The position numbers were made by a program, and so were the translations under genes. DNA of 64,000 nucleotides from an uncultured virus (IMG/VR IMGVR_UViG_3300037067_009972) (taxonomy: Duplodnaviria > Heunggongvirae > Uroviricota > Caudoviricetes), in the IMG/VR virus record IMGVR_UViG_3300037067_009972; one strand, given 5' to 3'. Under the pieces are notes generated by a model that did not search any database, had not been told where the DNA came from, and saw only the letters and a list, made by a program, of their open reading frames with translations. Shown here one piece after another: positions 1 to 64,000 of the stretch; within the stretch, counting starts at the first letter, position 1; every line of letters begins with the position of its first letter.

Positions 1-43
1 TACGATATTTCGTCTCATACTTCCCCGTATAACTTATTATAAT

Positions 44-430
44 TTATTCGATGATAATTACATCGACTAGTGGAATTAAAATATCCGCCGATAATTTTTC
101 GGCCTCTAATTTAGTTTTATTAATTTTAATAAATTGTACATCATGTTCTTCTTTATCAAGCTTAGTTAATTCTTCTTGACATTCTATTATTTTTTCGGGA
201 TCACTGATTTTTGCAGTTTCTCGTCCTTCTTTGTCTCTAGAAGTTATAACTTTACCCTCTCCATCGACATCTGCATATTTGGTATAAAGTTCTTTTGCTA
301 TTTCTTGTGTTTCATTTATAATTTTATCACAAATACGTATATTTTTTGCGATTTCATACGCAACATGTAATCGCTCTTGACTAAGGTTCTTTAATGATTC
401 TTTTATTTGTACTATTTCTATAAATTTCAT
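44..430 (-). CDS. hypothetical protein downstream of tail fibre (possible fibre-associated or chaperone protein)
   Basis: 128-aa ORF with AAGGAG SD and its own promoter-like element; function inferred only from position. Confidence 0.6.
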   Translation of the reverse strand: MKFIEIVQIKESLKNLSQERLHVAYEIAKNIRICDKIINETQEIAKELYTKYADVDGEGKVITSRDKEGRETAKISDPEKIIECQEELTKLDKEEHDVQFIKINKTKLEAEKLSADILIPLVDVIIIE

Positions 431-448
431 ATTTGTCTCCTTTTGTAT

Positions 449-477
449 AATATACCTATTTATTATATAAAAAGCAA
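449..477 (-). promoter_or_regulatory. sigma70-like promoter TTGCTT-N17-TATATT
   Basis: Read on the minus strand upstream of 44..430; a TTGCWT -35 recurs at three other sites. Confidence 0.55.
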
Positions 478-482
478 TTATT

Positions 483-3400
483 TTATGGTTTCGTATAAGT
501 TGTGGCAGTTACCGCTACTACAGGAGCATCATCATACTGGATATAAAAATTACGTACATAACCAGTTCCAGAACAATAGCCGTACAATCCACATACATCT
601 CCTGGTGCCCAATCAATATCTAAATCTTCTGTTTTGGTGACATAACTAGTTGACCCATTTGATTGAAGAGTGCCTACAGGAGATCCATTTCGGTATATTT
701 GGGCATAAGCTGAAGGTCCACCAGCCGATTTTAGATCGAATGCAAATCTTTGTTGTCCTAATAAACCGTTAGTTAGTGTAAACGACTTTAGTAATTCAGG
801 TGTAGGGTATGAGCTAGTAGTAGCTTCTGCAGTACTAGAATGTCGTGTATTAGCAGATATCCCTTTAACTATTATTGCTGGCGCTCCATCAGGGTTTGTA
901 ACCCTTAATCCGGTTGCTTGTATAGCACCATTAAAAGTTACTACCCCGCTACTTGCTGTTAATGTATTTGTATTAGGAAGTGTAAGTGTGCCCGTTGTAG
1001 TAATTGCCCCCGTATAAACTGTGCCATTAACGTATAACTTTTGTCCTCCTCCCCAAGAAGTAGCTCCAATAATTACGCTGCCTTCGATAATGGCACCATA
1101 GCCAGGACTTAAATTATGTCCTGCGTATCCATTTGAATAATACCCTATAACTGCGCCGCCATTAATTTCAAGATTAGCCACACCACCGTCTTCTGGAAAA
1201 CCTACGCATGTTTTTCCGTTAAGAATAATTTTCCATTGACCAAAATTTTGCCCAGTAAATGTTTCTCCCATATATACACGGCCAAATTCATCTATGGCAA
1301 AAGGTATAAAACTATCTATGGCTCTCTTTGACATTATTTCAAAAACACTACCTCCGCCTGGGGTAACAAACCCTTCGGTCTGTAAATACCAGTTTAAGTA
1401 AACGCTGGCACCAAGACTGTTGTCATATGCATTTTGAGAAAACTTAATTGCAGGAGACCATGGCTGTGTTCCAGTAGTAGCTACATCTGGATTAGTTAAT
1501 TCTATACCTGTGCTATATTGTATTGCACCATATTTTGATGTTTGTATTGGACCACTGATTAAGTTATTTTTTATGTAAACATTACCTTCAGCGAAATAAC
1601 CAGCCCAATTTGTCAAATTACCTTCAGCATTCCCATACACCGCCATACAGTGGCCCGAAGGATTTGCGGACATATGTTGTGCGTTAAAATATCCAGCATA
1701 TACATGCTGATAAACATTGTCTTGAAATCCCATTGCAACGGAGTAAACACCATAAAGTCTACCATTTCCGTAAATTTGGTTGTTAATGGCAAAGCGGTCT
1801 ACGCTCGGAGTACTAGCTAGCCCTGTAAAGTCTGTGTATAGCCTTAAATTTTCATAAACCTGAGGTCCGCCTAATTCCGTATCGCCATATAATATACTGT
1901 TTATGTTTGCTGATGAGTAGGGGTAAGGATAGGAGCTTGAATGATTGTATATAAATACATTAGCATCATGTAAGTTTATGGCAGGTCTTACTCCTCCTAT
2001 TCCAGTACGTCCTATAGAGATGGTTGATGTACCATCATAATAATCGTCTATATCATACAACCTCAAAGTGCCGTCTCCTGATATTGTAAGACGTGGCCCG
2101 GTGTCAGTTTTTGATGTTGTTACATATTCCGGTCTAAGCGTATCGCACATAATATCTGCGGTATATAATCCACTTGCAGTTATTGCTGTAAAAGGATATC
2201 CATAAATTACATCATTAGTAGTAACTGTAATTCCACTAGATGCCACGCTTACGTGCTCTAATCTATCAGAACTTTTAACACCATAAAATAGTTTTACAAG
2301 TTTATTTGTATAAAGGGCATCTATTGTAGGTATTGTGTACCCTACGCCTTGATAAATAGTGTTACCTACGTCAAAATTAGTATCTTGGCTGCAGGTACAT
2401 TGCGCAAAAGTCGTATCGTCTCTATATGCATAATTTATTGTTCTCCAAACATTACCTGAAGCATAAATTAAAAAACACCCCTGTAGAGCGAAATCGGAAC
2501 AATCATCCACATATATATCCATATAAGATGATGGCCCAACAGTGCCATAAACTACCCAAGTTACGGTAGTTGTATTAACGTCAGGCAATATTGAAGGAGA
2601 AGCAACGCCCAAAGATGGAGTAGGAATATATGTATTGGTTAATACAGTAGTGCCGCTAGTTATGGTAGAACCTGCTTGTGTTTTAACAGTGCCCCCAGTA
2701 AGTGTACCGGAACCGCTGCCATCTAGCAGCATAGATGAACCAACAGCTAACGAACCAGTTATTGTTCCTGAGGTAGCATTTATAGTTCCGGTTATAGATA
2801 GATCTGAACCACTCCAAACTAATTTATCTTTTAAAGATAATCTGCCTACACCATCGACGTAAAAAGCTGTGTTTGCATTATTATATGATCCAGAACCTAT
2901 ATAGATTTTATTTGAAGCTGCAGAAGAATCCGACTCTAAATGTACACCGCCTGTACTATCAGAAAATGCAGTAACATTTATAGTACAATTTGTGCCTGAC
3001 CCACCTGAAGTGGCATACGTACCTACTGTATACCCATTTCCAGCTGTAGCTATTGAAGCCGCCGTAACTATACCTGAAACATTTGTAGTTACATGAATTG
3101 TACAATTACCGTGACCTCCGACTAAAGTTAGGGTGTCAATATCTCCGTCATAGTTAATACCCCCATTTGCTACTGAAATTGCAGACACGGGTCCCTCAGT
3201 AATATTGTTATATAATGCAGTATCTGTTACAGTCCAACCACCGATATTAACAACACCTGCTGTAGTCCAACTAATTGATTTTGCAGTATTTAATCCAAAC
3301 CACCCACTTCCATCTGTAGCAATATTTACTGTTTGTGTAGAACCGTTATATCCGGTTAATGCGGTAGAGTTTAACTTAATACCTGTATTAGCGGAAGCAC

Positions 3401-6400
3401 TTGTTTGTATAGTACCGCTGCCGATCGTTGTTAAAAGACCGGCACCGATTTGCCAACCATTTGTTGTACCTCCGATATAACCTGCAGTTGCAGTTATAGT
3501 TCCAGAAATATAACAATCTTCTTCTAAATAAACACTGCGACCCCATAAACCATATTTACCAGTAAGTGCACCAAACGCAGTTGAGGTTATACCGTCTAAT
3601 TTGCCTACACGGACTTTTGTTTTAGCAGTGCTAGCAAAATCGCTCCAATTTGCTACGCCATCGTATACATCCATAAATGGAGCATTACCATCACTGGCTG
3701 CATCAAAATACAGCGCACCTTGCCGACCTGATATAGAACTACCTACTGATACTAATGTACCTCCAAGTTTAAATATACCGGCGCCAGATGATACAGTATA
3801 TGTATATCTATATATTGTTTTGTTAGGAGTAACATCAGTTAAGTTATAAGCAACTCCCGAACTAACGATATTAATTTTTATAGATGTAACATCAATTCCA
3901 GAAACTGATATGTCTTTATACCAGGCTAAGTCTCCATTTTGAAAAACGTCTTCTTTAGTATAAACATATTTATTTGCATCTGCGGTTGAACTTTCATACA
4001 TTATTTCTGATACTGCGGGGCTAATCATTAAGTATCCGTTGGTTGCCCGTATTACATCTTTTTGAAATATATGTGTACGAAAAGTATCTCTTATAGTTAA
4101 ATTATCAACCTCAAGATATGACCCAGCAATGGTTTTCCATATTCTCCAACCTCCCCCAAAAGCACCAGACACAAATGATGCAGAAGAGACTGATTTTGTA
4201 TTTCCAACAGTAAGATCAGAGGCGAATACGCTAGTTCCGGTTCCAGAAACAGATATATTTTGACTGAACACAAGGTTAGAAATTTGCCCTTGTAGTATAT
4301 TTGAATTAGGAAGTATAAGATATCCGGGACTTGCTATTTCAACACTTCCACCAAAGTAAGATGCATAATTTCCTGCACCATAGAAATGATAATGAGTACC
4401 ACCTATACCATCTATTCTGGACATCTCTGAAAAATAAGAAGCCGAATTACCGGTAGTTACTCCGCCGTTTTGCCCGGCTATTCCAATAGCTCTGAAACCG
4501 TAAACATTTGTAGCTGTTGATGCAGAAACATATGGCTGCGAATCTACACCAATTATTTTTCCTATAGATTTAGTTCCATAATGAATCGGAGAAAAATATC
4601 CTCCGCATATTATACTATTTGGTTGATCTATGGTATTAAAATAATCCGCAGCAATTCCATATATACCTGATATTTTTTGGGTAATACCGCCCGATGTAGC
4701 AGTTTGCCTGCCAATACTATTACCAACAATTCCCACTACGTGCGTGGTGTTGTTTATTTCAGCTATATCGGTTATACCTTGTATTGCAGCAAACCAATTT
4801 TGCACAACCTTAGTTACTAGTAATTCTACGGGTGTCGTTGTTAAAGTATAAGTGGTTTGATCTCCAATTTGTACACCAGTTCCATCAGTATAAATTAAAC
4901 TGTTGGCTAAACCGCTTGAATCGGACACATGATAAGGCAAATATCCATCTGTCAGGTTTGTTAATTTGGCGGTTGTACCCTGGATTGTAGAAGCACTTAC
5001 AATTATACCGCTGCTTGCTATCGGGCGATCAATTCTTAAGGTAGTGCCATCCCATAATAAATTTATAAGATTTCCAGATTTATCTATAATTAGTGCTGCA
5101 TCAGCTACGGATGAATCTACATTGATCGTAAATGAATTGCTCGTTGTAGAAGCTATTTCTGAACTTGTTACTATTGCTCCAGTTATTTCTAACTGCGTTC
5201 CAGTATAACGAAGATACTCTCCCGCAGGATTCCCTAAATGCATTTTAAATGAGCCCGAATCTTTGCCTATCCAGAAGCCTTCTCCAGTGAAATACCCAGT
5301 TGCACTGCCTAACCCAACTGCAGGAATATTTGAATTAATAAATGCTTCTGTAGTTGATAGTGCATCTGTGCCAACATTCCAGCCCGCTATGTGACCTGTT
5401 GTTGCAGAAATTAATCCACTAATAATTGCGTTTCTAGCATGTAATTCTCCAGCGGCTGTAACATAAAAAGGTGCATCAGTTTGTGTAGTTGCTCCACACC
5501 AGAAACCGTCACCAGAATTCATTTCTACACGAGTAACTCCTGTTCCTGCATATAATGTATCAGTCCCGATTGTAAACCCACCAACTAAACCAGAAGCTGC
5601 TATGATCATACCAGAAAAACTAGCGTTACCCGAATTATCAAGAACTATTTTATTTGTTAATCCAGCCCGTATTCTAATACCATTATACGGATCAATAGTG
5701 ATATTTGCATTTGTAGCATCTGAAGATCCTACACCTAACCCATACACTTCCCCTGGATATCCTAAATAACCGTTAAGATTACCCACACGTAAATGTGTAA
5801 TTAGTCCAGACGAGGTCCATGGACTACCAAGATGTGAATATACTGATAAATATGGGCTATAAGTATCTGAAGCTGTTAAATATAATCCTCCGTGCCCAGC
5901 CGCTCCGTAATTTGTTACGGCTGCACCTTTTTTCCAAACCGGGTTTGCATTAACTCCATATTGATTTGCTAAATCTCGTGTAACTAAATAAGAGGGTGCT
6001 GAACCCGTAAATATAATTTGCATCCATTCGTCATCTGTTCCATCTTTAATGCGCAGAATATCCCCATTTAAAAAAGTGGCGGTACCTTTTATAACTAATG
6101 TGATGCCAGCAGCGGTCATATCTTCTACAAGCACATCTGCATTAGGTGCGACTATTAAACTCCCAGCGTGTGCAGAAATAATGTCTTTTTGAAGAACATA
6201 TGTTCTAAATATACCGCGACAAGCAATATTAGCAACTTCTAATGTATCTGAGTTTAAACTAAATCCTGCTCCAGCAAATCCCGACACATAATTACTAGAT
6301 TGAAATCGTTTGTATCCACCATCAATAGTTATATATGTAGCGGTAGTGGGTCCTAATCTAATTAATGAATTAGTGCTGTCAATAAGAATATTTGAATTTG

Positions 6401-7952
6401 CATCAGTAGTTCCTGATCTTAATCCTGTCGGAGTTATACGCCAGCCACCAATTATTCCAGAGGAAGCACTAATAACACCACTAATGGTTGCATTAGTTGC
6501 AAATAATGCTCCTGCTTGTGTAACATAAAATGGGGAAGATGTTTGTGTATCATTCCCGGCCCAAAAACCTGCACCAGGTTTCATTTGTACTCTAGTTACA
6601 TTTGTTCCTGAATATAAACCTTCTATGGGGTCAATAGTGAAATTACCGATAGCTCCAGAAGTAGCCGTTATTGCCCCTGTTATAGTTGCTTTTGTTGCTA
6701 CTAACAAACCACTTTCGGTTACACGAAATGGTGCTATTGTTCGGTTATCAAAAGTATCTCCAGCCCAAAAACGTACGTCATCATTCTCCGAACTTGCAGA
6801 AGACATACCCATAGAATTTTCAGTATCTCTTATATAATAAGTACCTACATCGAATCCTCCGACATGGCCCGTACTTGCACTTATTATTCCACTAAGAAAT
6901 GTATTGAATGCATAAACAGTACCATTTTCAAGTACCTTAAATACTGCATCAGCCCCAGTAGCGTCTGAAGCTCCAGCAAAAAAACGGATACCTGTGGAAG
7001 TGCCGTTTGAACGCATACCACTATATTTAGTTGTATCGGATGTTTTTATAAGTGCATCAGCATCAATATTCCATCCGGCGATATTGGCATAATATCCTTC
7101 TGCATCTGGAGTATTACGTAATGATATTACATTAGTCAATCCTGAAGCAACACAATAAACTCCATTATTATCAATAAACACTCCAGTGTCTCCACCGGCA
7201 GATATAGAGATATTTTTCTCTATACGAATACGTCCGGCGTCGATTTCATCTGCTGCTAATCGGGAAGTAATTTTTATAGTTAAATTTGCATTTCCTATAT
7301 GAGTTCCTGTTAACTGCACTTTATAGGCAGCACTGATTAAAGATGGAGTCAAGTCATATATTACTGACTCTCCGGCGGCTAAATCCAGAGGATCGGGCGG
7401 AGTTGCAATCCAAGAAGTTATGTCATAAAGAGCATCAAAATCTGCAACCGAAATATGCGGATTTTTATGTTGTTGTATTTTTGATAGTGCTATTCCTGTA
7501 ACCGGTGTAGCCCCAGTATTAGAAATAACAATACGTGTTGCATTTATTGCTACGGCATACTCAAATAATACTGTTGAGTCATTTATAGTTGTAACAGTTT
7601 CGCGTAGAAGTCCCTGAATATCTGCAGGTTCCATGGGTCCTTCTAAAAAAGTATTTAAAATATCAATTCGTTCCCAATCACCGTTTGGTGGTAAGGTTGG
7701 GATACAACCGCTACCAAGAAACTTTAGAATATAGCGTCCAGTGCGAAAAGTATCTGCTGCGAAAGTAAAAGACCAATAACCATATTTATCGGTCGTAGTA
7801 TCACCATATAAAAACCCCAGAGATTCACTAACTAGTTGTACGTGTGCCGCAATAACTGGCTTGCCCAAGTTAGTTAATTTCTTACCCTCAATAACTAATG
7901 AACCATCTAAAATTCTGTATGTTGTCATATTATAATAATAATGGTCTTCCAA
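483..7952 (-). CDS. large tail fibre / receptor-binding protein
   Basis: 2489 aa, G/S/T-rich; repeated FWAG...APFxVTxxG...ISGxIxAxxGxIGGW units and a duplicated LEVxN...FRT...QKD module; last large gene of tail operon. Confidence 0.8.
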   Translation of the reverse strand: MEDHYYYNMTTYRILDGSLVIEGKKLTNLGKPVIAAHVQLVSESLGFLYGDTTTDKYGYWSFTFAADTFRTGRYILKFLGSGCIPTLPPNGDWERIDILNTFLEGPMEPADIQGLLRETVTTINDSTVLFEYAVAINATRIVISNTGATPVTGIALSKIQQHKNPHISVADFDALYDITSWIATPPDPLDLAAGESVIYDLTPSLISAAYKVQLTGTHIGNANLTIKITSRLAADEIDAGRIRIEKNISISAGGDTGVFIDNNGVYCVASGLTNVISLRNTPDAEGYYANIAGWNIDADALIKTSDTTKYSGMRSNGTSTGIRFFAGASDATGADAVFKVLENGTVYAFNTFLSGIISASTGHVGGFDVGTYYIRDTENSMGMSSASSENDDVRFWAGDTFDNRTIAPFRVTESGLLVATKATITGAITATSGAIGNFTIDPIEGLYSGTNVTRVQMKPGAGFWAGNDTQTSSPFYVTQAGALFATNATISGVISASSGIIGGWRITPTGLRSGTTDANSNILIDSTNSLIRLGPTTATYITIDGGYKRFQSSNYVSGFAGAGFSLNSDTLEVANIACRGIFRTYVLQKDIISAHAGSLIVAPNADVLVEDMTAAGITLVIKGTATFLNGDILRIKDGTDDEWMQIIFTGSAPSYLVTRDLANQYGVNANPVWKKGAAVTNYGAAGHGGLYLTASDTYSPYLSVYSHLGSPWTSSGLITHLRVGNLNGYLGYPGEVYGLGVGSSDATNANITIDPYNGIRIRAGLTNKIVLDNSGNASFSGMIIAASGLVGGFTIGTDTLYAGTGVTRVEMNSGDGFWCGATTQTDAPFYVTAAGELHARNAIISGLISATTGHIAGWNVGTDALSTTEAFINSNIPAVGLGSATGYFTGEGFWIGKDSGSFKMHLGNPAGEYLRYTGTQLEITGAIVTSSEIASTTSNSFTINVDSSVADAALIIDKSGNLINLLWDGTTLRIDRPIASSGIIVSASTIQGTTAKLTNLTDGYLPYHVSDSSGLANSLIYTDGTGVQIGDQTTYTLTTTPVELLVTKVVQNWFAAIQGITDIAEINNTTHVVGIVGNSIGRQTATSGGITQKISGIYGIAADYFNTIDQPNSIICGGYFSPIHYGTKSIGKIIGVDSQPYVSASTATNVYGFRAIGIAGQNGGVTTGNSASYFSEMSRIDGIGGTHYHFYGAGNYASYFGGSVEIASPGYLILPNSNILQGQISNLVFSQNISVSGTGTSVFASDLTVGNTKSVSSASFVSGAFGGGWRIWKTIAGSYLEVDNLTIRDTFRTHIFQKDVIRATNGYLMISPAVSEIMYESSTADANKYVYTKEDVFQNGDLAWYKDISVSGIDVTSIKINIVSSGVAYNLTDVTPNKTIYRYTYTVSSGAGIFKLGGTLVSVGSSISGRQGALYFDAASDGNAPFMDVYDGVANWSDFASTAKTKVRVGKLDGITSTAFGALTGKYGLWGRSVYLEEDCYISGTITATAGYIGGTTNGWQIGAGLLTTIGSGTIQTSASANTGIKLNSTALTGYNGSTQTVNIATDGSGWFGLNTAKSISWTTAGVVNIGGWTVTDTALYNNITEGPVSAISVANGGINYDGDIDTLTLVGGHGNCTIHVTTNVSGIVTAASIATAGNGYTVGTYATSGGSGTNCTINVTAFSDSTGGVHLESDSSAASNKIYIGSGSYNNANTAFYVDGVGRLSLKDKLVWSGSDLSITGTINATSGTITGSLAVGSSMLLDGSGSGTLTGGTVKTQAGSTITSGTTVLTNTYIPTPSLGVASPSILPDVNTTTVTWVVYGTVGPSSYMDIYVDDCSDFALQGCFLIYASGNVWRTINYAYRDDTTFAQCTCSQDTNFDVGNTIYQGVGYTIPTIDALYTNKLVKLFYGVKSSDRLEHVSVASSGITVTTNDVIYGYPFTAITASGLYTADIMCDTLRPEYVTTSKTDTGPRLTISGDGTLRLYDIDDYYDGTSTISIGRTGIGGVRPAINLHDANVFIYNHSSSYPYPYSSANINSILYGDTELGGPQVYENLRLYTDFTGLASTPSVDRFAINNQIYGNGRLYGVYSVAMGFQDNVYQHVYAGYFNAQHMSANPSGHCMAVYGNAEGNLTNWAGYFAEGNVYIKNNLISGPIQTSKYGAIQYSTGIELTNPDVATTGTQPWSPAIKFSQNAYDNSLGASVYLNWYLQTEGFVTPGGGSVFEIMSKRAIDSFIPFAIDEFGRVYMGETFTGQNFGQWKIILNGKTCVGFPEDGGVANLEINGGAVIGYYSNGYAGHNLSPGYGAIIEGSVIIGATSWGGGQKLYVNGTVYTGAITTTGTLTLPNTNTLTASSGVVTFNGAIQATGLRVTNPDGAPAIIVKGISANTRHSSTAEATTSSYPTPELLKSFTLTNGLLGQQRFAFDLKSAGGPSAYAQIYRNGSPVGTLQSNGSTSYVTKTEDLDIDWAPGDVCGLYGYCSGTGYVRNFYIQYDDAPVVAVTATTYTKP

Positions 7953-10791
7953 ATAATACTAAGGTTCCTGTAATTCCTGAAAAATTGTCTGGATTAGTTG
8001 CACCTACAGGATCTTCATAAAGATCTACTACAATATTACGGCTGCCTTGAGCTTCTATAATCTGTACATCAGTATCTTTTACAACGCTTTGATCACTTCC
8101 CGGTACTAGTAAATAATCTACTAACGCCTTTCCAACTGTGCCTTCTTGATACCAACGAATACAACATTTACGACCTAATAAAATATCGCAGTCAAAATAA
8201 GCTTTAGTTATTTCATAATCTATCGGGAATGAATGAGACTTATAAACAGTGCGCCCTCTCTCTGTCGTACCAATACGCCCTATACTTCCTAAAGACGGTG
8301 AACCCGAAGTACCTGTAACTGGTCTAAGCATAATTGACGCTCTGCCTCCTGTACTAGATAATAAATTACCCACTACATATTCTTTACCTGTAGACACTTC
8401 TTGTAAAATTTCACCATTGATATCTTGTGTAAAACTAACACCAGTTGAACCTGGATTTAATTTCCAAGTGGCTATCACATTATCTAATGTAAAATAATAC
8501 GCACCTGATCCTATCGCCTGAAAAGTAATATAAACCGCCTTACCAGCCCATCCGTTAGGAATCGCCGCTGATATCGTATTGGCTCCAATAGAGGCGGAAG
8601 TAATATTTTTAAAAGCTATACCTAAAGTAGTGCCTATAGGAGGAGTAGCTAAAGATTGCGCAAGTACTACATTTACTAAAAATGAATTACTACCCGACGT
8701 TCCAGTAAAACCCAGATCAAATGCATATGTTATACTACTTACTCCCGAAGGTATGATTACACCCTGACACAGAGAATCTGTGTAAGCAGGTGGATTTTGT
8801 AAATACATTTTTGCATGTCCTGAATCATATTCAGTATGCCCCGCAATTCCAGAAACCATCGGAGAATTAGTGTGACTTACCCAGCCCGATAAATTACCTG
8901 CAGCAAAATCGCCGTTTACAAGTCCAGCATCAAGTGTTTCTATACCGCTGTAGGCTGGGGTAACAATATTTATTATATCTGCTACATATGAAATCTCGGA
9001 GCCTCCTCCATGGTAACTTCCTGTATCTACATAATCTATTATGCACTGGTACGTTCTAAAGTTTACGGGTATTGTCGCTATAACACCATCATTAGGCGCA
9101 GCTCCTCCACCGCCCGACGTCACTGTCGTAGTAATAACTGTACCTGCAATTTGTCCACCAACTAGTGGTCTAACAACAATATAATATAAATATCTGCCTG
9201 GAGTAGCTATTTCCACATCTGTGTGCTGGGTAACAACTCTTTGGTAGTTCGGCGTTGTAGTATTTACACCGCCCGTAGCAGAGGTATATAATACCTCATA
9301 GGCAGTTGCTAAACTCCAGCCATCAGTAGCCAAACTACCTGGATTAATAGAAAGTTTAAAACCAGCATATGTAGGAGTAGCAACAGCAGTAGCAGTACCT
9401 ACATTTAAATTAGCTAGTTTTGCAAGAAAAGGCGAAGTATATGTTACCACACCTGCAGAAGTATATTTTAATGGATTAGTTTCTTTTGTATATGTGCTTG
9501 CTTGTAACTCACGGTAAGCGGATTTCATAAATTGATTGCAACTTCGCACATATATGTGATATTTTTGCCCTATAGGTATATCAATAGTTGCTTGTGGTCT
9601 AACTACCTTGTTACCAATAATATCAGTAGTACTGTAATTTATAACCCACTCCCTAATTTGTCTGGTATCGACAACGCCGGTGTTTTCTGGTATAGCAACA
9701 ACTTCATAATACTCTGCACCTTCGTGGAATATCCATCCACCATGTAAATCTTCTGTAGTACCAGAGCCGTCGATATTTCGTACACTAATGTAAAGTTTAT
9801 TATTTGTTCCATCCCATGTACTTTGGTAAATATAATAATCCTTACTCCATCGTGTACTATATGCGTGCATACCTATCATTTCACCGGTATTTACATAGTT
9901 TGTCATTCCTGGGTAAGTAGTAGTATCTATGCGTATTAACCCAGAAGCTACGTAATCATCTGTTACATCACAATGGCCCCATTCAAGTTTTGTAGTTACA
10001 TGTGTACTAGCAACAGCTTTTTGCATATCAAGCGGTAATAAAGGCGTCATATCATTATCAAGATGTTCTATACTTTCTGTTGGTAAAACATCTTTAATAA
10101 CAAAACGTATTGGTGTTAAAGGGGTAGCACCAACAGTTAATACTTCAGCATTATTTACTTTTAAAACACCTGAAACAGTAACATCACTGATAAGCGTTTG
10201 AAGGTTTGCATAATCAGTTCGTACTACAGTTGGTGGGAAAGAATCTGTGTTAATAGTAAATACATTTTCATGACGACGATCAGTTATACCTGTAACAGTT
10301 AATCCTGAAGTTGTCACAACATCTGCAAGTACCAACCCAGAAGCTATTAAATCTGGCGCAGCGTCCCATACAAATACATATGAGTCTATTTCACGTGAGG
10401 CGGTTAAGTTCTCTCCCACGGCATATTTAAAACCGTTCATCACAGCAGTATACCCTGCATCAATATGTTGTGCCTTGATATATAAAGTATGAGTTCCTGC
10501 AGTCGTAGGCAATGCAAACGATTGTGGGGTATCTACACTCATAAAACTCATAGAAGAAGAGATACCGTATCCGTCAGATATATTAGCATAACCAGGTGTC
10601 ACATAAGATACTTTTAACGAGGTATCTGCTGCATCTATTGTTCCGTCTTGTGCTCGTTTTGCAATTATACCATATGAATCGATAAATCCGTTTAAAGTTT
10701 GGAGAATACCATTTTTGATATAAAGCTGTAAATCATCAAATAATACTTCCATATTGTGTCGTGCGCCATTTTTTGCTAGTACTTTATTCAT
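7930..10791 (-). CDS. tail/baseplate-associated structural protein
   Basis: 953 aa, beta-rich, with an NGDFAAGNLSGW carbohydrate-binding-like segment; lies between baseplate genes and fibre. Confidence 0.55.
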   Translation of the reverse strand: MNKVLAKNGARHNMEVLFDDLQLYIKNGILQTLNGFIDSYGIIAKRAQDGTIDAADTSLKVSYVTPGYANISDGYGISSSMSFMSVDTPQSFALPTTAGTHTLYIKAQHIDAGYTAVMNGFKYAVGENLTASREIDSYVFVWDAAPDLIASGLVLADVVTTSGLTVTGITDRRHENVFTINTDSFPPTVVRTDYANLQTLISDVTVSGVLKVNNAEVLTVGATPLTPIRFVIKDVLPTESIEHLDNDMTPLLPLDMQKAVASTHVTTKLEWGHCDVTDDYVASGLIRIDTTTYPGMTNYVNTGEMIGMHAYSTRWSKDYYIYQSTWDGTNNKLYISVRNIDGSGTTEDLHGGWIFHEGAEYYEVVAIPENTGVVDTRQIREWVINYSTTDIIGNKVVRPQATIDIPIGQKYHIYVRSCNQFMKSAYRELQASTYTKETNPLKYTSAGVVTYTSPFLAKLANLNVGTATAVATPTYAGFKLSINPGSLATDGWSLATAYEVLYTSATGGVNTTTPNYQRVVTQHTDVEIATPGRYLYYIVVRPLVGGQIAGTVITTTVTSGGGGAAPNDGVIATIPVNFRTYQCIIDYVDTGSYHGGGSEISYVADIINIVTPAYSGIETLDAGLVNGDFAAGNLSGWVSHTNSPMVSGIAGHTEYDSGHAKMYLQNPPAYTDSLCQGVIIPSGVSSITYAFDLGFTGTSGSNSFLVNVVLAQSLATPPIGTTLGIAFKNITSASIGANTISAAIPNGWAGKAVYITFQAIGSGAYYFTLDNVIATWKLNPGSTGVSFTQDINGEILQEVSTGKEYVVGNLLSSTGGRASIMLRPVTGTSGSPSLGSIGRIGTTERGRTVYKSHSFPIDYEITKAYFDCDILLGRKCCIRWYQEGTVGKALVDYLLVPGSDQSVVKDTDVQIIEAQGSRNIVVDLYEDPVGATNPDNFSGITGTLVLFGRPLLL

Positions 10792-10800
10792 ATTTAATCC

Positions 10801-11820
10801 TTAACCTATAAAAACTTTATGAAGTTGTATCGGCAACAATTTATCCCGATAATCTTCGTAGAACTCTGCATTGTATTCCAAACCACTGATAGTATTTTGT
10901 ACGATCACTGTGTTATATTTAGTAAGCATATTAGAATTTAAATTTACTATTGTTGGATTATTATAATAATCCCAAACATATATTCCTGATACCAATGGAT
11001 CAAATTTTTCTACTACTGTGCCAGAGGCAATTGGAACTAAGCCAGATGGCAAATAATATACATCTTCTCCGACTGTGACAGTGTATGTATTTCCATTATG
11101 AGTGTAAGTAATTATACCTGCATTATATGCAAAAGGCAATCCATGCGCTATTGACAAAGCATTCTGTATTGTAGCAATAGTCGGATGTTCTAATTGCTTT
11201 GTAACCAATGCCCAAATGAAATATTTTAAATGTTTATATTTTGCAGACAATGTTACTGCATTATAAGTATTATATGAATTATACTTATCAATATCAATAT
11301 TAAGAAATCGCGCCCAAGCATTCATAAGGATAGGATTTATTCTGTATACTATTGGAGCCGACACTGTAAAGGTTTCAATTGTAGTATAGCGTTCATCCCA
11401 TAGCGGCTGTGTTAGCCATATCAGTGTGTTCATACCAGAGATCGTATAATCTGTCCCTTCATAATATGTATGAATAACTCCACTATTGAGATATGTGTAT
11501 TCTTGCTCTAATGTTGGAATCGATAATGTCCAATCATCTATATAATATTTAAATTTTCCCAAAGAGGTTTCTAAAACATTTTCTAAACTTTCAATGCCAG
11601 AATACACAAATGTGTAAGTCATGGGTGCATCGTCAATTACCGCGGGTAAATATTCTAGACTACGAGAATTTTGAATTTCCATTGTTTTATTCATAAGCAT
11701 GTCTACGCCACTAGCCGTAGTTTGCCACAAACTTTCAACAATAGATTTATCGTCTAAATTAGCCCATGCATCACTTAAAAATAACCAAAGGTTTTCTATA
11801 TCTCGTGTGATCTCGATCAT
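10801..11820 (-). CDS. putative baseplate wedge protein
   Basis: 339 aa following the baseplate J-like genes; PTIATIQNALSIAHGLPF segment. Confidence 0.5.
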   Translation of the reverse strand: MIEITRDIENLWLFLSDAWANLDDKSIVESLWQTTASGVDMLMNKTMEIQNSRSLEYLPAVIDDAPMTYTFVYSGIESLENVLETSLGKFKYYIDDWTLSIPTLEQEYTYLNSGVIHTYYEGTDYTISGMNTLIWLTQPLWDERYTTIETFTVSAPIVYRINPILMNAWARFLNIDIDKYNSYNTYNAVTLSAKYKHLKYFIWALVTKQLEHPTIATIQNALSIAHGLPFAYNAGIITYTHNGNTYTVTVGEDVYYLPSGLVPIASGTVVEKFDPLVSGIYVWDYYNNPTIVNLNSNMLTKYNTVIVQNTISGLEYNAEFYEDYRDKLLPIQLHKVFIG

Positions 11821-13526
11821 AGTTTTATAAGACCTGTCATACTATATTCATCTATGTACATACCCATCATATTGGGTACAGTATAAGAACTAATCACTGA
11901 TGCAACTCGTGTTTGTTCACGTTTTTCATTGTATTCATTTACAGTAATTAATATTGTAGCTACATTAATATATGAAGCTCCAGCAGACATTAACCTAGCA
12001 ATGATTTCTGATATAGTAAATGTTTTTACACTTGTTACATAATCTTTGATAATCTCATAAGCTCGGGTTATAGTTAAAGGCCCGCTATATTCTAGATTAT
12101 CAATATTTACCATTGCAGGCGGCATTATTTTAGCAAGACTGTCCGTACCTATAAACCTGTTTGCAGGTGTATCAAGTAATGTTTGTAAATGTACACCGTC
12201 TTGATAATAACGATAAGTGATGTCAAGATCTAAACTTAAATATTCTGTGGTAATAGACAAGTAAGGTATATCCCGGGTTGAATAAGCATTACCAACATTT
12301 TCACTAGCCAGGGACCAATCAGCATTTTCCGTAAGTTCTTCATTTGTTGCACTAACAATAACTTTTGCAATATTCATTAATGGTAGCACCACCCCTTCCG
12401 CCGGGGTTAAATTAACGCGCCCATCAGTTGAAGCTAGTGTTCGTGTTCCTAATGCAATCTTAGTAGGGTCATAGATGTATATATCAGATTTTCCACCAAT
12501 ATGTATACCCGCAGGTTGGGTGTTTTCTAATGAAACATAATATGTAGTTACATCACTAACGTCTAACCCAGCGGTAGGTGTTGTAACAGCAATTCTAATA
12601 AAATTATCTGTACCACGATATGTGTTTGACATAATAAATGTTTTTCTTAAACAGGCTAATTCTGGCCCCACTGTTTCATCATATGTATGTGATTGTATAC
12701 TATCGTATGTAGCTCCAAACGCCTCCCATGCCTCGGTATCGTTATTCCAAATATACCCATTTAATCCAGGAACATTTCCGTCTTTTCCATATCCATGATG
12801 TGCAACTGTTGCAATAGTCCCGTTCGGGAATTTTCCCAAGTCTGCTTTTAACTCGAACATGGCCGTAGTATGTAGTGAATTTACACTTGTAATCTTTAGT
12901 TCATCATAATACCATTCAGAACCCTCAGTATCCATAACCGCAATACCGAAATGATCACCATCTGAGCGCGGGGTAAATCCACCATGATTAACTTTTATAA
13001 TACCGGGGGTGGTTTCGCTAAAACCACCATAAGAAGAATCCCAAATCCAAAGATCCATTGAATAGTTTACACCAATATCTAGTCTAAAGGAATATTTAGT
13101 ATCGGAGTTTATTACACCAGAGGTTGTAGCTAAAAAAGAATTCTCGCCTAAATTTTGCAGCATAGATTCGGAGGTAAACATTATATCGTCTATCAAAGGA
13201 TTGTTATCCACTAAATAAACATTATAAATTGTACCATCCGCGATATACCAGGCAAATCCCAATCCATCCGCTGCCGAAACTGAATTTCCTTGGCGCAATA
13301 CTGTTACATAACTTAATTTGCCGTTAGTATCAGTAGTTTTAAAATTGCCTGTAACCGATATTCCAGCATGTACCGTTAGTGGTGTATGCAAAATAGGTGA
13401 ATAATTTTCTGCCGCTGGAGTTTCTAACATTGCATTTATATTTGATACTACACTTTGTATTAATTTTATGCTTTGCTGTACCGAGTAATTTCTCCAACCA
13501 AAATGTTCATAATTGTTAGTAGCCAT
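11817..13526 (-). CDS. baseplate protein (J-like, C-terminal part)
   Basis: 569 aa; HIGGKSDIYI motif resembling those in large-phage baseplate J proteins; adjacent to J-like N-terminal ORF. Confidence 0.5.
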   Translation of the reverse strand: MATNNYEHFGWRNYSVQQSIKLIQSVVSNINAMLETPAAENYSPILHTPLTVHAGISVTGNFKTTDTNGKLSYVTVLRQGNSVSAADGLGFAWYIADGTIYNVYLVDNNPLIDDIMFTSESMLQNLGENSFLATTSGVINSDTKYSFRLDIGVNYSMDLWIWDSSYGGFSETTPGIIKVNHGGFTPRSDGDHFGIAVMDTEGSEWYYDELKITSVNSLHTTAMFELKADLGKFPNGTIATVAHHGYGKDGNVPGLNGYIWNNDTEAWEAFGATYDSIQSHTYDETVGPELACLRKTFIMSNTYRGTDNFIRIAVTTPTAGLDVSDVTTYYVSLENTQPAGIHIGGKSDIYIYDPTKIALGTRTLASTDGRVNLTPAEGVVLPLMNIAKVIVSATNEELTENADWSLASENVGNAYSTRDIPYLSITTEYLSLDLDITYRYYQDGVHLQTLLDTPANRFIGTDSLAKIMPPAMVNIDNLEYSGPLTITRAYEIIKDYVTSVKTFTISEIIARLMSAGASYINVATILITVNEYNEKREQTRVASVISSYTVPNMMGMYIDEYSMTGLIKL

Positions 13527-13528
13527 TG

Positions 13529-14887
13529 TTAATTATCCGTTATTATTAATTTCATGTGCTTAGTAATTCCATACATTGCTAGTAATTCTGCCGAAATACC
13601 TTCCATATCTATATACTGCGCAAAACTAGGATTTAACTTTAAAGATAAATCGAACATTTGTTGTACAAGTCTTAAGAATTTTTTACTAACATTGACTGGC
13701 AGCTCTGGTAATGACCCAGGTGTAAAACCGAAACGAGCCCCATCTGGCGTAGATGCTAATTCGTACGCATTCTTTAATACAGTAGCTCCAGAATTTACGT
13801 CTCCAGCTAACCACTGATCATCAAAGGCTCCACCGACAAATGGATCATATAACAACAACGCAGTGTGTAAGGATGTTTTTAGCTGATCTTTAAGATAATA
13901 CAAATTAGCATACTGCGACGTAGTAAATTCCATAGTATACTCGTCTGGAGTTGGCAAATCAACAAGTATTCCTGAAGTTGCAGGATCATCATAAAACAAC
14001 GTCCACCAGGCGCGACTTTGCGGGTAGGGGTATTCATTAAATTGTGGAACTTCGTCGAACAACCCACTAGTTTTTATATAGTAACCTCCCGAGGCGCTTA
14101 TATAAAAATCGTTAACACTTATTTTTCCAAAATAATCTGTTACGTAATAACTTTCAAGAGATTCAATTCCAGAATAATGCAGATCTCTGCTCATTCGTTC
14201 ATCGCCCGCACCTATGACTATGGTTTCTAATACAGAGGGAAAATTTTCTGCTATTAAATTTTTGTAGCTTTGTTCGCTTGCGAGACTTCTATTAACTACA
14301 GCATTGATGAGTCTATTTACTAATTCAGTATTTGTTTCTGCAACAATGCCTTCACTAAACGCTGTTGGATTTGTTACCTGTATAGGCGTAGGTTCAAAAT
14401 CAGTGGAAATTATTGTGCCCGGGCTTAATGGGGTTCCGATTGAATCCGAAATAGCCGATACAGGGATTAACCCTGTAGAAAATAGGGGGAACTTCCATAA
14501 ATTGGCCTGCATAGTAGATTCTGCAACTAAAAAGGCGGTGGTTGTTGTATATATGCGACCATCAGTTGCCGTGAATGCCGTGCCCGCAGGAATTAACATA
14601 TTTTGAGCTGTATCAAAATACATTTCTACATAACCAGTTGAAGGAACTTCCGCCCTTCTTGTAATTAAAAAATTTGCTGCAATTGTGTCTAGTTCTGCGG
14701 GGTTAATTTTTTCTGGTTCAAGTAACCCAAGATTATCCAGTAAATATTTTAATTGGGTCAATACCGGATCGAAGATAGCCGCTGTCGGATTTACAAATAA
14801 TTCAGATAACGGAGAACCGTCCGAAATATCGAGTGCAGGTAGTTTTGTTTTTAATATCTTTTTTATATAATCTTTTGTTGTTAACAT
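13529..14887 (-). CDS. baseplate J-like protein
   Basis: IPAGTAF...VTNPTAFSEG...ETNTELVNR pattern typical of baseplate J/gp47. Confidence 0.75.
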   Translation of the reverse strand: MLTTKDYIKKILKTKLPALDISDGSPLSELFVNPTAAIFDPVLTQLKYLLDNLGLLEPEKINPAELDTIAANFLITRRAEVPSTGYVEMYFDTAQNMLIPAGTAFTATDGRIYTTTTAFLVAESTMQANLWKFPLFSTGLIPVSAISDSIGTPLSPGTIISTDFEPTPIQVTNPTAFSEGIVAETNTELVNRLINAVVNRSLASEQSYKNLIAENFPSVLETIVIGAGDERMSRDLHYSGIESLESYYVTDYFGKISVNDFYISASGGYYIKTSGLFDEVPQFNEYPYPQSRAWWTLFYDDPATSGILVDLPTPDEYTMEFTTSQYANLYYLKDQLKTSLHTALLLYDPFVGGAFDDQWLAGDVNSGATVLKNAYELASTPDGARFGFTPGSLPELPVNVSKKFLRLVQQMFDLSLKLNPSFAQYIDMEGISAELLAMYGITKHMKLIITDN

Positions 14888-14890
14888 ATT

Positions 14891-15394
14891 TTATACCGTT
14901 AATATATATTCTTCGTTATTTTCTGTAACTACTAATATCTCTACTAATACGGCAGTAGGATCATTAGGGTCTTTATACACATCGGTTAATTTTAATGATA
15001 ATAAACGTTGCTCGGAACTTAAATTTTGTTCGCTTTGTGTTGCTAAGATATTGTTTTGTATAGAACTAATATTAGACGCAATTAGTGCATATAAAGATAA
15101 AAGATCTTTTACGTTTTGAGAACGCACTGAGGTTATAAAACAACCTAGCGTAGGATTAAAGGCGCTTTGGCCTAGTGACGTTAATAACGCTAAAGTTACT
15201 TTATCTAATAGCACCTTTTCCTTAGTAGCAATACTTAAAGAATTCCCTATAGAAAAACTTATTTTGCCTGTTGTAGAATTTACTTTGATGGCATCAATAG
15301 TTATAGCGCGAGCATTCGCTGCTGTATATATAGCTTCTGGCTCATACTCTAACCCAGTAGCTGTATTTATAAAAACTTCTTTATAATTACTCAT
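14891..15394 (-). CDS. baseplate wedge gp25-like protein
   Basis: 167 aa; LLTSLG...PTLG and C-terminal DPTAVLVEILV pattern; immediately before J-like gene. Confidence 0.55.
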   Translation of the reverse strand: MSNYKEVFINTATGLEYEPEAIYTAANARAITIDAIKVNSTTGKISFSIGNSLSIATKEKVLLDKVTLALLTSLGQSAFNPTLGCFITSVRSQNVKDLLSLYALIASNISSIQNNILATQSEQNLSSEQRLLSLKLTDVYKDPNDPTAVLVEILVVTENNEEYILTV

Positions 15395-17280
15395 ATTATC
15401 GATTCCGATGTAGGCACACCACCTAGTATTGCAAATTGTGGTACCGGGTTGATTTTATTTTCTGCTGATTCAGCGGCTTTAATTACTTGGTTTTCGTTTA
15501 TAGTCATAGCTTCATCTGCTTTTGCATTTATATACCCCATAGTGGAGTTATCATTCTCACAACCACCCGTTAATTTTTTAAATATGTCTGTGACTATGCC
15601 AACGCCTCCAGCAATAGCTACAGTGATGGATGAAAGCATTGATGCAACATCAACGAAGTTACCGTTTATAATTTTTTTAATAATAGTACCACCCAACGAA
15701 CTTTGTGCAGCAATCCCCGACAACATTTTTAAAATAGCAGCAGTTGCTGGATTATTTAATATATCCAATTGTTCTAACAAACTCAATAGATATCTATCTT
15801 CAGCTAAGGCACGTCTAGTTAACAGCTGCATTTCATTAAATAAAACTAGTCCGCGCTGTAAAATACGACGATTTAGTGGTCCTGTTATAGCAAAAGCTGC
15901 CGCGCTTGACATTAACTTTAGTACAGTATCAATACCTTCTTCACTATAAGTTTGATACTGCGTACTATTCAAATAGCTAAGTATACGATCAATTAATGCT
16001 AAATCTTCTGCTATATTTTGAAAACCTTGTCCGGCCGCTTCATTTGTTAATAACAACTGCTTAGCCGCTTCAAGACCAGAGGCTACCCAACTTCTAAATA
16101 GTAGGGGTTCTGCTATAACTCGTGTATAACCAGCGTTGACCAAAGAACCGTCGCCTGTTTTTTGTATTTGTACCTCTACCTTTTCTTTTATATCTTTCAA
16201 TATCCCATAGGCAGGATTTAAGCTGATCCATAAAGCCTTTGCCGAAGCTGTTAATGTCGACCAATCTGTTTTACAAGTTTTTGCTAGGGCAACTTGTATT
16301 TTTATAGCTTCGTGCGTTAGAGTTAGGCCTTTATTTGCATCGAGTTTAGCTAAACTACGTAAAGCACCGTTTGTTTTCCTCGATGAAGATAAACTTTTAT
16401 TCCATCCAAGTTTTAAATTATTTAAATGCTGTTGTCGTTGTTTTAATAATGTGTTTATTGAACTACCTACTCCGGGAATAGTATATCCGGAGGTCATATC
16501 AATTACACCAAAACCTACACTTGCGTAACCGCCTACTACCACTGTAGCAAGATTTGTTAAATGCCAAATATATACTTCGGCCATAACAACATATTCTTCG
16601 AGAACTGATTTAAATATAAAATCTTTAAATGCTTGATTGGGACTAGTTTTCTTTTCAACAATATCTTTAAAAAATTTTTTACCCAACGCTCTAGAAGTAT
16701 CTCCAGTTAAAATACCTATTGCAATATCCATATTATATACGGCCCTACGTAATAACGCAATACTATATCTGGGTTTAGCCGCTGTCATAGATTTACGTAT
16801 TATTTCAATAGCACGGTAAGCTGCTAAAATATAAGGGTATGCCCGGCGTAGACTTGTATCAAAATTATCTGTTTGCACACGAGTCAATCGATTTAAGATA
16901 TTCATTATCCCTGTGACATGAAATATAACTTCTTCTAATAATATTTGTCGTAATCTAACTTGTCGCTCTAAACTATCGAACATCATTCCAATACTAGCTA
17001 CCTGTCCTTCTGCTTCTATGCTTAATACCGCAGTTATAGCCGCAATAGCCCCTGACGCTGCAGAGCCAACTACTTCTTTTAAAGCAGCATCTGCGGCAGT
17101 TAATGCCGAAGACATGCCGGCAGAAGAAAGTGCACCTAACGCTTTAGTCAAATCATTAATTAATGAATCCAGCAAGGGTATGCCAGTGCCGGCAAATCCG
17201 ATAGCTATATCGGCTTCTTTGGCTTCTTTAACTTTTTTAGTTATATCAGAAACTGACGTTGGGTTACATATAAATGACAT
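15391..17280 (-). CDS. hypothetical virion-associated protein
   Basis: 629-aa helical ORF coupled within tail operon. Confidence 0.5.
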   Translation of the reverse strand: MSFICNPTSVSDITKKVKEAKEADIAIGFAGTGIPLLDSLINDLTKALGALSSAGMSSALTAADAALKEVVGSAASGAIAAITAVLSIEAEGQVASIGMMFDSLERQVRLRQILLEEVIFHVTGIMNILNRLTRVQTDNFDTSLRRAYPYILAAYRAIEIIRKSMTAAKPRYSIALLRRAVYNMDIAIGILTGDTSRALGKKFFKDIVEKKTSPNQAFKDFIFKSVLEEYVVMAEVYIWHLTNLATVVVGGYASVGFGVIDMTSGYTIPGVGSSINTLLKQRQQHLNNLKLGWNKSLSSSRKTNGALRSLAKLDANKGLTLTHEAIKIQVALAKTCKTDWSTLTASAKALWISLNPAYGILKDIKEKVEVQIQKTGDGSLVNAGYTRVIAEPLLFRSWVASGLEAAKQLLLTNEAAGQGFQNIAEDLALIDRILSYLNSTQYQTYSEEGIDTVLKLMSSAAAFAITGPLNRRILQRGLVLFNEMQLLTRRALAEDRYLLSLLEQLDILNNPATAAILKMLSGIAAQSSLGGTIIKKIINGNFVDVASMLSSITVAIAGGVGIVTDIFKKLTGGCENDNSTMGYINAKADEAMTINENQVIKAAESAENKINPVPQFAILGGVPTSESII

Positions 17281-17987
17281 TACATACTTTCTTTAACTTT
17301 TTGTGCGATGCGTTTGCTAATTTCTTTTATTTCTTCTGGCGTTTTATGTAATTTTTTTGCCATGTCTTCCATCGATAATTTTGGATTACCACCTAGCCCG
17401 AACCAATACTCCATAACTTTTTGTTCTTCGGGAGAACTGCTCCAGTAAACAAACTCAACCATGTCTCGAGAAGTATCAGTTAAATTATATTGACTGTCGA
17501 AGAAGGCTTCTTCTTTCCCTTGATTAATAGTTAAATCTGCTCGTAACTCAGATTGCATACGTCCAACTTCGGCAGGCGACCATTGTAATTCATCTGCTAA
17601 TTCAAGTACTGTTGGGTCTCTGTTCAATTTTTCATTTAAATGGGATTTGATATTTTTGAATTTACTTATAGCGATTCCGCGATTTTCTGGGATTTTTCCT
17701 ATGTTTTGATATTCTAAGACATATCGATGTAAATGTTTCAATTCATGCCCAACGTGGGTATTTAATTGCGCACCCATATTTGGTTTATAAGTAGAAAAGG
17801 CTTTCAAAGCCAATAACCGTGCTTGTGATTCAATGGCAGGTCTTGGTAATGGGGCACCAGAATACTTGTTTACATATGACTGTAAAAATGGATCCATGGA
17901 TTTTAATAACTGGTTTGCAAATTGAGTGTCGCCAGAGTGCTTCCATTTTTTCCAAATTCCTATTTCATCTTCTTTTAATGTTCCCAT
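17280..17987 (-). CDS. sigma70-family RNA polymerase sigma factor
   Basis: Region 2-like KAFSTYKPNMGAQLNTHV; region 3 LNRDPTVLELADEL; region 4 HTH FGLGGNPKLSMEDMAKKL. Confidence 0.8.
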   Translation of the reverse strand: MGTLKEDEIGIWKKWKHSGDTQFANQLLKSMDPFLQSYVNKYSGAPLPRPAIESQARLLALKAFSTYKPNMGAQLNTHVGHELKHLHRYVLEYQNIGKIPENRGIAISKFKNIKSHLNEKLNRDPTVLELADELQWSPAEVGRMQSELRADLTINQGKEEAFFDSQYNLTDTSRDMVEFVYWSSSPEEQKVMEYWFGLGGNPKLSMEDMAKKLHKTPEEIKEISKRIAQKVKESM

Positions 17988-17989
17988 AG

Positions 17990-18946
17990 TTAACCTTCAT
18001 TTTTCATCAAAGTGATAAATAATTCTTTATATTTTTTAAATGCAGCATCTCGTGTAGTTTTAGCTGTACTAAGTTCATCTGTCTTAATCCTAAGTTGTTT
18101 AGCCGCACCTTGATTTTGAGTTAATTTTTGTACAGCGATAAGGGCCTCTTCTGCTTCTTTAACTTTTTTTATTTTTAGTAAATAATCAGTTTTTAGCGTA
18201 GCTAAATTTGCTTTATCCGCAGAATTCTTTGGTTCCCCCGGAGTATATAATTGGGGGGTAAAGTTGTCTCTAAATGCTTCACTTAGTATCGCCCAAGTCA
18301 TAGTAAACTGTATTAAATGTTGTACATTTGCATCGTGCACAAGTTGCAATTGTATAGGGTATCCTGTTAAAGTGCAACGTTCAAAAAATAAATTTGCTAC
18401 ATAACCTTTCTCGGCTAATTTGGTTCCACGTAAATTCTCGGTATAAAAAGTTTGAAATGCAGTTGACCATCGGTATTGATCTCGATTTTGCCTTAACTTA
18501 GTAAGATCAGGTGTTGCCGCTTTATCTGCGTCTAAGCTAATTGGTTCTGATAGCAATGCATCATCTTCAGCATTTACCGCTTCTAGTAATTGACCTTGAA
18601 TATTATATATTTTAGTACGTTCTCCGAAGAAAAATAACTTAGAGTCTTTGAAAGTTTCTACAATTTGAAATCGTTCCATCTTAGGAGTAGTTATACCCTG
18701 AAGGAAAAATTTGTTGGTGATATATTTAATATCTCCTGTGTTATCTACTATAGTTATTATAGCGGGTTCTTCAATATTTGTTAAATTCATATCACGGGAA
18801 TTTTCAATCTCATATTGCCCGAACAAATTTGAAGCGCTACCAGGATTATTATAGATGTTGTTAGAAAACTCAGGTACAATTAATAAAGGTGGTATTTGGC
18901 TACCAGTTACCATTCCAGTTCCTTCTGACATTACTCGAACTCCCAT
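17990..18946 (-). CDS. tail/baseplate hub-associated protein (putative)
   Basis: 318 aa; ERFQIVETF...FFFGER motif; position after tape measure. Confidence 0.45.
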   Translation of the reverse strand: MGVRVMSEGTGMVTGSQIPPLLIVPEFSNNIYNNPGSASNLFGQYEIENSRDMNLTNIEEPAIITIVDNTGDIKYITNKFFLQGITTPKMERFQIVETFKDSKLFFFGERTKIYNIQGQLLEAVNAEDDALLSEPISLDADKAATPDLTKLRQNRDQYRWSTAFQTFYTENLRGTKLAEKGYVANLFFERCTLTGYPIQLQLVHDANVQHLIQFTMTWAILSEAFRDNFTPQLYTPGEPKNSADKANLATLKTDYLLKIKKVKEAEEALIAVQKLTQNQGAAKQLRIKTDELSTAKTTRDAAFKKYKELFITLMKNEG

Positions 18947-21300
18947 GCTTTTATAGTAGGATTCATCGGCTTAAAAATTTTTAAAATTACATCTTGTCGC
19001 TCTTGTACAAATGGTCTAGGCCCAGATTTTTGATCTATATAATATGTTCCCGGACGTGGAGTTAGTTCCACAGTGTTATTAGATAAAATTGTCATTAATT
19101 CTTTAAATGTTGCTAAACGCCTGTAGGATAAACTATGTAAAAAGGATTCTATTGCTTCCAAAGAAGTCTTTTTTGCATATTCTTGTTGCACAGCATAAGC
19201 ACATTCTGTAGTAGATAATGTAGAATTTAAATTATTTTCTTTACAATAATCGTATAAAGAACTTTTTGCACGTCCATTAAAATAGACGTATAAATTTTTA
19301 CCTACTTTATCGAGAGTAAATTCTGACATGTAATCAGGTAAATTATCCGTATATCCGCCGATAATATCCGCAAATACTCCCGTCTCTGCTATAGTCTCTA
19401 AGATAGAGGCATGTGAAAAAGTGAGATTTTGTGATGTCTCACCTTGTGCAGAAATAGTAACCGAAGACGAGGTTAATACCGCAACAATGCTGCCTATATC
19501 TTTTACAGAGATCAACGAGGGCATACCCACAACTCTATAAGGAGAATAAACTACCTGTGTAGTTATAGATCTAGGAGCACGACGTTTTTCGGAATAAGCT
19601 ATATTTGCAAATTGAGTATAGTATTTATGTAATAACTCAGATTTTCCCTCCATCACCAATTTGCGGGCTTCGGCTAATCCATCAACTTTTATTTTTGAAG
19701 TTTTGACGGCTTCTCGTGCCTCAGATAATGAATCTTTTTGCTCGTTCTTTTTTAACTTACTGTTATAGATTTCTAACATGAAAGCCTGATCTACACCATA
19801 TTCATCTTGAATCATTGTTGGCACAACTCCTCTTAGTAATTCTTCCGGAGTTAATTGTAATATTTGTATACCACGTTGTTGTGCGTCTTGAACTGCGGTA
19901 AGGTCTGATTCAAATGTTTTAGTTTTTTTACCTTTATCATCGACAGTAATAACAGCTTTTTTAGCAATTTTCTGTTCCAATATGCGTTGTGTTTCTTGAT
20001 TTATAAATTCATCTGCATTTTCGGATTTTTTGGCTGTTTTTATTTTGGCCAAAGATTTATTTGTTTCGGAGCTTAATGATGCTAAAGCTTCATGCACCAA
20101 AACACCCTGTGGTACAATTACTGATAATAATGTATTAATTAATGGCATGCCACTTTCATCGCCGCTAGGTAATATTTTTCCGGTGTAAACAACTCGTGTT
20201 GGTTCATTAGCCCATGTGCGAGAAAAACTCATCGTTATTAAGTCATCGTCAAAAAATACGTTATTTACAATAGGAGAAAACATATTTGCAATAGGATGAT
20301 ATAAAATTTTGAATACACCTAATTTTGAAGAATCTAAAGTATCTGGGCAAATAACGGGAGAAGCGAATTCTTGAAATTTATAATTCATATGGTTCACTAT
20401 GTTAGTTAAAACCGAATAAATAGACTGAGCTCCTTGCGTTATGAGACCGCGAGTTTTTTCTTTTAAAAAAGATACTATAGCATTATTGCTTATAATACTT
20501 TCTGCTTTTGTTGAACCAACATAATTTATCATACCATCTAAATGAAAAGAATTAGTATAAGTATACATAAATCTGCCATAGTTCAGTAGAAAATGCCTTG
20601 TAGTGATAGCCAATGCTTCACAGAGTTCTTTAGCAACTATTCCCCCATTAGGTGGTAAAATTGTTTTATATTCAGGGTAGTTTTCCCAGAAATTATTTAG
20701 ACTCTTTTGGGGTATATCACGTCCTCCATTTGGAGGAAACATGGTTTTATACTTTTTCTTTTGTAATGCAGCCGCAGCACTATCAGAGGTTTTATTAAAA
20801 AAGTTAATAAATGTTAATAGTATAGTAGGAAACTTACTATATAAAATACTGTATCCTTTGCTCTGTTTTGCAGTAGCTAAATAATTAATCCCCAACATAA
20901 CAGCCTGAGCTCCGGTAGCGATAGATGTATCCGCCGGCACAACAGGTGTAGTTGTCCAATTATTTAAGAACCCATTAAACACTAATTGCACTTCGGCGCT
21001 GGTTGGGCTCCGTTGTAGCCCTGTAGCTGTGAATTCACCTAAAAATAAAACTATTTCATCGTATAATATTGTTTTTGTGGTTTCTTCTAACACCAGTTGT
21101 CCCAAAGCATCGCGTTTTTCTACTTCTCCGGTTATAACACAAATAGTTTTTGGAAGAATATTATATACATCCATCACCGGAGGTACGGTAACTGTTGCTG
21201 TTGGGGTATTCCCTTGTTGTTCTAAAATATTTATAGACGAGAAATTTATTTCTACATTTTCTAGATAAACATGACATTTTATTCGCTTTGCTGGGAACAT
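18931..21300 (-). CDS. baseplate hub-like structural protein (putative)
   Basis: 789 aa directly downstream of tape measure; C-terminal YSPYRVVGMP. Confidence 0.45.
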   Translation of the reverse strand: MFPAKRIKCHVYLENVEINFSSINILEQQGNTPTATVTVPPVMDVYNILPKTICVITGEVEKRDALGQLVLEETTKTILYDEIVLFLGEFTATGLQRSPTSAEVQLVFNGFLNNWTTTPVVPADTSIATGAQAVMLGINYLATAKQSKGYSILYSKFPTILLTFINFFNKTSDSAAAALQKKKYKTMFPPNGGRDIPQKSLNNFWENYPEYKTILPPNGGIVAKELCEALAITTRHFLLNYGRFMYTYTNSFHLDGMINYVGSTKAESIISNNAIVSFLKEKTRGLITQGAQSIYSVLTNIVNHMNYKFQEFASPVICPDTLDSSKLGVFKILYHPIANMFSPIVNNVFFDDDLITMSFSRTWANEPTRVVYTGKILPSGDESGMPLINTLLSVIVPQGVLVHEALASLSSETNKSLAKIKTAKKSENADEFINQETQRILEQKIAKKAVITVDDKGKKTKTFESDLTAVQDAQQRGIQILQLTPEELLRGVVPTMIQDEYGVDQAFMLEIYNSKLKKNEQKDSLSEAREAVKTSKIKVDGLAEARKLVMEGKSELLHKYYTQFANIAYSEKRRAPRSITTQVVYSPYRVVGMPSLISVKDIGSIVAVLTSSSVTISAQGETSQNLTFSHASILETIAETGVFADIIGGYTDNLPDYMSEFTLDKVGKNLYVYFNGRAKSSLYDYCKENNLNSTLSTTECAYAVQQEYAKKTSLEAIESFLHSLSYRRLATFKELMTILSNNTVELTPRPGTYYIDQKSGPRPFVQERQDVILKIFKPMNPTIKAWEFE

Positions 21301-21324
21301 ATTATTTTTCCTTGTCTATTGTTA

Positions 21325-24138
21325 TTACCAATCTTTTTGTTTGTCCACATGTACTACTTGTAAAGCTTGTGAACCATTTCCGCCGTCTACTGCAACCATC
21401 CCTCGTTTTAAAACCGCTGTATTATCAATTAATTGTGTCATACCTGTAGCTATTGCATCTCCCATCATAGATTGCATGACTAATTGAGGATCGTTTATCA
21501 TGCCTGCGCTAATCCCCGCTTTTGCCCCCATTTCATACATTTGTGATCTTATTTTATCCAATTGGTTATTTGCAGTAGTTATGGGCGCCAATGCTTTTTC
21601 GGCTGCCGTTATTGCTCGATTTACTATTCCCGTTTGTTTCTGTTTATCACCAAAGTCTGCTTGTGACATCCATCCAGCCCCAAAAACATTTGTAAGAAAG
21701 ACCGCTGCTTTAGCTATACCGTATCCAAATCGATCTCCAGTTTCTAGGACAAAATTGCCAGCGGTACCTGCGAAGTCATATTGGCGCCAAGCTCTATCGC
21801 GCTGTATATTATGATAGTCAATGGATTTAAGTATTTCCGCGTCCCACCCAAGAACAGCCCCTTTCATTTCTCCCCGGCGCATGTCTTCTGCGCTTAATTC
21901 TTCTTCGGTCATGTCTCGATCTTTATTTAATCTGGAGTCAAAAATTTTACCTTCACGTGTTACTAAATCTGCTTCACCAATTTTACCTTCCTTAACTAAT
22001 TCTGCAAAGGTAGCTTTTGACATAACTCCAGAAACTCTTTTAGCAAAAGCTTTTTGTGCTTCTATTTCTTTTTTTACTTCTCCACGCATTTTTGGGCGAA
22101 GTCGTCTAATAAATTCGTTCGTAGTCTCAAGATCTATAGTAGAACCTGCTTTTTCTTTTATAAGGGCACGTGCGCCACTTTCTGAATAAGTACCTAAAAC
22201 ATTTACAACATCAGAATCAGTGCCTAAAATTTTAGCTAATTCACCGAACATTACATTTTCATATTTTGAAAGTTCATTTTTTCGGAAATCTGCTCTTAGT
22301 TCTTTTACCACTGTTACATCTTCTACTGTTTCTTTGTTTCCAACAAACTCACTTGTAACCCAATTTTCTAGTCCCTTGATCGCTTTTTTAATGCCAAGTC
22401 CTTCTCCAATCTCATTCATAGTACCAGATATACTGTTGGACAGGCGATCCATCCAAATACTTGCAGTTGTCGGGGCAAGATCCAAAGCAGTTTGTCGCGC
22501 TTCTCTACGTAATCTATTTACATCAACACGACCCCCGCCCATAGCGCCTTTATACAACATTTGAGCTTCGGTAGCCGACTTGCCATAGGCTGTTTGCAAA
22601 TAACCAATATAAGTATCTTCAGCAATAGGTATATTCAATAAACTCATTTCTTGTGCATATTGTAATCCACTCATAGCCTGTAATACAGCTGGATTGTATT
22701 TGCCAATTATTTTGGCTTGTATGCCTTGGAAACCTAACATACCGGCAACACCACCACTGCCCAAATAACCTACAGCGGCGCTAATTGCTTCGCCTGGATT
22801 CATTCCTAATGTTTTGTCTAAGCCGCCACCCATAGCAGATGCAGCTGCAAATTGTGTATATCCGGATAAACTACTAGCCCAATCATAACCTTGGCGCATT
22901 ACAGTCATAGCATAGTTTTCAGTTCCGCCGGCCTGTCTTATTTCTTCTGCAGAAATACCTCCGGTGCGCATTCCTTCTTTTGTACGCAATAATACATCCA
23001 TACCGCCTAAAAACGCGCCGGTCATGGATATGCCGGTTCCTCGGACCATCTCACTTGCTTGCTGTGCAAAAGTCAAAAATTCTTTTGGAGTGTATCCCGA
23101 AGAATAAGCCATGGTGGCAACCCCAACTGCTCTTGCAGTGGAATCCCCTCCAACACCCATTAGGGACATTTGTTTCATGTATTGTAGGGCATCTTCTTCA
23201 GTAAGCCGTAATACCTGCATTACTTTGCGATGATTTTCTATGACGTCTTTTGCCTTATTTCTGTATTCTTCTGCATTACGTACATTTTCAAAACCGCCTA
23301 TAGACGTAAATTCTTGCATCACACGTGTAACATCATCATTGGTTACACTATATCCCACTAATGCTTCACTGCGTGCAATCGGTGCAAGTGTTTCGCCTAT
23401 TCGTAAAGATTCTTCTCTGGTGAATCTACCTGCTAGTGATCTCCAAGAAGTATTAAAGGTTAAATCTCTTATTTTTCTAGCTTGTTCATAATCACGTAAA
23501 ACTGTTGTAGCTGCGGCATCATATGTTAAATCGCCTACAAATCCTCCCGCGGCAGCTCCAATAAAACCCCCGATGGGACCTCCGATAGCCGTGCCCGCAG
23601 CGCCGAAAAGAAGAGCACCTCCGGTATTTGCGACAAAATTAACGGATTGTCTTTCTATTTCATATCCTGCACGACGCTGATATTCACCGGGTGTCATAGG
23701 CATGGTCGGTTCATATCCAAGTCCAAGCCCAAGATTAGACCCCAATATACTTCTGAACATACCCATACCATATAAATCTGGGGTAGGGGTTCCTTGACTA
23801 GTTGTAAATAACGGTCTAGCGCCGCCAGTTAAAGCACTAGTCATTATATCATTATTAAATTTTTGAAAACCAAGTCTAGTAGAGGTAGCAAAAGAGGCCA
23901 TGTTAGAAAAACCCTGCTGCCCTGCTTGTATTGCTTCTTGTGCATTTATAGCTGCAAAATTGTTTGCGTTTGTCAGCGCCTGTTGTAATGGAAATGCAAA
24001 AGAAGCCGCCTGACGGTCCGGTATAGTGGTTGAAAAAGCTTGTGCACCTAACGCCTGGTCTATCTGAGAACGCACTTGTTGAAGTTGCGAGGCTAAATCA
24101 CTTGTGTCTAACTTTACTCGGTATTCTTGGTCTGTCAT
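21325..24138 (-). CDS. tail tape measure protein
   Basis: 937 aa, A/G-rich helical, GAAGTAIGGPIGGFIGAAAG segment; preceded by frameshifted chaperone pair. Confidence 0.7.
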   Translation of the reverse strand: MTDQEYRVKLDTSDLASQLQQVRSQIDQALGAQAFSTTIPDRQAASFAFPLQQALTNANNFAAINAQEAIQAGQQGFSNMASFATSTRLGFQKFNNDIMTSALTGGARPLFTTSQGTPTPDLYGMGMFRSILGSNLGLGLGYEPTMPMTPGEYQRRAGYEIERQSVNFVANTGGALLFGAAGTAIGGPIGGFIGAAAGGFVGDLTYDAAATTVLRDYEQARKIRDLTFNTSWRSLAGRFTREESLRIGETLAPIARSEALVGYSVTNDDVTRVMQEFTSIGGFENVRNAEEYRNKAKDVIENHRKVMQVLRLTEEDALQYMKQMSLMGVGGDSTARAVGVATMAYSSGYTPKEFLTFAQQASEMVRGTGISMTGAFLGGMDVLLRTKEGMRTGGISAEEIRQAGGTENYAMTVMRQGYDWASSLSGYTQFAAASAMGGGLDKTLGMNPGEAISAAVGYLGSGGVAGMLGFQGIQAKIIGKYNPAVLQAMSGLQYAQEMSLLNIPIAEDTYIGYLQTAYGKSATEAQMLYKGAMGGGRVDVNRLRREARQTALDLAPTTASIWMDRLSNSISGTMNEIGEGLGIKKAIKGLENWVTSEFVGNKETVEDVTVVKELRADFRKNELSKYENVMFGELAKILGTDSDVVNVLGTYSESGARALIKEKAGSTIDLETTNEFIRRLRPKMRGEVKKEIEAQKAFAKRVSGVMSKATFAELVKEGKIGEADLVTREGKIFDSRLNKDRDMTEEELSAEDMRRGEMKGAVLGWDAEILKSIDYHNIQRDRAWRQYDFAGTAGNFVLETGDRFGYGIAKAAVFLTNVFGAGWMSQADFGDKQKQTGIVNRAITAAEKALAPITTANNQLDKIRSQMYEMGAKAGISAGMINDPQLVMQSMMGDAIATGMTQLIDNTAVLKRGMVAVDGGNGSQALQVVHVDKQKDW

Positions 24139-24481
24139 TTACTTTTTTATAATTGGTAGGAAATTTTTTTGAGAGTTTACTTAACCTATCTGTTTTATCT
24201 TTAAATTCTTGATCAGGTAAAACAGTTTTAGTATAATTCTCTGGAAACATTAATTTATTTACTAATTCTTGTACATCATTTATTTTTTTTACATCAGACA
24301 TATCGTCTCGATTTAATATAGCTGCTTTTAACAGCAATTCGTTTTTTGCAAAATCCAATAATTCTTGTCTTTGCATTTCTTGAGTTAAAACACTTTCTCG
24401 AAGTGAGCCCCTGGGCCCCGGATCTATGCCTTTGAGGTAGAGTTGGATTCTTCTACGGTTCCCGGGGTCTGAGTAAAATTT
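24098..24481 (-). CDS. tail assembly chaperone GT extension, reached by -1 programmed frameshift
   Basis: -1 frame from A AAT TTT (24481-24475) reads FYSDPGNRRRIQLYLKGIDPGPRGSLRESVLTQEMQRQELLD, without a stop, into ORF 24098..24376. Confidence 0.75.
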   Translation of the reverse strand, partial: KFYSDPGNRRRIQLYLKGIDPGPRGSLRESVLTQEMQRQELLDFAKNELLLKAAILNRDDMSDVKKINDVQELVNKLMFPENYTKTVLPDQEFKDKTDRLSKLSKKFPTNYKKVNDRPRIPSKVRHK

Positions 24482-24867
24482 TGACTTACGATTTCCGGTG
24501 TTATAAGTTGTTTTAAGTCTTTTTCAAATTTTGTTTGAGCATTTATCATACCATCTATTATAACTGCCGGACGTTCCAATATGAATTTCTTTGCCTCATC
24601 AACTTTAGTAAAGTTTGTTATAACTCCCTTTATTTCCACACTTTTTAGAGCCTGTGCTAATAAGTATATAGCATAGGTATGTAACACATAAACGGACGAA
24701 CCCGCAATCGATCCCATATCATTTTCGGCCGCAAGTTGTGTAGTACCAGTTAATGAAACAAGTTCTATGGTAATTAAATCGTTTGCTATTTTAGTTTTCG
24801 TGGCAGTCTGACCTTTTATAACAAGATCTTCTAACCAGCTTTGCTGTTGTTCAGTCAATGGTGTCAT
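24424..24867 (-). CDS. tail assembly chaperone (G-like)
   Basis: First gene of tail operon with AAGGAG SD; slippery A AAT TTT near its 3' end. Confidence 0.7.
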   Translation of the reverse strand: MTPLTEQQQSWLEDLVIKGQTATKTKIANDLITIELVSLTGTTQLAAENDMGSIAGSSVYVLHTYAIYLLAQALKSVEIKGVITNFTKVDEAKKFILERPAVIIDGMINAQTKFEKDLKQLITPEIVSQNFTQTPGTVEESNSTSKA

Positions 24868-24888
24868 TTATATCTCCTTATGATAGTT

Positions 24889-24917
24889 ATTATACGGTTT
24901 TAAAAATACAAATGCAA
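24889..24917 (-). promoter_or_regulatory. promoter for tail operon TTGCAT-N17-TATAAT
   Basis: Consensus -10 and 17-nt spacer in the strand-switch intergenic region. Confidence 0.65.
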
Positions 24918-24994
24918 TACTATTATGGTATAAGAGTATTAAGATTTACTGCTTTTAACGTTATACTTATTTAATATTAAACAATGAAAATTTA

Positions 24995-26314
24995 ATGAAT
25001 GTAGAGCTTAGTGGAGAATTATGTATTTCTGGTTATACAGATGACGAAGCCAGACAAATAAAGACTAATTTAGTAGTAGAAAACCCTAATTGGGCAACTG
25101 CATTAAGTATGGGTAAAAGCGTTTGGGGTATAGACCCTAAAATACGTTTTTACAGAGAAGAATCTGGTAAAATATATGCTCCAGCTGGCTACCTTTCTAC
25201 GCTAACAGCTATAAATTCAAACGTAGTTATATTAGATAAACGTTATTTACATCCGACTTTATTAAAAATAGAATTTGTAGGAACGCTATATGATTACCAG
25301 CAGGTAGCTGTAGATGCAATGTCTAACGTTACTAATGGAGTTCTTTGCGCTATTACGGCTTCTGGTAAAACAGTGATAGCCTGTGCACTGATTGCAAAAC
25401 TAAAACAACCCACGTTGATATTAGTAGATACGATTGAACTCGCCAATCAATTTACGGCACGATTAAAACAGTTTACTACTATAAAAGAAGTGGGGCGTAT
25501 CGGTACAGGCAAGATGGATATTAAGCCTATTACTGTAGCTACGCTGCAAACTATTGTTCGTATGACTGATGTTGAACTAGCAAAATTTAAATTTGGAATA
25601 ACAATTGTCGATGAAACGCATATTGCACCGGCCACTACATATGCTGCGGCTATGCGACGTATAAACAGTACATATAAATATGGATTATCTGCAACTCCAG
25701 AACGAGCTGATGGTCTTACTAAAGTAATATTTTGGTTAACGGGTCCGTTGATGCATCAAGTTCCACAATCTGCCGTTGCGTCGAAAATTATTATACCTAC
25801 CTATGAATTTATTAAAACAAATTATACATATCCATTATTTGATACAGCTGAATATGGACAAATGATAACTGATTTAGGTAAAAACGACGAACGTAATAAA
25901 TTGATTGTAGAAACAGTTAATAAATATCCTACACAACAATGTGTACTTCTATGTCATAGACAAGAACACGTTGAGCGCCTAAGTAGCTCAATTCCAGGGT
26001 CAGTTATATTGCTATCCAAAACAAAAAAGAAAATACGCGCCGAAATAATAAAACAACTAGAGACCGGCCAAAAACGTATTGTTGTAACTACCTGGCAACT
26101 ATTTCATAAAGGTATTGATTTAGCTGAATTAGAGATATTGTTTATATGTGCTCCTACTAGAAGTAAAGTTTGGTTAAAACAAAGCGCTGGTAGGCTAATG
26201 CGTTTATCTAAAAAAATAAATAAAAAACCGGTTATCGTGGATTTTGCTGATACCCGAATCGATCTTTTAAAATATCAATTCTACGCAAGAAAGAGAGTGC
26301 TTACGCAATTATGA
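24995..26314 (+). CDS. superfamily 2 DExH helicase (UvsW/Rad25-like)
   Basis: Q motif LYDYQ, Walker A TASGKT, DETH, SAT, motif VI QSAGRLMR. Confidence 0.9.
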   Translation: MNVELSGELCISGYTDDEARQIKTNLVVENPNWATALSMGKSVWGIDPKIRFYREESGKIYAPAGYLSTLTAINSNVVILDKRYLHPTLLKIEFVGTLYDYQQVAVDAMSNVTNGVLCAITASGKTVIACALIAKLKQPTLILVDTIELANQFTARLKQFTTIKEVGRIGTGKMDIKPITVATLQTIVRMTDVELAKFKFGITIVDETHIAPATTYAAAMRRINSTYKYGLSATPERADGLTKVIFWLTGPLMHQVPQSAVASKIIIPTYEFIKTNYTYPLFDTAEYGQMITDLGKNDERNKLIVETVNKYPTQQCVLLCHRQEHVERLSSSIPGSVILLSKTKKKIRAEIIKQLETGQKRIVVTTWQLFHKGIDLAELEILFICAPTRSKVWLKQSAGRLMRLSKKINKKPVIVDFADTRIDLLKYQFYARKRVLTQL

Positions 26315-26491
26315 TTACCTCCGAATACAAAGCATCTTTTATCAAACGCAAAATAAGTTTAGAAATTGAAGATTCTAGCTGCATCCTTGTTGAGGTTATT
26401 TACTTTCTTGGAATTAAATTACGTACCCTGCAAAAAACATTTTCGACACTTTTAGATGCTGAGGATGCTTATGACAACTTATGTTTAATTT

Positions 26492-26950
26492 GTGAAAAGA
26501 ATGGGTATGATATTACCGATAAATAAATATAATGATTCAACACAATTAAAAATACTAAAAACTCCGTGTAGTCGAAATAATATAAACGACGCAATAACAT
26601 TTGCCGCGGATTTATTAGAAACAGCAAAATCTCATAGTAACTGTGCTGGATTGGCCAGTAATCAACTATGGGCAACAGCAGAGCAACCGGCACCACATGT
26701 ATTTGTAGCATACGTTAGAGGAGGGTGGAAAGTTTTTATACACGCCAATTCTCAACGTTCAGGTAAACGTATACCTTTTGAAGAAGGATGTATGTCGAAA
26801 CCTGGCTATACAAAAAAGATTATTCGGCGGGAAATACTTACAATTTCGTATTATGATATAAAAGGCGAATATAAAAAAGAGGTGTATAGAGGAATAGAAG
26901 CTATAGTTCTTCAACACGAACTTGACCATATGAATGGCACGCTTATTTAA
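26492..26950 (+). CDS. def: peptide deformylase
   Basis: Motifs GLASNQ, EGCMS, QHELDH. Confidence 0.9.
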   Translation: MKRMGMILPINKYNDSTQLKILKTPCSRNNINDAITFAADLLETAKSHSNCAGLASNQLWATAEQPAPHVFVAYVRGGWKVFIHANSQRSGKRIPFEEGCMSKPGYTKKIIRREILTISYYDIKGEYKKEVYRGIEAIVLQHELDHMNGTLI

Positions 26951-26972
26951 TATTTAATTTAGAAAGTTAATT

Positions 26973-27320
26973 ATGATTGAAAAGATCAGAAAGGCATTAA
27001 GTGCATATGATTTAATAGATGCTGAAGAAATAGCACAGGCCGTGGAAAAAGAATTAGACACTACTCCACATAATGACAATGAAACAATTCAGATGTTATT
27101 TACGCCTAGAGCAAGATTACTATTTAATCAAGTTGCACAAAAATTGCATGAAGAAAAGAGCGATCTTTCGGAAATAAAAACTGTGTTTTATAAAATACAA
27201 GAACTAAGTAAAAACGTACCTAATGGTATCATGTTTTTAAGTTTAGCGGAAGCTACTACTTCGGTCTTAGTTGGTATGTTAGAACAAGCCGATAGATTAC
27301 AAAAAGAAACGGAAGCATAA
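26973..27320 (+). CDS. hypothetical protein
   Basis: 115-aa ORF within co-directional gene run. Confidence 0.55.
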   Translation: MIEKIRKALSAYDLIDAEEIAQAVEKELDTTPHNDNETIQMLFTPRARLLFNQVAQKLHEEKSDLSEIKTVFYKIQELSKNVPNGIMFLSLAEATTSVLVGMLEQADRLQKETEA

Positions 27321-27579
27321 TAAAAGTTAAAAACAATGCGGTTCGAAAATTCAATAGGTAGCGAAACAACGTTTTATTATGAAGTCGGCGGCAAACAGGA
27401 AAATAAACTGTTTGTCGTCCGATTTAGTATGGGTTCAGTGATTAATAATAAAGATGATTTTCAAATTCATAGTGAATTAAAGTCATATAAAACATATAAA
27501 GAAATGCAAGACGAACTTGACAAATTAAAACAATATTGCTTGCAACAGGGACATAAACAAGTAAAGGCAACAAAAAGAA

Positions 27580-27852
27580 ATGTCATTACCTAACACTGAT
27601 TTTACTCCCCCCAATTATCGTGTAGCACGTATTTGTAAAAACTGTACTTATTATTCTCCCACAGGTTCTGGTATAAGAGGTAGATATGTAGGAATATGTA
27701 AATTACAAAAAGTAGCAGATCCAACAGCAACTGTAAGACCATCACATGGCACTTGTACTTGTGATGCACACATTTTTAAACATCATAATAAAACTATAAA
27801 CAGACTACACAATGATTACAATGCGGCCATTCCCGACGATAGAGAAATCTAG
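27580..27852 (+). CDS. small Cys-rich protein
   Basis: CxxC...C...CxC pattern. Confidence 0.5.
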   Translation: MSLPNTDFTPPNYRVARICKNCTYYSPTGSGIRGRYVGICKLQKVADPTATVRPSHGTCTCDAHIFKHHNKTINRLHNDYNAAIPDDREI

Positions 27853-28239
27853 TTGTCTTGGCTTTGAATTTATAACTAAGAAATCTAAGTCCTTTTGGTG
27901 CGATAACCAAAGTACAATCGCTAATCAAATACATGAGCATATACATTACTTTGCGCAAGGCGTGGTGCACTTAGATAGATTTTGGTTATTACTAAATCAT
28001 CGAAATGATTTTGATGATTTATTAAAAATTACAACAAAAGTAAGTTCAGATCTTGGGTACATATTTTTATCAAGAATACGTATGAACATGTACATACACG
28101 AGACTGAATACATAGAGTTTATTCAGACAATTATTGAGCACAATGCAAAGGTTCTTTTTGCTACGGTTTATAGGCAACCAGATTTGTTTACCGGGCAACC
28201 TACTTTAGAAATGATGCGCGAAGACTTGCGAACTGGTTT

Positions 28240-29307
28240 ATGGATAACCTAACATTATATGCAATTGAGAAACTCGGTGCCAAGGTGTATTTCTTTGGTG
28301 AATGTGTCTGGGCGACAATATTAAAAATAAAAACTACACACTATAAAGTAGCTATCGTTGGCGGGGCGAGAGATAAAATTACCCCTCTACTCGATAATTA
28401 TGAAGTGCGGCCGGTAAAATTAACATTGCAAGTAAAAGACGGAGATGTACTTTATGAATTTTATTTCCCCAAAGATGTGGACAGTATACCGCTCGATCCT
28501 ATACCGCTTAACAATGCAATACTGAGTCTAGACGGAAAAGTATATAGAGCTGAAGATCTGCAAAATAAGACTATCCGTGCAGATATCTCCGTTTTTCTAG
28601 ATTACCCAGAAGAGTTATTACGAATATGTCGTATTGCGGCGCAAACAAAATTTACAGTAGATGTAACAACGTGGATTGCGATGTTAGCCCATTCAAGACT
28701 TATAAAAAATGTAATAAAATTTAATTCTAAATATATAGGACAACAACTTCATTTAATATTAATGTCGAGTTCTCCAAAAACAGGTTTTAATCTAATGCTG
28801 GAAACTGGATTGCTTAATTATATATTTCCAGAATTGGCCCAATGTAACAATATAAGTCAAACTCGCCGAGGGCTAGACACCAACGTATTTAAACATATAT
28901 TATTGGCTCTAGAAGCCGCAGAGTTAAATGAACTTATTAGGTGGACAATGTTATTTCATGATATGGCCAAACCAGCTGCATTGGAAATAACGACCGAGGG
29001 TAAAATGCATTTTTTTAAACACGAACAGCTCGGTGCCAAATTAGCAAACGACTATATGACCAAATACGGATTATCTAAAAGTTTAATAGACAAAGTAAAA
29101 CTACTAATAGAAAATCACATGTTTGACGCTGATCCTAAGTTAACTCCGAAGGGGGTTCGACGCTTAATCAAACGAGTTGGCGTGGAGCATATATTTGATC
29201 TCATTAAAGTACGTGAAGCCGATCGACAAGGTTCTCCGGTACCACCTTCTAACAGCAAAATCGAATTATTAAAATCGAAAATAGAAAAAGAGCTAGCCAA
29301 TGTTTAG
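28240..29307 (+). CDS. CCA-adding-enzyme-like protein with degenerate nucleotidyltransferase head and intact HD domain
   Basis: Body motifs LLNYIFPEL, VFKHILLAL, LFHDMAKP, HEQLGA, IENHM, ADRQG; head motif A reads FFGECVWATIL with no DxD. Confidence 0.75.
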   Translation: MDNLTLYAIEKLGAKVYFFGECVWATILKIKTTHYKVAIVGGARDKITPLLDNYEVRPVKLTLQVKDGDVLYEFYFPKDVDSIPLDPIPLNNAILSLDGKVYRAEDLQNKTIRADISVFLDYPEELLRICRIAAQTKFTVDVTTWIAMLAHSRLIKNVIKFNSKYIGQQLHLILMSSSPKTGFNLMLETGLLNYIFPELAQCNNISQTRRGLDTNVFKHILLALEAAELNELIRWTMLFHDMAKPAALEITTEGKMHFFKHEQLGAKLANDYMTKYGLSKSLIDKVKLLIENHMFDADPKLTPKGVRRLIKRVGVEHIFDLIKVREADRQGSPVPPSNSKIELLKSKIEKELANV

Positions 29308-29722
29308 CGTAGGTGATGCAATACTAATTATAGCCTTTGTATTCATATTGACAATGTGTGATAGATACAGACGAAGGTATATTACAATTCTTAGTCAAAA
29401 GAAGTCGTCAGAAGTGCGTTTAGGGCAAATAGCCGAACATTTAGTACCTGTTCTAAGGTATTTTAAATATGACCCCAAAAAAGCACATTTTCTAGGAATG
29501 CCGGTAGATTATATAATCTTTGAAAACGACAAAATTGTCTTTTTAGAAGTTAAAACAGGCAGATCTAGTTTGAGCAGAACACAGCGTGATATAAAGAAGT
29601 TAATAACAGAAGGTAAAGTTGTGTGGGAAGAAATACGGCTTACTCCTGAGGTAGTAACACTGGAAGACCGAGAAAATACTATTAAAACTTTACAAAAGTC
29701 AGGCCTAGAATTAAAAGTTTAA
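29300..29722 (+). CDS. Holliday junction resolvase-like PD-(D/E)xK endonuclease
   Basis: GQIAEHLVP...FLGMPVDYIIF...IVFLEVKTG, with N-terminal hydrophobic anchor. Confidence 0.8.
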   Translation: MFSVGDAILIIAFVFILTMCDRYRRRYITILSQKKSSEVRLGQIAEHLVPVLRYFKYDPKKAHFLGMPVDYIIFENDKIVFLEVKTGRSSLSRTQRDIKKLITEGKVVWEEIRLTPEVVTLEDRENTIKTLQKSGLELKV

Positions 29723-29723
29723 T

Positions 29724-29752
29724 TTGCTTTTTACGAAGTAACTTCGTATCAT
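29724..29752 (+). promoter_or_regulatory. promoter TTGCTT-N17-TATCAT containing palindrome TACGAAGT-A-ACTTCGTA
   Basis: Direct reading; ATG of next ORF lies 5 nt after the -10. Confidence 0.55.
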
Positions 29753-29757
29753 TAAGC

Positions 29758-30075
29758 ATGATAGACTTTAACCAATATATTGGCAAACCTATCGTATTAG
29801 TAACGAATTATCATAATACGGCGTCAGATTTATACAGTTCTATAGACGTATCTGCGGGTATATACTTGTATAATATAGATAAGAGATATGTTTGTACTCG
29901 AGCATTAGAAGCCGAAGATCTCAAAGACGAAGATTATGTACAATGGTTAAATACGATGTGGCCCACTGAAACTACACTAATCACTTTTTTAAAAAAGTTG
30001 TCACATGGAAAAAAAGAAACGAACCTTAACACAAAACGTAACAAATATAGCAGCATGCCCAAACACCAACCATAA
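29758..30075 (+). CDS. hypothetical protein
   Basis: 105-aa ORF, possibly leaderless. Confidence 0.5.
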   Translation: MIDFNQYIGKPIVLVTNYHNTASDLYSSIDVSAGIYLYNIDKRYVCTRALEAEDLKDEDYVQWLNTMWPTETTLITFLKKLSHGKKETNLNTKRNKYSSMPKHQP

Positions 30076-30442
30076 ACGCAAATACCGTAATAGACTTATC
30101 GAAACCAAATGCATTAAGGTGCAAACTATTAACCACGAATCAGCCGCAAACAAGAAATTTGACCATCTTGGTTTTGTGCTTAAGTTAACTGATTCTACGG
30201 GTAATTTACAATATTATACATTATCTAATAAAGAATTTGCTTATACAACAGATGGACGTCCTTCTTATATGTTCTTAGTAATAGGCCAACGTACTAGCAT
30301 ATTAGATGAGATAAAAAGTTTTGGAAATACCCCTTCTCGCGTAGTACAACGTATGGGTAATACAGGTATGAATGCTGGTCAAATAGGGCAATGTCGTCGA
30401 TGGCATTGCAAAAACTGGCGCGTAAAAGGTTCTACAATTTAA
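30005..30442 (+). CDS. hypothetical protein
   Basis: 145-aa basic ORF. Confidence 0.5.
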   Translation: MEKKKRTLTQNVTNIAACPNTNHKRKYRNRLIETKCIKVQTINHESAANKKFDHLGFVLKLTDSTGNLQYYTLSNKEFAYTTDGRPSYMFLVIGQRTSILDEIKSFGNTPSRVVQRMGNTGMNAGQIGQCRRWHCKNWRVKGSTI

Positions 30443-30454
30443 TAGGATTATGTA

Positions 30455-31204
30455 ATGATTATATTACCGGTGGGTTCCTCGTCTTCGGGGAATTGCACCT
30501 TTATTTATAATGCAGATACCTACATTTTAATAGACTGCGGTATATCTGCAAAAAGAGTGTTTGAGGGAACAGGGCGAAAAGACTTTAATGCCTTATTTAT
30601 TTCTCACGAACATGGAGACCATATAACTGGAGCGGGCCCGCTGGGCAGAAAGACAAAAACTCCGTTATACGTTCATGAATCTGTATTTAAAAGTAAAGAG
30701 GAGGATCTCAAAAAGTGCGAGATTAAGTTTATAGATGAAACCTCGGTAATAAGCATAGGATCATTTATTATTAAACCCTTCTCGACTAAACATGATGCAA
30801 ACCATGCTCTTGGTTTTATAATAGAAGAGCCTGCGAGTAACATATCTTTATGTTATCTCACAGACACAGGAAGTATCAGTAAGACAATGAGAGAAAGAAC
30901 CAAAGATTGTAACGCATTTTTTATTGAATGTGATTACGACGATGAGTTAATGGAACAATATCAGGAGTACGACGATTTATTAAAAGCTCGTATTCGTTCA
31001 AACTTTGGACATTTAAGTAACACGCAAGCCCTTGACTTTTTAAGCGAGCTTGATTTAACAAAAATAAAAAAAGTAGTAATAGGTCACATAAGCCCTAGAA
31101 CAAATTCGCCAGAAAAAATCAAAGAACGGATTCAAGAAAAATTGGCCAGTTACGCCGATAAATTTCTAATTGCTCCGTTTCTAACTCCTCTAGAGCTTAA
31201 ATGA
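30455..31204 (+). CDS. MBL-fold metallo-hydrolase (YycJ/WalJ-like nuclease)
   Basis: SSSSGNC, IDCG, SHEHGDH, HD, TDTG, GHLSN, HIS motifs. Confidence 0.88.
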   Translation: MIILPVGSSSSGNCTFIYNADTYILIDCGISAKRVFEGTGRKDFNALFISHEHGDHITGAGPLGRKTKTPLYVHESVFKSKEEDLKKCEIKFIDETSVISIGSFIIKPFSTKHDANHALGFIIEEPASNISLCYLTDTGSISKTMRERTKDCNAFFIECDYDDELMEQYQEYDDLLKARIRSNFGHLSNTQALDFLSELDLTKIKKVVIGHISPRTNSPEKIKERIQEKLASYADKFLIAPFLTPLELK

Positions 31205-31530
31205 TTTATAGAACATTTTTCAAATCAATTTATGAGCTTTGCCCGATTGAAGAAGATTATAAAAAGTTGAATGGCAAAAAAGTGGGTAGAATTTTCGAAT
31301 ATACTGCGGCATCAAATTCTATTATTATACATTTGGGAGCAACTTTTCTTCATATAGCCGTTGGTAAAGACGTTGAAATTGAAACATTGAAAAACTTAGT
31401 AAGTGTAGCACTCAAGCATAAAAAACCGGTAAAATTGGAATTCTGTGAAAGTTTAGGTAACCTTCAACTTGTAGATCAAGTTGTACTGCAGATAAATACC
31501 TATTTAGGGTTTAAGGATATATTAATCTGA
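31201..31530 (+). CDS. hypothetical protein
   Basis: 109-aa ORF within co-directional gene run. Confidence 0.5.
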   Translation: MIYRTFFKSIYELCPIEEDYKKLNGKKVGRIFEYTAASNSIIIHLGATFLHIAVGKDVEIETLKNLVSVALKHKKPVKLEFCESLGNLQLVDQVVLQINTYLGFKDILI

Positions 31531-32198
31531 CATTTCAAAAAGATACTACAGACACTAGCAAGCAAATTTCTTTTGATATAGAGACTATACCTCTGACTAA
31601 AGATCAATTGGCTCCAGAGCTAGAAGACCTTATAATGCGTAAACTAGAACGTGCCTTAAGAACTAACCCCGGAATAGATGTAGATGCAGAGCGGCGAAAA
31701 ATTATGGCAACTGACCCTTTATTGGGACAAATAGTTTGCATTGGAATGCACTATGCACCTAGCGACGTTAGTGTAGTTTTAACCGATAAATCGGAAAAAG
31801 TTATATTAGAAAAATTCTGGAAAGCAATTGCATCGTTTAACGGAGTTTTTATAGGATTCAATTCAGTTAGATTCGACGTACCTTTTATAATTAGACGCAG
31901 TATGTTACATCGTATTACTCCGACGAATAAGACCTTTTTACAGTGCACAAAATTTGATCCCTACCCCCCACATTTTGACGTGATGTTACAATTGTCGGGT
32001 AGAGATGGGTTTATAAGTTTAAAAAATGCATGTGCTGCCTTCGGTATACCATCGCCGAAAGATGGTGCTATTCGTGCGGATGGTGTAGAAACGGCTTATT
32101 ATAGCGGTAAGATAAAAGAAATCTCTGAATATTGTTTACGTGATGTCATTGCGACATACAAGTTATACGAAATTATAATTAATTACATATCGAAATAA
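31527..32198 (+). CDS. DEDDy 3'-5' exonuclease (PolB-exo-like), probable non-canonical start
   Basis: ExoI FDIET lies upstream of the called TTG; ExoII FNSVRFDVPF; ExoIII YCLRDV. Confidence 0.8.
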   Translation: MTFQKDTTDTSKQISFDIETIPLTKDQLAPELEDLIMRKLERALRTNPGIDVDAERRKIMATDPLLGQIVCIGMHYAPSDVSVVLTDKSEKVILEKFWKAIASFNGVFIGFNSVRFDVPFIIRRSMLHRITPTNKTFLQCTKFDPYPPHFDVMLQLSGRDGFISLKNACAAFGIPSPKDGAIRADGVETAYYSGKIKEISEYCLRDVIATYKLYEIIINYISK

Positions 32199-33903
32199 AT
32201 GAGCTTATTTAAAAAGCCTACAAAAGAAGATAGACGTTTGAAGATGCTAGTATTTGGTGAAAGCGGTACGGGTAAAACCGTAACTTCACTATATTTCCCA
32301 TCTCCAGCGATAGTTGATATTGATGGTGGTACTGATTTTTATATCGATAAATTTGAAATGACTCGATTAAAAACAACCGACATCGATGACATCAATAAAG
32401 CAGTAGATGAACTTATTGTAGATCCATCGGGGGTAAAAACATTTGTATTAGATGGTATTTCTAACTATTGGGACTTACTTCAAGACAAGCATTTAAAACG
32501 TCTTAGAGTTAAAAAAGGTAAACCTGATTATATATTTCAACCGTTAGATTACAAATTGTTAAATTCAGATATAAAAGCATTCATAAACAAACTATTAGCG
32601 TTAGATTTAAATATAATAGTTACAGCAAAAACAAAAAATGAATATGCTGCAGATACCTCCGAGTTTATGAAAATCATTGGTAAAAAACCAGATGGTCCAA
32701 AAGAAGCTCCGTATGCGCAAATTATATGAAATAGATGAATCGTTTTTTGATAAGATTGATTCCGCGGATAAGGCCTACATATTAGGGTTTATAGCAGCTG
32801 ACGGTCATGTTGAAATAAGTGATAATAAACATTATCGTTTTAGATTTAATCAACAAAAAAGAGATATGGAAATTCTATATTATATCAAAAAACAATTGTC
32901 ATATACTGGACCGATACATGTTAGAGGCAAATATGTTTACTTAGAAATAAATAATAAACATTTGGTGCAGGCTTTATATAAAGCAGGACTACAAAACAAT
33001 AAAGCTTTAACATTAAAACCTCTTAAAATTTTAAAACAACTTAGAAGTTCCTTTATCAGGGGCTTATTTGATGGCGATGGTTGTGCAGCAATTTATAAGC
33101 GCAAAACCCATATGAAACCTTACATCATTTTCACAGGTACACAACAAATGCTTCAGTGGGTTCAAGAACAAGTGGGATGCTCCTATAAATTAACTAAAGT
33201 TTATAATAGTTATAACCTAAATATAGGTGGATTTCATAATATAATAAAAGCTACACAATTACTAAATAAAAGTTGTTTTGGATTAAAACGAAAGACAAAA
33301 GTATTGGATAAAATTGCGGCCTATTGTGAGAAATCACTTAGGAAACACCGGGAATAACGGGGGAACACCTACACCAGGTAGGCCAATCCCGTGGCGTAAA
33401 TCGCCCGAACGACTGACAACCGGCTTCCTGCGGGAAGATGATACAGTCTGCTCTGCGACTATATATAAAATCGCAGCTAACATTAGGATTTGTTCGATAT
33501 CGTACTCGAACTAAGCTTTGGACCAGGAGACACGCGATTAGCAAAAGTTATAAAAGATCGCACTAACACATTACCAAGAGAATTTGAGTATTCATATCAA
33601 GAACTAACGAAGTACTTGGATATGAAAGAACTCGAGCGAGAGCCAGTACAACTACGTGCTACTCAACGCTTAAATCAGGTTTCAAATCGCACTACCACTA
33701 TCACCTTAGATGGTCAGTCGGTCATGACTGCCGGAATCACCTCCGACACGTTAACAAAACTTCGTGATATAATTCCTCACTTTGAGGAAAAAGAATTAAA
33801 GGACAAACTCAATGAGGACTATTTTGTTGGTTCTCTATTAGATTTAAAGGAAGACGAAGCAAAACAATTCCTTGCTGATTTACAAGTAAAATTAAATGGT
33901 TAA
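32199..33903 (+). CDS. AAA_24/Sak4-like recombination ATPase, spliced (exons 32199-32712 and 33488-33903, 309 aa)
   Basis: Walker A GESGTGKT, DIDGG, Walker B VLDG; joined exons read KEAPY-LFDIVLEL in frame (930 nt). Confidence 0.85.
32713..33357 (+). CDS. LAGLIDADG homing endonuclease (two-motif)
   Basis: AYILGFIAADG and FIRGLFDGDG motifs; probable ATG at 32713. Confidence 0.9.
   Translation: MRKLYEIDESFFDKIDSADKAYILGFIAADGHVEISDNKHYRFRFNQQKRDMEILYYIKKQLSYTGPIHVRGKYVYLEINNKHLVQALYKAGLQNNKALTLKPLKILKQLRSSFIRGLFDGDGCAAIYKRKTHMKPYIIFTGTQQMLQWVQEQVGCSYKLTKVYNSYNLNIGGFHNIIKATQLLNKSCFGLKRKTKVLDKIAAYCEKSLRKHRE
32713..33487 (+). mobile_element. group I intron with homing endonuclease gene in the P1 loop
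   Basis: Exon 1 ends in U and the intron ends in G; IGS AAATTGCGG (33311-19) pairs with both exon ends; P4 ACGGG/CCCGT; P7 GACTG/CAGTC; P8 CTTCC/GGAAG; P9 CTGCGA/TCGCAG. Confidence 0.88.
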
Positions 33904-33910
33904 AATATAA

Positions 33911-34330
33911 ATGGCATATAATTTACGTGATGTGAAAGGATCAAGTTTTGATCCAATACCAGAAGGCCGCTACAATGTAGTGGTAGAAAAAGCAGAACTT
34001 ACAGCTGCAAAAGATAGCGGTAATCCGATGATAAAGGTTACATTAAAGATCCTAGATGGAGACAGTAAAGGACGTTTAGCATGGGATAATTTTGTATTAA
34101 TTGAAAAATCTCTTTGGAAACTAAAAGGATTTTTAGAAGCAATTGATAGTAATGTAGCAGAATCTACTAATGCAACAGAACAAGATATTGCAAATGCAAT
34201 GGTTAATTCAAAAGTAAGTGTATGGCTTGAACAACGTGTTGGTGAAAATTCGGTTATTTCCAACAATGTTAAGTATTATACACCGGCTGAAGTTGCAACC
34301 AGCGCAAAAAAGAGTAATCTTTTAGGATAA
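33911..34330 (+). CDS. DUF669-like putative single-stranded DNA-binding protein
   Basis: FDPIPEGRYNVVV...SGNPMIKV...WDNFVL; follows the Sak4-like gene. Confidence 0.7.
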   Translation: MAYNLRDVKGSSFDPIPEGRYNVVVEKAELTAAKDSGNPMIKVTLKILDGDSKGRLAWDNFVLIEKSLWKLKGFLEAIDSNVAESTNATEQDIANAMVNSKVSVWLEQRVGENSVISNNVKYYTPAEVATSAKKSNLLG

Positions 34331-34339
34331 ACAGCAGAT

Positions 34340-34368
34340 TTGCTTGTTATCCGATAAGTTAGTATAAT
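34340..34368 (+). promoter_or_regulatory. promoter TTGCTT-N17-TATAAT followed by GC hairpin (34370-34393)
   Basis: Consensus -10 and 17-nt spacer; AGGCCTCGGCA/TGTCGAGGCCT inverted repeat. Confidence 0.6.
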
Positions 34369-34404
34369 TAGGCCTCGGCACATGTCGAGGCCTTCAAGTA
34401 TAAT

Positions 34405-35124
34405 ATGGATAAGTTTATTCAACGACCACTGACTCTTGCACAAACAAATGAGATACTAGAATTTCTATCTTATCATTTAAACTATTATCCACCCAACAAA
34501 TTAAATGTAATCTTTGCTAAAACACCTAAACAATTTGCGAAATTGCATGGTAAAGATAAAAACGCTGGTTTAGTTACAAGTGATGATATAAATAATGAAG
34601 TACCTGCATTTTTTGATCATTTGACTAACACTGCTGTTTTTCAGGGATTCTCTTATGTAAACGGTACTGCGGTTCCAAATTTTTTATTGCCAATGTCCAC
34701 AGTTATACATGAATGTATACATTTTTATCAGTATTCTTCCGGCCCATTCGGTAAATGGCGAACTTTATACGAAGGAACAAATGAAATATTGTCCTGTTTC
34801 TTCACGGACGATTACCAGTTTGATTATAAAGATGAAGCCATATACGCATATAATTTAATACTAGCTATTAATAACGGTAATTTTTGGGAAGCAATTAATT
34901 GGATGAAACGTTATACAACACATAGTGATAAAAATACATTCGTATCACGCAGTATATTACAAACAGCAGCATTTGCTAAGTATAGACCCACAAATTTAAT
35001 GCGCTGGTTAGATACCGATTCGTTGCAGAAAATAAAAAATGAAGATGTTCGATTATTATTTACAAAGTACGGTGAGTCACAAATTAAAAAACAGCTCCAC
35101 AAAAATAGACAACTAATTTCGTGA
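34405..35124 (+). CDS. putative zinc metallopeptidase-like protein
   Basis: HECIH (HExxH) with downstream EG. Confidence 0.5.
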   Translation: MDKFIQRPLTLAQTNEILEFLSYHLNYYPPNKLNVIFAKTPKQFAKLHGKDKNAGLVTSDDINNEVPAFFDHLTNTAVFQGFSYVNGTAVPNFLLPMSTVIHECIHFYQYSSGPFGKWRTLYEGTNEILSCFFTDDYQFDYKDEAIYAYNLILAINNGNFWEAINWMKRYTTHSDKNTFVSRSILQTAAFAKYRPTNLMRWLDTDSLQKIKNEDVRLLFTKYGESQIKKQLHKNRQLIS

Positions 35125-35130
35125 GTAAAA

Positions 35131-35367
35131 ATGAAACTGACAATGGCTTGCCCAGGTGGATGTGAGGGTACTGGGAAGATTAAACTATTAAAACGGCGAT
35201 GCGGCACATGCCACGGTTTGGGAAAAATAACGTTAACCAAATATCATAAATTATTAAACAATGTCACGGAGCTTCGTAATGTAGTAAGTTTTGAAGAATT
35301 CTTAACGGAGCAGAAAAAGCGCCATGAGTTATCAATATCGGGTGAACGGACAACCCCTAGGTCATAG
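35131..35367 (+). CDS. small DnaJ-type zinc-finger protein
   Basis: CPGGCEGTG and CGTCHGLG. Confidence 0.55.
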   Translation: MKLTMACPGGCEGTGKIKLLKRRCGTCHGLGKITLTKYHKLLNNVTELRNVVSFEEFLTEQKKRHELSISGERTTPRS

Positions 35368-35971
35368 TGAAGAAAAAGATCGTGCGATAAGAGCGGCCCG
35401 CAAAGCCGCTCTTTCTATTACTAGTCCACGTGGTATAATACATGTAGAAGTAATAGATGAATCTTCGGCAGAGATAGTACACAGAGATATGGTTCTAGCT
35501 GAGATGATTAAAGATTTAGATGCAAAGGTTTTAACATCAATAGGCATGGTAGTCCCGGGTCAATTTAAGATCGAACCGGAGAAGAAAAAGATAGTTGATC
35601 GTCCACTTTTTAAGGTGGGTCAATATATAATGCTTCAAGACGAGTTACACATCATAACAGATGTAACTGACTCTTGTGCACGCGCATGTCCGGTACATAA
35701 AAAGAAAGTACTAATAAAAAATAAACTTACAGATAAAGAATGTGAATTTACGGTGAAACGTAAATCAATTTCTTTATCCCCAACCGCCGAAAATGTTTTA
35801 TCTAAAGAAGCGGTAGAAATAGAATTAAAAAAGATCGAGGAATTAGAACATGGAAATTCTAGAACAAGCAGTAGAGATATTCGAGACAGTGCTCGAGACC
35901 CTTCACGAAAACAAGGAAAAAGTGAAAGAACTAGTACAGACGGGAATGGAAATAGTGGGCCTGCTTCATAA
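35324..35971 (+). CDS. hypothetical protein
   Basis: 215-aa ORF. Confidence 0.5.
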   Translation: MSYQYRVNGQPLGHSEEKDRAIRAARKAALSITSPRGIIHVEVIDESSAEIVHRDMVLAEMIKDLDAKVLTSIGMVVPGQFKIEPEKKKIVDRPLFKVGQYIMLQDELHIITDVTDSCARACPVHKKKVLIKNKLTDKECEFTVKRKSISLSPTAENVLSKEAVEIELKKIEELEHGNSRTSSRDIRDSARDPSRKQGKSERTSTDGNGNSGPAS

Positions 35972-36109
35972 CGCAAATGAATAATAAAGTAATAACTATA
36001 AAAATAATAGAGGATGCAGCAGATGTTACTGTTAATCCTCGTACACGAATTAAATTGGTAGATCAATTATTTAAGCTGTTTCAAGAGAAGGGCGTGGTAG
36101 TAAGTATAG

Positions 36110-36628
36110 ATGCCGATGAATCAACTGGAGAAACGCGTACAGACGGCGAATTTAATATATCGCAAAAAGAAAATAGCAATAATCGGTAAAGTCGAAGTTC
36201 CAATTCTTGTTACAAAAACAGGGATGATACCTCGACAGAGCACAGTAGATTTTACAGGTATCTATAAAAAAGAAATTAGGGCCGCCGATCAAATTGACAA
36301 CAACGGTACTTATTATGTAACAACTGTAGGTCAAGGTATCGCCTTTGATGCAAAAGAAACGTTAAGTAAAACTTCATTTCCTTTGAGTAATATACATCAA
36401 CATCAGTTGGTGTTTTTAGAATACTTTGAGGATTGCGGGGGTACTTCCTTCTTTCTAATACAGTTTAAGAAACTACACCCGAATCATGCATTTGTTACAC
36501 CTCTTGCATTCGTTAAAAAATTTTGGTATGATGAATCCTCTCGACGTAGTTTACCTTACACTGATTTCGACCAGAAATGGCTTACGGAAATTAACAATTA
36601 TTTGAAATATTTTATAAATGATCTTTAA
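36110..36628 (+). CDS. recU: Holliday junction resolvase RecU
   Basis: STVDFTG, IAFDAKET, FPLSNIHQHQ motifs. Confidence 0.85.
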   Translation: MPMNQLEKRVQTANLIYRKKKIAIIGKVEVPILVTKTGMIPRQSTVDFTGIYKKEIRAADQIDNNGTYYVTTVGQGIAFDAKETLSKTSFPLSNIHQHQLVFLEYFEDCGGTSFFLIQFKKLHPNHAFVTPLAFVKKFWYDESSRRSLPYTDFDQKWLTEINNYLKYFINDL

Positions 36629-36828
36629 CAAATTTGAAACAAAATGCGTAGGAATAGCTATTGACGAATGGCCCCATCTAATGATTGGTATTTTCAAAAT
36701 CGAAGATGATACGTGGGGCATGTTGTCTCCCATCCCTGCAGATAACCCGTTGTCTAAATCTTGGCAAGGGGTAGATTCTGAATTATATGTACGTTTAAAG
36801 GACGTAAAATTAATAAAATTAATTACTT

Positions 36829-37314
36829 ATGACGAAAATAAAGAAGCAAATAAAAACAGAGACCTCTTTGGGCCGAGTTCAGCCCATAAAGATCCCAGTA
36901 AAACTGTTGTCGGATAAAGCAATATTTCCAACCAAACCACACGAAACTGACGCATGTTTTGATCTATATGTGTGTTCTCCAAAATCAATTCGTATCGCAG
37001 CAAATGGACATGAATCGATACCAACCGGAGTTGCATTTAATATACCTCCCGGGTATTTCGGTAAAATTTATGAACGTAGTGGCGTTTCTTTACAACGACC
37101 TATCACCATAAAGGCTGGTGTCATCGATTCCGGGTATACGGGTGAAATAAAAGTTATTGTACATAATCACGGCGATATGCCAGAACTGATCGACACTGGA
37201 GCAAAATTGGCGCAAATAGCGATTCATGAGCTGCCTGTTGTCGAATTGACGCAAGTCGAAGAATTTAAAAGCACCGAGCGCGGTGAAAAAGGATTTGGTA
37301 GTAGCGGGATATGA
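36829..37314 (+). CDS. dut: trimeric dUTPase
   Basis: ACFDL, RSG, GVIDSGYTGE, AQ, RGEKGFGSSG motifs. Confidence 0.93.
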   Translation: MTKIKKQIKTETSLGRVQPIKIPVKLLSDKAIFPTKPHETDACFDLYVCSPKSIRIAANGHESIPTGVAFNIPPGYFGKIYERSGVSLQRPITIKAGVIDSGYTGEIKVIVHNHGDMPELIDTGAKLAQIAIHELPVVELTQVEEFKSTERGEKGFGSSGI

Positions 37315-39440
37315 TTAATTATTTAGAGGAATTATCCAATTTTGTTTTTACTAGTAAATATGCCAGATACAATGAAAAACTAGGTCGTAGAGAATCTTGG
37401 GAAGAGGCTATTAAACGGCTCGAAAATATGTACAAAAAGAAATATTCCTACTTACCAGAAAAAGACTGGGCAGAAATAAATTGGGCATTTGATATGATAC
37501 GTGCTAAACGTATAGTTCCATCTATGAGATCCTTACAGTTTGGTGGTAAAGCTATTGAGGCCCACGAACCTAGAATCTACAATTGTGCCGTTAGACACGT
37601 TGATTCTTTACGAGCATTCGCTGAAATCTTTTATTTGTTACTTTGTGGAAATGGGGTAGGTATTGGGCTATCTAATACTTTCTTAGCACGTCTACCAAAT
37701 CTTGTTAATGCCAAAGATAAAACAGGTACCGTGATAACTTATGCCGTTGAAGATACAATAGAAGGATGGGCTGATAGTATGGAAGCCCTTTTAAACTGTT
37801 ATTTCAAAAATACGCCATACACTGGACGCAAAATTGTTTTTGATTATAGCAAGATTCGCGCCGCGGGTACGCCATTAAAAACAGGTGGTGGTAAAGCACC
37901 CGGTTATCGAGGATTGAAAAATGCTCATAAAAAAGTAAAGTTATTGTTAGATCATGTTATAGAGGATTTGCATCAGACACGTTTGAAATCCATAAATGCA
38001 TACGATATTTTAATGCATGCAGCGGACGCGGTATTATCTGGAGGGATCCGCCGCAGTGCTACTTCGGTAGTATTTGATAAAGATGATCTAGATCTAACAA
38101 ACGCCAAAACATTTTTCAATGTAATAAGAAAAGGTAAGTTTGAGCAAGATTCTAAGACTAAAAAATATGAAGGCTACGTTATACTAGAAGACCCGGCTTA
38201 TCCTGGAAAACAGAAAGTCGAAGTTGAGATGGATGAATGGGCATATAATGACTTGCAACAGAATCAGCGAATTAGCTGGTTCTATGTCTACCCACATCGT
38301 GCACGTAGTAACAACAGTGTTTTACTCTTAAGAGATTCTGTTACAACAGAAGAGTTTAAAACAATATATGAGCGAACGAAAGAATTCGGAGAACCTGGTT
38401 TTGTATTTGCCAATCATCCGTGGACCCTATTCAATCCGTGTTTTGAAATAGGTTTTATACCTGTCACTGAAGACGGAGTATGTGGGGTACAATTTTGTAA
38501 TTTGACCTCAATTAATGGTGCCAAAGTGCATTCATTAGAAGACTATCTAGAGTGTGCAAAGGCCGCAACAATAATTGGAACGTTACAGGCAACCTATACC
38601 ACTTTCCCGTATTTATCACCTGCGGCAACTAAACTAACGGCAGGTGAGGCCTTGCTAGGTGTTTCGATAACAGGGATGATGGACAATCCTCAAATATTGT
38701 TAAATCCGAACTATCAAAAAGAAGCCGCAGAATTAGTTATAAAAACTAACAGTGCGTGGTCAAAGAAACTAGGAATTAACCAGGCAGCGCGTGTAACATG
38801 TATAAAACCAGAAGGTACAGGAAGTTTAGTATTAGGCAGCGCTTCTGGAATTCATGCACATCATGCAAAACCAAGGTTTTTCCGGCGGGTTCAGGTTAAT
38901 AAATATGATCCGGTGTATCAATACTTTAAAACAGTAAACCCCCATATGACGGAAGAATCTGTTTGGAGCGCTAATAAGACAGATGATGTAATTACATTTC
39001 CGGTGGAAATAACAGATACCGCTTTGGTTAAAAGCGACTTAGATGCGTTAAAACATCTTGAGATTATTAAAACAACTCAACAAAATTGGGTTGTCACGGG
39101 TACTACACCTGTAAATAGAAAAGGAGTCACTCATAATGTCTCATGTACTGTTGTTGTAAACACAGAAGAATGGGATAAAGTGCGTGATTATTTATATGAT
39201 AATAAAAATTACTTTGCAGCAGTTTCCTTGTTAGCTCATACGGGCGACAAAGATTTTAAACAAGCCCCCTTAGAAGCAGTTACAACTGAAGAAGATAAAA
39301 AACTGTGGGATAAAATTATTGCCGATTTCAAACCTGTAAACTATAAAGGATTGAAAGAAGGCGAAGACCAAACCGCCTTACAACAAGAATTAGTATGTGC
39401 AGGTGGACAATGTGAACTTCCAATATTGAGTAATCAATGA
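37311..39440 (+). CDS. nrdJ: class II (adenosylcobalamin-dependent) ribonucleotide reductase
   Basis: PSMRSLQFGG, YNC, GGIRRSA, NPCFEI, FCNL, TCIKPEGT, C-terminal CAGGQC; no beta-subunit gene nearby. Confidence 0.88.
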   Translation: MINYLEELSNFVFTSKYARYNEKLGRRESWEEAIKRLENMYKKKYSYLPEKDWAEINWAFDMIRAKRIVPSMRSLQFGGKAIEAHEPRIYNCAVRHVDSLRAFAEIFYLLLCGNGVGIGLSNTFLARLPNLVNAKDKTGTVITYAVEDTIEGWADSMEALLNCYFKNTPYTGRKIVFDYSKIRAAGTPLKTGGGKAPGYRGLKNAHKKVKLLLDHVIEDLHQTRLKSINAYDILMHAADAVLSGGIRRSATSVVFDKDDLDLTNAKTFFNVIRKGKFEQDSKTKKYEGYVILEDPAYPGKQKVEVEMDEWAYNDLQQNQRISWFYVYPHRARSNNSVLLLRDSVTTEEFKTIYERTKEFGEPGFVFANHPWTLFNPCFEIGFIPVTEDGVCGVQFCNLTSINGAKVHSLEDYLECAKAATIIGTLQATYTTFPYLSPAATKLTAGEALLGVSITGMMDNPQILLNPNYQKEAAELVIKTNSAWSKKLGINQAARVTCIKPEGTGSLVLGSASGIHAHHAKPRFFRRVQVNKYDPVYQYFKTVNPHMTEESVWSANKTDDVITFPVEITDTALVKSDLDALKHLEIIKTTQQNWVVTGTTPVNRKGVTHNVSCTVVVNTEEWDKVRDYLYDNKNYFAAVSLLAHTGDKDFKQAPLEAVTTEEDKKLWDKIIADFKPVNYKGLKEGEDQTALQQELVCAGGQCELPILSNQ

Positions 39441-39709
39441 GATATGAATGTGTAAAAAGCGATATTCTTAAAAAGTGGCATGAGATAGAATTACTACCTG
39501 GTGTAAAAGATGAATGGATTGTGATTCAATCAAATGGTATCGAAGGTCCTTCAAAGATAGAAAGAATTATGAACCAACCAGCGCCGGAGTTTCGAGGAAC
39601 CTACGAAGAAGCAACTATAGAGTGTGAAAAACGTATAGCGCATCTCGAAGCGCTTGGTTATGTTAAAGTCATTAAAAAGACGGATGAAGACGAATTATTG
39701 CAACCTTAA
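39437..39709 (+). CDS. hypothetical protein (WGR-like)
   Basis: Ends in ...EALGY; weak resemblance only. Confidence 0.35.
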   Translation: MRYECVKSDILKKWHEIELLPGVKDEWIVIQSNGIEGPSKIERIMNQPAPEFRGTYEEATIECEKRIAHLEALGYVKVIKKTDEDELLQP

Positions 39710-40050
39710 AATAGGTCGCTACAAAAAGAAAGCTACAATCAAGGATTTGGAAATACGAACACCGCAAGGACGAGAAAAGATTTATCTGAAAGTACGTTCT
39801 TTAGACGGGCAAGTTTTGACTATCAATGAAATATGGTACAAAAATAATGAAAATAAATTGGTTACACAGGGTTTATGGGTGGAGTTGGATTCAGATGGTC
39901 AACTTTATCCCACAAGCACCTTGGCTAGACTACTTTTGTTTATGGGTATTAGTTCAATTGGGGAACTTATAGATAAAGAAGTTACTTTAAAACCTAAAAG
40001 CACTGGATTTCTTTGCGTCGAAACATTTTAATATTGATACCCACAATTAC

Positions 40051-40377
40051 GTGGGTATCTTCAAGTTTATGGCAAAAATAAAAGACACCCTACTATTAAT
40101 ACCAGACGAAGAATTACGTGGATGGATTGAAGCGTTTTTAGTTCGAAATTATGGCGAATACTCGCTACAAAATGACGTAGAAACCTGGTACAATGAGCTG
40201 GGGTTAGTTTTACACAAACAACCGTTTTCTGCAGTAAGCACTGGTAAAGGTGGTCTTACAATTCAGGCAGTAACGTCCTATGTAGCTTACGACGATTTCC
40301 AGGGAACGTCAAAATACTTAATATGCTTGTATGGATTAATCTGTAAATTAACTCAAATAGTACTTGACACTAAGTAA
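40051..40377 (+). CDS. hypothetical protein
   Basis: 108-aa ORF. Confidence 0.45.
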   Translation: MGIFKFMAKIKDTLLLIPDEELRGWIEAFLVRNYGEYSLQNDVETWYNELGLVLHKQPFSAVSTGKGGLTIQAVTSYVAYDDFQGTSKYLICLYGLICKLTQIVLDTK

Positions 40378-40392
40378 AATTTTTCGTATATT
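40364..40392 (+). promoter_or_regulatory. strong sigma70 promoter TTGACA-N17-TATATT heading the tRNA array
   Basis: Perfect -35 and 17-nt spacer about 170 nt upstream of the first tRNA. Confidence 0.7.
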
Positions 40393-40566
40393 ATAAACAT
40401 GCAACTCTTAGAACATACATATCGTCCATTTAATAATAAAGGCATTGATACCCAAGTCAGACTTAGCCCTATGGGATGTTTATGTTCACTATCGCTTTGG
40501 TCTCCCGTAGGGCAATAAATACTATCCAAGCTGTTTTCACGTTTTAACTATTTAATGTATCAACTT

Positions 40567-40640
40567 GTCGCTATCTTCTAATAGGTTTAGGAAATCGGTT
40601 TCTCAAATCGATAACATCAGTTCGATCCTGATTAGCGGCA
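40567..40640 (+). tRNA. tRNA-Glu(CTC)
   Basis: Cloverleaf; anticodon arm TCGGT-TTCTCAA-ATCGA; no CCA. Confidence 0.85.
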
Positions 40641-40644
40641 CAAA

Positions 40645-40878
40645 ATGGAACGATACGAAATACAACAACAGGGGTTTCCGACAAAATTTTATAATGTGCG
40701 GAAAAATGATTATGATTATGGATATATTGATATAGCGACAGGTAAAGATGTAATTCGCTATAGCGATAAACTGCATGATCGGGAAGTGTCTGTACGAAAT
40801 ATGTTAGTTATTGGGTATAAATCAGTACCACTATACTTAACATTTAGATTTGAATTACAAGAGAACTCATCGCACTAA
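40645..40878 (+). CDS. hypothetical protein (3' end overlaps RNase P-like RNA)
   Basis: 77-aa ORF. Confidence 0.4.
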   Translation: MERYEIQQQGFPTKFYNVRKNDYDYGYIDIATGKDVIRYSDKLHDREVSVRNMLVIGYKSVPLYLTFRFELQENSSH

Positions 40879-41102
40879 GCGGAGACGCAAGTGAGGAACT
40901 TCAGCTCACATAAAGGAACGGGTAGGAGAGTCACATACAGCGCTGGGTTGTTAACCCGAGAATGCTGACTCGCTTGTACTACTTAGCATGTGTGCAACGC
41001 AAACAGTCTTAGGTCGGCACGTTTCTTGGCCAATGATAGACGGGTAGCGGCCAACAGAGAAATGATGAGATAAAACAAAAAGCTGGGTAAGCTCAGTGAT
41101 TA
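40845..41102 (+). ncRNA. rnpB: RNase P RNA-like ribozyme, minimal (no P18, reduced S-domain)
   Basis: CR-I GAGGAACTTCAG, CR-IV AGAGAAATGA, CR-V ACAAAAAGCTGGGTAA; P2, P3, P4 (bulged U), P5, P6 pseudoknot and P15-17 all pair. Confidence 0.85.
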
Positions 41103-41107
41103 CTAAT

Positions 41108-49337: not shown

Positions 49338-49780
49338 CAATAAGGAGAAATAAATTGGATTTACGAGGACACGAACCAATTGAATTTGAAAATGAACTAC
49401 GTAAGGATCTACATATGAAACAAAAATTCGACGAAAATAAACAAGTATTAACTACAACTGATAGTCTAACTACGCTAATAGGTATCTTGGCCGGTGTAAC
49501 GCTTATTGGTGTGGGAGCAATTTATTTTATGTACAAACGAAAGGTAAAAGATAATGACCTTCAAAGAATTTCAACAAACACCGAGTTGGGGCACTAGGGC
49601 TATTTGTCCTAGATGTTTATCTAACAAAACCATGCCCTACCCAAACTGCGGTTGTCGCGCAGAAACAGGAGGGCGTGAACACATCATGAAATATCATCAT
49701 TGTTGCCCGTCGCCAAGCAAATTCTATGATGCGACTAACGATACAGACGTAATAGCTGCTTTAATTAACTCCGGAGTAAT

Positions 49781-49852
49781 GCGCTCATAACTCAATGGTA
49801 GAGTACTCGCCTCTTAAGCGATAAGTTGAAGGTTCAATCCCTTCTGGGCGCA
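49781..49852 (+). tRNA. tRNA-Lys(CTT)
   Basis: CTCGC-CTCTTAA-GCGAT. Confidence 0.87.
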
Positions 49853-49895
49853 CACAATAACTCACTAACATATAACAAGTTTTGAAAGGATTCAA

Positions 49896-50783
49896 ATGCA
49901 AGAAGATGTATTGTTGGATAGTTCTAGCAGTGATTTAATTGTAGCAGCAGACACTCGTCCTATTTCAACCTGGGATGAGGGCAAAAAGCGTGAATTTATC
50001 GATACCTTTAAAAAACGTACAGATGTTGCTTTGTATTTATTAAAAAATACTGCGAATTATATAACTGAAAAAGCGACTAATCGTCGTTTTATTAGCCAAA
50101 AACATTACAAAGATATAAAAACAGTTTATCCAGTGTATTTTGATATGAAAAACACTGGATGGAATCCGCCTTCTATATCAGGACGTTCTACTACAGAACT
50201 CGAGCAAATTGCAGAGAATCGCGCAGATGACGTTATTAAAAAACTTCCTGCGCTGAAAACAGCGGTTAAAATCATCGACACTGAGACCTATGCTTTAATC
50301 GAAAAACATGCTGCAGCAAAAAACGCTCTTCAGGTGAAAAAAGATAAACTGGATGAACTAGCCGAAGAAATTAATCTTGGCGAATTGGATCAGACAATGA
50401 CCGTTGGGGCTCTTCGAGCCATGTTAAAAAAAATAGAGAAAACACGAGATACGCTTTTGCACGAAATATCTGCAGAGGGGCGAGAGTTACAAGAAATGGA
50501 TATTTTAATCTCTAAAAAACTTTACGCAGGTATTCCGGGTATCTCTGAAGCAATTGTTAAGGTTATTAATGAACATTACGAGCGTATCACCGCCTTACAA
50601 GCAATGACTCGTCGTGTAGAAGAGCGTATCCAGTTCGGTGATAGCAAAGAAGCTCTTGACATGCTTGCACATTTTGAATCTGATGAAAGCACTGTATCCG
50701 ACAACATTCGCGCAGAATTCGACGCCGCTTTAGAAAAACTTAAAGTATTTAAAGTCAAACGACTGGCGAGTAAAAAGAAATGA
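49896..50783 (+). CDS. coiled-coil hypothetical protein
   Basis: 295-aa helical ORF with AAAGGA SD. Confidence 0.6.
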   Translation: MQEDVLLDSSSSDLIVAADTRPISTWDEGKKREFIDTFKKRTDVALYLLKNTANYITEKATNRRFISQKHYKDIKTVYPVYFDMKNTGWNPPSISGRSTTELEQIAENRADDVIKKLPALKTAVKIIDTETYALIEKHAAAKNALQVKKDKLDELAEEINLGELDQTMTVGALRAMLKKIEKTRDTLLHEISAEGRELQEMDILISKKLYAGIPGISEAIVKVINEHYERITALQAMTRRVEERIQFGDSKEALDMLAHFESDESTVSDNIRAEFDAALEKLKVFKVKRLASKKK

Positions 50784-51114
50784 CCAAATGTAAAGTTGTT
50801 GGTGATATTTTAACAACTCGAGGTACTCCTCGATATGAAATAATAAAAACTTTAAATAGTTTTAACCAGCCATTTCATATAACTAGGGGCGGTAGTATTA
50901 CTGCCTTCAAATCTAGTCGCATATTTGAAGATGAGGATGGTGAACTTCATTGTAAGCGTAGCGCAAATATACCAGACGATTGGTTAATAAATTTACATAT
51001 AATACGAATAGTTATTTAAGTTTTTAACGATAGGCAAAGAATGATCTGCGTTCATTGCGCACCTATCGTTCTCAAAATAAATCACATATTTATTAATACT
51101 ATAAAGGATGTACG

Positions 51115-52536
51115 ATGCGAACATTCGAATATATTCCCGGGTTATACACTGACATGTATCAACTGGTTATGGCTCAAGGGTATTATTATACAGACAAAGC
51201 AAATATTCCTGTTACATTTGATTATTTTTATAGACGAAATCCATTTGGGGGCGGTTATACGATTTTTGCTGGTTTGAGTGAGTTACTCGAGATTCTACCA
51301 AACTGGAAATTTAACAGTCAAGCCGTTGATTATTTATTTAGTCTTGGTGGGTTTAATTCGGCTTTCCTCTGTAGTTTAAAAGATTTTAAATTCAAAGGAA
51401 CTATTCATTCTGTACGCGAAGGTGAAGTTGTCTTTCCCAACGAACCAATTATACGCGTAGAAGGAACTTGGTTTGAATGTCAGTTATTAGAAACTATACT
51501 ATTGAATATAATCAATTTTCAATCGCTAATAGCAACCAAAGCTTCACGGCTTCGGCAGGTTGCGGGTAATAAAACCATTATCGATATGGGGTTACGTCGT
51601 GCACAAGGCTTGGGAGGCATGTTTGCAAGTAGAGCTGCTATCATTGGTGGTTGCAATTCCACTTCAAATGTACTCGCTGCAAAAGACTACGGTTTAACAC
51701 CAGTTGGTACAATGGCACATGCCTGGATCCAAGGACACGGAAGTGAACTTGAAGCATTTAAAGCCTTCGCAAAATGTTATCCGGATAATACTACATTACT
51801 CGTAGATACATATAACACCCTCAAAAGTGGTATACCCAACGCAATTATTGTTGCCAAAGATCTTGAAAAAGACGGGCATAAGCTACAAGGCATAAGATTG
51901 GATAGTGGAGATTTAGCATATCTAAGTAAACAAGCACGTAAAATGCTTGATGATGCAAGTTTACAATATGTAAAAATCGTTGCCTCTAACCAACTAGACG
52001 AAAATACTATACAAAGTCTTGAGCAGCAACATGCACCCATAGACATATATGGTGTTGGTACAAATCTCGCAGTAGGTGACGGTGCTGGCGCACATGATGG
52101 TGTATACAAGTTATCTTCATACAATCAACAGCCCACGATGAAATTTTCAGATAATCCGGCAAAAATGTCTTTACCTGGGCCAAAAGATATTTATCGGTTC
52201 TTTAATGAAGACCAATCTTTTTATGGAGATGGAATTACTTGCGCCGGATTGCCGGTTCCAGCCGATATAGTTGATCCAGCTTTTACAGACAAACGTAGTT
52301 CTGTTTGGAATCTTAAATCTGAGACTCTGTTAATAAAAGCAGTAGAAAATGGCAAAACGATTGTTAATATAATGCCGGCAAAAACTAGTGCAATTTATGC
52401 AGAAGAAAGATTGCAACGTTTATGTGTGGAATCAAAACGATTTGACAACCCGCATACATATAAGGTGGGTATTAGCGAGGTTTTAGCAAGAGTTCGTACA
52501 GACATAGCAAAAGCATTTGGTCAACCTATCACTTAA
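51115..52536 (+). CDS. pncB: nicotinate phosphoribosyltransferase
   Basis: LYTDMYQLVM, DMGLRRAQG, GTMAHAW, LLVDTYN, GIRLDSGDL, YGVGT, VYKL. Confidence 0.93.
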   Translation: MRTFEYIPGLYTDMYQLVMAQGYYYTDKANIPVTFDYFYRRNPFGGGYTIFAGLSELLEILPNWKFNSQAVDYLFSLGGFNSAFLCSLKDFKFKGTIHSVREGEVVFPNEPIIRVEGTWFECQLLETILLNIINFQSLIATKASRLRQVAGNKTIIDMGLRRAQGLGGMFASRAAIIGGCNSTSNVLAAKDYGLTPVGTMAHAWIQGHGSELEAFKAFAKCYPDNTTLLVDTYNTLKSGIPNAIIVAKDLEKDGHKLQGIRLDSGDLAYLSKQARKMLDDASLQYVKIVASNQLDENTIQSLEQQHAPIDIYGVGTNLAVGDGAGAHDGVYKLSSYNQQPTMKFSDNPAKMSLPGPKDIYRFFNEDQSFYGDGITCAGLPVPADIVDPAFTDKRSSVWNLKSETLLIKAVENGKTIVNIMPAKTSAIYAEERLQRLCVESKRFDNPHTYKVGISEVLARVRTDIAKAFGQPIT

Positions 52537-52550
52537 CAAAAAGGAACACT

Positions 52551-54071
52551 ATGAAAAGATTATTTATTTGTTTATTGTTTTTAATATTAAGCTGTACTTT
52601 TGTTTCAGCACAAAATCAACAAATGGAAGTATACGGTTATCTAACTACATGGTCTTTACAAATGGGTAAAACCGTTTGGGCATCGTCTAATTATGAGAAC
52701 ATGCTTTATACAAATCTCGATAGAGAAGCTTGCACTCGTTATATAACCTTCAATGCAGACCTTAACGCAGACGGTACTATGAAAATGGCAAGTGATTGGT
52801 ATCCATCGCCAGGCAACACGGCATGGGGCAATCCTTATTTTCAAATACCTAAACGCAGATTTTTAAATAACTGGCTACATGAGGCAAATAAAGGCGTCGA
52901 ACTTTGTATATTTTTAGGAAGCAATTCTTCGGCGCTGCAAACAGATGCAGGAATTTCTGCTGTTATAAAAACAGTAGTAGATTCTGCTATTGGCGCTACT
53001 AATCGTTATGATGGGATCCATTGGGATATAGAACCCATGAATGTTGCCGATACTGCACAAGTGAGAAAACTTATCTCAAGATGTGCGGATACATTGGCTA
53101 AGTACCACCAATGGGCAGATGAATCTAAAAAGCCAACACAGTCGGTTGCAATTTATAATAATTTTCCTTTCTGGGGCCGAACAGACGTACATTCCAAACT
53201 AGATGCAATACTGCACATGAGTTACAATATGTACGGTAACTGGATGCCTATTGCTTGGTTTAATGCACCGGTGTATGAGACGGCATATGAATCGTCGGCT
53301 TATAATGTTGGATCGATTAAGGGCTATACTGAAAGCATATTAGCGTCTGGTGTGCCTAAAAATAAGTTAGTCATGGCTTGCCCGTTTAATTACAACGCAT
53401 TTCAGGGAGGTTTAACGACAACCGGCGAAGGAGTGTATGAACCATTTAAAACATGGACAACTTTCCCTAAGTGGTTAAACACAAACAACGAAATGTACTA
53501 TGATGCATGGAACAAATGGATTGATACTGCAACTACTACAATACATCAAGATCTCGTACGTAAGGCATGTTGGATAGGATATAATAACGAAGGCACCACC
53601 AATGATATGTATATATTATTTCAAGATACAATGTGTATTCGTGCAAATATCGAATATATTGCATCTACTGGAATTAAAGGTGCGATGATATGGGAAATAA
53701 CTGGTGCATATATTAACAATTTAAATCAAACCCGACATCCCGGAGTATCCAACGATCATATGTTACAGACAGTAAAAAAGGCTCGCTTAGCTTCGGTTTA
53801 CACTCCTTCCGCTGAGCCAATACCAACTATAGATACGACTAACTTATATAATGTCGGATTTACCGCAGGTAAAGCTAGTGTAAACATAGATTCTATTTTT
53901 ACAGCAGGGAAAAATAGTATAATATGGAATAACGTTTCATATGTATATGTAGCAAGTACGGTTTTTCCAGATACTGCTGTAGTATTACCACAGGGATCTC
54001 TTATTCTCACACAAACGCATAGTGCAACAAATAAGAAAACTACCCTTACGTTTTTGAAACCAAAGAAATAA
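52551..54071 (+). CDS. secreted GH18-family glycoside hydrolase (chitinase-like)
   Basis: Signal peptide; YDGIHWDIE catalytic motif; MSYNM; GVPKNKLVM; GAMIWEI. Confidence 0.8.
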   Translation: MKRLFICLLFLILSCTFVSAQNQQMEVYGYLTTWSLQMGKTVWASSNYENMLYTNLDREACTRYITFNADLNADGTMKMASDWYPSPGNTAWGNPYFQIPKRRFLNNWLHEANKGVELCIFLGSNSSALQTDAGISAVIKTVVDSAIGATNRYDGIHWDIEPMNVADTAQVRKLISRCADTLAKYHQWADESKKPTQSVAIYNNFPFWGRTDVHSKLDAILHMSYNMYGNWMPIAWFNAPVYETAYESSAYNVGSIKGYTESILASGVPKNKLVMACPFNYNAFQGGLTTTGEGVYEPFKTWTTFPKWLNTNNEMYYDAWNKWIDTATTTIHQDLVRKACWIGYNNEGTTNDMYILFQDTMCIRANIEYIASTGIKGAMIWEITGAYINNLNQTRHPGVSNDHMLQTVKKARLASVYTPSAEPIPTIDTTNLYNVGFTAGKASVNIDSIFTAGKNSIIWNNVSYVYVASTVFPDTAVVLPQGSLILTQTHSATNKKTTLTFLKPKK

Positions 54072-54082
54072 ATGTAATAAAT

Positions 54083-54218
54083 ATGAGGCCGTAGTACATT
54101 GTTCTCAATCAAAAACTCCCTATCGTTGGTTCAAATCCAACCATCGCTAAGATGTTGCGGTGTGGACTAGTCTGGTTAAGTCAGGAGTCCAAAAAACGGT
54201 GTACAATATTTGCCTCAT
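54083..54218 (+). tRNA. circularly permuted tRNA gene (3' half 54109-54149, 5' half 54156-54189); initiator-like body, probable anticodon CAA
   Basis: T arm and 3' acceptor strand come before the 5' acceptor strand and D arm; the two flanks pair with each other. Confidence 0.8.
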
Positions 54219-54224
54219 TTTTAC

Positions 54225-54295
54225 AGGTCGTAAAGGTTACGGTAGCCGGCAAGCCTCCAAATCTTGTAGACGGGGTTCAATTCCCCGACGACCTG
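54225..54295 (+). tRNA. tRNA-Trp(CCA)
   Basis: AGGTCGT/ACGACCT acceptor, G73, loop CTCCAAA. Confidence 0.8.
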
Positions 54296-54587
54296 CTATG
54301 TACGATGATTATCCTTTTTATACTCTGATCTTTACTGCCAATGACAGCAAAGGATTTATTACATTAACGTTATTGGAAGACGAAAATCATCCAATACCTA
54401 TTGCCATGTTTCCTTTTCAACAAAAAGAAACCGCAGAATTTATTTTATAACTTTTAAATAAAACAAAACATGGAATACCAATTTAATGTTAAAATCAAAA
54501 TGTTGCAACGCTAAAATTGTACAAAAGTTATGGTGCAAAATTTGTAGTAAATGTAGAACTGTTTTGCACGAAGAAAAAGACATTTAT

Positions 54588-54662
54588 GTCCAGTTACCCA
54601 AGCGATCTAAGGGAATAGTCCGCAAAACTATTAATTCGTGAGTTTGAATCTCACACTGGACT
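54588..54662 (+). tRNA. tRNA-Cys(GCA)
   Basis: ATAGT-CCGCAAA-ACTAT; U73; C33. Confidence 0.82.
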
Positions 54663-54685
54663 CAACTTTTACAAAAAGGACACAT

Positions 54686-55285
54686 ATGAAACCCACAGAA
54701 ATAGTAGTGATATTAGATAGATCCGGTTCAATGGCAGATTTCATATCTGACACTATCGGAGGTTATAACGCTTTTATCGAGGATCAAAAACGTATCCCGT
54801 ATGACGCTAAATTATCAACGATTTTATTCGACACAACGTACGAAAATTTTGAAGATAATGTTGATTTACAAAAAGCAATTCCACTTACACCTTTTATTTT
54901 CGTACCAAGGGGAGCAACTGCTTTATTAGATGCGATTGGCGATGCAATTAAAAAAATTGAAGAACGACAACCTGATCGTGTGATTATAGCAATAATTACT
55001 GATGGTCAAGAAAATGCAAGTCACAGATTTACTAAAGAGCAAATCAAAGAGATGATTGCAGCTAAAACGGCCGCTGGTTGGAGGATTGATTTCTTATCTG
55101 CCGACATAGATGCAATTAATGATGCAAAACGAAGTTATGGTATAGCTGCAAATCAGGTAATGACTTTTATGCCTACATCCGAGGGATTTGCGACAGCATA
55201 TCGCTCTATGTCTTGTTCTACAGTTAACTATAGAACCGGTATTAAAGACACAGATTTGAATGAACTTAAAGACACTCAGAAATGA
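54686..55285 (+). CDS. von Willebrand factor A domain protein
   Basis: MIDAS DRSGSM, TALLDAIG, ITDGQEN; start moved to the ATG after tRNA-Cys. Confidence 0.88.
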   Translation: MKPTEIVVILDRSGSMADFISDTIGGYNAFIEDQKRIPYDAKLSTILFDTTYENFEDNVDLQKAIPLTPFIFVPRGATALLDAIGDAIKKIEERQPDRVIIAIITDGQENASHRFTKEQIKEMIAAKTAAGWRIDFLSADIDAINDAKRSYGIAANQVMTFMPTSEGFATAYRSMSCSTVNYRTGIKDTDLNELKDTQK

Positions 55286-55292
55286 GTGTTAT

Positions 55293-55366
55293 GCGGGTAT
55301 CGCCTAGTAGGTATGGCACGACGCCTCCAACGTCGAATAAGGCGGGTTCGAGACCCGCTACCCGCT
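55293..55366 (+). tRNA. tRNA-Gly(TCC)
   Basis: CGACG-CCTCCAA-CGTCG; C33. Confidence 0.85.
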
Positions 55367-55370
55367 CAAT

Positions 55371-55868
55371 ATGACTCTCAAAGATGATATAGATTTACCA
55401 CTGGTAAATACAATCGCATATTTGAACCTATTAGGTGTCAAAACATTATGGTGTTGTTGTGGTTATAATTATAAAGATCAACCCACACATAAGTCTCACC
55501 AACTTGGGCAAGTAAATATTTCGATGGAAGCTTCGGAGTTAGCGGCAACTATGGGCGTACGACTCATATCGTGGAATCCGAATCTATTTTTAAAATATCA
55601 ACTAGTAGCCCCATCTTTAAGATCTTTTATTATATTTTGCGATATAATAAAATTTCACCCAAATTGGAATGAAACGTCCATGCATTATCATGAATTTCCC
55701 TCACAAATAATAAATGGCATAGAGAAAAATTTGTACTGTTTAAAAGATCAATTTGCCAACGAAACCATTTTAACAGACACAAATCAGACGTCTAAAGCAG
55801 AAAATCCTTATTGGGGTTATCCTGCGCGAGATTCATGGATAATTAAAAAAAGTGATTATATTAAATGA
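55371..55868 (+). CDS. hypothetical protein
   Basis: 165 aa; LNLLGVKTLWCCCG motif, weakly TYW3-like. Confidence 0.45.
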   Translation: MTLKDDIDLPLVNTIAYLNLLGVKTLWCCCGYNYKDQPTHKSHQLGQVNISMEASELAATMGVRLISWNPNLFLKYQLVAPSLRSFIIFCDIIKFHPNWNETSMHYHEFPSQIINGIEKNLYCLKDQFANETILTDTNQTSKAENPYWGYPARDSWIIKKSDYIK

Positions 55869-56188
55869 TAAAGCACATATTATTTCTCGACGATGAAAAG
55901 ATACCTGAATGGTTTGGTATCGTAGTTAATGACTTAGTAGACGTGGCAACGTCATATATTGAAGCAGTACGTTTAATAAACAACAATACTTACCAAATCA
56001 TGTATTTGGATCACGATATAGGTTCATCTACTAAAGACGGATCGATTATATTACAAAGGTATATGCAATTAGGCCGGCAAGTACCGCAAAAAGTTTACTG
56101 CATATCGTGGAATCCGGTTGGGGTAGAACGCATAAGATTAGTATGTGAAGATTGGAATATCCCGTTCGAAGCTATTGGGCGACTATAA
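55865..56188 (+). CDS. cyclic-phosphate-processing receiver-domain protein
   Basis: LFLDDEK...YLDHDIG...ISWNPVG pattern. Confidence 0.7.
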   Translation: MIKHILFLDDEKIPEWFGIVVNDLVDVATSYIEAVRLINNNTYQIMYLDHDIGSSTKDGSIILQRYMQLGRQVPQKVYCISWNPVGVERIRLVCEDWNIPFEAIGRL

Positions 56189-56227
56189 CACATAAATTTT
56201 CTATAATAGACGGACAAAGTGGTTAAT

Positions 56228-56299
56228 GCGGGCATAGTTCAGTGGTAGAATACGACTTTGCCAAAGTCGAGGTCGTGGGATCATGACCCACTGCCCGCT
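56228..56299 (+). tRNA. tRNA-Gly(GCC)
   Basis: CGACT-TTGCCAA-AGTCG. Confidence 0.85.
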
Positions 56300-56300
56300 C

Positions 56301-56555
56301 ATGATACAAATACTATATGTATTCGCAGCTGCGTTTGTATTGGGTTATGTTTATTCCCTTTATATAAGACGCACAGCTTCAGCTATCAAATTAAAAGAAC
56401 GTGCCTGGGCCTCAACAACGGGTTCAGCTTTATATGCATTAGGTGCGATTGTTGTTATATCATATGTTGGTAATCCCTGGTTATTAATACCCGCAGTAGT
56501 GGGAGATTGGTTGGGATCGTTTTTACAAATGACTTTAGATACAAGGAAAAAATAA
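56301..56555 (+). CDS. small membrane protein
   Basis: Three hydrophobic helices; ATG directly after tRNA-Gly. Confidence 0.55.
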   Translation: MIQILYVFAAAFVLGYVYSLYIRRTASAIKLKERAWASTTGSALYALGAIVVISYVGNPWLLIPAVVGDWLGSFLQMTLDTRKK

Positions 56556-57109
56556 TGCTATCGTTTTTATATATTATGTTTCAACATGTAATTATGAGTA
56601 TGTACGATTGCTGGCAAATGGCTAAAGCCGAATTAAAGTACTGGGAGTTAATAAAATATTTTTTGCAAAATAGTACTTATGCCGACAAGATAACGCTGTG
56701 CAATGAAATGAAAGAAGAAGCCTCAAATGCAACATCGATTGGTCAATTTTTGTTTTGGTATCTAAATATCATTGGAACATTAATGATATTCAGTATTTCA
56801 TGGCATGCATTATTGGTGCTCGGGTGTATAATGCTTTTACATTACACTGGTTTAGAAGATATACTGTTCTTTGTATGGGCTAATATAATACCACTGCCGA
56901 ATAGTTGGTGGGAATCACACAAAGATGTTCGTATTCTAGGTATACGTTTTCCTATAGAATTACCATGGTTAGCAAAGAACCGCACTATTGGTAATATAAC
57001 TATTGGGCGTGGACCTATTATATTCTTAACCGGCGAAGAAATAGACGCTGTACGATTAATAACATTGAATGTCAGTATAATCATTATTATGTTTATTGCA
57101 TTTCTATAA
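56555..57109 (+). CDS. membrane protein
   Basis: Hydrophobic ORF with GLEDILFF...LPW. Confidence 0.5.
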   Translation: MLSFLYIMFQHVIMSMYDCWQMAKAELKYWELIKYFLQNSTYADKITLCNEMKEEASNATSIGQFLFWYLNIIGTLMIFSISWHALLVLGCIMLLHYTGLEDILFFVWANIIPLPNSWWESHKDVRILGIRFPIELPWLAKNRTIGNITIGRGPIIFLTGEEIDAVRLITLNVSIIIIMFIAFL

Positions 57110-57116
57110 ATGCACT

Positions 57117-57190
57117 GCTCTCGTAATACAATTGAATAGTATACTTGTTTCCTAAACAGGAAGTTGTAGGTTTGAGTCCTACCGAGAGCA
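57117..57190 (+). tRNA. tRNA-Arg(CCT)
   Basis: CTTGT-TTCCTAA-ACAGG. Confidence 0.8.
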
Positions 57191-57218
57191 CTTCTAACAC
57201 AAAATAAAAAAGGATTAC

Positions 57219-58343
57219 ATGGATAAATCTAGGCAATGGGTAGCTTCTAAAGGTATTTATCACTATACAGAAATACCCGATGTATTTAAATCACTTCCAC
57301 CTCTCGTATATGAACTACAATTCGACAATTTTTCGGGTAGTTTCGTATTAGAAAAAATATGTGATAAATTTGAATTACCGGAAATTATGTATAATTTAGA
57401 AGATACTCTCATTAAAAGAGTTCTTAAAACATTTGAAAGTTACAATAAAAACTTTGGCATACTGTTAAAAGGTTTAAAAGGTACAGGCAAAACAATTGCT
57501 GCAAAAGTCATCTGCAATACATTGAACCTACCTGTTATACTTATTACAAAACCATGGAACGATATGGGAAATTTTGTAAACAGTATTCAGCAAGATATTG
57601 TTCTATTTTTCGATGAGTTCGAAAAGACCTACAGTTTTTATGAAAGCTTCCGAGGAGAAAGTAATGATGAACGCGAAGAAATAGAATCTCAAAATCAGAA
57701 TAATAGCAGTCCCAAAGATGTTACTAATTTATTAACTCTTATGGATGGTGTTTTTACATCAAAGTATAAGCGGTTATTTTTATTAACTACAAATAGAGAT
57801 TATCTTCCGGATGCTTTAATTGCGCGGCCTTCGCGTATACGATACATAAAAGAATTTAATGACTTACCTCTACCCGTGATCTTGCAAATTTTGGATAACT
57901 CTGTACACAACAAAGAACTTATACCGGGGTTAATCGACCTCTTAAAAAATCTTGAAATCATAACTGTTGATATAGTTAAAGCAATAGCGGAAGAAGCCAA
58001 TTTATTTAATACAGCAGAACCAGAATTCTTCGAAATATTTAATGTAAAACGCGTACATAATCATTATGATTTATACGAAATAGATACAAAAAGGCGTGAA
58101 AATGTAATCATCGAAAACAAGTTTTTCGACGTTATAATGCATTTTCGTAAAGGTTATAATTTGCATAACGATGAAGGTGAGTACATCGGTACAATTCAAA
58201 AACACAACCCCGAGACAAAAGAACTTACTGTAGTACTACAAACGGCGGGGAGGGCTGGCGGAGGAATTGCAAAGCCCGAAATTAAAACAATGTACTACCG
58301 CAAAACAATTATCCCGCATTTTGCTTTTTCACATTATGTGTAA
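57219..58343 (+). CDS. AAA+ ATPase
   Basis: GLKGTGKT, FFDEFEK, LLTLMDG, TTN, RPSRI. Confidence 0.9.
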   Translation: MDKSRQWVASKGIYHYTEIPDVFKSLPPLVYELQFDNFSGSFVLEKICDKFELPEIMYNLEDTLIKRVLKTFESYNKNFGILLKGLKGTGKTIAAKVICNTLNLPVILITKPWNDMGNFVNSIQQDIVLFFDEFEKTYSFYESFRGESNDEREEIESQNQNNSSPKDVTNLLTLMDGVFTSKYKRLFLLTTNRDYLPDALIARPSRIRYIKEFNDLPLPVILQILDNSVHNKELIPGLIDLLKNLEIITVDIVKAIAEEANLFNTAEPEFFEIFNVKRVHNHYDLYEIDTKRRENVIIENKFFDVIMHFRKGYNLHNDEGEYIGTIQKHNPETKELTVVLQTAGRAGGGIAKPEIKTMYYRKTIIPHFAFSHYV

Positions 58344-58356
58344 CTGACTAAATTAT

Positions 58357-58429
58357 GTTTCCGTAGTGTAATGGATAACACGTCGGTCTACGAAACCGAA
58401 GACTGAGAGTTCGAGTCTCTCCGGGAACA
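58357..58429 (+). tRNA. tRNA-Arg(ACG)
   Basis: TCGGT-CTACGAA-ACCGA. Confidence 0.88.
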
Positions 58430-58658
58430 CTATGATTAAATACGTAGTATATCTACCACATGATGGCTATTGCAGATTCGCATCAAGTAGTAAAAGCCGA
58501 ACTGTAGATGAACCAGAAGATGCAACCTTATATTCCACCGAGAATCTTGCTAAGAAGCGTTTGCAAGAAGATCGTATTTATATTAATGGTCTTCCATATA
58601 GAGGAGATCAACTTGAAATACACGAAATTGATTTTCAACATACATGGTTGAAGGGCGT

Positions 58659-58967
58659 ATGACAGAAATAACATCACAAGAAGATTTTGAACGAGAAGTG
58701 TTGCAAGCCGATGGTTTGGTGCTCGTAGATTTATGGGCTCCTTGGTGTAGACCCTGCAATATGGTGACATCAGAAGTGGAAAAATTAAGCAACATCAAGA
58801 TTGCAAAAGTTAATGTGGATGATGCGATAGAGGTTAGTTCTAACTTAAATATTCGCTCAATTCCTACCATTTTATTTTACTGGAAAGGTAAAGAAATACA
58901 ACGGATGATTGGGGCACATTCCGCAGGTAAATATCAAGAATTTATCGACACCTTTATGCTCCCGTAA
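58659..58967 (+). CDS. trxA: thioredoxin
   Basis: VDLWAPWCRPC, KVNVD, IRSIPT. Confidence 0.92.
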   Translation: MTEITSQEDFEREVLQADGLVLVDLWAPWCRPCNMVTSEVEKLSNIKIAKVNVDDAIEVSSNLNIRSIPTILFYWKGKEIQRMIGAHSAGKYQEFIDTFMLP

Positions 58968-59031
58968 CTCAATGGACCAGAGTAACGCGCTTCGAACGCG
59001 TAAGCTGAGAGTTCGAATCTCTCCGGGAGTT
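58958..59031 (+). tRNA. tRNA-Arg(TCG)
   Basis: ACGCG-CTTCGAA-CGCGT. Confidence 0.87.
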
Positions 59032-59172
59032 CTATGAAAAACAATACCATGTTTTTAAATAGTGTAGATTTAACTTTAGACCCATATACTTTTCGTATAA
59101 AGGTCAAAATAAAACATTTAACATTTAAATTACACAAAAAAAGAAAGCAGAATCTAGAAATATTTTTATTAC

Positions 59173-64000: not shown

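Follow-up and report, generated by a model that had tools for sequence, protein, structure and literature searches.

RNase P RNA, the ribozyme that trims the 5' end of new tRNAs, is regarded as housekeeping equipment of cells and organelles only. Its bacterial class A form (RF00010) is represented here by E. coli M1 RNA, the rnpB reference that we read at L043:5217-5593 on the minus strand, and a truncated form, the type T RNA of the Thermoproteaceae, belongs to an archaeal family with archaeal protein partners. The tRNA gene cluster of phage T4 includes the stable RNAs species 1 and 2, of unknown function, which are co-located and co-processed with the tRNAs and for which we know of no RNase P-like core. 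Theta ribozymes, which are minimal HDV-like ribozymes, adjoin phage tRNA genes and have been tied to tRNA maturation; they are small self-cleaving RNAs of another fold, whereas RNase P acts in trans (bioRxiv 10.1101/2023.06.13.544163). A search of paper listings and abstracts, together with passages of PMC11143913 and PMC6582537, found no paper on phage-encoded RNase P RNA.

The window analysed here is a 64,000-nt stretch of DNA from a large uncultured phage, and all features described below lie on its plus strand. Positions 40853-41101 hold a conserved structured RNA of 249 nt between tRNA-Glu(CUC) (40567-40641) and tRNA-Glu(UUC) (41108-41180), which, judged from its homologues, covariation and a profile match, is a true RNase P RNA homologue in miniature, cut down and strongly diverged. 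A sequence-only reading of this DNA had proposed a minimal RNase P RNA of about 255 nt heading the tRNA array; the identification held, the measured length is 249 nt, and the array begins with a tRNA, which the element follows. GC content is 0.46-0.50 in the element versus approximately 0.33 in its flanks, and the ORF scan found no long open reading frame in 40879-41107. Homologues in two other phage lineages (L003 and L004) occupy the same place between the same two tRNA-Glu genes, and the element ends 3-6 nt before a tRNA in all three lineages. In the window this interval is 6 nt, and the tRNA-Glu(UUC) that follows was recognized by Rfam (54.5 bits) and missed by ARAGORN. A small conserved ORF of 77 amino acids (40645-40878) precedes the RNA, its last codons overlapping P1/P2; it is 39% identical (29/74, pairwise E 2e-21) to an 82-residue ORF in L004, has no PHROG match, and is missing from L003, where the RNA begins 3 nt past the tRNA.

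Helices P1-P6 and P15-P17 have the same order and topology in the window RNA as in E. coli, among them P6, the type-A hallmark formed between J5/7 and the P17 loop; P1, P2 and P3 make a coaxial arm around the core. Each element listed in the sequence-only reading was present where it had been placed or adjoining that position, with the amendments given here. P1 is formed by 40853-40863 (AAUUAC, AA, GAG) and 41092-41101 (CUC, A, GUGAUU), a pairing found in the three lineages and in nine related phage RNAs; P1b covaries in 3/3 pairs among the nine, and the P1a complements are different in every lineage. P2, proposed as CTCATC (40866-71) with GATGAG (41064-69), proved to be longer, with 7 bp between 40866-40872 and 41063-41069, all of them standard in the nine RNAs and four changed on both sides. 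The P3 hairpin that had been placed after it was recovered from the sequence and its relatives at 40873-40893, with a CACU/AGUG base and a GCG-GAGA-CGC tip; P3 covaries in two of three pairs among the nine RNAs, and its tip is variable in length, with the stable tetraloops UACG (L004), GUAA (L200) and GAAA (L201) in relatives.

The CR-I claim was also upheld. This region (40893-40906) is the counterpart of E. coli 61-74, GAGGAAAGUCCGGG, and comprises J3/4, which is GAGGAA (40893-98) in both RNAs, and the 5' strand of P4 (A-C-U-[U]-C-A-G-C-U), whose bulged U corresponds to E. coli U69. CR-V (41075-41088; E. coli 347-360, ACAGAACCCGGCUU) likewise agreed with the earlier claim and joins J2/4, ACAAAA at 41075-80 (ACAGAA in E. 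coli, 5/6 matching), to the P4 3' strand, AGCUGGGU. The P4 helix with bulged U that had been proposed is present with 8 bp, 40898-40906 with 41081-41088, in the register of E. coli 66-74 / 353-360; since the strands are of equal length in the two RNAs, U69 and the eight pairs are in register, leaving U40901 (or U40900) unpaired. The helix itself is recoded, with ACU[U]CAGCU / AGCUGGGU in the window versus AAG[U]CCGGG / CCCGGCUU in E. coli, so that positions 67-68 read CU where bacteria have AG. Among the nine RNAs, 100% of the cells of this eight-pair pseudoknot are paired, six of the eight pairs are compensatory, and the bulged U is invariant. The P5 helix, proposed as CACAT/ATGTG, stood with a change of register: comparison pairs 40907-40911 with GTGTG at 40990-94, not with ATGTG at 40988-92, and three of its five pairs changed on both sides among the nine RNAs. 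The P6 pseudoknot joins 40915-40920 (GGAACG) to 41020-41025 (CGTTTC) in the P17 loop, as had been claimed, and its complement is retained in all nine RNAs, with differing sequences.

Where the class A specificity domain has P7-P14 with CR-II/CR-III, the window RNA has a single hairpin of 61 nt (40922-40982), of which a P7-like stem (GUAG/CUAC) is the only survivor. Above it lie a conserved asymmetric loop (GA opposite GCUUGUA), a GAGUCA/UGACUC stem and a variable tip; the remnant is 61 nt long in the window, 110 nt in L004 and 93 nt in L003, and Rfam alignments of relatives pass over the S-domain of the model via local ends. The conserved loop (GA / GCUUGYA) is a candidate for the element that takes over the S-domain's contact with the tRNA elbow. 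GGGTT/AACCC had been called P12-like, a label that lost its support because these strands lie in a hypervariable tip found only in the window lineage.

The remainder of the catalytic domain follows the E. coli order. The segment 40990-41000 was assigned by comparison (E. coli GGAG-CAA-G, 243-250) and consists of the P5 3' strand, J5/15, which is CAA in both RNAs, and the P15 5' strand CGC. J15/16 (41001-41005) is AAACA, invariant in the three lineages, versus AAAUA in E. coli (254-258). P16, at GUCU/AGAC longer than the GTC/GAC first proposed, encloses P17 (GGUCGG/UUGGCC, as proposed) at 41006-41041, with the P6 3' strand in the P17 loop; P17 is weak in L004, where 3/6 pairs form (3 bp). J16/15, GGGUA at 41042-46, is the same as E. 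coli G291-A295 and is followed by the P15 3' strand GCG, to 41049; this agrees with the proposed CGC/GCG helix carrying a GGU, and P15 covaries in 2/3 pairs. In PMC11143913 the GGU in the P15/P16 internal loop is described as pairing with the tRNA 3' RCCA. CR-IV, AGAGAAAUGA (41056-41069), overlaps the P2 3' strand UGAUGAG and matches E. coli 328-337, AGAUGAAUGA, at 8/10 positions; the decamer claimed for it, AGAGAAATGA, was found at 41056-65, and the window CR-IV decamer also occurs in a Pelagibacter rnpB locus (L047). P18 is missing, as had been noted: just 6 nt (GCCAAC) separate the P15 3' strand from CR-IV, and the Rfam alignments of relatives have 1 nt where the model has 23.

Comparative analysis upheld the compensated pairing that the sequence-only reading had described and supplied the covariation across homologues that it had named as a check, the P4 and P6 pseudoknots included. 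The three phage lineages show both-side changes in 15 of the 60 proposed pairs, with pairing in 97.2% of 178 cells; slid registers gave one or two both-side pairs, and 0/500 shuffles attained the observed value. When nine related phage RNAs were compared, both sides had changed in 25/37 pairs, with 96.7% of 333 cells paired. The compared lineages differ at about one third of positions, with invariant junctions and variable helices. Covariation in all variable helices, both pseudoknots among them, together with junctions like those of E. coli M1 and a chain of homology to RNaseP_bact_a, bears out the proposed architecture of a catalytic domain, a reduced S-domain and no P18. Thermodynamics alone could not have revealed this structure, since the element has an MFE z-score of -0.30 and folds no better than 71 of 200 shuffles.

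At gathering score Rfam assigned nothing in the window to an RNase P family, and relaxing the threshold to E<=10 brought up no such family, either on the 1 kb around the element or in the two closest relatives (L012/L022). RF00010 matched 0/4 related virus records and 11/14 control genomes, and RNaseP-T (RF02357, gathering score 60 bits) had no match to the window RNA. The expectation that a divergent P4 would make the RNA easy to miss thus proved correct for the Rfam covariance models, which overlook it even at E<=10. Six further phage RNAs, retrieved by a 19-base motif, align with the window RNA column by column. Five of the six match RNaseP_bact_a (RF00010; E 1.5e-11 to 6e-21) and one (L200) matches RF02357 (37.1 bits, E 2.2e-5), with all scores below gathering (44-72 bits versus 100 for RF00010, 37 versus 60 for RF02357). 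An nhmmer profile of the six, built from the sequence upstream of the retrieval motif, matched the window at 40865-41013 with an E of 6.5e-8, the next match being at 0.5; the profile of the part downstream of the motif did not find the element. A covariance model of the relatives' 5' halves ranked 40854-40929 first of 12 matches, aligned end to end, a result that is weak alone (14.9 bits, E 0.14 for 64 kb). The 3'-half covariance model of the phage RNAs gave nine chance-level matches in the E. coli rnpB locus, none at rnpB, and no match on more distant virus records (G003 and G004). When nhmmer profiles were built from 46 type-A rnpB genes at their 3' ends, the best E for the window was 44; these genes were drawn from 69 delimitable sequences among 80 loci, and the set is biased, every member having been chosen for the canonical CR-I 17-mer. 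Sequence homology to accepted class A members appears indirectly, by a chain from the window RNA to its relatives and from these to RF00010.

RNAs of this kind are found in other phages as well. Other IMG/VR viral contigs carry RF00010 matches above the gathering score, wedged between tRNA genes. At the viral loci L172/L190, L188, L185, L192 and L177, P4 is canonical and RF00010 scores are 113-335 bits, whereas in the window clade P4 is recoded, P6 is longer, and Rfam fails to detect the RNA at all. The RNAs at these loci and the six retrieved by motif have, like the window RNA, a reduced S-domain, no P18, and the GA / G.UUG.A loop of the S-domain remnant. None of the six more distant phage RNAs has a tRNA within 500 nt. 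Exact-motif scans of viral contigs gave 33 matches, of which three were real and all belonged to known lineages, and one further viral scan was empty; in metagenomes, 3/3 matches were identical copies of known lineages, and there were none in bacterial genomes. Neither the window stretch nor the element nor L202 had a blastn match in 50,697 cultured and deposited phage records. Seven public sequencing runs are listed for this stretch, no RNA run among them; the sites that carry the phage are groundwater and landfill. Contigs from four DNA runs include relatives that differ in P3 tip and P4 strands, a hint only, as the complementary P4 strands came from different DNA runs.

Several features of the neighborhood bear on how such an RNA might work. 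A sigma-70-like promoter match (TTGACA-17-TATATT, 11/12) lies upstream of the first tRNA at 40364-40392 and, as a consensus match only, marks a possible start of a co-transcript of the tRNAs and the P RNA; eight promoter-like sites were found versus 4.7 +/- 2.4 in shuffles, and 40300-41400 contains no terminator-like site. The phage has approximately 28 tRNA genes. CCA is encoded by 1/22 of its tRNA genes, so that in 21/22 the conserved GGU has no encoded CCA as its pairing partner, and the phage encodes a tRNA nucleotidyltransferase (CCA-adding enzyme; 28240-29307, phrog_2244, E 6.7e-17). RnpA (PF00825) was found in 0/4 related records, among them a complete relative of 215 kb, from which we infer a protein cofactor supplied by the host.

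The reading that we consider probable is that of a phage RNase P RNA of bacterial type-A descent, with a full catalytic domain, no P18, and an S-domain reduced to one irregular hairpin. It would be transcribed together with the flanking tRNA genes and freed by tRNA-end processing, as the start 3 nt after a tRNA in one relative and the ends 3-6 nt before a tRNA in all three lineages suggest. It would then assemble with the host RnpA protein and cleave the 5' leaders of the roughly 28 phage tRNA precursors, which might sustain tRNA maturation while phage tRNA transcripts flood the cell or the supply of host RNase P RNA falls. There is perhaps an even chance that the fullest form of this account is correct: that the RNA is a fully working, naturally minimized bacterial-type ribozyme, in which P4 is recoded, P18 is gone and one hairpin stands where the domain reading the tRNA elbow would be, and that it hijacks host RnpA, processes CCA-less phage pre-tRNAs, is cut from its own transcript by the tRNA processing to which it belongs, and represents one clade of a broad class of phage RNase P RNAs.

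Natural RNase P RNAs without an S-domain are active, as are constructs of the catalytic domain alone with protein. This speaks against a non-cleaving decoy or regulator derived from RNase P RNA, a core that would bind host RnpA or pre-tRNA and thereby redirect or titrate host RNase P or protect phage precursors. The loss of P18 and the whole S-domain, the unusual CU at P4 positions 67-68 and the lack of a phage RnpA would all suit such a decoy, as would the more than 3000-fold drop in cleavage rate that PMC11143913 reports for E. coli RNase P RNA without P18, an effect because of which full activity of the P18-less window RNA cannot be assumed. However, the nucleotides that are invariant in nine lineages are those of the catalytic core (the bulged U, GAGGAA, ACA.AA, the CAA of J5/15, and GGGUA), and a protein sponge would need the protein-binding part only; we regard a decoy as unlikely. 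Catalysis independent of host RnpA, either by the RNA alone or with an unrecognized phage protein replacing RnpA and the missing S-domain contacts, seems quite improbable. Its appeal comes from the lack of PF00825 in the complete relative and from the many ORFs without a family around the array, including the conserved 77-residue ORF that abuts the RNA in 2/3 lineages; but that ORF is missing in L003, and CR-IV, CR-V and P3, which contact RnpA in bacterial holoenzymes, are conserved. We also know of no RNA-alone activity in vivo for bacterial RNase P RNAs.

Compensatory changes that hold 97% of pair cells across lineages about one third diverged, a conserved position between the same two tRNAs, and invariant junctions amid variable helices are hard to reconcile with a captured host rnpB gene in decay and now without function, and we consider this very improbable even though the RNA is strongly reduced and Rfam cannot detect it. 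A chance likeness in an unrelated structured RNA might explain why neither direction of direct model-to-sequence testing connects the window RNA with bacterial RNase P. It would have to account for the same double-pseudoknot topology, for six junction motifs in E. coli order and spacing, and for profile homology (E 6.5e-8) to RNAs that score as RNaseP_bact_a at E down to 6e-21, and it is extremely improbable.

If the RNA is the phage RNase P RNA that we consider probable, it would add the catalytic RNA of tRNA maturation to the translation tools that phages are known to carry, namely tRNAs and a CCA-adding enzyme. Natural deletion experiments in effect, the phage forms show that evolution can dispense with P18 and P8-P14 but holds on to the geometry and bulged U of P4, the GGU loop and CR-IV/V, and that P4 sequence is rewritable provided that pairing and bulge persist. 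Rfam misses the window clade entirely, so current counts of phage RNase P RNAs are probably too low; annotation of phages would gain from a model made for them. Measured against its class A reference, the window RNA is 249 nt long versus 377 nt for E. coli M1, lacks P18, has a 61-nt hairpin in place of the E. coli S-domain, and, unlike that reference, is phage-encoded inside a tRNA array and undetected by RF00010. In size it approaches the type T RNA of the Thermoproteaceae (RF02357, "RNaseP truncated form"), which at approximately 200 nt has likewise kept the catalytic domain with almost no S-domain, but unlike type T it has the bacterial type-A features of P15-P17 with a GGU loop and P6.

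The candidate miniature RNase P RNA (window 40853-41101, plus strand, 249 nt) lies between tRNA-Glu(CUC) (40567-40641, plus) and tRNA-Glu(UUC) (41108-41180, plus; Rfam 54.5 bits, identity from the anticodon loop, not called by ARAGORN). The array they belong to (40567-62492, all plus strand) holds about 28 genes, 25 called by ARAGORN and three by Rfam alone, the other two of these being a 91-nt tRNA-like gene of the long-arm type (42412-42502, plus, 44 bits) and a marginal one (54226-54294, plus, 30.4 bits). At gathering score the window gave 22 Rfam matches, tRNAs only, and six ARAGORN genes in the array went without one. A 3' CCA is encoded by one of the 22 Rfam-delimited genes; C directly follows the discriminator base in 21 of 22. 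The window comes from a large phage genome and carries genes for ribonucleotide reductase, helicase, DNA ligase, a baseplate protein and the phage's own CCA-adding enzyme (tRNA nucleotidyltransferase, 28240-29307).

GC content is 0.46-0.50 across 40850-41100, against about 0.33 in the surroundings, and no long ORF was found in the element region downstream of 40878. Between tRNA-Glu(CUC) and the RNA is a 77-aa ORF of no family (40645-40878, plus), whose last codons overlap P1 and P2 and whose stop codon falls inside P2/P3. Of the two closest phage lineages carrying the element, one, L004, has a counterpart of this ORF (1951-2199, 82 aa; 39% identity, 29/74, E 2e-21), and the other, L003, lacks it. 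A promoter-like site is present at 40364-40392, and the scan downstream of it found no terminator-like site as far as 41400.

Family models and folding energy did not identify the element. The Infernal search proposed in the sequence-only reading gave no window match to the Rfam RNase P models, even at E<=10, where a 1-kb slice returned two tRNAs and five chance-level matches. The element's MFE was no lower than that of shuffled sequences (z = -0.30; 71 of 200 shuffles equally stable). That reading had named missing family-model similarity and missing covariation among its grounds for refutation, so with Rfam and MFE negative, covariation became the deciding test.

Related phage contigs, reached through the neighbouring ribonucleotide reductase, contained homologues at 2169-2449 in L004 and 9255-9523 in L003 (blastn, 61-67% identity; L003 is identical to L006). 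Both are flanked by the same two tRNA-Glu genes as in the window, and the L003 element begins 3 nt past the upstream tRNA. In the three-lineage alignment the single-stranded junctions are invariant and the helices vary. When the helices of the sequence-only reading, slightly extended, were mapped onto it (60 pairs, 178 cells), 97.2% of cells were paired and 15 of the 60 pairs showed two-sided changes, versus 1-2 when the 3' partners were slid by 1-3 columns; 500 shuffles never matched the observed value. Covariation supports the proposed helices through compensatory changes in P2, P5, the P6 pseudoknot, P7, the next stem, P15, P16 and P17; among these three lineages P1, P3 and P4 did not vary.

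One-step model searches could not tie this clade to bacterial RNase P: R1, a covariance model built from the 3' half of the phage RNA, did not find E. coli rnpB, nhmmer profiles of bacterial rnpB 3' ends did not find the phage RNA, and RF00010 (RNaseP_bact_a) matched none of four related virus records, while matching 11 of 14 control genomes. Contigs from public DNA runs over the element gave relatives differing in the P3 tip and in the P4 strands. These came from landfill, freshwater and sediment runs (X2, X3, X5, X6; over window 40830-41120); the different P3 tip is a GAAA tetraloop stem, and the P4 strands would again be mutually complementary, but derive from different runs. From these variants we proposed a cross-clade motif (GGGTA, 2-3 N, GGCCA, NN, AGANAAATGA), which retrieved nine viral stretches, the three known and six new. 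Five of the new RNAs matched RNaseP_bact_a: L194 (E 6e-21, 72.1 bits), L202 (E 4e-18, 63.8 bits), L201 (E 6.7e-16, 57.3 bits), L196 (E 1.3e-12, 47.5 bits) and L197 (E 1.5e-11, 44.4 bits); the sixth, L200, matched the truncated-form family RNaseP-T (E 2.2e-5). All six matches are under gathering scores. Their Rfam alignments cover P1, P2, P3, CR-I, P5, J5/15, P15-P17, GGGUA, CR-IV and CR-V and skip the S-domain and P18. The six miniature RNAs measure 198-301 nt and lie on viral contigs of 39-527 kb. No tRNA genes were found within 500 nt of any of them; they do not always share the window clade's position within a tRNA array.

Because the six relatives had been picked by a 3'-half motif, two circularity controls were run. 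R2, a covariance model of the relatives' 5' halves, placed window 40854-40929 top of 12 matches, end to end, although weakly (14.9 bits, E 0.14 for 64 kb), and an nhmmer profile of their sequence upstream of the motif found window 40865-41013 at E 6.5e-8 (runner-up 0.5); a profile of the part downstream did not match the window element. The window RNA is therefore significantly homologous to Rfam-recognised RNase P RNAs, and this homology is not a product of the motif-based retrieval of the relatives.

MAFFT gave a good alignment of the nine RNAs (A4). Across 37 well-aligned pairs, 96.7% of cells are paired and 25 pairs show two-sided changes; six unpaired cells in P16 arise because L196 and L197 are one column off there, and P1a, excluded for an alignment offset, was examined by script. 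P4 with its bulged U, and the P6 pseudoknot, both predicted from the single sequence, held up: in P4 six of eight pairs change on both sides, 72 of 72 cells are paired and the unpaired U is invariant, and P6 stays complementary with differing sequences in all nine (e.g. AAGGAACG/CGUUUCUU, GGGAG/CUCCC, CCGCUUA/UGAGCGG, GUGCUC/GAGCAU). All nine also share an asymmetric internal loop adjoining the P7-like stem, GA opposite GCUUGUA (consensus G-Y-U-U-G-Y-A; A4 columns 74-81 and 195-208, window 40922-40929 and 40972-40982), distal to which everything is variable.

The fold, conservation, homology and position of the RNA are established by these comparisons. Most likely it would be transcribed within a tRNA precursor and released when the tRNAs on either side are cut to their mature ends; the conserved CR-IV/CR-V/P3 region would bind RnpA of the host, and the RNA would cleave the leaders of phage pre-tRNAs. 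A complete 215-kb relative (G001, CheckV 100%) has a single copy of the RNA and lacks an RnpA domain. A second, weak R1 match there (G001:C1:186539-186650, L166; 16.4 bits, E 0.645) is probably chance. With the S-domain lost, the tRNA elbow would be read weakly or by another element, and we speculate that the GA/G-Y-U-U-G-Y-A loop is a candidate minimal replacement for that contact. Activity of a P18-less RNA is not to be assumed, since P18 deletion slows the E. coli RNA more than 3000-fold in rate, according to passages of PMC11143913.

Rfam-visible phage RNase P RNAs exist alongside this invisible clade. Among 27 viral loci with the canonical CR-IV/CR-V pattern, 20 were scanned, and RF00010 exceeded its gathering score in 15 (113-335 bits), although some short contigs may be host DNA. 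Tracts of tRNA genes directly flank those at L172/L190 (321-645), L188 (328-645), L185 (439-645, 207 nt), L192 (585-939) and L177 (289-646), on IMG/VR contigs of 20-190 kb, several of them 100-190 kb long. Titles, abstracts and selected passages of the literature yielded no report of a phage-encoded RNase P RNA.

Comparison with M1 RNA, taken from the annotated E. coli genome, shows how much of the core is retained. J3/4 and the P4 5' strand read GAGGAA-AGUCCGGG in E. coli (61-74) and GAGGAA-CUUCAGCU in the window (40893-40906), and J2/4 with the P4 3' strand ACAGAA-CCCGGCUU (347-360) and ACAAAA-AGCUGGGU (41075-41088); the strands are equally long, so eight P4 pairs and the bulged U take the same register as in E. 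coli. J5/15 is CAA in both, J15/16 is AAAUA in E. coli and AAACA in the window, and J16/15, the site in E. coli of the GGU that base-pairs with the 3' end of tRNA (PMC11143913, figure legend), is GGGUA in both. CR-IV is AGAUGAAUGA in E. coli and AGAGAAAUGA in the window, the latter decamer also occurring in a Pelagibacter rnpB locus. P18 is absent, as first read, because just 6 nt separate P15-3' from CR-IV. The reduced specificity domain was likewise borne out: the P7-like strands enclose 61 nt in the window (110 in L004, 93 in L003), predicted to form one irregular hairpin in each lineage. The window RNA reads as an RNase P RNA that is phage-borne, minimised, recoded in P4 and beyond the reach of current family models.

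What the first reader, a model, noticed from the sequence alone, without database searches (positions are those of the whole stretch)
54083..54218. Circularly permuted tRNA gene in a phage, clamped by complementary flanks, with an initiator-like body
Seen: the 3' half comes first (ACTCC-CTATC-GTTGG TTCAAAT CCAAC-CATCGC-T-A, to 54149). A 6-nt linker AGATGT follows, then the 5' half (T-GCGGTG-TG-GACT AGTCTGGTTA AGTC-A-GGAGT-C, 54156-54189). The outer flanks pair (GTACATTGTT/AACGGTGTAC and ATGAGGC/GCCTCAT), extending the anticodon stem past an internal loop. Known: permuted tRNA genes are described in some unicellular algae and in an archaeon, where a splicing endonuclease cuts at BHB motifs; I know of no phage example. 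No canonical BHB is visible here. The body carries formylation-type initiator determinants (1x72 mismatch, G2-C71, C3-G70, A11-U24, A73) but lacks the three anticodon-stem G-C pairs. Inference: joining at 32/33 or 33/34 gives anticodon CAA (reads UUG) on a short-variable-arm, fMet-like body. It could be a specialised initiator for UUG starts such as thyX, or an unspliced two-piece tRNA mimic or decoy.
Basis: partly seen in the sequence, partly recalled or inferred. Interest (0 to 1): 0.95.

Follow-up and report, generated by a model that had tools for sequence, protein, structure and literature searches.

The report
Phage Y RNA that mimics tRNA
The "circularly permuted tRNA" is real, but it is a YrlA-type Y RNA, a known class of small RNA that looks like a tRNA and partners the Ro60 protein, here sitting inside a phage's tRNA gene array.

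Summary
At 54083-54218 (+) the arms come in the order variable region, T arm, closed acceptor-like hairpin, D arm. The two ends pair into an anticodon-stem-like helix that continues into a long interrupted helix (MFE -44 kcal/mol, z -4.96).

This is the published architecture of YrlA, the bacterial and phage Y RNA that mimics tRNA and binds Ro60. A covariance model built only from three published phage YrlAs scores the element at 81.9 bits (E 8e-19). The next best match in the window scores 14.6 bits. A model built only from this element and one relative finds published YrlAs at their published coordinates.

The 5' strand carries GCCGUAG, a one-letter variant of the Ro60-binding motif GNCGAAG. 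Published CcrColossus YrlAs carry the same variant. Ten sequences give strong covariation.

The supposed anticodon CAA is not conserved in homologues, so a decoding tRNA is unlikely.

No Ro60 gene lies in the window. Two related phages with homologous RNAs encode Ro60 about 6 kb and 100 kb away.

Verdict: new member of a known kind. The unusual points are its position in a tRNA array far from Ro60, and a tRNA-like body that differs between co-occurring phage variants.

The parts
54078..54226 (+). Whole YrlA-class RNA as matched by the covariance models
   Evidence: R2, built from published YrlAs only, scores it 81.9 bits, E 7.9e-19, over model positions 1-146. R1 gives 177 bits, but the element is one of R1's two training sequences.
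54083..54089 (+). Outer helix, 5' strand (ATGAGGC). It pairs with 54212-54218.
   Evidence: All 7 pairs of this helix change on both sides across the 10 sequences.
54088..54094 (+). GCCGTAG, a one-letter variant of the YrlA 5' motif GNCGAAN0-1G (proposed Ro60 contact)
   Evidence: Motif definition from PMC4201824. L006 and L014 carry the same GCCGUAG. L003 carries GCCGAAG. Published CcrColossus YrlAs carry GGCGUAG.
54094..54103 (+). Inner helix, 5' strand (GTACATTGTT). It pairs with 54195-54204.
   Evidence: Helices 2 and 3 are 97.1% and 90.9% paired.
54104..54114 (+). Internal loop, 5' side (CTCAATCAAAA).
   Evidence: Not conserved as an anticodon. GUUNUCAA is shared with L003 and L006 and resembles GGUUAUCAA in a Bxz1 Y RNA beside Ro60.
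54115..54119 (+). Anticodon-stem-like helix, 3' strand (ACTCC). It pairs with 54184-54188.
   Evidence: Helix 4: all 5 pairs change on both sides.
54120..54124 (+). Variable region (CTATC). C48 is the partner of G15.
   Evidence: Direct reading.
54125..54141 (+). T arm (GTTGG TTCAAAT CCAAC)
   Evidence: Rfam tRNA model positions 46-63 match here. This is helix 5, 100% paired.
54142..54162 (+). Closed acceptor-like hairpin (CATCGC / loop TAAGATGTT / GCGGTG): 6 standard pairs plus U.U
   Evidence: Helix 6: all 6 pairs change on both sides.
54163..54183 (+). U8 G9, D arm (GACT AGTCTGGTTA AGTC) and A26
   Evidence: This is helix 7, 97.5% paired.
54184..54188 (+). Anticodon-stem-like helix, 5' strand (GGAGT)
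54189..54194 (+). Internal loop, 3' side (CCAAAA)
54195..54204 (+). Inner helix, 3' strand (AACGGTGTAC)
54212..54218 (+). Outer helix, 3' strand (GCCTCAT), preceded by the conserved ATTTGC
54226..54294 (+). tRNA-Trp(CCA) gene directly downstream. RNase P cutting at its 5' end would set the 3' end of the Y RNA (inferred).
   Evidence: Rfam tRNA 30.4 bits. A tRNA-Trp also follows the homologous RNA in L003 and L006.

Best explanation
The element is a YrlA-class Y RNA: a small non-coding RNA whose 5' and 3' ends pair into a long interrupted helix. That helix carries the proposed Ro60-binding motif, here GCCGUAG. The rest folds as a tRNA look-alike with a variable region, T arm, closed acceptor-like hairpin, D arm and an anticodon-stem-like helix, but with no anticodon loop and no free CCA end.

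How it most likely works:
- Shown: the fold, the homology to published YrlAs, and the covariation.
- Inferred: it is transcribed on the + strand together with the phage's tRNA array. RNase P cutting at the 5' end of the tRNA-Trp that starts at 54226 trims its 3' side.
- Inferred: it binds a phage-encoded Ro60 whose gene lies outside this 64-kb window.
- By analogy with Deinococcus and Salmonella, not tested here: the RNA gates Ro60 or tethers it to a partner such as an exoribonuclease. The tRNA-like module would offer a docking surface for tRNA-binding enzymes.

It does not decode.
For: 1. Model from published sequences. R2 was built only from three published phage YrlAs (two from CcrColossus, one from Bacillus phage G; Table S2 of PMC4201824). 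It scores the element 81.9 bits, E 7.9e-19, full length. The next best matches in the window score 14.6 and 13.7 bits. None of the 28 tRNA genes gives a full-length match. The held-out published Bxz1 YrlA scores 51 bits at its published place.
2. Reverse test. R1 was built only from the window element and L006. It finds published YrlAs at their published coordinates: CcrColossus at 35 bits (E 4e-7), phage G at 25.7 bits (E 7.8e-5), and a second CcrColossus copy at E 0.0065.
3. Motif. GCCGUAG sits at the start of the 5' strand. Homologues carry GCCGUAG or GCCGAAG, and published CcrColossus YrlAs carry GGCGUAG.
4. Covariation on 10 sequences. 95.4% of cells are paired, 33 of 37 pairs change on both sides, 0 of 500 shuffles reach this, and slid controls reach at most 49.8%.
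5. Ro60 in relatives. G001 is a complete 215-kb phage that is colinear with window 45.8-57 kb. It has a homologous RNA (72.3 bits) and a full Ro60 (TROVE 5e-38, vWA_Ro60 1.8e-54). G003 has a homologous RNA (54.1 bits) and a TROVE ORF about 6 kb away on the same strand.
6. Conservation pattern. The flanks are nearly identical between the window and L006 while the T arm and acceptor differ. That is expected if the helix is the constrained protein-binding part.
7. Literature. Published papers describe YrlA as resembling a circularly permuted tRNA.
Against: - No Ro60 gene is in the window. Pfam found none in 62 proteins: 61 of the 81 ORFs of 70 aa or more plus one other, with the 20 left out all 161 aa or shorter. 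tblastn with three phage Ro60 proteins gave a best E of 0.57. The published operational criterion of lying within 4 kb of Ro60 is therefore not met, and whether this phage has Ro60 at all is unknown.
- In G001 the RNA is about 100 kb from Ro60.
- G002, a 26-kb fragment estimated 12% complete, has no TROVE match.
- The motif departs from the literal consensus at one position (U for A).
- R2's alignment and structure were laid out with R1, which derives from the window. R2 is therefore independent in its letters but not in its architecture.
- The alignment used for the pair counts was fitted to the model.
- R1 did not detect the Bxz1 YrlA (4.2 bits).
- No expression or binding data exist.
Confidence: 0.85

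Rival explanations
1. It is a true circularly permuted tRNA gene. The flank helix is cut and the ends are ligated in the anticodon loop. RNase P and a 3' nuclease then open the acceptor hairpin, CCA is added, and a decoding tRNA results (anticodon CAA, perhaps an initiator for UUG).
For: - Re-ordered halves pass ARAGORN as a tRNA at all 8 junctions tried.
- The body has canonical D- and T-loop letters and acceptor and D-stem features like an initiator.
- The phage has a CCA-adding-enzyme-like ORF at 28240-29307.
- ARAGORN and Rfam call no tRNA-Met in the window.
Against: - The anticodon is set by an arbitrary junction: CAA at 3 junctions, AAA at 5.
- The loop letters are not conserved in L006 or L003.
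- The L006 copy has an 8-nt T loop.
- 7 of 10 YrlA-class RNAs pass the same re-ordering test with unrelated anticodons.
- No bulge-helix-bulge motif is visible.
- Wang et al. state that bacteria have no reported equivalent of the splicing endonuclease.
- A tRNA-Leu(CAA) already exists at 49255-49338.
- The conserved part is the flank helix with its Ro60 motif, not the body.
Confidence: 0.03
2. It is a tRNA mimic that acts without Ro60. For example, it could be a decoy or sponge for a host tRNA-binding factor (a modification enzyme, formyltransferase or tRNA-targeting defence nuclease), with the flank helix serving only for stability. It might act after RNase P cutting and CCA addition, as a two-piece molecule.
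For: - No Ro60 lies in 64 kb.
- The RNA sits in the tRNA array, not beside Ro60, in the window, G001 and G003.
- The tRNA-like body differs between co-occurring variants while the flanks stay the same.
- M. smegmatis YrlA is cut by RNase P and gains CCA (PMC4201824).
- L003 encodes ACC, and phage G encodes ACCA, right after the acceptor 3' strand.
Against: - The most conserved letters are the Ro60-type motif and its partner strand.
- Both relatives with enough sequence encode Ro60.
- The window copy has only 6 standard acceptor pairs and no encoded CCA. Wang et al. predict that most YrlA acceptor stems are poor RNase P substrates.
Confidence: 0.09
3. It is a decayed remnant of a tandem tRNA duplication, or an assembly artefact, with no function.
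For: - X2's contigs and contig L013 both end at about 54148-54150.
- The T arm and acceptor strands are identical to those of a normal tRNA-Met gene in L001 and L002.
Against: - The same topology occurs at the same syntenic place in G001 and G002, which differ widely in sequence and show compensating changes.
- The fold z-score is -4.96.
- It scores 81.9 bits against a model of published YrlAs.
Confidence: 0.02

Closest known systems
YrlA (Y RNA-like A) of bacteria and phages: Salmonella Typhimurium, M. smegmatis, mycobacteriophage Bxz1/ET08, Caulobacter phage CcrColossus, Bacillus phage G
   Same: - The 5' and 3' ends pair into a long helix.
- A GNCG(A/U)AG motif sits near the 5' end.
- The order is V, T arm, closed acceptor-like hairpin, D arm.
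- The letters for tRNA tertiary contacts are present.
- The models match in both directions.
- The 6-bp acceptor hairpin is like that of the Salmonella RNA.
   Different: - It is not next to Ro60. None lies in the window, and relatives have it about 6 kb and 100 kb away, against 4 kb or less in the published set.
- It is embedded in a tRNA array, 7 nt upstream of tRNA-Trp.
- It has a regular 5-bp anticodon-stem-like helix and no separate V hairpin.
- The motif has U at the fifth position, as in CcrColossus.
- The host is uncultured. The DNA is seen in groundwater and landfill metagenome runs.
Circularly permuted tRNA genes of Cyanidioschyzon merolae and other algae, and of an archaeon (recalled from memory and from the discussion in bioRxiv 10.1101/312249)
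   Same: The 3' half lies upstream of the 5' half. The acceptor is initially a closed loop. The ends pair to extend the anticodon stem.
   Different: No bulge-helix-bulge motif is visible, the anticodon loop is not conserved, and a Ro60-type motif sits in the flank helix. No splicing endonuclease is known in bacteria.
Metazoan and Deinococcus Y RNAs (Ro60-bound)
   Same: The terminal helix has a conserved 5'-strand motif. GGUCCGA in Xenopus is quoted; here the stretch reads GGCCGUA. The RNA is modular: a Ro60-binding stem plus an effector module.
   Different: The effector module here is a complete tRNA-like domain. Binding is not tested.
Two-piece (permuted) tmRNA
   Same: It is a permuted gene order of a tRNA-like domain.
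   Different: ARAGORN, which searches for tmRNA, reports none. A full D arm is present, and there is no tag reading frame and no encoded CCA.

Membership tests
YrlA-class Y RNA | The 5' and 3' ends pair into a long helix | tested here: met
   The MFE structure pairs 54083-54103 with 54195-54218. Helices 1-3 are 90.9-97.1% paired across the 10 sequences.
YrlA-class Y RNA | GNCGAAN0-1G motif near the 5' end (proposed Ro60 contact) | tested here: met
   GCCGUAG lies at 54088-54094. It departs from the literal consensus at one letter (U for A). The same GNCGUAG form occurs in all three published CcrColossus YrlAs and in L006 and L014. L003 has the exact GCCGAAG.
YrlA-class Y RNA | tRNA-like domain in the order (V) - T arm - closed acceptor-like stem-loop - D arm | tested here: met
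   Direct reading. The order is as described in PMC4201824 and bioRxiv 10.1101/312249.
YrlA-class Y RNA | Letters for tRNA tertiary contacts, including the 15:48 Levitt pair | tested here: met
   U8, A14, G15 with C48, G18G19, U54 U55 C56, A58 and G53-C61 are all present.
YrlA-class Y RNA | Scores against a covariance model of accepted members | tested here: met
   R2, built from three published phage YrlAs, gives 81.9 bits, E 7.9e-19. The held-out Bxz1 YrlA gives 51 bits. Rfam holds no model that finds the published YrlAs either.
YrlA-class Y RNA | Encoded within about 4 kb of Ro60 on the same strand (operational criterion of Chen et al. 2014) | tested here: not met
   No TROVE in the window. 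In relatives Ro60 is about 6 kb away (G003, same strand) and about 100 kb away (G001). The G001 Ro60 region has no counterpart in the window.
YrlA-class Y RNA | Bound by Ro60/Rsr; modified by TruB and DusA | not testable with these tools
   This needs immunoprecipitation and modification mapping. No RNA run is listed for this DNA.
Permuted tRNA gene (algal/archaeal type) | 3' half upstream of the 5' half, and the re-ordered sequence is a valid tRNA | tested here: met
   ARAGORN calls a tRNA at 8 of 8 junctions. However, 7 of 10 YrlA-class RNAs pass too.
Permuted tRNA gene (algal/archaeal type) | A defined junction giving a conserved 7-nt anticodon loop and anticodon | tested here: not met
   The anticodon is CAA or AAA depending on the junction. 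The letters before the stem differ in L006 and L003.
Permuted tRNA gene (algal/archaeal type) | Bulge-helix-bulge motif at the junction and a splicing endonuclease in the cell | tested here: inconclusive
   No 3-nt bulge / 4-bp helix / 3-nt bulge is seen. The internal loop is 11 nt against 6 nt. The host is unknown, so its enzymes cannot be checked.
Two-piece tmRNA | tRNA-Ala-like acceptor with G3:U70, a tag reading frame, and detection by ARAGORN | tested here: not met
   ARAGORN reports no tmRNA. The acceptor has C3-G70.

The most novel reading that the evidence does not exclude
The tRNA-like module of these phage Y RNAs may be an exchangeable cassette that mimics one particular tRNA. Co-occurring phage variants keep the Ro60-type helix almost letter for letter but carry different T-arm and acceptor modules. 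The window's module has initiator-type acceptor and D-stem features, and its T arm and acceptor are identical to those of a phage tRNA-Met(CAU). Because the RNA is transcribed inside the tRNA array, RNase P might open it and CCA might be added. L003 and phage G encode ACC or ACCA after the acceptor strand. The result would be a two-piece, CCA-ended initiator look-alike on Ro60 that titrates or recruits a tRNA-specific host factor or defence nuclease.
Probability: 0.12. Interest if true: 0.65.

Novelty: new member of a known kind. Interest (0 to 1): 0.3.

Why it matters
- It explains a striking "permuted tRNA" without invoking a new RNA-processing pathway.
- Automatic annotation leaves YrlA RNAs unnamed. 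Rfam 15 finds neither this one nor the published phage YrlAs.
- The published search rule (within 4 kb of Ro60) would miss YrlAs that sit in tRNA arrays far from Ro60, as in these uncultured large phages. Ro60/Y RNA systems in phages may therefore be undercounted.
- What Ro60 and Y RNA do for a phage is still unknown. A family in which the tRNA-like body varies while the helix stays fixed offers a natural experiment on what the tRNA-like domain is for.

Tried and rejected
- The window's own genome is not held.
- GenBank phages: megablast of 53500-55500 and blastn of the element found no match.
- IMG/VR searches with the neighbouring VWA and GH18 proteins found no relatives. NAPRTase gave one, L003.
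- Exact 20-nt T-arm/acceptor pattern: it hit only a normal tRNA-Met in L001 and L002. By my rough estimate, some tRNA in a collection of that size could share these roughly 12 free letters by chance. I draw no origin claim from it.
- Degenerate patterns:
  - One search gave 6 loci: 3 real (L008 and L012 repeat L003 and L006; L009 was new) and 3 chance hits in coding sequence.
  - One search gave 11 metagenome loci: 3 real (L013 matches the window, L014 matches L009, L017 matches L003) and 8 chance hits.
- Earlier findings of this scan: nothing on record.
- No RNA holder is listed among public runs.
- RtcB: none in G001 or G002. L014 was not searched.
- The neighbouring VWA protein is not like Ro60's vWA domain (E 0.92).
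- Promoter and terminator scan of 53700-54700: counts are at the level of shuffles.
- R1 with filters off over the whole window: no second or stem-only Y-like RNA at E of 0.1 or lower.
- MAFFT misaligned L003's 102-nt acceptor-loop insert. I used model-based alignment instead.
- Literature: 'YrlA' with 'phage' gave 6 papers, and 'permuted tRNA' with 'bacteriophage' gave 6 (5 listed). From the listings alone, none is about YrlA in phage tRNA arrays.

Full report
**The window.** The window is AT-rich (36.7% G+C) phage DNA. It has structural genes on the minus strand and a long plus-strand tRNA array. ARAGORN tRNAs. Rfam adds three more, at 41108, 42412 and 54226. Neither tool calls anything at 54083-54218.

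- Reading the sequence gives, 5' to 3':
  - ATGAGGC (54083-54089);
  - GTACATTGTT (54094-54103);
  - an 11-nt loop strand;
  - ACTCC;
  - a 5-nt variable region;
  - a canonical T arm (GTTGG TTCAAAT CCAAC);
  - CATCGC, a 9-nt loop and GCGGTG;
  - TG;
  - a canonical D arm (GACT AGTCTGGTTA AGTC);
  - A;
  - GGAGT;
  - a 6-nt loop strand;
  - AACGGTGTAC;
  - GCCTCAT (54212-54218).
It has -44 kcal/mol against -27.3 +/- 3.4 for 200 shuffles, and none of the shuffles does as well.
- Rfam sees only the T arm (13.3 bits).

**What this topology is.**
- Chen et al. 2014 (PMC4201824; passages and Table S2 read) describe YrlA, a Y RNA bound by the bacterial Ro60 protein.
  - Its ends form a stem, and a GNCGAAN0-1G motif sits near the 5' end.
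  - The rest is a tRNA-like domain in the order V, T, acceptor-like stem-loop, D.
  - They report it in 254 bacteria and 22 phages.
- Wang et al. 2018 (bioRxiv 10.1101/312249; passages read) solved the Salmonella domain.
  - They compare YrlAs with the permuted algal pre-tRNAs.
- The window element has GCCGUAG at 54088-54094, one letter from the motif.

**Relatives.**
- A NAPRTase search gave L003, from a complete 215-kb IMG/VR phage, G001.
  - It is colinear with window 45.8-57 kb at about 40-70% amino-acid identity.
  - Between NAPRTase and tRNA-Trp it holds the same kind of element with very different letters: GCCGAAG, ACTGT/ACAGT, T arm GTAGG TCCGAAT CCTAC, a 7-bp acceptor followed by ACC, a roughly 100-nt insert in the acceptor loop, and D arm GCTC AGTCGGTA GAGC.
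- Pattern scans added two more records.
  - L006 comes from G002, a 26-kb fragment about 70-79% identical in DNA to the window.
  - L009/L014 comes from G003.
- L006 keeps the window's flanks almost exactly but has another T arm, with an 8-nt loop, and another acceptor hairpin with compensating changes.
- Contigs of runs X1 and X3 show the window form and the L006 form side by side: the same flanks, with 83 other letters between 54120 and 54207.

**Membership tests, both directions.**
- R1 was built only from the window and L006, then run on three GenBank phage loci fetched at the published coordinates. Of the 5 published intervals examined:

| Published YrlA | R1 result |
|---|---|
| CcrColossus L026:2815-2966 | 35 bits, E 4e-7, full length |
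| Phage G L025:1691-1855 | 25.7 bits, E 7.8e-5, full length |
| CcrColossus L026:2319-2463 | 17.9 bits, E 0.0065, full length |
| CcrColossus third published interval | partial match, E 0.21 |
| Bxz1 | not significant (4.2 bits) |

- R2 was built only from the three full-length matches above. Searched with filters off over 96,318 bases, it gave:
  - window 54078-54226 at 81.9 bits (E 7.9e-19), with the next window matches at 14.6 and 13.7 bits;
  - L006 at 73.4 bits, plus a second tandem copy at 61.7 bits;
  - L003 at 72.3 bits and L014 at 54.1 bits;
  - the held-out published Bxz1 YrlA at 51 bits.
- Caveat: R2's alignment and structure were laid out by R1. Its letters are independent of the window, but its architecture is not.
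- Rfam 15 finds none of the published YrlAs, so its silence on the window element is expected.

**Covariation.** Ten model-aligned sequences give 95.4% standard pairs. 33 of 37 pairs change on both sides, 0 of 500 shuffles reach this, and partners slid by 1-3 columns reach at most 49.8%. The alignment is fitted to the structure, which favours it.

**Against a decoding tRNA.**
- Re-ordered halves pass ARAGORN at all 8 junctions. The anticodon is CAA at 3 junctions and AAA at 5.
- The same re-ordering makes 7 of 10 YrlA-class RNAs 'tRNAs' with unrelated anticodons. The proposed re-ordering test therefore does not discriminate.
- The letters before the stem are not conserved among homologues.
- A tRNA-Leu(CAA) already exists at 49255.

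**Ro60.**
- None is in the window.
  - Pfam found none in 62 proteins.
  - tblastn with three phage Ro60s gave a best E of 0.57.
- G001 encodes a full Ro60: 596 aa, with TROVE and vWA_Ro60 domains.
  - Its gene lies about 100 kb from G001's only YrlA-like RNA.
  - That part of G001 has no counterpart in the window (0 tblastx matches).
- G003 has a TROVE ORF about 6 kb from its YrlA-like RNA on the same strand. That RNA lies inside an array of 27 tRNAs.
- G002, estimated 12% complete, has none.
- L035, another contig, carries a Ro60 that is 71% identical to G001's.
- That the window's phage has Ro60 is an inference from these relatives. It is not shown.

**Mechanism.**
- Shown: the fold, the homology and the covariation.
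- Inferred:
  - co-transcription with the tRNA array, since no promoter or terminator signal rises above chance;
  - a 3' end set by RNase P cutting at tRNA-Trp (54226);
  - binding of Ro60 through the GCCGUAG helix.
- By analogy only: gating Ro60 or tethering it to a nuclease.
- Whether the 6-bp acceptor hairpin is opened by RNase P, as in M. smegmatis, is open.

**Verdict.** This is a new member of the YrlA class. It is notable for its place in a tRNA array far from Ro60, and for a tRNA-like body that differs between co-occurring variants.

Noticed in passing
window 54226-54294: A tRNA-Trp(CCA) gene that ARAGORN misses and Rfam scores just above threshold (30.4 against 29 bits). Its D stem has non-standard pairs.
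   Followed up: partly
window 42412-42502: An Rfam tRNA match (44 bits) with 24 extra letters in the anticodon loop. ARAGORN does not call it. It could be a small intron or a disrupted gene.
   Followed up: no
window 41108-41180: An Rfam tRNA match (54.5 bits) that ARAGORN misses. The loop CUUUCAC reads as tRNA-Glu(UUC).
   Followed up: partly
window 43697-44167: A 156-aa ORF matches only the C-terminal half of release factor 1 (RF-1 domain 8.6e-26; NCBIfam prfA positions 183-337). It lies inside the tRNA array.
   Followed up: no
window 54638-58343: Genes downstream of the RNA: a VWA protein, a cREC_REC 'cyclic-phosphate processing receiver' domain protein (55865-56188) and an AAA ATPase. VWA and cREC_REC are syntenic in G001. 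This may be an RNA-repair-type neighbourhood.
   Followed up: partly
L006:439-590: A second YrlA-like RNA lies directly upstream of the first (61.7 bits with R2). It is of the L003 type, so this phage carries two types in tandem. The window has only one.
   Followed up: partly
L014:5684-5759 and L014:5181-5254 (minus strand): Two short RNAs have the same GCCGUAG helix but only an 18-20-nt loop in place of the tRNA-like domain (24 and 19.6 bits with R1). They resemble YrlB and lie between tRNA genes.
   Followed up: partly
L034:8593-8668, L035:4181-4257, L004:21-110: Weak stem-only Y-like candidates (E 0.09, 0.09 and 0.19) lie 1-3 kb upstream of Ro60 on the same strand in G001 and in the L035 contig. 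The G001 and L035 copies show compensating changes between them.
   Followed up: no
L001:2345-2421 and L002: A normal tRNA-Met(CAT) gene has a T arm plus acceptor 3' strand (23 nt) and an acceptor 5' strand (7 nt) identical to those of the window element, and also has A11-U24. This could reflect exchange with a tRNA gene, or chance.
   Followed up: partly
L026 (Caulobacter phage CcrColossus): Two further YrlA-like matches are not in the published table: 2146-2304 (46.3 bits with R2) and 1994-2132 (13.5 bits with R1). GenBank annotates a tRNA-Gln at 2718-2785, inside a published YrlA interval.
   Followed up: no
window 28240-29307: An ORF resembles the CCA-adding enzyme (PolyA_pol_RNAbd plus HD domains; NCBIfam CCA tRNA nucleotidyltransferase 3e-26, far below the cut-off). 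A peptide deformylase lies at 26492-26950.
   Followed up: no
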